Under the pieces are notes generated by a model. It ran no database searches. It had not been told where the DNA came from and saw only the letters and a program-made list of their open reading frames with translations. A program made the translations under genes and the position numbers. A DNA stretch of 58,826 bases, the filler included, from Dugesia japonica (Eukaryota), in assembly GCA_001938525.1 (NCBI GenBank). It is 5 parts of 5 records of this genome, joined end to end, with 100 filler letters (N's around TTAATTAATTAA, not from the genome) between each part and the next. Parts side by side here need not be neighbours in the genome. Positions count along the whole stretch, not along the records: positions 1 to 14,080 come from MQRL01540625.1; 4 more parts are not named here. One strand, written 5' to 3'. This document shows, one piece after another, positions 1-58,826 of the stretch. Each line of letters begins with the position of its first letter. Position 1 is the first letter of the stretch.

Positions 1-410
1 ATTATTTGAAACTTAATAAATAAATATAAAGAAAATATAAGAAAATTCGGCCAAATATATAGAAATTGAGCAAAGTAAGTGAAAATCGGGCAAAATCGTA
101 CAAAATCGGATAAAATAGAGATAAATAGGGTAAATATGGTAACATAGGGTAAGTATTATAAAAACTAGGACAAATAGTGCAAATAGGGGTAAAACAGGAT
201 AAAATAGGGGTAAATGAGGGTGAAATACAGGTAAACAGGATAAATTAGGGATAAAATAGGGTTGAAATAAGGGTAAAATAGGGTAAACAGGATAAAATAA
301 GGGTAAATTATGGTAAATAGGGGTAAAATAGGAGTAAATAGGGATAAATCTGGCAAAATATAGGAACATTTGACAAAAAATGAGGAAATAGGGCAAATTA
401 TGGGAAAATA
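1..410 (+). repeat. Purine-rich degenerate ~10-bp tandem repeat (GGGTAAAATA / GGATAAAATA-like)
   Basis: Recurring ggg/ggat-aaaata units; the minus-strand ORFs here are low-complexity by-products. Confidence 0.7.
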
Positions 411-2589
411 GTGAATATTATATAAAAATATTACAAGTAATGCTTTTATATACCCATTTTAATAAGTAATGAATAATTTGTAGTCACATACAAGCAAATT
501 ATCACCACTTATATACTGATTACAACAATCAATGATTAAATTGTAATCATATAAAAGAAAATTGTCAACACCTATTTGTAAAATATAGTAAACTGTATAC
601 AAATTGTTGTCAGCCATGTGTCAATTATAACTACTTACGTATCAATTGAGACATTAGTTTGTAGTTTTTCAAGTCAAAGCTTTATTTGGATAAACAGATT
701 TTAAAAAATTCATATAGATTTACTGAAAATATTACTAAGTCTATAAGTTATTTCATTTAAATATATAAATCCACGATTAAAATATAGAATAAATTTATTA
801 ATATTTTTTAAATTTCCATTAATTTTCTTAAGTTTCATAAATATTAGTAATTAAGTTATTTAAAATTAATTAATTTTTAAATTTCATCGAATCTAATAGG
901 TTTATTAGAATTATAGTGCATATTAGACTTCAGCAGTTGTATTTACACAGTATACCATTGGTTATAGTATATGGATAAGTAAAAACAAAAGGTTACCATA
1001 TGGGCATTTAAGTATTTTATTCTTAGATGATCATGATGCAAATCAAGAATAGTTACAAGTAATGATTTTATTTCCATATTTCATAATAATATAATTGTAA
1101 CATTTAGTAATTTCAATCAAGATAGTAATCAATCAAATCATCAATTCATCAGATTTTTATTTAAATAAATATTATTTTAAAAAAATCTTTGTATAGTTAT
1201 TTTGTTATTTACTTTGTTTTTTATAATAATATTCATATTGTTCAGTGAGTAGTCCATAAAAAGTACTTGTTTTTCAATTTATTTCATCAGGGATAAATAT
1301 GGATGATTTGTAATTGTATTTGTCTTACTCAACATCAAGTTCTCTATCGAATAGATACTTTGATGTTCAAATTCGAGTTACTCTTTCCAAAGTTCAAAAT
1401 TTTCTCGGGCGATACTCCCAAAGAAAGTACTTGTTTTTCTATATAACGTATTATGTAGAAGGTTTGACTATTTTAAGTAATGTTTTTCTGACTCACTGTA
1501 ACATTCTCTATAGAATTGATACCTCATTTAACAGATTTGAAATACTTTTTAATTTTTTCGAAAAATGTCACCTAATTCCGGGACGGCGGCTGTACATATT
1601 CGTTAGGAAGCATTTTTCCCAAGACAATATTTTAACTTTGTACAGTCAATTTTTTCTCATGAGCAACGCAATACCAAATTTGAGTCGATAGCTGTCATCT
1701 GCGCACAGAGATCAGAGCGCTTAAGTCTGATTTTTGAGATTTTTTAGCACAAAACTTCATTTATTTCATCAACTATTAACTTTGGCGATTTTTAACTACA
1801 ACCATTATGGTTAACAAAATATTCTCTAAAAGCAAAAGGTTTTTAAAAAATCATTATTAGCGAAAAATAATCTCCATCAAATTTTCTATCGATTGATGTT
1901 AAAATCTAAACAAAAAACTGTTTCAAAAATTTTTCAAATTTTAAATGTTCTCCTAAATTCCCATAAAAATTTATGTATTTGAATTATTTAAACAAATTCG
2001 TCTATTTCCCATGAATTTCTTTAAAAACTTCAACCCAAACCGACCAACCTAAGAAAATAATTGCTTAAAATCATCCACAAAATTAACATTCTTGAAGAAA
2101 TTCCTCATTAAATCATCCAAAAATTTAAAAATTTAAATATCTCGGTAAACATTTCAAATAATTTGGTAAGCTTTTCAAAATACGAGCAAAAGTTATGTAA
2201 TACACATATATTTATTCGTCCATTAAAAACTCGATAATTCGGTAATTTTTTCATAAATACGAGCAAACGTTACGTAATACCCACAAATGTGTTTCGCTGA
2301 ATAAAACCCGATAATATGAAGAACACCAATGTGGATCTTTGAGTATTTGCATTGGAAAAGTTATGTAATCACGAGGTGGGGGATACTAAAAGTGTGCTGA
2401 AGTTGAACCCCACTATCCATCTACTATTGTACTAATACGTCTTAGAATAGACAAAGCAATTCGACCAATTGCTTTCAACCATCTAGATCTGAATTGTTTT
2501 CTTACAAAGTATGGTAATTTTTTAACCAACTTGACTGACAATATATAACACTCAGTAAGTGAGTGAAGACCAGAGAAGACTTAGAAAAG

Positions 2590-2760
2590 AATAAGTCAAA
2601 CTTCTAGACAAAAACCAACTATAACCATAAATTATGGTGCTGATTTGATCTCATAGAGAGAATTCAATAGAAAATCACCAAAAACTATACAAAAATTAAG
2701 CTCATTCGACCTCACAGAGGCAATTCCAGACAAAAATCACTTCAAACCATCGAAAAAATC
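2590..2760 (+). repeat. Dispersed ~59-bp-unit repeat (CTCATTCGACCTCAC motif), copy 1
   Basis: Same motif recurs at 7220-7400. Confidence 0.55.
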
Positions 2761-3670
2761 AGTAATCCACATGGGGGGTTTTTAAAGGGTAGTGCACCAG
2801 TATCCCTCTCCTATAAATTTACAACTGGTCTTGTGTGTACCTATTCATTTACTATGTAGGGTTAAATGAGTTTTTAAGTTTTGAACAAAGTTGATTAATT
2901 CACCACTGTCATCTCGTATATTGATTTCTATATTTTTTATGAATGAAGTTGCAACTGGTAAATACATTTGATTATTGACTATTATCTAAGCTACTTGATC
3001 ATCTGCATAAGTTTCTAGCCATAGCGATTTCAACAAAGGAACGCTAAAGTGTCCAACAATAACAGGTTCAACACTATTAATATAGATAAATATTTGATGA
3101 GAATTGTTTATTAATTTTGGATATTTAATACCACTGAATTCGTAAAAGATTATGGTTAATAAATTTAAGAGATCTAAAATCTGTAAAATATCTCAACGTT
3201 TGTTGAATTAAATTCCATTTTCAAATGTTTTCAATATTTTAATGAATTTAAATTATTTTTAATGACATTATTTCATAAAAGTTATTTCAATTAAAAAACA
3301 AATAAAACTTACTTATTAATACCATAATCGATAAAACTATAAGTAATACTAAATTTATGTTTAGTAATATTTACCTATTCAATCAATAAAATTCTACTTT
3401 CGAAGACAATAATGTCTAATACTGAAAGAGATATTAAGAGCGACATGACTAATAATCAATATTTTAAAATTTGTAATTTACTTAATTTGATATAATTTTG
3501 ATTGATGGACACTGAATAGAAACAAATCTTTAGTTATTTTAAAAAATAAAGAATAATACGTAAAAAATATAAAATAGTTTTTACTTTTTTTCAATAGCTA
3601 ATGCAACATTCAAATATATAAACAGACACACACATAAAATTAACATATTTCAAACAAAAATTATTAATGA

Positions 3671-3676
3671 AATAAT

Positions 3677-3743
<67 letters not shown>

Positions 3744-3827
3744 NNNNNNNNNNNNNNNNNNNNNNNNNNNNNNNNNNNNNNNNNNNNNNNNNNNNNNNNN
3801 NNNNNNNNNNNNNNNNNNNNNNNNNNN

Positions 3828-3884
<57 letters not shown>
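3671..3884 (+). repeat. (TAA)n microsatellite with internal gap
   Basis: Direct reading. Confidence 0.95.
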
Positions 3885-3886
<2 letters not shown>

Positions 3887-5768
3887 TTGGAGTAAAACAC
3901 CGAGTAATGAAGATTAGTTAATTAAGGGCCCAAAATAAGAACCTAAAAACTAATTGAAAATGAGGAAAAAAATAGAATTATGAAAAACCAGTAACGGGCA
4001 AGCTAACAGTTAATATTAATTAGAAAACAGAAAATTTGAAAAAATTAATTATAAAGAACTAATTGGAAAAAGTTTATAAGAAATGAAAGAAAACACAGAA
4101 AATAATATTTAAATAATCAAGGAGAATCAGAAGAGTAATGGAAAACAAACCCTTATAAGGAATACTTTGAATTATAATTAAATTAATTGAAATAAAATAA
4201 GGGAAGTAATAAAGAAAAAATAATTAATTAATTCAAAAAAAGAAAGTTAATTAAGATGAAAATCTGTAAAAGGGGAATAATTTCTCTCAGGTAGGTCAGA
4301 AATCAACAGGAAAAGAAAAATCGGAAAGCCCTTAACGAGAGAAATTCAGTTTTGTTAAAAAGGAAATGACGACACATTCAGAAAAACTCCTAATAGGTCC
4401 ATAAAGAATAGCCCAATAAGATAGCATGAAGAAGATATAGAACAAAGGCTGAAAAATTGTGAGGTGTCTAATAATAGGCACCAGTATAACATAAATAAAC
4501 TCACCGAAAAAGTCCAAAACAGTAGTGATGAGCAAAAAAGCAACTCTAGAAGAAATCTTAAAACGTAGGCCAATCAGAATAGATCAGTTGTGTCACGAAA
4601 ATGATATAAAAACTACCCAAAAAATCATAGAAAAGGAACAATTTTTTGCGAAATAATATAGCGTTAAATTTATCAAAGAAAGCTCACCAATTTATGATAT
4701 TATCAAATTTTATTTTTGGAGAAATCAATTTTAACAAGGAAGTAAACGTTTTATTGCTTATTGTGTTTTGTAATTCTGTCATTTAACTAATAAATTTTTC
4801 GTGACAATAGTTTGTGTAAAATGTCTTCACATTATTTGCCAGTTATTGTAAGAAGATAGAATTAGCCTCCCTTGTCATTCTTGAGATACACTTTCACAGA
4901 AATAATAAACCGGCCTTCTAACCGTGATTAAATGCCATGTGCAAATCTAAAAATTCACTTTCTGTCAATAGGATAAATGACTCACTCAATGCAATCAGGA
5001 GAGTAGAGATTGAGTTATTGCTAAAAGAATTCCAACTTATACACTCATTTATCATCTAGCCGTGTGAATAAAGTGGTTAGAGTTGATGTTTTAGGCGGTT
5101 TGCAATGGTGATATTTTAATCCGTTGTGATGATTATTAGTCATCTGATTACTATCGCTCATTGATTTATTATCGAAAATAAGTAAACTATAATGAAAGTC
5201 GTATTGTTTTCATAACAGTAACATTATTATTAATTATTATTAGGATTATTATCCTTGCTAATCGCATCACTACCATCCTACTGACAATCATTATTTGTAT
5301 ACTAACATTGACACAAATTATTGTTAGTATCATTACTATTATCATTTTGATTATGATTATTTTTGTTGATATGGTTATTATTAATATTCCCGTTGTTAAT
5401 ATCCGTATCGTTAGTATTATGATTACCTATATTTAGTATTATGATCATAATAACTGTAGTTAATAGTAATTACATTAGTATGATTGGTATGGTTATGGTT
5501 GCTATGGGAATTATTATTGATGATTGATATTATTACTATTATTGTTGTTAGCCGCTGCTATACTTTCTGCAGTTTCCATCTATAAATATTTATTAATAAG
5601 TTATAAGTAAGTCTAGTGAAAAATGTATTTTAACAAAATAGCAATATTAAAATCAATTGTTTTAATTATTTTCTTTTTTTTATTTGAAATTTCTTCAATT
5701 ATTATTAAATAAAATTTTCATGAAACTTTTCACAAAAACTTTATGTTCGATATTAAAACATCGTAACA

Positions 5769-7215
5769 CCCCTCTTCTTTAAGAAATTTCAACTTTTCCA
5801 CATTTCTGTATATTACTCTTCTTTGCTTGTCTTCTAGCTTGTACCTTCTTTCATGGATCTTTTCCTTTATCTCATATGGCCATTGTATCCTTCCTTGTCC
5901 TTTGACCGTACTTCGTTTTTCACCAAAACTTTCTGACAAATTTTGAAGGCTCTGAGGATTGGGTATAATTCTCCATTGATAAATTTCTCTTCTACGTCTT
6001 CATGATCGATCCATCTTTCTCTTCGAATCTCTCTTCCGTACACCATGAGTGCTGGGCTAGTTTTAATCGTCTTTTGATATGTGGCCTTCATCATGAACTC
6101 TAATTCTGGAATCTTTTTGTCGCAAAATGCTTTTCTAGATGAATTTATGCAGTCCCTGATGGTTGTAAATTGTCTCTCAACCAAGAAATTTGTCCCGTGG
6201 TTATATGGGCTCGAGTAACATAGCTTTATATCCATTTTGAATGCCATATCCTTGAATGCCTTTTATTCGAAAGTCTTCCCGCAATACATATGTATCTCTT
6301 TTGGTGCTATAAACAGTAGGATCCATCTTTCCATGATTATCTTGCATATGGTTTCCTCATCCTGTCTTCCTATTGCCAACAATTATATATATTTACTATA
6401 GTGATCCATTATAGCTAGAATGTATTTATTTTTCTGAAGGGTCTCTTTGAGCGGTCCACAAACGTCGATATAGATATTTTCAAGTAAATGGTTAGCTTGC
6501 AGTGTTATTTTATCTTCTTTCGTTATTGATGTATACACTTTATTTTATTCCTTTCTTGAAAACCTAGCACTGATGTATTTATTAAAGCCTGTTTCAATTC
6601 TTGAGATGCCTCGTTGCATATTGGTGTCCATATTAGCTTGTCTTTGTTTCTGTCACAATCCATTTAATGTTTTGGCTTTTGTAGAATATCCCTTGATGAA
6701 TTTCCGGTAGTAGTTACATATACCTCGATAGTTTCTGACTTGTTTTGTACATTTTGGCCTCTCGAAGTTCTGTATAATTTCTCCTTTTGTAGACTCTGTT
6801 TGGATGCCATTTTCTTCCAATATAAGTCCTAGAAACTTTACCTCCTTCTGCAAGAGACTGCATTTTTTAGGGTTGATACGTAATCCAGCTTTTGATACCT
6901 CTTTCAGCACAATGTCCAGCATCTTGAAATAGTCTTTGACATTATCCGAATAAATTAAAATATCATCCATATATACCGTAGCTCCAGGTGTGCTTCCCAG
7001 TTCTTTTCTCATAAATTCCTGGAATGGGCCTTTCACTGCTGCAATTCCAAACGGCATCGTCGTCAAATAGTATTGACCTTTTTTGGTAGAAAACGCTGTT
7101 TTCTCCAGTGATGATTCCTTCAATTTAAGCTAATAATACGCATTGCCTAGATCAATTGTGCTGAAAAAACGGGCTCCATTTAATCCATCTAGCAGTTCAT
7201 TTGTGTTTGGCATTG
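5769..7215 (-). mobile_element. Ty3/Gypsy pol remnant (RT joined to integrase, RNase H deleted) with PPT
   Basis: KTAFST...MPFG...VYMDDILIYS...KFLG...NYYRKFIKGYS; integrase IDVCGP, SSPY..N..VER; C-terminus RNVEKLK; PPT AAGAAGAGGGG followed by TG at 5768; frameshifts. Confidence 0.93.
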
Positions 7216-7219
7216 GACC

Positions 7220-7400
7220 AAAAATTGATCAAATCACCCAAAAATGAGCCATGTTAACCATTCCCGAGAAAATATTTGACTAAATTCTCCTGAATTAACC
7301 AAAAATTGACCTCATTCGACCTCACTGAGGAAAGTTTGAACAAAACTTGCTAAAACCAATCCAAAATTGACCTCATTCGACTTCACCGAATAAATTCCCA
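7220..7400 (+). repeat. Dispersed ~59-bp-unit repeat, copy 2
   Basis: AAAATTGACCTCATTCGAC(C/T)TCAC repeated at ~59-nt spacing. Confidence 0.55.
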
Positions 7401-9217
7401 ACTATGAAGCCTAACAACTATTACTGCTTAAAAAGCCTGAAAAAACTTTCTTAAATAAATACACAGAGAATAAATATTGTGCAAAATTGTTTCTTGTTAA
7501 TTGAAACAAAAAAATTAATTTGAGGTCAATTGAAGTGTAAACTTTTGTATCTAATATTGTTTATTTTTAAGGTGTGAAAATTGATATCTTGGGTGTCAAT
7601 TTATATGTTTATATTAAGGTGAAAACGTTCACACCTGAGATAATTTAAACATCCTGATCTGATGCTCGAGTATCTACCTACTCCAATTCAATAACTAAAT
7701 CCGTTTATTAGAACTAATTACACGGCCTACGATAACAGGGAATAGTTCGAGCTTCATTAATATTTGATTCTCGAGGGAACATTTCGGCAAAGCACGCCAG
7801 ATCTGTCTCGTCTGTATGCTGGATATTCTCGGGAAACAAAACGTTTGAGTCCAATTGTCGCTGTCGGACAGCCTTGCTCTCTTTGTGGATCAGACGCAAT
7901 GAACTATAGAAAACTTTGGACATATCTAGAATGACAATTATAGGATTTAGTAGTTAGAAATTTCGGGCTGTAAAAAGTTCATGGAGATCCAAATCTTAAG
8001 GATGAGATAAATAACTATCATAAATAGAGAGAATATAATTGGGTAAATATAATCGTCACCGCAAAATTATGTCAACCGAAAATGCTAATTATAACTATGT
8101 TAGTCCGAAACGTTACTCCATTTAATGAAAGACAAGGATAACAATTAAGCATAATGGTAATTAATCATGATAATAATCATAAAAATAATGAGGCTTTCCT
8201 AAATGAGGATAATAGACACAAAGACATCGATGACCCCTAATATCAATAATAATATTAATCACCAATAATAATAGCGGTTAGAAGTGGAATCTTCCCATGC
8301 ACAGAAACGAGCATGGAAAACGCAGCTTGAGACCTTTGCAGACATCATCCGTCACTGCATGATAGAGAAAGTAAGCTCGTGGCAGATATCTTAGATTTTA
8401 GCAAACGGTTGTTATTATACCCCTATTTCACCGACAAATCTATCCAAGCCCCCCCGGAGTTGAATGTTTTGGTACCTGCTTGACAGTTTCTTAAAAATAT
8501 AATCTTTATGCAATTATGTCTTAGATTTCATTAAATTCTATGAAGTTGATATTTTACTATATTACTCAAATTATTAAAATGTTGCGTAACATAATTGTTC
8601 GTGGTTTATCCTGTAATTTTCATTATAGTGCCAAGAATTTGCCTCCCAAACAGTTTACGGAAGTTCCACAAGTTGCTACAAAAATTCATTATTGAACGGC
8701 ATTACACCAAAAGTTGTGTACAAACGCTGCTCCATCACATCTCCCAGAAAAATCGATTAATTAAAAAACTAAAGGTTGTTATTTAAAAGCAGCTAAAGAT
8801 CACTAATCCTATGGCCAACCAGCTATTAAATAACGTCAATTTTCTCAACCAATATATCGCGGAGATAACCGCCCGTTTTGACCTGGCGACATGGACCACC
8901 TGGAACAGAGACGATGATGAGGCCGCGTTTGATTTTACAAACGACTTGACTGTACAATGGAATAATCCTGAAACGTTTGATACCTTATAAATAAATTTTT
9001 CTTGTGTATAACTGTTCTGCCTTATATGTAATGAGTCATAAAGGCAATTTTGAACCCGAATTAAAGGTGTGCAAGTCTAAACTCTAACTACGGGTTGAAA
9101 GTCAACGGACCACACCGAAACCTAACCAGGGACGTTTAGGTTAAAATTTTTGCAGGGTCCTATGAGGACTGATTTTCCCCTACCCATAATTTTCTTCCAT
9201 CCACTCAGATGGAACAC

Positions 9218-9284
<67 letters not shown>

Positions 9285-9334
9285 NNNNNNNNNNNNNNNN
9301 NNNNNNNNNNNNNNNNNNNNNNNNNNNNNNNNNN

Positions 9335-9390
<56 letters not shown>

Positions 9391-9406
9391 GTAATTATAA
9401 TAATAA
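9218..9406 (+). repeat. (TAA)n microsatellite with internal gap
   Basis: Direct reading. Confidence 0.95.
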
Positions 9407-9559
9407 TGTAAAACATCTTTTGAAAAGTGAATATAAAATATTTTTCAATTAAATTTCTTAAGTTAAAATACAATTTGACTTTAGTTCTTTTATTGATGTT
9501 TTCTATAAATCCGCAATATTACATTTAAACAAATTTTGATTGTTTATATTATATTAATC

Positions 9560-9990
9560 TTGCGAGATACAAAATTATTGGGTTCAGTAAAGATTAACCC
9601 CACGTTACCTGCACATTTTAATTCTGCCTCCAAGTTAACATCACTAATTTCAGATCGGTATTTTGATTTTATGAAAGTTACAGCTAAGAAAATAGATTCA
9701 CACGTTATGTTGTTCAAACAAACTCAATAGCTGAGTTGAGAACCACAAACTTACTTTTAGAGGCGAGTGCACATCAATAAAATAGATTTATAGTTTCCAG
9801 GATAATCGATTTGGCCTTGAAAGCTAAAGCATATTTGTTTCAAAAGCACGTTGATCCAAACTTAATAATTTCGCGACATCTTTAGACAATCCAAAATTTG
9901 TGATGTCAAAACGAAAAGAATCTTTCAATAGTTGAAAAGTAGGTCTGAATTTCTTAACATCAATAAAGCGTTCTTCAAATTTTCTTTGCA
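9560..9990 (-). mobile_element. hAT transposase C-terminal remnant (SPIN/GTF2IRD2-like)
   Basis: LQRKFEERFIDVKKFRPTF...FRFD and CESIFLAVTFIKSKYRSEISDVNLEAELKCA match the hAT dimerisation-domain pattern; frameshifted. Confidence 0.75.
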
Positions 9991-10472
9991 GTTTCTGCAT
10001 CTACCCGACACAGTGCTGTTTATTAAAATTAGTATCTTTGTTAAGAATGTTTGCGCTTAAATTATTTGGTGTCGAAAACTTAAGTAACAAACTATGATAA
10101 AAATCTTTTTTCTACTCATTTTGGTAGACTATTAAAAAAATTAATGAATTTAATTAATGACAAAAGATCTCTGGTAAAACTTGTTAGAATACTAATTGCG
10201 TATACGTATGTGTGTAAATTTATATATGAAATATACTGGATAATATGAAGAAAATAGGAATTTTCGACGATAAATAATGAAGTGTTTGTTGAGAGTCATG
10301 GTTGTTTTAAATGATCTGAAACATGGAACTAATGAAGAATCAACTCAATGCAACATCAAATAATGTTACTAGTTTTGATCAACTATACAGAATTAATAAA
10401 AGGAATTAAAGTCCACTGAAAGGAAAGAATTATAGATTATGGAAAGACAGATTTAGAATAAGAATATGCGCT

Positions 10473-11458
10473 TCAATTTTTGGAAAAATCGAGAGGAAGT
10501 CCATAACAATAGAGAGCCAAATCTGATATTGAAAATTAATGAAACTTATCGAAACCAAAAGAATAAACAAAATATTTTTTTTTTAATTAAATTTGAACGA
10601 AATTACTTAAACTTAATTAGGCTTAATTAAAAAATTAATTACCAATTTCATATAACGCAGGACATTCTGAAATTCAATAAAATAATTTTTAATATTTACA
10701 ATTTTACTTTTGCACATTTCCTGAGAGATTTCACAGTTTTTGGACTGATCTGCTGAAAGTGAAAAATATCATTAAAAATATAAACAATAAATTTTACACA
10801 ATCCAATTTAAATCAATTAAATAATTTTTAAATAAAATAATACTAAACTAGTACTTTATTACTTCATTAAAATAAGAAAAAGCTTCAATCAAAATAAAAT
10901 TTATTTGTAAAAAGTTCAAATTTTCGACAATAGTCTTCTTCGGGAACCTAGAAGTTGTGGAACCAATAGTGGTAGAAGACTATTGTCGAAAATTTGAAGT
11001 TTTTTACAAATAAATTTTATTTTGATCGAAGCTTTTTCTTATTTCAATGAAATCTCAAATGCGATCAATGGTTCAGTCCAATGGTACTTTATTACTTAAT
11101 TAAAATTAATTACCAGTTTTAATAAAGGCAGGACATTCTGAAATTCAATAAAATAATTTTTAATTTTTTACAATTTTACTTTTGCAAATTTCCTGAGAGA
11201 TTTCACAGTTCTTGGACTGCAGTGCTGAAAGTGAAAAATATCATTAAAAATATAAACAATAAATTTTACACAATCCAAATTAAAATGAATTAATTCATTA
11301 AATTAATGAATAAATTACTTACGATCTTTGCAAATTGCATCACATGTGTCACATTGTCCATCAATTGTTGGAAATCTTGTTAGATAAAAACATTTATTTT
11401 CTTTACTAAATGTTTCTGAACCTGTGGAAATTAACAAAAAAATTGTCAGCACAATCAT
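10473..11458 (-). CDS. Predicted secreted Cys-rich peptide with micro-exons: E1 11458-11323, E2a 11224-11180, E3a 11137-11114, E2b 10752-10708, E3b 10666-10643, E4 10522-10473
   Basis: All introns GT..CAG and phase 1. E1 MIVLTIFLLISTGSETFSKENKCFYLTRFPTIDGQCDTCDAICKD; cassette a PLQSKNCEISQEICK+KCPAFIKT; cassette b (P/A)DQSKNCEISQEMCK+KCPALYEI; E4 DLALYCYGLPLDFSKN*. No premature stops. Confidence 0.75.
10865..11083. mobile_element. 219-bp Penelope-like palindromic insertion with 14-bp TSD and degenerate hammerhead core
   Basis: GTACTTTATTACTT at 10851-10864 and 11084-11097; inverted arms 10863-10939 and 10974-11051; minus strand reads CCGAAGA-A-GAC-TATT-GTC-GAAA. Confidence 0.7.
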
Positions 11459-11530
11459 AATTTTGACAAATATTTTTATTAATTAAATAAATTAAAGTAA
11501 GATTTTATTCGTATTACAAAATGTCAATGA

Positions 11531-11543
11531 TGACTCATTTATA
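11531..11543 (-). promoter_or_regulatory. Candidate TATA box (TATAAAT) overlapping an AP-1-like TGAGTCA, ~80 nt upstream of the peptide ATG
   Basis: Minus strand TATAAATGAGTCA; motifs are weak evidence in AT-rich DNA. Confidence 0.35.
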
Positions 11544-12799
11544 ACAAATAAATTGATCAGTAAAATCAGTTAAAACAAATAATTAATTTAATATTCAATT
11601 ATCTCTTTGTTTATTGAACACAATTTATTATTGATAATATAGAAAATTTATTTACTTTTATTTTGATTAATATAATTTGTTTAAATCAATCAAATTATTT
11701 CATTATTTGAAAATTAAAAAATTAATGGAATTGTTTTGTTTGTTGGTTTTGATATTTATTTGTTATTTATGAAAATAGATTGCATTTTTTATAGAAAACT
11801 TGAGAAAATGCAATAATTCGATTACAATGTTGAGTCTTATTTCTTGTATTATCAATTGTTTGCTAAATACTATGATATATTTGAATTTCCAAACTGTATT
11901 TTAATTAATTGATTTTTCAAAATCAAAAAAATTTTGACTTATCAAGGAGATCAAACAAATATTTTTAAAAAAAATGTAATAATTAAAATTTATTTTCAAT
12001 TACAAAGATCAAAAATGATGTTTTTCTATTTTCAAAGATTGTTCAATATTTCGGCTATGCATTCTTCAGGAACAACAACTATTACTCAATTCATTCTGGT
12101 TATAAACGTTAATATAGAGACACAATTTAAATTAATCTGATTAAAATCAATTTTCATTGGTAACTAATTATAACATTAAATTTAAAATTTATCGAGCATT
12201 TTCTCGGCAATATGGTGTGTTAGTTGGATTTGGAACACTCGTCGTATTATCAATATCAAAATCCGAATTCATAAGAAATACTTTATTANNNNNNNNNNNN
12301 NNNNNNNNNNNNNNNNNNNNNNNNNNNNNNNNNNNNNNNNNNNNNNNNNNNNNNNNNNNNNNNNNNNNNNNNNNNNNNNNNNNNNNNNNNGAAAGTTTTA
12401 TTTATTAAGATTAATTTTTAAAAATTTGCGACAACATTTTAACTACTTTAAAATTTAATTTATTCAAATTAATTTGATCCATTTAAAAACATTTTATTTA
12501 TTTTCTTAATTTTATTTTAAAATTTTATAACAAAATTTTAACTTCTTTAAAATTTTATTTATTAAAATTAATTCCATCCATTTAAAAACATTTAATTTAT
12601 TTTCTTAATTGTCCTTTAAAAATTTACGATAAAATTAACTATTTTAAAATTTTATTTATTAAAAAGTTAAACTTATATTCAATAATTTTAATTTATTCTT
12701 AAACCAAATATTTATTTATTTAAATTTTTCGTCCATAATTTAGATCTCTCTTTTAAACAAAATATTTTAAAAATAAGATCAACAATCCCACAAAAATTT

Positions 12800-13305
12800 C
12801 AACTTGCATTTCAACACTGCTCACATGGTGCATTCCAATAATAAATTTCATTTGAGAATTTAAAATTTTTATTTTTTTTCATATCTATTGCCATTTTATC
12901 AATACATTTCTAAACATATGTGTCAGTTAGTGGTAAAACTTTGAGCACGTTGGTTGGATCGTGGTGCATCACAGTTCTAATAATTTTTTAAAGTGATGAT
13001 AAGATGAGTGCTTCAAAAGTATTATGATGTTTACCACATTTTGATGAGTTCAAAAACATGGTAGGATGAAAGCAGTTCATCTATTGCTTTTGCATTACTT
13101 TTTTAGAAAATGGTGGTAATGGTTTGTCATTCCTTGAATTGCTTATGTATAATTTTAAAATAATCCAGTGGCTTACTCATTATGTCTTGGTGTATAGAAT
13201 TTAAATATGATTGATGCCTTCATAATTAAGAGCTTTAACAAATCCATACGAGAACTAGTTCAATGAATACTGACAGCAACGCTTCTTCTTTGAAGGTATA
13301 TCCTT
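12800..13305 (-). mobile_element. hAT (Charlie/Buster, ZBED8/SCAND3-like) transposase N-terminal remnant
   Basis: KKKRCCQYS..SYGF, KPLDYF, SSYHVFELI, KCGKHHNTFEALILS, VLPLTDT; stops and frameshifts. Confidence 0.8.
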
Positions 13306-13844
13306 ATTCAATTCTGAGAATAATCAAATGCAAATTAATGTATTTGTAAAGTATTTAAATCAACACGCAAGCACTATTCCTACCCGCATTGTGCTGTTGA
13401 TACACGTATTACAGATAAAAGCAAAAGACAAGCTGTGCAAACTTTAAAATAGCAGTTGCACAGTCAGTACTTTGTAAGAAGATGCAATGTTTACTGTAAG
13501 GTATCTGAATTGCTGACTGTGTGTTACCTACATTGTTAGTAACAAACCTTTTACAAGTGCGTGTGCATGTACATGTAGTATATAATATTTATAGTTGGGT
13601 ACATATACTAGGACAACACAGCTAAGTTGATTGGTTGTTGAATTTGGTTAATGGTGCTTTGTTTATGTGAGTGAGTGTTTGTATGCAAGCACATATACTA
13701 GTTACTAGTTACAGCTGAGTGATGGCTGCAAATAAATTGTCAAAACGCTAATGTCCACATATCCATAGAGCACCCATTCACTGTCCACTTTCTTCCTTTT
13801 TTACCAATAAATTTTCCTTGTGTCAGAATTTGTTTTACTTTTAA

Positions 13845-14080
13845 AAACTGAACCGCCGCCATTTTGAAAGATATCATTTTGAAAATATCATTAATCTTCC
13901 TAAAATTAAAAACTACCTATACAACATATAAAGTACTTGCATCGCAAAATGCATCGATTCGCGAGAAACCCTATGTCCGCACTGAACCGTATACAGTTTT
14001 TCGCCTATATGGTCTATAATTTTTATCGGATCAAATCAAACTTGACATCATTAGACGCGCATTAGTGAGCCACGCAATGT
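13845..14080 (+). repeat. Dispersed non-coding repeat; inverted related copy at ~14820-15075
   Basis: ATCAAATCAAACTTG..TTAGACGCGC..TAGTGAGCCAC and its reverse complement near 14990-15040. Confidence 0.65.
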
Positions 14081-14180
14081 NNNNNNNNNNNNNNNNNNNN
14101 NNNNNNNNNNNNNNNNNNNNNNNNTTAATTAATTAANNNNNNNNNNNNNNNNNNNNNNNNNNNNNNNNNNNNNNNNNNNN
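14081..14180. other. Artificial contig spacer 44N-TTAATTAATTAA-44N
   Basis: Six-frame stop linker, exactly 100 nt. Confidence 0.97.
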
Positions 14181-14514
14181 TAACAAACACCATGTTATTT
14201 CAGATGAAAACACAGAGTGGTTATACATTGATATAAACAATTTGTATGGTTGGGTTTTGAGCCAGAAGTTACCATACAAAGATTTTGAATGGGTATATTG
14301 TGGATTAGAAGAAGTTTTAGAAGAATGTANNNNNNNNNNNNNNNNNNNNNNNNNNNNNNNNNNNNNNNNNNNNNNNNNNNNNNNNNNNNNNAATGAACTT
14401 CACGATTATCTCAGCGACTTACCCATTGCAGCCGAACATCAATGTGCTCCAGGAAGCAAGGTCAAAAAATTAATGTTGACTCATTCACTGATTCACAGTC
14501 AAATGTGGAAATAA
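14181..14514 (+). mobile_element. Polinton-type protein-primed polB fragment
   Basis: YIDINNLYGWVLSQKLPYKDFEW and ELHDYLSDLPIAAEH...KVKKLMLT. Confidence 0.85.
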
Positions 14515-15832
14515 ATTATTGATAAAGACATATTGATTGAACTATAAATGAAAAAAAAAATTGTTAAAAAATTTTCTTGTTAAACAATTTTTATGTAAAA
14601 AAAATATTTCTTGTTAAAAAAGTTTTGTTAAAAATAAAATATACGCTAAAAAAAACTTTTTTACTAATTTTCAACCGGAAGGAAGCATTTTAAGATACAA
14701 GTTCATGAGACATTCCTATCTTAATTTTTCATTTTACATCTACTCATAAATTTTCAACCCAATCGTACGTCATCAGGGAAGGGAGGCGGTGGTTCAGAGC
14801 GACATACTTTTTGTGGTAAATTGGAGCATTTTACGATACAAGTACTTTATATGATGTTAGGTAGTTTTTAATTTTAGGAAGATTGGTGCTTTTTCAAAAC
14901 GATATCTTTCAAAATGGAGGTGGTTCAGGTTTTAAAAATTTAATAACTTTTTATAGACGCCCCCCACATACACCAGAAATGTATAACATTGTGTGGCTCA
15001 CTATTGCGCGTCTAACAACACCAAGTTTGATTTGATCCAATAAAAATTGTAGACAATACCATCGGAAAACTGTGCAAAATTAAATTAAATTCTAAAAATA
15101 GTAACAANNNNNNNNNNNNNNNGACATACTTTTTGTGGTAAATTGGAGCATTTTACGATACAAGTTCATGAGACATTCCTATCTTACTTTTTAATTTTAG
15201 GAGGAATGGTGTAAAAAAACAATTTTTAAAAATTAATAAAAAAAATAAAAAATAAAAAATTAAAAAATAAAAAAAAAATTTTAAAAAAAATTAAAAAGAA
15301 TTTCTAAAAAAAAATTTAAAAAAAATTTCTAAAAATAGTAACTTGTCCAGGGGGAAATTCACGACAAAATTTGAAATTTTAAACAAAATAAGTTTTACCG
15401 TCGATTTTCTATGAAAGATCTATAAAAATCATTAAATCACTTAATTTAAATTAAAATCTAAAAAAACCGTAAATTTAAACCAATCATAAAATCAATTAAT
15501 TTAAACAAAAAAATCATTAATCTCATTTAATTTAAATAAAAATCGTTAATTTCACTTAATTTAAACAAAAAACAAATGACCTTGATCCTAATACTCTACG
15601 ATGACCTCGTCTGAACACATCGATGACTCATCAAAAATTGAGACCAGTTGACTTAGACATTAAAAATTTCCGCCAATCAAAACGTTTAAAATCGGGGCCA
15701 CTTGATCTTAAAATTAAGGTCAATAAAAAACCCTAAAAACGTGTGTGCAATCAATATAAACACTAAAAATTGAGGCCAGCAAAAATTTTCTCCCTGGAGG
15801 GGGTGGCCCCGTGTGCTACTATCCATCCACAA

Positions 15833-16267
15833 ATGTCCAACGATATACCAGAAATCTTAGATTTTCTAAAAACACTTGGAATTTTTACAACTACAAATTT
15901 TGATCTTTAATCTATTGCCAACTTTTTAAAAATACCATTGGAAATTTACATGCAAAATAAGTTGCCTTCTCATTTTGAAAATAATATGAATTATATTTTT
16001 AATTATCAAAATACAAATCAAAATGGAACTCATTGGGTTGCAATGAAGAATAAACATTATTTTGACTCTTTTGGTTTAAAACCATTTCATGAAGATCTTG
16101 ATAAGCATGAGGAAAAATTTAATGAAATTCAAGTTCAACCTTTTGAAACAAGAATTTGTGGAGTACTTTGTATTTATTTTTTGTATAGCTTTCCAGAAAA
16201 ATCTTTTGATGATATTGTTTCTGAAATAAATGAATATGTTTGGAAAAAGGTTACAGGTGAGGAATGA
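15833..16267 (+). pseudogene. Polinton adenain-like cysteine protease (one in-frame stop near 15907)
   Basis: TNFDL, GTHWVA (His), YFDSFG (Asp), IQ..ICGVLCIYFL (Cys). Confidence 0.85.
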
Positions 16268-16920
16268 AAAAAAAATTATGAATAATTTTTATGCTAAATT
16301 AAGAATACAGAATGCAAGTAATGAAAAAAGATTTGTAAATGAATCTGGTGACACTGTTAAATTTCTAAAAATTCTTGATGACCCTAAAGATGAATTGGGT
16401 GCAGTAAATTTAAAATTTTTAAAGGAAGTTTTAAAAAATCAACAAAATCAAATTAATTTACTTTAAAGTAAATTTGTAAATGTGTCTGGTGACACTATTA
16501 AAACCTAAAATATTACTGATGATCCTAAACACAATCTCAATGCTGTAAATTTAAAAAATATTAAGAAAATAAAAATTCCTAATGACCCTAAAGATGAAGA
16601 CGATCCAGTAAATTATAAATTTCTTAAAAAATTTATTTTTAATTTTTTTTTCCAAATAAAAGATGATGTTGAAGGTTTTAAAAAAAATTGAAAATTTAAA
16701 ACTAAAATTTTTATTTTTAAAAAACAAATTGATCCTTTATTTCCTTGGGAAGAGGAATATCAAAAGATAAAAAATCATCTTCACCCAGAACATGTGAAAA
16801 AAATTAATAAAAATTTAGAAATATTTAAAACAATTAAATCTCCAGAGGCATTAGAAAAATTTAAAGAATTAGTTGATAATTATTTACTGTGGGATGATGT
16901 TTACTTAGAATTATTTGTGT
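16230..16920 (+). pseudogene. Polinton accessory ORF with repeated FVNxSGDT and DPKxxxxxVNxK motifs (fibre-like), disrupted
   Basis: FVNESGDT..DDPKDELGAVNLK; FVNVSGDT..DDPKHNLNAVNLK; NDPKDEDDPVNYK; internal stops. Confidence 0.5.
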
Positions 16921-17442
16921 TTTAAAATTTTTTTTTTACTTAAAAATGAAAATAAATTTCCATATTATTCTGTTGAAAAAATTTACGTAAGTTTAGAAAA
17001 AGTAATAATAAATGGATGGTGGGAATATCTTAATGAAAACCTATTTTTTTTCTAACCGGCCCTTTAAAACTTTTTTTAAAATCCAAAATAGGTGTAGGTC
17101 CAGTATGTATTTTTATTTCTGGATATACTAAAATACCTAAAATTAGTATTACTATTAATTTTTTTGGTTCTGATGAGATTTTAGATTTTACTTATGAAAA
17201 ACTAGGAAAATTTTAATTAGAAATAAACACCTTAAATTTAAAGAAGGGTAGAAGTGGTATTGATTTTCCAAATAATAAAATATTCGAAGTTATAATTAAT
17301 ATTGTGGAAAGCGTAGAAAAAAAATTTTTCATTTATTTTTACCGGGAAATATTTATATTAATAACCTTCTTATTTTTCATGGTTGTCCTAAAGATGTAAC
17401 AAAAAAAACATTTGATGAATTATAAATTTATCGGTATATAAA

Positions 17443-17607
17443 ATGGCAGAAGAATCCTTATATCCAGATTAAAANAATTATCAACAGGAAATAAATAATT
17501 ATACACTTGAAGATCTAAAATCAAAATTGTCATCTCTAAGAATTAAAGATTTTGAAAATGACCTATATTTTATAAATGATAAAAAAACACTATCGAAAAA
17601 TTTATAG
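17443..17607 (+). pseudogene. Possible N-terminus of a small conserved Polinton ORF (PW-like)
   Basis: MAEESLYPD...LSSLRIKDFE; resemblance from memory only; truncated. Confidence 0.3.
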
Positions 17608-17689
17608 TAAATGGAGCGCCGCCGATGAAGGAATAAAAGTTGGAGAAATTTTAATTGAAACTGGCGTTGCCATTGTAGGTGTAATTTTT

Positions 17690-20311
17690 GCAACTCCAAA
17701 TATACTTCAAATCAACCTCATAGAGAAAATTATAGTCATCACTTGACTTTTCATAGTTTAAATCCTCGCATTCTATGAATTCACCTGTTTGAAGAGGTTT
17801 TGTCATGCATGCAGAGTCTAAGGAATTTTCATCAAGATATTTTAAAAAAGTCTCCTCAAAATAATCCTCTGAAAATAGGTATTTTCCCTCTAAAAATAAT
17901 TGTAGTTAGTTATTCATTTCACTTTGTGTTATTCTTTTAGAACTTTTGTTATTGTTGTGAGTAAAGACTTGTCTCTCACCTGTTACTGCTGATACTCCAC
18001 CCCGANTTCCTCGTTCATTTTTTAAAAAGTAATTATAACTTTCCTCATTCGCATATTTTAACCAAATCTCCGTAAATTTAATTCCAGCCACCCATGCAAG
18101 TCCTGGGGCTGAGTAACAACAATTATGGATCAATCTCATAATAATCTAAAGATTTTCAAATAATCGAAGATTTTCAAAGAAATCTGCAAGGATTAATACA
18201 TCAATCTTCATGTAGTGAAGCATGTAATCCCAGATATTTCCAAATTCTTTAAATTCTTCGAGAAATTTATCATATTCTTTATTATTTTAATTTTTTTCGT
18301 TTTAACTTGTTGTAAAAATCTTCTTGTGTGGAATTCTATTCTGTAATATTATGTCCCTTTACATATTCATATGGAAATGATATTTTTTTCACTTTAAGAT
18401 TGAAAGATTTTAAATGTGGAAAATTATCATTTTCATTTAAGATTTCATCCATTTTTTCTATGGATGTGTTGGTGCACATTCTGCTTGAATCAAGAAATCT
18501 AATTCTTTTAAATCTAAAAGAAATATATTTCTCATCATTGTGTGGTATAATTCCTTTAATATCGTTTGGGTGTTTTTCTAAAAGTTCCCTAAAGAAAAGA
18601 TGATTATCATAACCAGATGCGTGATGAAAGTAAAATGGTACAAAGAAATTTTTCTTGATATTTTTATATATTTTATTGCAAAACTCGTGTGCGCCACCCA
18701 TGAATTATCCAGTGAAATAATTATAAACTACTTCTATATTTTCCCCTAGGGTTTTTAAAAACATTCATCTTTTAAAATTCTAGGTTGTTGTTTAGTTCTG
18801 TTTATTTCTAGTATCTCATTTCGTTTTTCGTTTAACTCTTCTAAAAATTTTNNNNNNNNNNNNNNNNNNNNNNNNNNNNNNNNNNNNNNNNNNNNNNNNN
18901 NNNNNNNNNNNNNNNNNNNNNNNNNNNNNNNNNNNNNNNNNNNNNNNNNNNNNTGTTTTTTATCATCTGTGTAGGTATACGCCTCAAAATCAGCATAAAC
19001 CACAAATGGAATCTTATTCATAAAATGGAATTCTCTAAATGTATAATATTTATTTGTCTACTAGTTAATTTGTATTGACCTTTGATGAACACACTCCCTT
19101 TGATGTTTCTCAAGTCTTTCTTTAGAGGAATATACATTTATACAATTTATACACAAATAATTTTTATTTCCACTAGCACTAATAAATTAGTTTAAATTTT
19201 TACATAGAATATAGTGGTTTTTATAAAGTAACAAATTACATTTATTTTCATTTTGATTTGGTTTGCAATCAAAATGAGAAATATTAATTGATTGAGGAGT
19301 TGTGTTTGCATTTTTAATTTCAAAAACATTAATTTTCCAATTATTTAATCTTTCAAATAATTTTCTATCTTCAACTTTCACTGGAAAATTAATATTGGTT
19401 AAATTAAATTCATTTATATGTTTTGTATAATTACTTACGCGTGTTGGGTGTTCATATGTATATTTATGTGCTAAGATGGAATATAGGAAACATTTATCAT
19501 CATCATTTTTAATGTTAACAATTCCTCTTTTAACAAATGGTAATTTTTTATATGTTAAACCAGCAAGTGATTTATAAATACCAAGTCTTATTTTAAAGTC
19601 AACTATATACATTACACCCCAACCGCTCTCTTTTTTATTCTCCTCTTGAATATGTCCTTCTAATTCATTTATTAGTGAATATGTGATATATTCAATTTCA
19701 TATCCTATTGTTATTCTTTTACTGTTACAATAAGATATGAAAATTCTTTCTGTTAAAATGTTATTTATAATTTTTGAATATTTTGCATTCGCAGAAAGAT
19801 CAACGAAAATTCTTTTTCCATATTTAAAAAATTTTCTAATAATTGTTTCAATATCATCTTGATAATTAAAAATTTTACTTTTAAAAAAATCAACATCTCT
19901 TCTCAAAATAACTCCAGAATCATCAAAATACTCAATAGCATAATCTTCATATTCAGGATCTGTAAATAACTCATGTATTTTTGGTTCGTCTTCTTTTTCT
20001 CCTGGACGTTCATCAAATAAATCAATTATTAAATCCACTTCATTTTCCTTGTGTGTTCTTCCTGCATAGTGTTCTTTTGCTTTTTTCTGATTAGAAAATT
20101 TTAAAGAGCAAATATGACAATATAAGCTCACACAAGTTTGTGAATTTACATGCTCTGTTAAATCTCTTAATGATATAAATCTGTTCTTACATTTTTCACA
20201 TTTCTATTTTAAAACTGCTGAACATTTTTTATAATTTAGATTTGTTGAAAGACCCGACTTCTTTTTGAACACTTTATCACAATTAGGACATTTAATTATT
20301 GCTGCTTCCAT
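17690..20311 (-). pseudogene. Polinton protein-primed DNA polymerase B with N-terminal C2H2 fingers; degraded and 3'-truncated
   Basis: CPNC, CEKC..H, CHIC..H fingers; ESGW; IVNIKNDDDKCFLYSILAH; PFVVYADFEA; GGAHEFCN; FHHASGYDNHL; FLDS; FPYEY; SAPGLAW; RGGVS. Confidence 0.9.
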
Positions 20312-20439
20312 TTATTAAATAAATATTTTAATCATATTTATAAAATTTTTAAGCCACCGTTTTTTAGCCATAAAAAATTTGAGGGGGTGTGGGATATCTC
20401 TTAAAGAGGAAATTCAATTTCGGTTTTTTTATGAAAATT

Positions 20440-20750
20440 TTTATGTTTTATGAAAAATCGCGAATTGTGAATTTTTTATGTAAAATCATGAACCGTGATT
20501 TTTTTTATGTAAAATCATGAATCGTGAATTTTTTTTGTAAAATCATGAACCGTGAATTTTTTATGTAAAATCATGAATCGTGAATTTTTTATGTAAAATC
20601 ATGAACCGTGAATTTTTTATGTAAAATCATGAATCGTGAATTTTTTATGTAAAATCATGAATCGTGAATTTTTTATGTAAAATCATGAATCGCGAATTTT
20701 TTATGTTTTATGAAAAATCCAAATCGTGAATTTTTTATGTTTTATTTAAA
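20440..20750 (+). repeat. ~29-bp tandem array (TTTTTTATGTAAAATCATGAA(T/C)CGTGAA), about 10 units, subterminal to the Polinton
   Basis: Direct reading. Confidence 0.9.
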
Positions 20751-21109
20751 ATCGAAAATTTTGGATTTTACCCCTCAAAGGCTTAAATGAGCGTTTTTAC
20801 TAATACTAACGCTGTCTATGAAATTAACTATTATATTAATACGGTTGATTCAGCAATGATCTTTAGACCCATGTTCTACAGATTTAAAATTCATTTAGTG
20901 TCAACCAGACCCAAAAGTGGGTCTTGATTAATCCAACACAAATGATCATAAGACGGACTAACCCTCTGATCCGCTGGACCCGAAGGGCAGAGAATCACTG
21001 AAACCAAACCGAGAACGGATAAGAAACATCCGACGAGAAATGCTTGTGGTTTTCACGAGTATACCCATAAAATTAAAATTTGACTGAAATAAACCGCGGA
21101 AACCTAAAA

Positions 21110-21133
21110 TTATATTATTATTATTATTTATTA

Positions 21134-21179
<46 letters not shown>
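21110..21179 (+). repeat. (TTA)n microsatellite
   Basis: Direct reading. Confidence 0.9.
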
Positions 21180-21180
<1 letters not shown>

Positions 21181-21320
21181 AATGTATAATACAAAACTTT
21201 GAATGAATGATGAACATATGTTTTAAGTATGTCTTAATCATTATCCCTTGAATACCGGATATCACATGGATATTCATTATAAATTATACAATAGTGCATT
21301 ATTTATTTATTTATTTGTAA

Positions 21321-22072
21321 ATGAGATCACTGAATATATTAAGTAAAAAATATGCTTTTCTGAGTTATTATTATATAATGGAAATTAGTTTTTCTAGTTT
21401 TACCTTTTGATTTTATCTCAGCACTTTTTGTTAACCCAATTTCGAAATTTCCGTTTCTCATTGATTCACTTTTTCATCTTCAAATTTTCCAAGATCAAAA
21501 CAATGGAAAATTATCAATTCTTGCAGGCGACACAATGGTTATTCGAATTGTTAACAGGTCGGAAATACTCAAACAACAACAAGTTCTTCATTATGGAATA
21601 AAAGACTCTATAGAAAATGAGATTAAAGGAGAATTTATGGACATCAAAATTTGGGAAGTCAATAAAAATGGTTCAGCAATAGAATTATCGATTTTGTTTA
21701 AAAGAAAATCTAATTATAACATTTTTGAAATCTATTTCATTGATGCTTCGTCAAAGGTGTTATTGCGTAAAAAATTAAACAATCTCAAGTTGGCAAAATT
21801 AATTTACCAAGAAACTATCAAATTATACAAACCGTCATCATTAAAATTGATAATAAACACAATCACAACAAATTTCTCTCAATGGAACATTAATGATACG
21901 ATTGTTGCGATTTGTCGAGCATATGACGGGATTCCTGTGGAAATTCCAATTTTTGAAAATTTTGATAAATTTCAACAAGTTAAAAGTAGTTTGTCATTGG
22001 AAAGAAATGAAAGAAAAATAACATTTAAAGTTCAAAGAAAAAATCATTTCACAAATTTGCGATGTGTTGCTG
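21321..22072 (+). CDS. Candidate immunoglobulin-superfamily gene: exon 21321-21342, 55-nt intron, exon 21398-22072
   Basis: MRSLNILILPFDFISA leader; 675-nt stop-free phase 1-1 exon; C2-set-like pattern ICRAYDGIP...ITFKVQRKNHFTNLRCVA ending at donor G|GTAAAG. Confidence 0.5.
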
Positions 22073-22377
22073 GTAAAGCATTCAAAACTCACCTAATCAA
22101 AGTTTTACGTAGATTTTAATTTTAATTCTTTTAATAATTTATAAAATTAATAATATCGCATTTATCCGAAAAAAAGCCGCCTTTAAATATATGCACTAAA
22201 TTTCTTTCCTGGTCATTATTTTCAATTTGATTTGCTTACTCAATCGACGGTTCATTTATTATAATTTTTTATTTAAGAAGTTCAATAAACTTGTTAATAT
22301 ACTTTATTTAAAAAAACGTTTAATTAAATAAATACACTTATTATAATACTGATAACAATATTACTAAAAGATTTATT

Positions 22378-22703
22378 TCATGACATAAAGCTTGTTTTTT
22401 TATTCTTTGGGAGCTCAATTCCGCTTGGAATTGTCGATTTTTCTGATTTGATTTTCTTCAAAATATCGTCAATATTGGACTGAATTTCTTTGAGGACTTC
22501 AATGACTTGTTCATCAGAATTAGCAGGCATAGGAACAGCTACTTCGAAAACATCATTCAAAATTTCTGAATATTATTAAAATCCAGATGGTATCATATCT
22601 GGGATGATTTTCTTCATTAGATTCTCAATCTGATTGATCAAATTTGTATAAACTACATCATTATAATCAATCAGACGAGAATAATAATTTAAACAAATTA
22701 AAT
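22378..22703 (-). pseudogene. Terminal-exon-like remnant of an unknown gene (two adjacent stops; AATAAA right after the final TGA)
   Basis: LICLNYYSRLIDYNDVVYTNLINQIENLMKKIIPDMIPSGF**YSEILNDVFEVAVPMPANSDEQ...SFMS*. Confidence 0.35.
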
Positions 22704-22704
22704 C

Positions 22705-25269
22705 TATTATTTTATTAATTTGTTTTTTGAAATAAAAGAATACTTTTTATTTTCTATTGTAATTTTCAATGTGAAAATTTGAAAATAAGAGAAAATTAAA
22801 ATTATGTATAAACAAATATACGATAGTATTTTAAAAATGGGGTTATGTTCCTGAAATATGAAATTCCCAAAAACCTGCAGAATTCTGTATATTGGAGATT
22901 GCACATTTTGTTACAAAATTTATTTATTAAACTCTTTGGTACACCAATTTTCTGAATAACTTGGTAAGTCTAAGGTGGAATAGTTCCTATAGATCATATT
23001 ACACAGGGTGCAATTCTATATAGTAACCAGATTTTGCTAATTGTATCTTGTTTTTTTAAATTATTCTATTTTATTTTATTTCCTTGATCTATTTTTAAGA
23101 AGCCTTCAATTGAGTCAATAGGACATTTACATCAACTAGAAATATTCTTTTCCTTTCTAAATCACTAATCATAATATCAACGCGTTCTAATGAGTCTGGA
23201 ACCAGAGAACAATTATGATCAATTACGATTATTAAATCAGGGGATTTTAAATATTGTAAAAATTATTTCAATGCATGCATTATGACGCTTTGTTCCTAAT
23301 GATTTGTTAATATCACAACTTTGTAGAAAATTTGTGACATTGTTTCATTGTGAGAATGACATCGTCGACATAGTCTTTCATCAGAAGTAATGATATGTGG
23401 TCGAACATTTATCGAAAGTGTATTTGTGCGTTCTTTTTGTAAAAAATTCCATTCAAATTCACCTAGAACACTGCGAAAGATTAGTTTATTGACATCTGGA
23501 CTAAGACGCACCGCATCAGATAAAATGTTGCTATTATTACTTTTATGCCATATTATTGAGTAAGAGTCAGATATGATTTCATGTAGTAGAAAGGCAACTT
23601 GTTTTCTGCTGTCACTGTTTACAGTAACCGTTCCATTGGGCATATTAATACGCAATAGTGTACCTTTCATTTCAACTGCAAATATAATGGTTATGTCATG
23701 AACTCTTTTAAAGTATTCAGTTGCCGTTCTCAGATGCATAAACCGTGTTTTTGTCACTTTGTAATTTTTTCTACTAACTTTACCATTAATCCAGTCAAAA
23801 CTTTGAGATAAAATCGGTACCTTTATCTCTAATCTTGATAAAGCAGCAATTATAAGAGACTCATGATTAATTGTTTTAATATAGTCACAATTAGTAGTAA
23901 ATAATCTAAAGAATTGTACAATACTTTGAAAATGGTAATCATCAAGAAGATCAATACACCCCGCTCCATCCATTTCTGTTGCTTTGCAAAAATAAGCAAT
24001 TTCAGAATGATCAGATAGATTCATCATTTTTCGAAGTTGTATTCAAAGTTTACTAGTAGAATTACAACTACATTTGCTGTTACCAAAATGAATAGATAAT
24101 GCACTCGTTTTGATTTCACGAGTTCTAAAAGGAAAAGTAAGACGAGAATGTAAAAACAGCTTGTAAGCTTTCAGTTTTGCCAACCAAACAGTTCACAATT
24201 TGCCTTGTTTAACACCTTTTTTAATTGTAATTTTGCTTGTAAGAATAGGACCACAACTATAGTAGCTATTTGTAAAAGAGTAGCAGTTTTTAGGAATATT
24301 AACAATATCATGACTCACTCCAATAACACGAAAAATAAACCACAAATATTCATGTGGTACTAAAATCATCTTTTATAGTTACAGGATAATTTGTCTTACT
24401 TCTTGAGTGTTCAAGTGCAGAAGATAAGATGGAGTTATGTTCAACGTAGCCTTCGTGTTCAGAACCTTCTTTTTGACCAATACATAGCAAATTATTATAC
24501 TTTGTCCCATCAGTTAATCTACATGTCAAGACTGAAGCGAATAATTTGTAAATTACAGAAAGCATAGCTATCGGTCTCCAAGATGAGATTTTTCATATTT
24601 ACCGTCTTTATTTGGTTTTCGGATAAGAAAAGTTTTGAACGATTTCCACTGTGATAGAATATGACCAGTCAAGATAATTTTGTTGAAAAAATGAGTAAGA
24701 AGTTTACCTATATAATCTAAGTTGGAAATATCTCTATAATAAATACCATCAATACCTGGTGTAGTATTTTTGGCACGTCTAAGTTCATGTAAGATTTCTT
24801 CAGAATAAAATAATTCAAGATTTAATGGAGTGTTTGAAGTTTTACAAAATGGTCTAATATTTTCCCAATTATTTGAAGTANNNNNNNNNNNNNNNNNNNN
24901 NNNNNNNNNNNNNNNNNNNNNNNNNNNNNNTAATTCAAGATTTAATGGAGTGTTTGAAGTTTTACAAAATGGTCTAATATTTTCCCAATTATTTGAAGTA
25001 GGATGAAGGTGAGTAAAATTATTAATAATGTCGTCATATTTAGGTCTATCAGAGATAGTATTTCCATTAAGAATATAATCAACTGTAAGCTTCATATTTA
25101 TGTTAAATCCAGTTCTTAGTTGCTTTTATCAAGCGTTTTAATTAAAGATTTAATACCAAGATACTGTTGTTTAGCATTTTTTAATTTAATAACATGAGGA
25201 AATTGTTGATAGATAATATCTAGTGTTTCATCAGAAGTAAGATTTTTAGTAATATTAATTAGATTATTA
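22705..25269 (-). mobile_element. RLE-type non-LTR retrotransposon (NeSL/R2-like), degraded, RT core partly deleted
   Basis: TPGIDGIYY, WKSFKTFLIRKP, IYKLFASVL, GVKQG; CRRCHSHNETMSQI knuckle; RHN, RVDI, LVDV restriction-like endonuclease motifs; ORF ends FWEFHISGT* at 22843. Confidence 0.85.
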
Positions 25270-25369
25270 NNNNNNNNNNNNNNNNNNNNNNNNNNNNNNN
25301 NNNNNNNNNNNNNTTAATTAATTAANNNNNNNNNNNNNNNNNNNNNNNNNNNNNNNNNNNNNNNNNNNN
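25270..25369. other. Artificial contig spacer
   Basis: 44N-TTAATTAATTAA-44N. Confidence 0.97.
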
Positions 25370-26389
25370 AATTCGTCAACACTGATGTGTTGAGGTGGGT
25401 ACTCAGAGTAAGATAACAATAACTGATGATAGAATTGAGTAGCAACGATGAAAAGTCAATGATAGATGTGAACACAAATAAGTCTTGTATAAACTTTTTA
25501 CTATGATAAAACGAGAAATTCACGAAAAGTGATAATTGTGGCTAATCTTGATTCTTTCATATTTTTATTTGTTTAAATTCATAAAGATTGTACATAGTTT
25601 ATGAATTTATGTTTACATTATTTGAATTACTTAAATAATGAATTTTCTATGATTGTATAAATAAATGGTTTTTTATGAAGCTTTATTAAATAGAATATTA
25701 CTTTTCAAATTTAAAATTTAGTAATGAAGTTTTGAGTAAATAAAAAAATTTTCAATGAAGTTTCGTTAAATGAATACTATTGTATAAAAAAGACTTTTCT
25801 AATAATAATTTATTAAATGAATACTAGTAAACTATAAATGCATATCAAATTCGTATTGATTCTATTTTAATTATAGGAATAATACTTTTATAACGGAATC
25901 TTAACCACCGAATACTATTGAAATTGTAACTGTTTAACAATTTTATATTACCACTGTTTTGGTTCTTTGATTAATAATTCTCTAGTAAAACTCGAATAAG
26001 TGAATGTTAATAAACTGTAAATGATTTTAGTTATTTGAACAAACAAAATGTAATTAAATTTACTGCTAAACTAAATTAATTAATTATTAGTAATCGGTCA
26101 TTATGAATTAACCAGTTAACCGTGGAATTTATTTATTGCAATTGTGTAATCATGAATAATGTACAGAGAAATCACGATATACAAGTAAAGTACGGGGAAT
26201 ATCAGATGCATCAGGAAAACATTAAATCTTACTGAAATTTTGAGTTTTTATATCGAATGATAATTTTTTATTTTACATTACGTATTTACACACCAACTCT
26301 ATCCTAACGAAGATTTGGATTGACGTGCATACATGTCGATCGCAGTTAACTAGTTAATTTCAATTATTTATTTCATATTTTTATAACTG

Positions 26390-27504
26390 TTCGATTAATC
26401 GGAAAATTTGACCGGTTAATCGACTTTTTTATTTAAAAAAAAAAGAAAAAACATTAACAATTGAATAAAGATGAAATAGTTAATTATCCAAATTAAATTT
26501 CGAAGAGACTACATTTAGATCGCATGAATGCACAACTTCTTATTGGTATCATAGGGAGCATAGACATAATTTACTAAAAAATTTGAAACCAATATCCAAT
26601 CAAAATCAAAACACTTCAAGGCCTCCTATGATTACTTCATTTCTTTCAAAATCAAGTACATTTTCTCCAGAATTAGTATTGACAAACCTTACAACTATTG
26701 CTAGTATACCATTTGGTACATTTGCAAACAGTGATGAAATGAAAAATGGATGGAAAGCTCAAGACTTAAATTACTATTAAATGAGAGAGTGATGAGANAG
26801 GCAGTAATTAAATATGCAATACAGNTTCAAGAAGTAGTCAAAATCAAGTTGAAATTATTGATTGATACTTATGAACGATTTTCTTTAATATTAGACGAAT
26901 GAATATCCAAAATCTAGTATAAAGAATAGAAATTCAAATGTAAATGTTTGTATTTTTCAATATGTGATCATACTTGATATTTATTTTCTCAAATATTTCG
27001 GAAAAAATATCTTTCAAATTCTTAGAAGTTTGGAAATATATTTCTAGTTTAATTTTTCTAGAACAGGAAAACAGTAATTTGAATTAACATTTATTCGATT
27101 CTTTCAAATAAATTATTACTCTTTAATTAAATATTTAAAAAGTAATAACTCTCAAGGGTTTTTTATGGTATTGATAAATTAATTAAATCAATTTAATATA
27201 AAAATATTTCAACCAATAAAAAACAAACAACAGACGTTTTGAATATTTTTAGATTTATTGAGAAATTAAATGAAACTAGAAAATTTTTTTCAATACCTGA
27301 AANATTAAAAATGTCAAGAAAAAATTATGATAAATAAAATTTATATTTACATTATATTTATTTATTTTGATTTTATTAAAAAAATCAATAATAATTTATT
27401 ATTATTTATAAATTTATAACAAAATTAATCGATTTTAATTGATTAATCGGTAAAAGAAATTATCGATTAATTTTTTCTAAAATCGATTAATCGGTCATGC
27501 CCTA
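26390..27504 (+). mobile_element. Internally deleted hAT element with CGATTAATCG subterminal repeats
   Basis: Transposase fragment ..RFSLILDE; right end ..CATGCCCTA (reverse complement TAGGGCATG). Confidence 0.6.
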
Positions 27505-28539
27505 ATAATAACCTGTTAAAAGAGAATAAACTATGCATTTAATCATTCATGAACTAATTGTCTTATATTTCTATGAAAATCATCTGTAGCGATAACGAAT
27601 AGTTTAATAATGATGATAAAGTGTAGGGCGTAAAGCTAGAATCCACTAAATTTATTATTCATAGCTTACCCATAGAAATTATAAGCTGCAATTGTATATC
27701 GGTACTAAGTCGTATTAAACTATTAGTGATATTTGATTCATAAATATTCTGACTGTTTCACGTCTATTAATGCCCGTGCTAGCAAATGAAAAGACATTGT
27801 GAAAAAGATGCAATAAAGAGAACAATGGGCGAAAAAGAAAGAAATAAGTGAATCGAAGATTTTTTTTGAATAAATATTTGCGTTTTAATTTGCTAAAATT
27901 TAAGAATTCAGAATTCGAATGGATTGCACCTTCAAGAAAGATTTGATATTCAGACGACGAATTTCCACTATGGCCCACTGTTCTTGGTAAACGAAAGACA
28001 CGTCGTGAAGAGAGTGTCAAATTCTTGACGGCTTCACGGTATTATCTCCCAGACATGCAAAAAATCTACGAAACAAAGAATTTATAAAACCTCGAAGCCC
28101 AACACAAGTATTCAAAATTTCTAAATAAGATATACTTGTAACATTTATGAAGGATTTTTTTCATATTATTAGATTGGAAGGAAATAGGTAGAATGTAATT
28201 CTAGATATATAATATAAGGTGACTGAATATTGTCAATACTGTAATCAGAAGGACTTGGTCATCGCACATAATTAAAAAAATAATGATTTTGAAACAAGAT
28301 AATACCAAAAAGAACACTGCAAAATTAACAAAATAGAAGGTTTGAGCTTAGTTGGACCGTTTTGAAACAGGCTCCATACTTACTTGATAAAGCTTCTTCG
28401 AACTATGACAGATTTAAAAATTTGTAACATCATCTACCTGGCTCTAAATTAAAAGATAAAGCTATTTCTGAAGTTCATTCTTTTCTATATTCTAAGATTC
28501 AAGATTTCTTTAAAGGGATTTACAAGTTGATGGAACATC

Positions 28540-29250
28540 AGCAGTATCGGGAGAAAAGGGTAGGTGAAACAATGTTTCCCAACCTAATTCTTTGTTTTTT
28601 TCTTGGATGATTCGGGTACTGCAAAGTCCTGTATTATCATGCAGAAGAATGACTTTATTTATCAATCCTGGGCGTTTTTCATTCAAAACTTCATTTAATC
28701 AATTAAGTAGAGCATAATAACAACCATCATTTATGGTTTGATTAGATTTCAGAATCTCGTAATGAATGATTCGTTTGAAATCCCGCCACACTGACAGTAA
28801 AACCCTTTATCGATGAAAATCTGTCTTAGGAGTAGATAAAGATGTATTCTTGGTGAAAGCTATTGTTTTTTCATATATGTGGATTGCTGAATATAATATA
28901 CTTTTCATTCCCAGTAACAGCTTATTGATGAAAAGAACATCTACCAAAAATGGACAAAAGGACACTACAGATTGTTAAGCGTTGAATTTTGTTTACAATT
29001 GAAAGTTGATGTGGCACCCAGATTCGTTGTTAAGTTGCTTTAAAACCCGTTGTATTATTGACCATGAATTTTTAAGCTTTGTTTCTGATCAGCTTCAATT
29101 TCTGCCAACAACGGATCCTTATCAAAATCAACAGGTCTTCCAGGTTCCATACTGTTGAGATCATGTAAAATCAATGATCATAAATAACTATCAAAATATG
29201 ATATTTTGAAATTAGGAAAAACGACATAACATATGAGTAACCCTAATATT
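28540..29250 (-). mobile_element. mariner transposase remnant
   Basis: GRPVDFD, VTGNEKYI, LGWETLFHLPFSPD. Confidence 0.8.
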
Positions 29251-31927
29251 TAAAGGTTTCTTTATTTTGATATTTTATCATACTTATTATGAAACCAACT
29301 AGACTACTATTACCTCTATTTTCCTCTATACATTTCATCAATTCTTTTTAGATAGATGCATATTTATATAACTATTGTTACGTAATAATATTTTATTAAA
29401 TAATTCTTAAAAGCTAACATATATAACGAAGATAAAATTCTTTAAACAACACCGTTTTTTAATTATATTTATTTTTTATTAAATATTTATAAACAAAGAT
29501 GTTTTGTTTAAAATTTCACAATAAAAAAGTAAAATGACCAACATTTATAATATTTTTTGAACGATTAAGCTCATTAACCATGCAGAATCCATTAGAAAAT
29601 TTTAGTAAACATTCTAGTTCTAACTAAAATTAAGTATGAAACTATTTTGTGCGGGGAATAATAAATAAAAATGAAAATAAATGTACAAAATGTGTTAAAA
29701 TCATTCTTTGTTAAAAAGGCAGCACCAGTGAAATGCATACTCACTTTAAGATAATGCATAACATTATCTTACAAAAAAGCAGAAAGTATTATAGAATGAA
29801 AATTCAACCATTCCTACAAATAACACAACTTTAATTATTACTAAAAATCCAAGAATTTTAATAACAGATTATTCCTCATAAAGATTAAAATTAGTTGTCG
29901 ACAGTGTTGACTCGTTTAACAATCCTTGGTGAGATATCATTTAATACCAAAAAATAATTTTCGTCAATTTTCAGATATTCTTAAATCTTTAGACGAAATT
30001 TCCAGCACAGTAATGTATTGCTGCGACAAATCAGACAAAAAATGACAAAATAAATATTTAAACATAAATCTTCATTCAGCAGATACTTTTTGGCATTAAG
30101 AATTTGAGTTGAAATTTATGGATGAATTTCTGCTGGAAAATGTATTAACTTCAAAAATAAATTCAAAAAGTATTGATAAACATTAAACGTACGATTGAAT
30201 TTTAAAAGAAGAATTCGATTTTATTTTTTATATAATAACGGTATTAACTATAATTGCACTTACAGTTGAAAGTTTATGCTGTCAAGATACTGATATGTAC
30301 AAGATAGACATCGCAATTCAATTCATACTAGACGAAAGGAATAAGTATCTAAATTCCTTTAGTTGTGAGCATAAAGGCACTTTAATACAGTGTATTGCAG
30401 AACACCGTCTTAAATACGCGGTTTTTTTAGTTTTCTCAAAAACACTGTAATTTATGGCAAAGAACTGGAGAATTATGGAATATTTGACCAGCAATAAAAA
30501 CCAGTATTACAGTCACAAATAGTTATTTTAGTTGAAAGACAGTATCCGTCTTCATTTGATTTAATAAATATAATGAGGACAGCATTGTTGAGGTTAATAT
30601 TTTAGAAAACACAAGCAATGAAGAACAAAAACAATTATCTTTAAAAAATATTCAACAAATGCTATTAGAACAGACATTTTAAATGCATGATAATATTAGT
30701 TAAAAGAAGTCAAAGCAAGAACTTGTAAAAATTATACAAGCACAATTCAAATATTTTGAATTTGAAGAAATTAAAAGCAAGTATTTAAATATTGTTGAAA
30801 ATTATTTATTATTATTATTATTTATTATTAAAAAAAATCTGTTCGATCTACAAGTATTGAGACAGAAAGAGCTTGGGCGACATCGGGTAATTTCATGACG
30901 ACAATTAGATCGATGCTTTCGGATGACAGCATTAATAATTTGTGTTTTTTGAAAGCTTATTTTATTGATAGAAAATAAAATAAATAACTTAAAAAATAAA
31001 GCAATGTTGCTATTCTTATTAATTTTATAAGTNNNNNNNNNNNNNNNNNNNNNNNNNNNNNNNNNNNNNNNNNNNNNNNNNNNNNNNNNNNNNNNNNNNN
31101 NNNNNNNNNNNNNNNNNNNNNNNNNNNNNNNNNNNNNNNNNNNNNNNNNNNNNNNNNNNNNNNNNNNNNNNNNNAACTATGTGAAATTGGATAAAATGTC
31201 ATGATTTACTAAGTTTTCAAAGCAGAATAGTAGGAAGGCATTGGAGAAAAGATGTTCATCAAGCACACAAAGGCCTAGAGAAGTTCTGAACGTGAAGTAA
31301 AAAATGATGAAAGAAATAAAATGAACAATACATTTATTAATGACTTCTTTCAAAACATAATGTTGAAAGAATCTAAATTGTCACAAGTAATTTTTTAAGC
31401 ACGAATTTAAATTTGTGTTTTCCATTTTTATTGTTTTTTAAATAGTTTTTAAAATGTAATTTTATTCTAAATAATTTTCAAAATAAAATAAATTTTTTAA
31501 TTGTTTTTACCACTTAGTTTAAGATAAAATATATAAAGAGGCGCCATAGTTGATATTTAGCAAAGTCATTGCCAGGGTTCTGCCTAATACGACTAATGAA
31601 GAATATTGTAGAAATTCTGAAGAATGAAAAAAAAATGAAAATATTCAAAATACTACTAAACCAAAATAAGAACAAAATCTATACGTCTCCGAGTAAGAAA
31701 TCTAAACAAAACAGTGTTGAATTCATGAAATCAAACAACACAAAAAGTGATATATAAAATAAAATACGTAATACATATCCACGCACGCAAACACCAAATC
31801 AATAAATAAATGTCAACATTATTTTTGAAAAGTCAATTAGATAATATAAAAAAAAAATTTTTTATTTCAATTTTCAAATTTAACGGCATTTTTATTTAAA
31901 TTTATGATTTTTAGATTATATATCTTC

Positions 31928-33982
31928 ATGAGTGGAAAAAACGTTATTAAAGGTAGAATTACCAAAATGCAAAGAAAAACCATCTCCTTGGAAATTAGAC
32001 TAGATGCTTTACGGCGATTTGAAAAAGGAGAGAAAGCAGTAGATATAGCTAAAGCTCTTGGTCTGGCTGCAATAACTGTCAGAACCATTGAAGTACGAAA
32101 TGAAAATAAAATACGGGAAGCTGCAAAATCGGTAACCTCCATAGATGCTAAGGCAATAACTCGTGCGAGGAGTGGATTAATGATCAGAATGGAATCGTTG
32201 CCTATAATATGGATTCAAAATCAGATTGCACAGAAAATTCCATAAAGTAAAATGGTCATTCAAACGAAAGCGAAAAGCCTATTCGATAGTATAAATAGTG
32301 AAGCATCCTGTAACAAACNNNNNNNNNNNNNNNNNNNNNNNNNNNNNNNNNNNNNNNNNNNNNNNNNNTAGTATAAATAGTGAAGCATCCTGTAACAAAC
32401 CTTCAATCAATAGTGGTAACGACAAAGATGAGAAATTTAAAGCTAGTCAAGGTTGGTTTGAGAGATTCAAGGATCGCGCTAAACTGCATAGTATAGATCT
32501 CAAAGGAGAAGCTGCTAGTGCTGATATCATCGCCGCTAATCGTTTCCCAATCGATTTAAAAACATTAATTCACGATGGATGCTATTCATCAAAACAAGTT
32601 TTTAATGTTGACGAGACTGGCTTATTTTGGAAAAGGCTCCGTAAAAGAACTTTCATATCTAAAATGGAAAAATCTGCATCAGGTTTTAAAGTGAGCAAAG
32701 ATAGATTGACTCTTCTTCTGGGTGGTAATGGCAATAGATATTTTAAGTTTAAACCACTCCTTATATACCAGTCTGAAAATCCTAGAGCTTTGAAGGGTTA
32801 TTCAAAGGATCGGCTTTCTGTCCATTGGCAATCAAACAAGAGAGCCTGGATGACAGCGGCGCTATTTTAAAACTGGGTTTCTACATGTGCTATTCCTGAA
32901 ATTAAAGCTTATTGTGAAGAGAGAGCATGGACTTTAAAGCTTTGATTTTAGTAGATAATGCTCCTAGCCATCCAATCTATGTTGATGAATCATCTGAAAA
33001 TGTTAAATTTGTTTTTTTGCCACCAAACANNNNNNNNNNNNNNNNNNNNNNNNNNNNNNNNNNNNNNNNNNNNNNNNNNNNNNNNNNNNNNNNNNNNNNN
33101 NNTAAGTTGCTGTTAAGTGAAACTGATGGACAAGACAAACCTACCATGCAAGAGTTTTGGAAAAGATTTAACATTATGAGTGCTATGGAAATTATGTCAG
33201 ATTCATGGAAGGAAATTAAACAATCTTGCATGAATGGTGTTTGGCGAAAAATGTGGCCAGAATGTGTTCACAATTTAAAATGGAATACTTTGGAAGCTAA
33301 TGATGCACCTAATGTAGTTCCTAATGTAAAATCGAAATTCTGATTTTGAGGGAATGGATAAGTTGGACATAGAAGAGTTGCTAACTTCACACAAACAGGA
33401 AATGAGTAACGAAGAGTTAATGCAACTAGATTTACAGTCAGCTAACAGAGACAACAATCCACCAGAATTAGCTGAAAAAAGAAATTTAACATCAAAACTG
33501 CTTTTCAGGGCCATGGGTTTAATTGATGATCCTATTGAGATTTTAAAAACAAACGATCCTGACAGTGAACGAAGTGTTAAAGTGTCTTGAGCAATACCTA
33601 ATGATATAAATTGTTACAAGGAACTTTATACTGATATAAAGAAAAAAGCTGTTCAGCAAACCTTAGACAAATATTTTGTAACTAAAAACAATTTACCCTA
33701 AATTGCTAGCATGTTATCTATACACTCGTTGGACTAATGAAATTATTTATAATAAATTTTATTTATTTAAATTATGATTTTATATGAATTAATGAGATTA
33801 TTTTATTTCTGTTATCAATTCTGCATCTTTTTATCCAAAATCACAAAAAATTTTTTTTTCTGGAACATATCTTCTGTATTTACATGGCTTTCTACAGTAA
33901 AGCACAATTCACTTAGCGTCGTTTCATTTTGCGTCGTGTTTTTTTGGAACCTACATGCAACGCAAAGTGAGGTATTGGTGTA
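31928..33982 (+). mobile_element. pogo/Tigger (TIGD1-like) DNA transposon, disrupted
   Basis: psq HTH RKTISLEIRL, CENP-B HTH FKASQGWFERFK, DDE motifs NVDETGLFWK, LVDNAPSHP, FLPPN; stops; ends at TA. Confidence 0.93.
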
Positions 33983-34149
33983 TATATATTTATTTATTTT
34001 TATATTTATGTTAATATTTGAATTTGTATTTTAAGTTATTTGACAATAGAGTTCAAAGCGCTTCCGAGATTAGTGGGGAAACAAATTTGCATAAAAAAGT
34101 TAATTATCAATTTTTATTTATTATTAAAAAATAGTATTTTTAAAATACG

Positions 34150-35650
34150 AGTTTACTTAAAGATGTATCAGATAAACTCAAACTAAGTTTGCTGCAAAAT
34201 TGCTTGCTACTGAAAATTATAGCTCAGAATCAATAGAAGTAGACTTAATAGTATGTATAGCATCGGAAAGAAGACATATTTTCTGTAAACTTACCATTTG
34301 TTCTTGATAGTGAAAATTCCCGCCGAAGCTTTAAAAATTTATCTGTTTGTAAATATTCAAGTGCGTTGGCAATATTCAATCTGTTTCTTAATTCCTCAAG
34401 AGACAAATATTATTTAAAACCAGAAAACACTACTTGAATTACTATTTCAGTGGCAGTTTTTTTGTGAAAGAGATCGTTTCATTAAATCAGTTGCAAAATC
34501 AATTGTGGACTTAGATGGAATCATATTGTGATCATTTAACGATTTTATTAAACTTATAAATTTTGGATTTAAACGCTGATCAATGTAGTGATTAATAATT
34601 TCGAAAAGATTAACATTTATGTTATTTTTCTGTTCAGACAATTTATCTCGCATAAATATAATTGTTAGAATAGTAGTTATTAAAATTGATTTCTTTTCTC
34701 TTAGTATTCATTGAGACTTTAAATTGCTTGAGGGTATCGAATAATAACTTAAAAAACTAACTTAAATAACTAATATTTAGTCCTTGTAATAAATGTTGAG
34801 ATTCTAAGTCTGCCAAAGTATCGGTGATGATAGCAAATGTGGTTTAAAAATTTCAAGCACCTTCACCATCGCGTTCCATCTTGTTTTACAAGACAAAGTT
34901 GTTGTTCAATCATAAAACACTCAATTAATCTTTTCTTAAAGGAATCGTTTCGAAACAGTGAAGATTTGAAGTCTTAAAAATTTTAAGGTTTTCTTATATT
35001 GAATTATTCTGGAACTTCATGTTTTTGATTTCACATTCCTCATCATCGCTAATATTATCGATATAATCAAGATTCTCACTGCTTATAATCTCTGTGTATT
35101 ATATTCACTGCAGATTTTTGGAAAGTTTTTATAACACCCAAGTGTAAACCATAATTCAAACATACTTAATAAAAAAACACGATTATTCTCTACAATATTT
35201 AAGCATCACAGCAGCTCCATACCATGTTGCCCTTATTATATCGTGTTCATAAGAAATTCCAAATAATTTTTCATATTTTTAAGTTTTCATCATTTTTTCA
35301 CTATTACAACTTCTAATAAATCTTATTAGTCCGAGATTAAGATTCTTTGATTTAAATCTACATAAATTTATGTTTAAATAAGATCGATTTGCTGTGCTTG
35401 TTCATTTATCAAGTGTAATTGTATATTTACGAACTTCTAACAATTCATTTTCAATATCCTCTTTATAGTGAATCTTAATATTTTCAGCATAATTTTAGAT
35501 GAGATTCATTACGCTAGTTTCATTTTTGGAAGCCTATAACCTCGAGCTGATATTCACTGTCTCATAAACTCTGAATTTATAAATTTTCAGATTGTCTATC
35601 CATCGATAGTTTCTAACTTTGAAACGATTTTTTCAAGTGAAAATTTTAGA
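34150..35650 (-). mobile_element. hAT transposase remnant
   Basis: YTITLDK*TS..RSYLNINL, GAAVM, CLNYGLHLGV, KTRWNAM, STSIDSEL*FS; many frameshifts. Confidence 0.8.
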
Positions 35651-36844
35651 TTTGTGATTATATTCTTTGGATATAGAATTGATAACATTTGATTTCTGAA
35701 TATATCTTATTAGTTTGCTTAGTAGTAACATGAATTAAATTTCTTTCTATTCTTTTCGTTAATTGTTACTTTGACTTAGGATTACATTTCTTAGAATTAA
35801 TTGAACTTGCTTATTTGATAATTTTATTCTCTTCATTTTTATTTTGTAAATTGAATATCTGCGGTTTATTATCAACAGTTGCAGTGTAAGATTATTCCTT
35901 CAGAAATTTCTGGGTAAATAGATATTTTCGTTATAATGAATTTTCTAAAATCGTCTGCTCTATCAATAAATAACTATGTCAATAATTCTTTCTTATTAAT
36001 AGTATATTAATTTTTGTGTAAAATTATAATTAATAGTAGTTGTACGACAAGTATATGCCCCGATGTGGAATTCCGTCAACTGGAGGGGACATACCATATC
36101 TTTTGGTGGATTCAGCACGACATGTTGCACCAGAGGGATATGAAAATTAAGTGGTTAAAGAACAGAGTTAAGTAGCAAGAAGAAGAATGGAAGGTCAAGT
36201 GAACAAAATCCAAAGAGTTGAGGAAACATCGTGAGTAGGAAATCGGACTACTATTAGGCAAAATTTCACACAACTTCAAACAACGAGCGTACATCACCGA
36301 GGTGGTGGTGCTTTTGTAAAGGTCTTTGGAACATGAGCAACAGGTTTGGCACCTGCTATCACCTATCGACGATCTGTTCGAGCAACTCATTCCCAAAAGA
36401 ATTGGCACTACCGAAGAATTTATAATCTTGGAAGTGGATATTGACGTATTGCACGGAAAGAATCTTTTGAAAGTTTCTTAAAACCCTTGGAGCCCAACAG
36501 TTCTTCAATGATTAAAGAGCCACAAAATATTTTGGATCAACATAATTATATCACTTTGGGGGTACAGAAAGTTTTGTTAAAATTTATTATAAATAGCTTA
36601 ATTAGGTTATCCTTAGCTAAGTGCGAAGCACTCTTTGCCCACTTCATATACACTGATTTCAAAATCATTATAGTGTACATTAAAATGATAACCAAAATTT
36701 CTTGGTATATTTATTAATCATATAAAAAATCTGAGAATATTGTTAGAATTTATAAAGATATTTAAAATTTTGAATTTCGGATAATTGTAAACTTGATTTG
36801 GAATATAATTTTTCATTAGTCAGATAATTCTTCTATTTATTAAT

Positions 36845-36944
36845 NNNNNNNNNNNNNNNNNNNNNNNNNNNNNNNNNNNNNNNNNNNNTTAATTAATTAA
36901 NNNNNNNNNNNNNNNNNNNNNNNNNNNNNNNNNNNNNNNNNNNN
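36845..36944. other. Artificial contig spacer
   Basis: 44N-TTAATTAATTAA-44N. Confidence 0.97.
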
Positions 36945-38444
36945 ATAAGGACTATTTGGTACGACAGAACTGTTACCCATCCATAAACTACCGACTAAAG
37001 CTCTTTACACTAGATAGCTGCTGACATTTGAGATCGTCACTTCGTTGAAGTTTTTCAGGAATTTCTTTTGCAAACATCGTTCTCCATGCATAGAGAGTGA
37101 TGATTATTGGCGCCGCATGGTCCGAAGGTTTCATTTTTTCAATTATCTCAATTCATAATTTTTCTTGTTAATTCGTAAAATAACTTTCATTGAAAGTTTT
37201 AAAATTATCATCATTGAAGTTAACCATTTTTGAATATTTTTCTTTGTCATTTTCTGAATAATTTTCATTAAATCTTTCAAGTTTTTTAAACTTTAAAAAA
37301 TTTTCAAAGAGAACAAACAAACAAACCACTCAGTTTTTTATACCTCAATTGAAATTTTTAAACCTAAAAAAATATAACAATTTTTAAAATGATTTTGAAA
37401 TTTCTGAATAATAATGAGCATCACGTAAAAACAAAGAAAGAAACAAAGACTACTTGGTTTTTAATATGCTAATTAAACAATTTAAAAACTAATAAAAAAT
37501 CACAGTTTTTAAAATTGTTTGAAATTTTTAGAATATTATTGAGCATCACCTACAAACAAACATACAAAACTGGTTTATTCATAAAATTATTATTGATTAA
37601 TGTACAAGAAATTTAATAATGAAAAATTCTCTGATTTTTTCAGTAAAAAGTCTGTGTTCAATTGTAAAAAATTAAGTATACTGTTTCCATGTTTATTGAC
37701 AGCAATTTCGTTTTCATTTTAAAATTTGGTTTTTGAGCACCGAATTTATAAATTTTTGACCTTCATTAAAATATAATAATTATTCAAAGTAAAACATTGG
37801 TCTTACGTATAAATTTATTAATGAATTCCTTAGAAATGCAGATATCATATGATTTTAAGGTACTTACGTATTAACGTCACCGCAGCAGAAGTTGTGCTAA
37901 TGCGCCAATAAAGAGCAATTTTGTTGTTCGCACACAGCAACATTGTTGTTGGCACGCGCACACAGTTATCTGATTTTTGACGCCATTTTTGGTGGTATAG
38001 GTAGAGAAACAAAAGATTCGTTTGTTGTCATTGTTATTATAACATAATATTCAAATTGAAAGCATTGGCTTTATCAATTCGTTATTAAAAAGTTAATCTC
38101 TTTTATTTAATGTTAATTGAATAATTGTATTTGTACACGAAACCATAATTTTCAAAAAATTATTACTATTATTATTATTAGCTAGGGAAAATGTAATAAA
38201 AATATTATGACTGCACAATCCTAAGCCTTTAAAAGTGCCTAAACCTAAAATTAACAAATGTTATTCGAGAAATTACATATTATTTATCAATTTGAACGTT
38301 CGCTGAACATTTTTTTGATGATACACGTAATGAATAATGTGAATAATTAATTTTTTGGGAAAATTAATGTATTATTTTAATTGTTGGATCATTAGGATCT
38401 CTAATCGAGTGCTCACTGCGCCTATGTGATAGTCTGTTACGGTA

Positions 38445-39213
38445 TATTAGGTCACTTCATAAATTTGTGCGTATTATATTACATGTTTGATTATTCAATT
38501 CTTATAAATATTAAACTAGCAAAATAAACTTGTTTTAATAAATTCAATCATATTTGTAATCTAAATTCATGTGGTAATATTATCACTAAATTTTTTAAAC
38601 ATAAGACGCAAATAAATATTCTTTTAGAATGGAAATCGAAAATCACTACAAACACCATGTTCTCTATTTTTTGTTTTCAGGTTACGAAAATGCAACTTCT
38701 GCAGCAAAGAAAATTAATACATAAGAAAATTATCATACTTGTTAATATAACTAACCAAAGTAATCAATGCAGAAGTCTATGGTCAACAACTATCACGTTT
38801 AAAAACTGCAATTCTTGAAAAACGTCCAAAATTGATAAACATAAAAAAATTGTAATCCATTATGATAATGTTCAACCACACTTTGCAAAGAAAACTCTAG
38901 AGAAAATTACTAAATATAATTGGAAACCTCTTCCGCAACGACCTTATTCACCAGACATTATTCTAAGTGATTTTCATTTATTTTTATCTGAGAAAAATTT
39001 TATTCAAAGACGAAGTCGAAACAAAGTTGTTGGGATTTTTTGCATCAAAGCCAGTGTTCTTAAATACATATGGTATTAAAAATTTCCTCTAAGATGGGAA
39101 AAGATTGTATAAAACTATTGAAAAAATTGATCATTGATTAAACCATGATAATTTTTTATTTATATTTTTATATAAATTTACCAATTCTCACGTATTTATG
39201 GACTGAACTAATA
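38445..39213 (+). mobile_element. Internally deleted mariner with both TIRs and TA TSD
   Basis: Left TATTAGGTCACTTCATAAAT, right ATTTATGGACTGAACTAATA; INAEVY, HYDNVQPH, PYSPDIILSDFHLF. Confidence 0.88.
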
Positions 39214-42200
39214 TATTTATTTGTTCTGTAGTATCCAGGATTGGCACCACGTTTCTTTATTTTAAATTTAATAATCGGTTAAATTATATTTTAATTAATT
39301 AATTTATTATTAATTAATTTTTTTAATTAATTTTAATTGAGCTTAATTATAGAGTTTACAACAAGAGTACCAGAGTACTCAAAAGCCCTCTACTTTAATT
39401 AGTTAGAGGTTAATTTAGTACGCAGTAATTCGAAATTCTATTATTTAAAAAATAAGTCAATCTAAAATGGTTATTATTGGTTATTGCGATTATGATAAAT
39501 TTTGGTAAAAATGTTATTTGACAATACCGACTAGAGTTAAAATCAGCTCATTTTATTTTGATTCTTTTATTTTAATGTAACCTAGATTTTCAAATTAAAT
39601 TCATTATTTAAATTATTTTATTTAAAATTATATTTGCTATACTTTAGGTAAGCTCTTTGTTAGATGAGTTTGGGTAAATCATCGAAGAATCGAACTCACA
39701 ACTAGCTTCCATAAAAGATTTATTCACTAAACAAAAACTATGAATGTAAATTCATTTTTTTCAAACACATTTAAAAATTTATATTCGAAACGAAAAATAA
39801 AAAACATCAGCGTTTTGAAAAATATTACACTAATTCCGTTTATTTTAAATTTTAATAAATAAAGTAAAATTTAAAAATACAGTAAAAAATATATTTTGTT
39901 GAAAATCAGAAATTGGATAATTTTAAAAATTACAATAAAATTATAAAATTTTAATATACATTCAAATTAAAAATTTTATATTCAACACAAATTATAAATT
40001 TTAAAAAAAAAATTAAAATTCATTTGTTTTTAACGGTTAATTTTAATATTTATTTTACAAATTATTTTAATGATTCAATTAAATTCCGTTTCAAAATACA
40101 AAATATCTAAATCTGCCTTAAAAAATTATCTTACAATCTTTTTACATAAATTAAACATGTCTAGAAAGTTGAGAAAACCTTTTTATATTATTTTATTTTT
40201 TAGTTTTATTATGCATTCCTAAATTATTTTAAAAAATCTGAAAAGACAAAGCTTGATATTGTTGGGGTTCCATCTAGAAGACTCAAGTTACATTTATATC
40301 TAGAGAAATGTATCCGGTGAAATCCCGAGAAGAACTTGATCCAGCGTCCTCGATCTGGATTTTCAGAATGGAGCTGATGATTCGCCACTCGCAGTTGGAG
40401 TGCATGCTGGAATTCCTTTGATTCCGGTTCTAACTCTCTCGATACTCGCTTTGATAAATCATAATTTGATTATTGATCCTTTATCCTTATATCCTTTACT
40501 CAACCTAATATTTATCGGCTAACATCTCGTTAATGGTGGAGAATTCTTCTCAGGTCTCGCTTCTGCGGTCCAAGACGTATTTCATAATGTCAATTAGCAT
40601 TTCTTCTATAAATTTTGTGAGTAATGGGAACATCATAATATTTATCGTTAAAGTTGCAATTTTTGTGATTGTTCACCCTAAGGGCGTCTACAAATTTTTA
40701 TCATGTACCATGTTAAACTACTCCCCTCTTATGGCTTTATAATAGTATCTATAATTTGAAACCTCTTGAGTCTGGTAGTTAGAGTCATTATTTTCGAATC
40801 AGTGATTTATAGGGGATTTAGTTTGGTACATCACTATTAAAATCTTAATAGCAATTTCCATTATCACCATCATTTTTAGTGTCGTATTTTGAGAGATAAA
40901 TAATACCAAGTGTCATCAATAAACAATAATTTGGCCCGTCATGACCCACAATAATTTAAGTCAGATAAATATTATCAGGTCCTTAGTTCATAGGATTAGT
41001 AAGTTATTATTATTTTTAATTTTACTATCATCAATAATATCTATCCCCATCAATACTTATTCCTATCACTTATATCCTTAATCACTATTGTTATTAATTA
41101 TTGTCATTATTAATCATTAATCAACGCGAATTTTTATTATTTGTTACCGTTAATCATTCATGGTTATCATTATTAATAATATTTAATCATTATCATTAAG
41201 AAAATTTAGTTCAGCGAATATCTCAAACCAAATGAATCATTACTATCAATGAAAAATTAAAGATAGTCATTACTAATTGTAAGTATGGTTTGAGACAGTT
41301 GACTTTTTTGATAGTTCAACCTAACTTGTTAACGAAAAAATTAAATAAATAATTTACTTAACTTCATAAAATAAAAGAGGAAAATTTAGAAATTTAAATT
41401 TAATCTTAAACCGTCTTCTTCTTTTCCTTGTTATATTTCTTTTATCGTTATTGCATAAGTTTCTCTGTATCTTTCTTCCATTTTTACTTCTTCCCTTCCA
41501 TTTATAGTTGATTGCTAACTGTTAATTTCTCTTTATGCGTAAACTCCTTCTTAGACCACTTCTTTATGTAAGTCTTTTATTCACTGGTTTTTATCTTTTG
41601 TTCGTTTCCTGGATTACTCATCAATTTTTTTCTTAATGGTTGATTTTTAGGTGTTTTACTCTGACAATGGTATAATTATGGAGTACAATCAAGTTGTAAG
41701 ATGACAATACTATTGGTTTGATTAACCATCTGAAACAGTAACACCAACGGTGATGAATCAAATTCGGAGCCGTCAACATATAATTAAAGTGAAAATAATT
41801 GTGAGTTCCATAAATAAAAGAAAGTTATTATGAAATTTTATCAACAAATGCAGCAGGAGATTGATTTTTGTTCGTTCTATAGCAATAAGAGCCGCTATTA
41901 TAGTATGTCAAGAAGCTATAATGTTGAGATACTTTGGGGGATTATTACCAAAATAAATCAACAATGAGTGAGTTTATCAATTAAATTTTGTAATTAAATA
42001 ATCTCTATATATTATTGTTATGTTTTTTCAAATAGATGTCTTAATTTGTTTGATATAGATACTATGATAGTATATAGTAGACATTATATGAAATTGAATA
42101 ACTATTACTTTAAAAATATTCTTTATTCAAATAACTGTCAATCGCAATGTAAAGTTAAAAATAGCGATTCATTATTTTTCTCTAGATTGTTCAACTCAAA

Positions 42201-44037
42201 AGCTGAAAATCTTGTTACGAGATTTTTAAGGGTGACATTATAACATTTTACTACTGTATTTATACTAATTTTTCATAGTAATTAAAATGACAATTATTTA
42301 TACTGAAAACATTTAAATCATATTTGAAAACAATTAAACCATATTTCCACAATAAATTTTTTTTACATTAAAATATTATTTTGAATTTTCCGATCAAATA
42401 ATTAAAATCCACAGAAATTATTGACAATAATTGTTGACACAGAATCAAATAATAAAAGTCCACAAGATAGTAATTGATAAAATTGTTAAAAATTATTTAC
42501 AATTGGGATGAAAAATTATTAAATGTAAAATTCGAAAACAGGGGTAAAATAAAATTTACAGATAAAATAAATTTTACAAATTTACAAATAAAAATAATAA
42601 TAGTCATAATGTAATAATCACAATAGTTTATAATATTCAAAATGTAATAATGATTTCTTGGGTTGCAGATTGATTGAATATTGATCCGAATATAGATTTT
42701 TGGATTGCAGATTTTGGACTGATTTGGACTGAATGTTAGTCGAGTATAGATTTGTGTGTGTGTGTTGTGCTTGTGTATTTATGTTTGTGTGGTTACGTTT
42801 TCCCCAACAATAATATCGTTCACTAGAATATATTAGAAATTTTTGAGGAAAAGGTTGAATCAAAAAATGAATTATATAGGCTGTTAAATTTCATGAAAAT
42901 GTGATATATTAATTTATTATAATTTAAAATAAATGTGTGTAAAACAATTAATTGTCAAATTAGTTGTCGTTTTAATATTACAAATAATAAGTCCAGTTTT
43001 TGATTTTAATAAAATTTTGTCATTATTATTCTTTTCCTATAACATAAAAATTTAGCATTTATGTTTATGAGTGTTATGAATGTTATTTTACGGTGTTCAA
43101 AGTCACAAGAGTTTGTTTTTGAATTAGTAATAATAAAAGAAACGTGTACAGGTAAAAAAAATAAAAGAAATAGTGACAAATATTTTAAGAATGAGCTTAA
43201 AAGAGAATATTGTTTCTTCAACAAATGATGATCCTAGTGTGATGGTAAAATACTTAAAAAAGCAGCTATGTAATAATCATTTGGTTGTACTTTGATTTTT
43301 ATGAAGAAAGTTAATGTAGAAAATATTCTAAATGTTGAAAAATATGACGAAAATTAGTATGTCTGTAAAGACGAAGGAGAAAAGTTAGATGAGGACAAAA
43401 CTTTAGTAATGGTTAACATATTCAGGGAATCATGACTCAATTTACTCATTAAACAAACATACGATTAACAGAATAATTCTAACCAATAGGAATTAAGATA
43501 AATTGTTTTATTAATGATTAGTTTCTTTTTAAAATAGTTTAATTAAAAAATTAAAATTTTAATTTGAAAATAATTGTTGTGATTTGAAAAATCAATTATC
43601 TTTACCGCCTTTTACCGAAAATAAGGCCTAGTGTGATTTTCAGGGTTTTTCGGAATATAATCCCTCCCCCAAAAATAGTCACTAGTTAAAATAATGTGAA
43701 AAATATATAATTTTCAAAAAAAAACATTTTGTTTAAATTTCTCATTTGTATTATAAAAATTTGATAAGTTATGATGATGTGCCAGAAGAAGATGACATGA
43801 CTGTATTTGAATATATTTAAATTTACATAAACATCGTAAATTTTACCTAAATTTACCTAAACTGTACATATATTAGCTAAATTAAAAGTAATAAATGTGA
43901 AATTCTTAAATACAAATAAATATTAAACGAATATAACTTGAGAAAGAAGACATCCCACAATAATAAGCCCTAGCACGTATTTTGGACTAAAAGAGAAAGT
44001 GAGACAGTGTCTTATTTTCGGACAAAGACGTACCTAA

Positions 44038-44885
44038 CATGGCGGTANNNNNNNNNNNNNNNNNNNNNNNNNNNNNNNNNNNNNNNNNNNNNTTCTAAAG
44101 AGGAGATTATATTGAAAAATTCATAAACCGTTGTGAATTGTATTTTAATGCTGAAAACATTGCCCAGATAAAACCACAGAAGAATTTGGTCTCTTGTTTG
44201 TTAGATGGCGATATGTTGAAAGAATATGTGAAAATATTGAAAAAGGCTGACGGGCTTCAGGTTCGTTTATGTTGGGCATTGAGAAAGAGAATGATGTTAT
44301 CAAAGACTTTCAAAATTTTAATAACTTCAAGCGTGAAAATGAAGAGATTCAAGTTGATTTAAAGAATATAAAAGATTTAGGGAAAATATTATTTAAAAAT
44401 AACTATTTTATTAAAAATAAATGGTAGCAAAGATGCTAGTAACCACAAATTTGATGAAGTGACTTTGCAGAAACGACAGAATATAGAAGAAATTTAAAGA
44501 ACAATGACGCTATTAGATCAATTAAAGAAAAACTGAGATAAAGTTGATTCAGTTAAAAGTTATGCGTTGGTTACAAGTCGAAATTATCAGAAACCTATAA
44601 ATCATTCACTGAGTAGGATTATAGATCAAAGAAAATAAAAACGAAATATTGAATGTTGGTTATGCATTAAGATTAGTCATACTAAAACAAATTGTCCGAC
44701 AAAGAAAGTAGTAGAAAGATAGACTAATCACAAAAAATGACATATAAATCGAGTTTGCCTAGAAGCAGAACAGAAAACAGGTATTTCGTACTACAAATTA
44801 CAAGGCAGGTTAAGTGTTACGGTATTAATACAAGGAAATGAAGTTGAATGTAATTTAGATACAGGAGTTCACATTAACGTTGAGT
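44038..44885 (+). mobile_element. Ty3/Gypsy gag-protease remnant
   Basis: CA-TGGCG PBS-like start, CWLC..H...C knuckle, LDTG protease motif. Confidence 0.6.
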
Positions 44886-45315
44886 TTGAGTGGTTTCGTG
44901 GTCGCATCATAATTAAGCGTGATTTTATACACGAGAAAACATTTTCAATTGAATTAAAATCCAGAAAGTATACTGGAAGACAAATTATGTCAATGTTATT
45001 ATCATATAAATAAAATGCTTTCACTTCTGGCGAATGATGCAATTTAACGTTTTCTAAGATAAAAACTGGTCTGGAAATAAAGATACTTTTTAGTATTGCT
45101 TCACGAAGAAAATCAATNAAGAAATTATTTTTATATGCACATCTAAGAGTTTAGGATACTCCACTCTATTTATTGATATAACTACACACAATGATACATG
45201 TATTATTAATATTTAAATACTAATAAACAAATAAATTCATATGTTTAAATATTGTGATTGAAATAAACATTATCAATTTGAAAGTTGTCATTATGACGAA
45301 ATAAATCAACAATAA

Positions 45316-45330
45316 TGGTGTCAGAAGTGG
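45316..45330 (+). promoter_or_regulatory. LTR-retroelement primer-binding site, tRNA-Leu type (TGGTGTCAGAAGTGG)
   Basis: Complementary to a tRNA-Leu 3' end; immediately upstream of gag. Confidence 0.75.
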
Positions 45331-46700
45331 CGAAGAAAACCATATCCGAATCAGAATGCCAAATTACTTCTCAAACTCAGCAAATTAGTTTGTCAAAGTG
45401 GATTCAGCTTTTGAGCTATCAAATATCGGAAGTTCAAGAATATAATACTTCCACTTACTTACCAGTTTGCCACAAGATATACTGGACTTAGTGGCACATG
45501 AAATGGATCCACAAGTTGAATCCCCATACAAGAAACTGAAAGCTGCAATACTACACAGAACCACAATGTCAACAAAGGAAGCCATAAATAAGTTAATGAA
45601 TCCCAATACTGATTCTTACAAGACTCCATCAAGAAAGCTGACAGAAATGAAACAATTTTACAAAATCATTGAGCCACATGNAAATCCAGAAACTTCCAAC
45701 ATTTTGAGACTAAAGTTCTTGGAATTTCTACCAAAATACACGCAAAATTATTTGATTCAGCACAGAGACAAAAGCCTTGAAGAATTATCTCAGTTAGTAG
45801 AGTATCATTTCGAGAGGGATGATCAAAATTTCGAAATTAATGACATCAGTTAAATGGGAAATCAACATAGCCAAATCACAATCAGCAACATGCGTGATGA
45901 GATTAAAGCAATCAAAGCCAAACAAGAACAAATAATAGATAAGATAACGTCAAACAAAGAGATATGCTACTTCCACAGAAAATTTGGCTTAATTGCAAGA
46001 AAATCCCAATCACTTTGCAGTTTCAATTCGGGAAAAGACATTAGATCTCACTGAAACCAATTACTGAGATCCGCGACGAACCCAAACAGTCGACAGAAGT
46101 ACAATCAATTTTCAAAGTCTCAGGTTGGTCAAACAATAATCAGTATCAATTCATAATTGACTCAATGGCAGATATCAGCATTCTGTCATATTGAATGTTT
46201 ATCCTAGACATAACATAACAGACAAACATTCATTATTAACTTAAAATGGAAGTGAAATTGTAGTTTATGGTGAAAAGGCAATCTCACTTCATATACCAAG
46301 TATTCCAGACACATTTAAATGGACGTTTACAGTAGCAGATGAAAAAGCGTCAGATTGTTTGTCAAACACTTGCTGAAACTGCACAGAACCAAAGAAGGGA
46401 TATTAGTTGATAAATCAGAGACATCTCAGAATTGTACTCCAAGAGCAATTAAGATATAATGAATTTGAAAGGCTGCTTAATCTATGTCACCAGAGTGCTA
46501 ATGCTACCATCAGATTGATATCATATCGATATGTATGGCCAAAAATCAGAGCTCAGGTCCACATTTGGTGAAAACACAGTCTTAAATGTCAAGCAAATAT
46601 AGTTTCAAGGCACATAAAGGCACTTATCGTTACACTACCAAACTTAGGAAAATTCAAAGTAGTACATTTAGATATAGTAGGACCTTTACTTACTATCAAA
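45331..46700 (+). mobile_element. Gypsy gag-PR-IN remnant, RT/RNase H deleted
   Basis: LPQD..PYKKLKAAIL, CYFHRKFG, IIDSMADIS, RYVWPK..CQA, HLDIVGP. Confidence 0.8.
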
Positions 46701-46834
46701 GTGTAGTACAATTCAGAAAGTTATTTCGCATTATTGGCTGCTCAAGTTTGGTTGCCCAAAACGCATTCACGTGGACTGTGGACGGTATTTCGAGCCAAAG
46801 GCAATGGACGAATTCTCCAAGAGATGGAACGTAG

Positions 46835-47296
46835 AATTATGTTTTTTCAGCCCCTATCACCATAATACGAATAGGCAAATCGAGAGACAATTCAGCACAA
46901 AACAGGATTTGCTAAATGCGACATTAGAAGACAGAAAGAGTACCGATTGAGCTGAATTACTTCCGGAAATGAAATTTGCATTAAAATTGACGTGGCAAAG
47001 GTCCATAAATACCAGTCTAGCAGAATTTATCTTTGGCAAAAAATAGCAAGGGAAAACTGGAACCAAAAAGTTACAGAGAAGACGATACCAAAAACGACAA
47101 TCAAAAGAACTTTCGAAGATGGAGAGGAAGAGTTAGTAAGGACCGAAAAGAGAAACAAAGACCAGGAACGTTTTGAGGGGCCTTACCAGATAATAAAAAA
47201 TGTACACGACCGAAAATACTTATTGCAGAGAGATGACGGGAGACGAATAGAAAGAAATGTGGAAAAATTAAAGAAATTTTTTCAAATGGGGATTTG
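46835..47296 (+). mobile_element. Gypsy integrase C-terminus and PPT (same family as 5769-6500)
   Basis: SPYHH..NRQIERQF, FEGPY, IERNVEKLKKF. Confidence 0.85.
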
Positions 47297-47404
47297 TGAT
47301 ATTATTTAAAATTGAAAATCGAAATTTAAATAATAGATATTAAATTAATGTTTAATATCGTTGTTATAATATTCAGATTTCGGTTTGGTTGCGTTCTAGT
47401 CCAA

Positions 47405-47406
<2 letters not shown>

Positions 47407-47466
<60 letters not shown>

Positions 47467-47712
47467 NNNNNNNNNNNNNNNNNNNNNNNNNNNNNNNNNN
47501 NNNNNNNNNNNNNNNNNNNNNNNNNNNNNNNNNNNNNNNNNNNNNNNNNNNNNNNNNNNNNNNNNNNNNNNNNNNNNNNNNNNNNNNNNNNNNNNNNNNN
47601 NNNNNNNNNNNNNNNNNNNNNNNNNNNNNNNNNNNNTTATTATTATTATTATTATATTATTATTATTATTATTATTATTATCATTATTATTATCATTATT
47701 ATTATTATTAAT
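47407..47712 (+). repeat. (TTA)n microsatellite with gap
   Basis: Direct reading. Confidence 0.95.
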
Positions 47713-48544
47713 TACAATAATCCCAAGAAAAATAGACCAATACAAAATAGCTTAAAAAATAATAATAATGATTATAATAATAGTAATACATGATAATATA
47801 AAATAATATATAATATAATAAAGTAAAATATAATAAAATTATATATTATTAATAATAACAATAAAAAAATTAATTAATAATATTTATAACAAAAATAATA
47901 TTTTTGATGGGATTATTTTGTCCTTGGCTATTTGACAGGTCACCGTAGAAAAAAAGAAGAGTTACAAATATATTACAAGATATTTTCACAATAGGCATAT
48001 AAAAACTGGTAAAAATAAAGAAGCGAGTCAGCTAAGATATGCACAAATAATTTAAACATTCTCTTGTATGTTGTTATTGAAAATCAAAACTAAAATGAAG
48101 AAATACAAGAACAACCATAAAATTGAGAAAAAAGAAATCTGTCAAGAAAATCGTGAAAGGGGATCAGACTAGAAATATAGAAGATGTCAATTAAAAGAGA
48201 TTAAATCAGAAAATAAGAACCAACAAATCGATATTGGATGAAAAATCAGTTTGGAAAGAAATAAATGTAAGAGTTCTTGACTTGTAGCAGAAGTAATTTA
48301 ACCTAGGTATGTAGTAAAGTGGTAAATTTTGAAGAAATTAACAAATTAATAAATAATTAGTTATTGCTTATCCTAATCAAACTCTATTAGAGAAATTAGA
48401 AATCCAAAAAGACTGAATTAAATCCGAAAATAGAACATTATAACCTATCAAAATGGAGAATCAGAATATAGAGATTAGAGCATTGCGAAAACTTATAATA
48501 GACCTAATAGATGCAAAAACAGTATAAGATCAAAACAGTATTAA

Positions 48545-48827
48545 TCGGAAGTAGCGACGGGCGATGTGTACAAAGGGCAGAGACGTAATCAGCGCAAGCT
48601 AGTGACTTGCGCTTACTAGGAATTCCTCGTTCATGTGAAATAATTACCATTCACAATCCCTGTTACGACAGTGTTTCACAAGACTGCCAAATATTTCTAG
48701 TAAGGTTTAAGGTTCGTTGGAACTGCTATTGTAGCGAACGTGCGGCCCCAGACATCTAAAGATATCACAGACCTGTTATTACTCTTTTTCATTTAGCTAG
48801 ACGCTATTTATTCTTCTTAGAAGTGAT
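48545..48827 (-). rRNA. 18S rRNA: 18S rRNA 3'-region fragment, probably a pseudogene copy, cut by contig end
   Basis: AATAACAGGTCTGTGAT, GAGGAATTCCTAGTAAGCGCAAGTC, TTGTACACA(t)CGCCCGTCGCTAC; substitutions at normally invariant sites. Confidence 0.93.
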
Positions 48828-48927
48828 NNNNNNNNNNNNNNNNNNNNNNNNNNNNNNNNNNNNNNNNNNNNTTAATTAATTAANNNNNNNNNNNNNNNNN
48901 NNNNNNNNNNNNNNNNNNNNNNNNNNN
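48828..48927. other. Artificial contig spacer
   Basis: 44N-TTAATTAATTAA-44N. Confidence 0.97.
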
Positions 48928-49419
48928 TTTTTTGCAAGAAATATAATAATAAATAATAAATTAAATCAGGTTATTAAGGGTTAAATACTATTAAAGAGAA
49001 ACAGAAATTGGGATAATTTTCTAAATTTAAACAATACTTTCGAAAAGTATACTATTAGTAAAGAATATTGAAAAAATATATTAATTTATATACCAATTTT
49101 AATTTATCAATTTTTAGTTCAGATATTAACAAATTATTTATCAATTATCAATATAATCTGATTTTTTTATTTGAATTGTTTGTTTTAATTTGGTTTGTTT
49201 ATTTAAATTATTTTTAATATGTTATAAAAAGATAATATTTGAATTTTATGTACATATTAGGTTCTTTTTTTAAAATTGGTCAATTCCAATAGTTTAGTAC
49301 ATTTGGCGGTATGAATTTATTTAATAACTAAAGAAAATCAATTTCAAATCAAAGCCTGATATGCATTGTGAAGTTTTATAACAATTAAAATACATAATAA
49401 TTTCATAAAATGTGTTTAC

Positions 49420-49920
49420 ATATGGGTGAAAAATTTCCAAGTACAAATCATATTCGTTATTGCTAATTGTATTAGTTTAAACGCACATAATTTTTCTGTG
49501 CACCAAAAATAATAACGATATTTATGATAACAATTTTATTGACAGCAATTTCTGATAATGGTTTGACAGTTTTCGTACTTGCAGTCTAAATTTTGCTGAC
49601 AAGCCACGAAGATATCAACAATCTATGCTCGATCATGTGTTGAAGCCGTTATCGAAAGAGATCCGAAACATATTCGAAGAATTGCCTACTTTACTAAACT
49701 ATGCTGCCAGCAAAAAATGGAACCACATGAAACAGATCTGAATAAGTAGTATGTGCCGTGCTTGGATTCCTTGTGATTTAAGTTGAGAACCGAAGTCAAG
49801 TCAAGTCTAAATAAACGATTCATTAATCGATCAATGTAAAATAATCATTCTTTAAATAGATTGTGAATGGAAACGAAAAGGGATAGTGTATGAGAATTAG
49901 TATAACTGGTGGTTATATTC
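49420..49920 (+). mobile_element. Highly decayed mariner N-terminal remnant
   Basis: WFDSFR, WIP-like and NRL.NGNEKGIVYEN motifs. Confidence 0.5.
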
Positions 49921-51504
49921 AGACCAAATTTAAGTATGAAATTACTTAAGTATAAAATTTATAAAATTAAAATTATTGTGAGAATAATTGTTAGACTTAA
50001 CCATTGATCGCATTTGAGATTTTATTAAAATAAAGTAAAGTCTTCGTTCAAAATAAAATTAATTTGTATAGAAATTCAAATAAATTTCATTTTGATTGAA
50101 GCCTTTTTTTATTTTAATGATAAAATTTATAAATAAATTTTAATAAGTTTATTAAACATTTAACAATTTCGTACTGAATTCAGTAATCTTTTTAGGCGTA
50201 CATTAATTATATTATGTTATATACGCCAAGTTCATTAATTTACACCCAAATTTCAATAAACAACGTAATCAAATTACATTACATTTCAAAATGAATTTCA
50301 TGGCACAAAAAAAGAGTAGCAAATTTTTCTCTTATCTTGGTGGAAAATTCAAGCGGCTTCTGACGGGCTAAGGAAATAAACCGATCGCGACCATCCATTT
50401 ATATATCCTTTTTTTAATGTATTTAATAACATGTTGTGTTAATTTTCGATTTTTGTCAATTTAGCATGATAAAGAAAAAATTGACTTTATTGAGTTTATC
50501 TAAAATTTTCCGCAAATCGAGATTTTTCTTTTTATAAGTATATTTTGTAAAAAAATCTTCAACCATAGTAATCCACAGATCGCCTTCAAAGTATGGCATA
50601 TCTGAGACATTCGTAAGTTTCAAATTGGTTTGGAAAATAAAAATTTCAAACGCGCACCGAGGCTTTTTGCTTGGGGGCTCAAATAAAAGAAAACAACAAT
50701 AATAATAAGACTAGAGTTCAATTTAAATATTTTTAATATATAATACATGATAAAAATATTTTATATTCATTTTGGATATAAAGGTTGACAAAGCCAACCC
50801 ATTTAATCAATTTTCATCCATTGCGGAGTGCAAATGTTTACAGGTTGGGATGTAGCTCAAGCACAAGAACCCCATTTGAGTGCGAGCCTGTATGCATCTA
50901 TATCACTATACTTTACTACAATCTTTTCGTTAATAGCTTTCTTCAACATTACAGCGTAATCGCTTCAATAATGGTATTTCAATAATATCAGTTTTCTTAC
51001 AAAATTCTTGAAATCATTCAACAATTTCATTAATTACTGTAGTAATTTCATTAAAATATGCATTAATTTTATTAGAATATATACATATTGTATATAATTA
51101 TACATAAATATTAATGGGTTTACCGTAACTTACGTCAATTCCATACAAAATATACACTAATTTTATAAATATACATTAACTTCATTAAGTAATGCCTGAT
51201 TTTGATCAAACCATGCAACAATAAGTCATATAGGTGCAATGTAAATGCAATAAAAATGCTAGTAAAAAAAGCTGCGAGTCTAAAATGTGTGACATAAATA
51301 CAAGAAAAACAAAGCAATGAACTAATACACTCAATTGAACCCTTGCAACTAATAACCTTTGTACCGCCCAATACACTCAACACACCAAATTTACCAATAC
51401 AACATATTAGAATGAATAAAGCACAATCTACTATCTAATTTACACTAAATGTTATCAACCTATACAATGTAAATAACAATTTATTCAAAGTTATACAAAT
51501 CCAA

Positions 51505-51505
51505 T

Positions 51506-51548
<43 letters not shown>
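51505..51548 (+). repeat. (CA)n(TA)n compound microsatellite
   Basis: Direct reading. Confidence 0.9.
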
Positions 51549-51729
51549 ACCAGATACAACACAATATACCTATTAAACCCAATGAACTTGTTAACCCCTA
51601 TGAACCGAGTACGCAAATTAAACCCAATACATCCACCAAACTCGTTAAACTCATTAAACCTATGAAACACAATGGCACCAATACATTTAATACACTAAAT
51701 TTATTAAGAAATTTATTAAGACATTTATT

Positions 51730-52790
51730 AAAATTTATTAAAATACAATTGCATAAGATTTATCTGTACGAGTTCAAATTTTGCCATGGAGATATAAAAG
51801 AAAATCGTATTTAGCAGAGGTTTGTAAATAAGTGCACTATGTAATGATGATTTAAAGGATTTACAAATGGAGAATGAAGTCTAGTAGATAAAATGGTCCA
51901 TTTTCATTGGACAATTATAAATTGAACAACTTGATCAAAGCAGATATATTCACAATAACTCGAAAGCTTATTAAAAAGTTAAATATAAGTCTTCAAACAC
52001 TTTTGCACCATCCTGAACGACTGGGCAAGTTGAAAAAATCTAAAAAATTAACACCGCATAATTTAAATGAGAAAAGGTATCAATGTTTTGAAGTGTGCTT
52101 ATTGTTTATTTTGACTATCATTGATAATTCCTTTTCAATCGCATTGTGATATGCAATGAAAAATGGTTCTTATAACAATCTCAAGCATTCAGCGCAGTGG
52201 TTGGACTTTGATCACATCCTAAAATACTTACTAAAACCAGAATTTCACCGAAAGAAGATTATTGTACACCGTTTTGTGGTATGTTGGAAGCATTAATTCT
52301 TATGACATCTGGAGAAACAATTAAAAAAAAATAAATATTGCCAGAAAATCGACGTAAAAACATCTAAAAACATTGTATCAAAAAGCATAATCCTGAATTT
52401 GTCAAACCGAGTAGATCATATTATTCTTTATTATAATGCCTGACCACACATTGCGCAAATGATATGAAATTTGCATGCTCTGTGGTACGAAACTTTGTAG
52501 CATTCACTATAATTGTCTAAAAGTTTACCTACTGCTTATCATTTTTTTAAAGTTTTTAGGTTTTGTTCTGGACGCAAAATTTTTGAACAACCAATATCTT
52601 GATAAAAATGCCATCCGGTGGTTTATTGATTCTAGGACAATGGAATTCTATAATACATGTATAAATCAACTTATTTGTTAGCACGCATATACGGTATTTT
52701 AATTAATAGCTACATTTGAATATGATTTATCTGAATTTTCAGAAAAAAGTTAAAAAACGTCACATTTCTCTTACAAAGATAATAGTTTTA
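51730..52790 (+). mobile_element. mariner remnant
   Basis: YEFK, LTPHNL, IVICNEKW, SAQWLD, YNA*PH. Confidence 0.75.
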
Positions 52791-53269
52791 TTTTATTATT
52801 AGAAATAAAATAAAATAACTTCAATATGTGAAATATTTTGAATATTTTATTAATAGAAAGGATTAGATTTAGAACAAAATTTCATTATTACTGTAAGTAT
52901 GGTTTGAGAAGTTAAATTTTTTGATAGTTCGACTGAAGAACTTAACGAAAATATTTTAATGAATAATTTACTTAACTTCATAAAAGAAGTTAGAAATTTT
53001 AAAATTTTAATATTCAATAAATTAAGTATTAATGTATTCATAATTAATTTAAAATTAATGACGTAGTTTAAATAATAAACGTTTAAATAATTTTATTTGT
53101 ATTAAAATCGTTTTTAATGAAATTTTTTGAAAATTTATTTAAAAGCATTTTTGGTTAATTATGAAATTTTTTAAAATAATAATTTTCAAAAATTTAATTA
53201 AAGATATTTTTAGTTAATTAGAAAATTTTATAAAATAGTAATTTTCGAAAATTTGATTAAAATTATTTT

Positions 53270-53402
53270 GAAATTCATTTAAAATAAAGGATTGACTTTT
53301 TAAAAAGTCAATTCCTGATGAAGACAAAGTCGAAATATCAAATTAATCTCAAAAAAACCAAAAAAACTATTTTTTATCGAAGCTTTTATTTTAAATGAAT
53401 TC
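53270..53402 (+). ncRNA. Penelope-type minimal hammerhead ribozyme motif inside a palindromic remnant
   Basis: ATTGACTTTTTAAAAAGTCAAT palindrome, then CTGATGA (53315-53321)-A-GAC-AAA-GTC-GAAA-TA-TC; outer inverted arms 53270-53289 and 53383-53402. Confidence 0.6.
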
Positions 53403-54560
53403 TGAAAAACGCCCAACAATTATTCTCGCAATAATTGCAGTTGTATAATAAAATTATTTTGGTTAATTATAATTTTTTTAAAATAATAATTTCCTTAAAT
53501 GTTTTTCAATGTTTTAAAACTTCGGTCAAAATTAAATAAAAATGTTAAGCTCGTTTTAAAATTGGTTTAAAAAACAAATAAATAGTTTGTTTTTGTTTTG
53601 TCTTGAATAAATCTTGGAACGAAAAGTGTTAATTTTCTCAATGCAAAGATGAATGCTACAATTAATCTAACAATTACATTGCTATAAAAATCAATATTTA
53701 AACACGGATATCTTTCACTGATTGATTAAATTCCCATTTATTGAAACCAGTTTACAAAAGACTGTTTTTCGCTTAAGTGTTCTATTTTACCAATTTTTTG
53801 ATGTAGAGTTCAGTTCTATTGAATGTTCTATTGTATTTCTTTCATAAACGATTTCAACTTGTGCAAGCACGAAATAAAAAAAATGTAAAAGTAATAAAAA
53901 ATGCCTTGTAAAGTCGACTAAGAATTAATATGTTATAGAAGAAGACATATAAATTCTAACTTTTATTAACAATCAAAATCTGAGCTCTTTATTTGTAATA
54001 TTTAAACAAAAAATAATTCGATAAGTAGTTGTCTTACATATATTCATTTTTAATTATAATAAATGAATATATCACATTCCACTCTTCAATGACTACTTTT
54101 AATCTTGATTTTTGTATTGGTATTGAAACTAATGGATGCTCATTGATGACATCTGACAAACAAGGCGCCGTGTATGAAATTCCAAAAAAGCTAAAAATTC
54201 TGCTTCCTGTTCTTGTTACAATCAAAGTTTATTTTTTTAGATTTCGATATTCTCAAATTTCACAAGCATTCAAAATTCTATTGGGTAATTATGGAAAAAA
54301 GTTTGTTTTTAGCTTCTTCTTTCAAACGTAGAGTGAAAGTTTTGAGATGATTACACAATCATCTCTCAGTGCTCGTATAAATTCATTATGTTTGATTGTA
54401 TCTGTGCATGTCATGTATGTATACTTTTTTGTTTTAGTCCCATAATTTTATTTCATAGATTTCCCCAAGACTGCTGGCTTCTAAAACCATATATATAAAA
54501 GCCTATGATATCATATTGTCAGGAAATATATTTTAGAAACTTCATTTGGACTTCTCTATA

Positions 54561-55500
54561 ACATGGCGACCACTTTATTCACGAAAGATCTATTGCAAAT
54601 ATTACCTCAGCCAAGAATATTTACCATAAATTATGATGCTGAAGAATTTTTAGAAAAACATGGAATAATATTTTTCAGTGATCCAACTCGACAACAACCA
54701 AGGAAATATTGTTATCAAAGCATCTTTAGACGACGAGTCAAGATTAAAATTTGACCAAACAACAGAAGAAAATTATGTAAGAAGAATGCGAAATGCATTT
54801 TTAAAAAGCCAAGATTTAGCCAATGATCTGATCAAATTGCTAAATTATAAAAGATGAAACGACTCAGTGGATATATACATTTCAAAAATTGAATAAAACG
54901 TTGAAAACGTTATGCGACTAAAATTAACCAGCACTAAATTGATCACATCTTTCCTGAAGCATTGTCTTAACAATGAAACACAGAAGGAAGAAATTTAAAT
55001 ATATGAAATGATTGAAGATTTGTTAAGAGTGAAAATATTTAAAGAAGATAAACAAATCGAAACCTGAAAGCGTGCAGAAAGGTTCAATTCCATGCAAATA
55101 TATAAAAAATATTTTGCATCGCATCAATAAGAATAAACCAGTGGCACAAATCAATGCGATAGAAAAACAATCATATTCTGGGGTTTGAAAATATCAACAA
55201 AAAGCAAATTATAATCTGCCCTGGAAATACATCAATGATTAAAAACAAATTCCAGAAATTCATCGATGAAAGAAATATTCATTAAAAAAACCAACCATTT
55301 CAATTCAACAACCAATGCATCAACAAACAAGAGAAATGTATCCAGAAAGTAGAGAAGAAAGAAAATATGTTCAATTAAATAAAAATGAAGAATCCAGGCT
55401 ATGTTATGGATGCCATGAATTTGGAAACTTACGCCGTGATTGCCCAAATATCCGATGTTCTGTTTGTAACTGAAGAGGACACCTGAGTTATAAATGTTTT
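54561..55500 (+). mobile_element. Gypsy PBS and gag remnant with two CCHC knuckles
   Basis: ACA-TGGCGACC; CYGCHEFGNLRRDCP and CSVCN*RGHLSYKC. Confidence 0.75.
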
Positions 55501-55735
55501 TTCCTTTATTTTTTCCACGTTTTTCGTGATGTTCGCATCTCTCAACAAAGCTTCTAGAGGTTTAACGATTTTGGCATATCCCAAAATAAATCTTCTGTAA
55601 TAATTGCCAAAAATCCTAGAAAACTTGATAATTCTTCATTTGTATTAGAAATACTCCAATTATTTACTGCACTATTTTTTCTGGATCAGTCGTTACTCCT
55701 TTGCTTGATATTATGTGACCCAAATATTTGGTCCA
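55500..55735 (-). mobile_element. Inverted Gypsy RT fragment
   Basis: KYLGH, TTDPEK, NYYRRFILGYAKIVKPL. Confidence 0.75.
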
Positions 55736-55979
55736 TGAAAGAAGATATCGCATACGAAATGAAAATTGAAAAGAGCTAGAAAGGAATGTAGAAAAGCTTA
55801 AAAAATTCTTTTAATCGAGAGAGATGTAAGGATTAAAAATTACAATTTAAATTTTGAAGAAGAAAATGCTAAAAATGATTTCAAGAATGTTTTAAAAATA
55901 TTTAAAAACTTTTTTTAAATATTCAGCTTTTAAAAAGATAGTTTTTTAGATTTGAAGATTTGAAATTTCATAAATAAAA

Positions 55980-58826
55980 TTTTGTTGAATTTAATGGACT
56001 TTTCAGAAAGTTTATCAGTAACTAACATCCATGATATATTAATATTTTCAAAAAATTTAAATAAACATAAAGAAAGAATTGAAAAAATATTTTTACGAAT
56101 TAAGAAATTGGGGCTAAACATAAATCCAAAGAAATTCAATTTTTAGTATCCAAATTAAAGTTTTTAGGTCATATTATAGGGATTATAACTGATAATTCAA
56201 AGATAGAGGCGATAAAAAATTTGTAAATCCGCGATGCATTAAACCTCTTCAAAGCTTTTTAGGTCTAACAAATTATTATCGCAAATTCATAAAATATAAT
56301 TCCCAAATTGCCAGACCATTGGAAAAATTAATTGGGAATAAAGAGGTAAATTAGTTTGGACTGAAAAATGTGAAGAAGCGTTTAAAAGTTTAAAAAATTT
56401 CTCACAAAGACACCAATATTAAGAAACCTAAATTTTCAGAAAACCTTTATTTTAGATACAGATGCAAGTTTTGATTCAATGGCGCAGTTTTATCACAAAA
56501 GGATTAATATATATAAGAAGTTATCATTGCATATAGATTGAAAAGCATGAATAAACATGAAATTGGATACGGCATAACTAGGAAGGAATTGTTATCAATT
56601 TTTGACTTTGTACAACATTTTAAACATTACTTATATGGAAAGAAATTCATTTTAAGGACAGAACATTAGGCAATCACTTTTTCCATGACTACAAAAAACC
56701 AATAACAGCTCAATTTCAAAACTGGATAAATTTCTTAAGTAGTTTGGATATGATTCTAGAATATCGTAAAAGTGAACCACACAATAACGCTGATGCCCAA
56801 TCAAGGTTAAATATAAAAGATTGAAAAAAAATGCCAAATGACCCATCAAGATGCGAAAACCGAAAGAATAAAGACAAAGATTTTGGCAATTTGAAGATAT
56901 AGAAAATGTATATAAAATGTAAAACAAATGTAATGAAATCGATTCAATCATATCAAGAATCGATATAAAATAATAAAGTAAATTTTATATGGATAAGAAC
57001 ATAGTTTTTAGCATGAGAAATAAAATATATATCCCCGTAGAAAGAAAGCAGGAGTTTGTTTTAGAAACACACAAAGAGCCGTATCATGCTGGGACTAATA
57101 AACCGATAAATTATATCTCTACATCCTATGATTTTACAAATATGAATAAAACTATCACATATGTTATAACAAGTTGTGAATTTTGTCAAAAACCTAAAAC
57201 ACTGACATGCAAAACAAAAGAAATTATTGTTAAAAGTAATGTACATGAAATATTTCAAAGCATTTTTATTGATTTTTGCGGACCATTTCAGACTACAATA
57301 ACTGAAAAAATACATTTTTACTATAATTGATCAATTTATCAAAAATATATAATTTTAAAGGTTGTTACATTGAAAGATAATAAAACCATTATGAAATTAT
57401 TAGGTTGATGCAATATAAATGCAGGTTTTTAAATTTCAACTTTAAATTAGTACAACTCAGCTTATAAACAAGTTTATTATTAGAAATAAAAACCACTAGA
57501 ATCAGCGCACTCTTGCCAACGTCAAACAAGTTTATTTATACCAGTAGAATAGAAATTCTAAGTTCTGGTCGCGATGAAGTTGGCGAAGGCGTTTTTAACA
57601 TCGTCTTAGTTTTTGAAGCATTTTTCTTGGAGAAAGTTGTCAATATGCTTGAAAAAGTGATAGTCGATGAGCGAGATGTTCGGCAATTATGGAGGATGAA
57701 GCAAAATCTCGTAGTCGAATTCGTGCAACTTCTGCAGGGTTGGTTGTGCGACGTGCAACCAAGCGTTGTCCTGGAAAAGAATTGGTCCTTTTCTCTTGAC
57801 CACTGCTGGACACATACGTTAAAGGTTCTGATGCATTTCGTCAATTTATTGACATTACTTCTCTACTGTAATCGTTTCTTATTATCAATGGCTGATGGAC
57901 GTCTGGCATGAGGCTCATCATCGAGGTCTGTATTGCCAGAACGAAACTTTTGATACAAACGTTTCACCGTACATTCGTTTCAACTTGATTCGCCCCAAAC
58001 TTCGTGGTTTTGAGCGGTTTGAGCTGCATTATGTCCTAGCTTAAACTCATAAAAGAAAATATTGCTGAAATCTATTTTCAACATCTGTGAATAAAAGCCA
58101 AATTATAGACAGAAAAAAGAATTACAATAAATTTTAAATAAATATTTTGAAATAGCAGAAGATAAGCTTACAAATGATATATAACTTACTCATCTAAACT
58201 TGAAGTAAATACAAAACATCAAAAACCTGCATTCATATTGCAGGATTTTAAAATTTGGGTCCCCCAAAACAGTTCATGTAGATAGAGGCAAAGGTTTTGA
58301 ATCACACTTATTAAGAAATTTGTCAGAAAGATTTAATTTCGATATTATTTATTCAAGTCCCTATTATCACCAAGCCAATGGACAAATAGAAAGACAATTT
58401 CGTACAATAAGATATTGGCTATTGCAGTTTTAAGTACCAATTACTTAAAAATTGGGAAGATGCACTACAACATATAGAATTTGCTTTGAATGCGACAACC
58501 CAAAAATGTTTTAAATGTAGACCAGCAGAAATTGTTTTTGGCAAAAACATAAACAAAAACATGTTTATCCATGATATTCCAGATTGTGGAGATAAATTAG
58601 AATATATTAAATTGTTAAATGATGTTCGGTGCGAAAGAAAGGAAGTTATTCATAGTACTTATTTATAATTAATGATTACAATAATTATCAAAAAATTCGG
58701 ACACTTCAAAATTAGTAATAATGTGCTGGTAAAAACAGACATAAAAGATAAACAGGATAATAGATACAGAGGACCTTAGAAAACTATAAATGAAATAAAC
58801 AATAATAGTTTTAAATTGAGAAATTC
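55980..58826 (+). mobile_element. Gypsy RT-RNase H-integrase remnant interrupted by mariner
   Basis: KFLGH, NYYRKF, DTDAS, FKHYLYG, HNNADA, CEFCQ, IDFCGP, HVDRG, SSPYYHQANGQIER. Confidence 0.92.
57398..58242 (-). mobile_element. Internally deleted mariner nested in the Gypsy integrase
   Basis: TIR TGCAATATAAATGCAGGTTTT / AAAACCTGCATTCATATTGCA; FFYEFKLGHNAAQTA. Confidence 0.9.

Follow-up and report, generated by a model that had tools for sequence, protein, structure and literature searches.

Conotoxin superfamilies are hypervariable, secreted, Cys-rich peptides; CS-alpha-beta defensins carry a CxC element; and in mutually exclusive clusters of tandem exons (Dscam type), exactly one exon enters each mRNA. 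Mussel MgCRP-I is a hypervariable family of secreted peptides in which exons change faster, the Cys residues are fixed, and the leader is conserved (PMC4558851). Schistosome micro-exon genes (MEGs) are treated in two reviews (PMC4015677; PMC8293314), both of which cite DeMarco et al. (2010). By definition, symmetric exons no longer than 36 bp make up most of the coding sequence of a MEG, and in MEG-3.1 a transposable-element fragment lies beside a duplicated micro-exon (PMC8293314). Host-interface genes of schistosomes likewise show fast change of exons relative to introns, according to work cited in PMC8293314.

The locus described here was found in Dugesia japonica (GCA_001938525.1), in a window (the whole stretch of DNA that was analyzed) of 58,826 nt. 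It is very probably a gene on the minus strand, with seven exons or more and two serially included exon cassettes, belonging to a fast-evolving, lineage-restricted family of Cys-rich secreted or surface proteins. The schistosome MEGs, with which the original prediction compared it, are matched in general plan: a conventional first exon bears the leader (136 nt here; leader recognized by heuristic), a run of short symmetric exons follows (lengths 45, 24, 45, 24, and 30 nt, each of phase 1-1), a small product is predicted to be secreted or anchored, as for some MEGs, and the family is lineage-restricted with fast-evolving coding sequence. As in MEG-3.1, an exon duplication adjoins a transposable-element fragment. 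The comparison holds for symmetric-exon architecture but not for exon size or sequence, and no skipping was seen. MEG exons are mostly 36 nt or less, whereas exons of this size make up 78 of 351 coding nt here (24 + 24 + 30; 22%), and exons of up to 45 nt make up 168 (48%). Schistosome MEGs make protein variants by skipping micro-exons; here, the full-inclusion path stands alone in contigs of three runs, in which rare isoforms are invisible. The product is Cys-rich, unlike those of MEGs. No relationship to a described MEG family was found for the exon-1 peptide (45 aa) by Pfam, word search, or phmmer. The genome searched here (854 Mb, AT-rich) is far larger than a schistosome genome. MEG-like diversification outside schistosomes, whereby module number would change through micro-exon-pair duplication and the pairs would also be skipped in certain cell types or conditions, with prey, microbes, or conspecifics exerting diversifying selection, is in our view unlikely.

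Closer likenesses are to MgCRP-I and the conotoxin superfamilies: a conserved leader and conserved non-coding sequence combined with a hypervariable mature region, an invariant Cys framework, and no relatives outside the lineage (for exon 1, the part searched here). The Cys spacing differs from both (C-x12-C-x2-C-x3-C, then C-x6-C-x2-C per module), and further differences are that the mature part is split over micro-exons, that there is a hydrophobic C-terminal tail, and that module number varies by duplication of an exon pair. Judged from sequence, the gene is best placed, as a new and lineage-restricted member, among the families of hypervariable, Cys-rich peptides that are putatively secreted or at the surface.

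The peptide family was not recognized when the gene was predicted, and we likewise found no relative of exon 1: the homology searches used the exon-1 peptide only, a 45-aa query of limited power, and gave no Pfam match and no word-search candidate. An exhaustive phmmer search of 1.84 billion representatives gave two matches, both to tandem-repeat proteins and both sums of short matches, which we regard as spurious. A defensin or knottin identity was also considered and rejected; the best feature score in the protein atlas (0.77, to plant clusters) falls short of the value from which the tool counts a hit as more than a lead, and there was no Pfam match. Unlike CS-alpha-beta defensins, the gene has a C-x2-C-x3-C ... 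C-x6-C-x2-C spacing without the CxC element. We know of no toxin or antimicrobial activity for this gene family.

Exon structure and use of the two cassettes

The original prediction was of a micro-exon gene missed by the ORF track, and such a gene exists, spliced as predicted from exon 1 (E1) through exon 3b (E3b). Exon borders were recovered by a script that located the predicted borders on the minus strand. E1 (11323-11458, 136 nt) starts with ATG; it encodes the hydrophobic leader, which covers roughly residues 1-13, and then the first four Cys, arranged C-x12-C-x2-C-x3-C. Cassette a consists of E2a (11180-11224, 45 nt) and E3a (11114-11137, 24 nt), and cassette b of E2b (10708-10752, 45 nt) and E3b (10643-10666, 24 nt). 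All four exons are phase 1-1, and each is bordered by ttcag (acceptor) and gtaa (donor). From E1 to E3b, the introns measure 98, 42, 361, and 41 nt, and 120 nt precede the last exon as originally predicted. The script reproduced exactly the GT..CAG introns of 41, 42, and 98 nt, the duplicated 45+24-nt pair, and the 1-1 phases that had been read from the sequence; the translations reproduce the differences between cassettes (LQ/DQ, I/M, FIKT/LYEI; 7 of 23 residues), with all three Cys and the splice sites kept. Translation and hydropathy also bear out the hydrophobic leader and the Cys-rich product.

Upstream of E1, a TATAAAT motif (11537-11543, minus strand) lies 79-85 nt before the ATG and is a possible core promoter. 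In-frame TAA codons sit upstream of the ATG, the 5' flank is 98% identical to that of a paralog (L002), and depth in run X8 drops to background upstream of about 11503. A separate 325-nt X8 contig (11392-11716) is colinear with the genome over the start codon and 258 nt upstream, at depth 8 vs. 87 for the spliced form; it could represent a minor long 5' UTR, pre-mRNA, or DNA carry-over.

Twenty public runs contain part of the stretch, and several RNA-like runs hold 10-26% of the sampled words, approximately the share expected from exons alone. Sequences from four runs were aligned to 10100-11900: contigs of X9, X11, and X8, which come from three different studies, are assembled, were classed as RNA by guess, and hide rare isoforms; and raw poly-A reads of X22. 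Three joints are present in X9, X11, and X8: 11224>11323 (skipping 98 nt), 11137>11180 (skipping 42 nt), and 10752>11114 (skipping 361 nt). The fourth, 10666>10708 (skipping 41 nt), is present in X9 and X8 (two of the three contig runs). All joints are CT..AC on the plus strand, corresponding to GT..AG on the minus strand, at the exact predicted bases, and in X8 all four have an equal depth of 87.1, fitting a single contig from E1 to E3b. An intron-less DNA copy is not the source of the joints, as the genome search gave none. Run X22 has zero reads on the exons; thus, expression is not universal.

The 361-nt joint removes the inter-cassette intron (10753-11113) whole and joins E3a to E2b, so that in the contigs of three studies a single mRNA carries the two cassettes serially. 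Mutually exclusive or combinatorial use of the cassettes, as originally proposed, finds no support here, and no alternative junction is listed: among the joints listed for contigs of X9, X11, and X8 there is no E1>E2b joint, and among the listed loose ends none belongs to a transcript leaving E3a (at 11114) for a downstream exon. Constitutive inclusion of both cassettes speaks, on the proposal's own terms, against switching and not against the gene. Because contigs can miss rare isoforms, we regard switching as unsupported rather than disproved.

The two-cassette mRNA might still be only the bulk form, and certain cells or conditions might use the cassettes alternatively or combinatorially, yielding peptide variants. 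Every internal exon is symmetric (phase 1-1), such that any skip stays in frame; the two cassettes encode different residues at nearly a third of their positions; a strong hairpin within the inter-cassette intron could influence splice choice; and rare variants drop out of contigs, with 71 loose ends lying outside the listing. However, E3a is joined to E2b in contigs of all three studies, neither an E1>E2b joint nor a loose end at 11114 is among those listed, and the parity argument is gone, as the two-cassette product has an even number of Cys (10). Switching is therefore unlikely, and serial inclusion is the form that the contigs contain. With mutually exclusive exons of the Dscam type the locus shares tandem duplicated exons of equal length and phase; unlike in those clusters, both copies occur in the same mRNA (10752>11114 in X9, X11, and X8), contrary to the rule of one per transcript.

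Paralogs, rates of change, and the second cassette

Three more intact paralogs of the 5' part of the gene (L002, L003, and L021) are present in the genome, each with a single cassette. Identity to the window copy is 88-90% for L002 over exons and introns and 78-80% for L003, with L021 less similar than these. Their exon plan is the same (E1 of 136-154 nt, E2 of 45 nt, and E3 of 24 or 30 nt), and the borders are GT-AG in each. Because the other intact copies have one cassette, the two-cassette state is derived and specific to the window locus. A fifth copy, L024 (G000:C613949, 1166-1500), has a recognizable leader and exon layout and has lost the Cys of C-x2-C-x3-C and C-x6-C; it looks decayed. 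An E2-like segment recurs in L024 after an N gap.

In the mature region, 7 of 7 Cys columns are invariant across the four intact copies, compared with 8 of the 47 remaining columns (Fisher p = 3.6e-5), which argues for a translated, disulfide-bonded product. The surrounding coding sequence changes faster than the introns. Between the window copy and L002, divergence is 16.1% in exons and 4.1% in non-coding sequence (Fisher p = 1e-5), an approximately four-fold difference; the corresponding values are 18.5 and 10.0% for the window copy vs. L003 (p = 0.02), and 20.5 and 12.0% for L002 vs. L003 (p = 0.028). The asymmetry extends to the two cassettes of the window copy, which differ at 11 of 69 exon positions and 9 of 135 non-coding positions (p = 0.046). 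Within E1, the mature part differs by 20% between the window copy and L002, compared with 4.8% for the leader and 2% for the 5' flank. Nei-Gojobori dN/dS is 1.1-1.6 among the three closest copies, values based on few sites and not clearly above 1. The likeliest reading of the fast exon change is diversifying selection; relaxed constraint combined with gene conversion of the non-coding parts, which a dN/dS near 1 also fits, is less likely.

A dN/dS of about 1.1-1.6 on few sites would also fit if the locus were transcribed and spliced but a decaying member of a dying family, its exons drifting neutrally. Other observations point the same way: L024 has lost the Cys framework, the C-terminal tail of the window copy is shorter than that of the paralogous 3' end L015 (see below) and contains charged residues, and one poly-A run shows no expression. 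Yet the frame stays open for 116 codons over seven exons, no Cys or splice site has been lost from the four paralogs or from either cassette, and the spliced form is assembled at depth 87 in one run. Moreover, neutral decay predicts equal rates, whereas here the exons outpace the introns. We consider decay quite unlikely and retain diversifying selection on a functional family as the preferred reading.

The cassette duplication is also apparent as direct repeats of 134 nt (91% identity) and 67 nt (90%) at a spacing of 471-472 nt. Similarity between the two copies begins about 75 nt before E2, takes in the exons with the 41/42-nt intron, and continues for several tens of nt after E3; this extent points to a duplication unit of about 240 bp. 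An older event may have preceded it: the C-x2-C-x3-C-K segment of E1 resembles the C-x6-C-K of the cassette (74% over 27 nt of DNA), a likeness suggesting that the cassette itself arose by internal duplication.

Within the inter-cassette intron lies a foldback repeat of 219 nt (10863-11081), with arms of 62 nt at 89% complementarity, flanked by a 12-nt direct repeat (GTACTTTATTAC) at 10851-10862 and 11084-11095. The repeat is dispersed: the genome search yielded 1530 first-look candidates, and scored copies number in the dozens. Other copies extend past the end of this one, which is thus truncated; they continue into a conserved CAATTATTCTCACAATAATTG stretch that the window copy does not have. 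The intron RNA has a folding energy of -125 kcal/mol vs. -54 kcal/mol for shuffles (z = -15.6), forming a near-perfect hairpin. For the foldback family (L004-L012 and window 10863-11081), summed contig depth exceeds 100,000 in RNA-like runs, and raw poly-A reads are present as well; such depth implies that the family is either embedded in many transcripts or itself heavily transcribed.

The 3' end of the gene and the predicted product

The last exon of the original prediction (10473-10522, minus strand, 50 nt) is unsupported: the bins 10466-10526 and 10405-10465 have zero depth in all four runs. E3b is instead spliced to a distant exon. Loose ends at 10643 extend by 255 nt in X9 and 90 nt in X8, and their 30-nt consensus is exactly 3482-3511 on the minus strand, a sequence unique in the window and in the 854-Mb genome. 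This exon 6 (3482-3511, 30 nt, phase 1-1) is bounded by cag and gtaaat, and both splice sites are kept in L015. The intron between E3b and exon 6 (3512-10642, 7131 nt) thereby encloses the exon that had been predicted; the stretch matching the latter shows about 72% conservation in L002, and most of it is deleted in L003. That 10473-10522 is a genuine alternative terminal exon giving a short soluble isoform, as a tatcag acceptor in the right phase, a frame open to a stop, and the retention of acceptor and open frame at the matching place in L002 might suggest, is highly improbable given zero depth in every run, conservation no better than that of the surrounding intron, and the deletion in L003. 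The script reproduces the two products originally described (84 aa with 8 Cys, and 107 aa with 11 Cys); because both depend on this unsupported exon, neither is a real product of the gene. Apart from this exon and the product sizes, the original reading of the sequence was largely right, and well above chance.

The large intron contains a decayed retrotransposon and N-gapped (ATT)n tracts. The pol remnant (5867-7123) has the same orientation as the gene and broken frames; it includes a reverse transcriptase domain at 6653-7123 (PF00078, E = 9.7e-16), and an RT_RNaseH_2 match at 6523-6663, below the cut-off, is a weak hint of RNase H. The G+C content of the region is about 35%, richer than its surroundings. 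Long (ATT/AAT)n microsatellites with N gaps occupy 3676-3900 and 9150-9473 and translate as poly-I or poly-N ORFs; a further ORF with an N gap, at 12157-12408, has no such repeat. All three are assembly-gap artifacts, not genes. At 13-396 (minus strand), a 127-aa ORF consists of repeated PIY/LPLF-like units; it is probably not a gene but a tandem repeat that happens to translate. Rfam gave nothing in the whole piece.

Beyond exon 6, the gene model relies on comparison with L015 (G000:C284229, 280-556, minus strand), an orphan contig with the 3' exons of one paralog. L015 is 69% identical and keeps all six splice signals of exons 6-8. It also carries a fragment of the foldback repeat, some 200 nt before the 30-nt exon. 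On the basis of this conservation, we infer that exon 7 (3375-3421, minus strand, 47 nt) is the final coding exon, encoding a hydrophobic tail and ending the frame at a TAG (3375-3377); L015 keeps its tttcag acceptor and gtaaat donor, and an 18-nt identical core is common to both. A candidate exon 8 (3313-3336, minus strand, 24 nt) has AG and GTAAG borders that are conserved in L015, and would be 3' UTR in the window copy; the stop codon of L015 falls in the matching exon, two codons into its 24 nt.

The model coding sequence, including the putative exon 7, is 351 nt and yields a protein of 116 aa with 10 Cys: four from E1 and three from each cassette. The odd number of Cys (11) noted for the two-cassette form becomes even once the revised 3' exons are used; paralogs with a single cassette have 7. 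Each cassette adds a module of 23 residues, C-x6-C-x2-C, encoded by the 45+24-nt pair. The leader has a mean Kyte-Doolittle value of 2.9 over residues 1-11, with small residues at -3/-1 before residue 14 (a heuristic), and is consistent with secretion. The C-terminal 15-20 residues are hydrophobic (mean 2.16) and interrupted by D, E, and R. In L015, the protein ends in about 22 hydrophobic residues without such interruptions (mean 2.78), a tail that resembles a membrane anchor or GPI-type signal. Given these charged residues and a stop that comes earlier than in L015, anchoring by the window-copy tail is uncertain; the product may be secreted or held at the membrane.

Proposed history and significance of the family

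We propose that the gene spans about 8.1 kb, from 11458 down to about 3375, with at least seven exons. The protein, of about 116 aa, would comprise an N-terminal secretory leader, a disulfide-rich region of 10 Cys built from the exon-1 module and two 23-residue modules, and a short hydrophobic tail that may serve as a membrane anchor or GPI-type signal. A tandem genomic duplication of about 240 bp would have copied one exon pair; since phase 1-1 is common to all the exons, the additional pair could be spliced in series, lengthening the protein by one module, with the truncated foldback repeat now lying within the new inter-cassette intron. The family, with four intact copies and one decayed copy in the genome, appears to be restricted to the lineage. 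Its members keep the leader, the introns, the splice sites, and the Cys framework but vary rapidly at the positions between Cys, a pattern typical of secreted or surface proteins in defense, predation, and other outward interactions.

Thus, a micro-exon gene missed by ORF tracks can be found from raw sequence alone, and here public transcript assemblies confirmed its micro-exon junctions to the base. There is no evidence at this locus for a new splicing mechanism. The finding adds an unannotated, lineage-restricted family of small, Cys-rich, putatively secreted or surface proteins, and illustrates a route by which such proteins grow: recent duplication of a symmetric exon pair that was spliced in frame at once, adding one 3-Cys module. 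With exons that change several times faster than introns, the family is a candidate for a role in defense, predation, or recognition.
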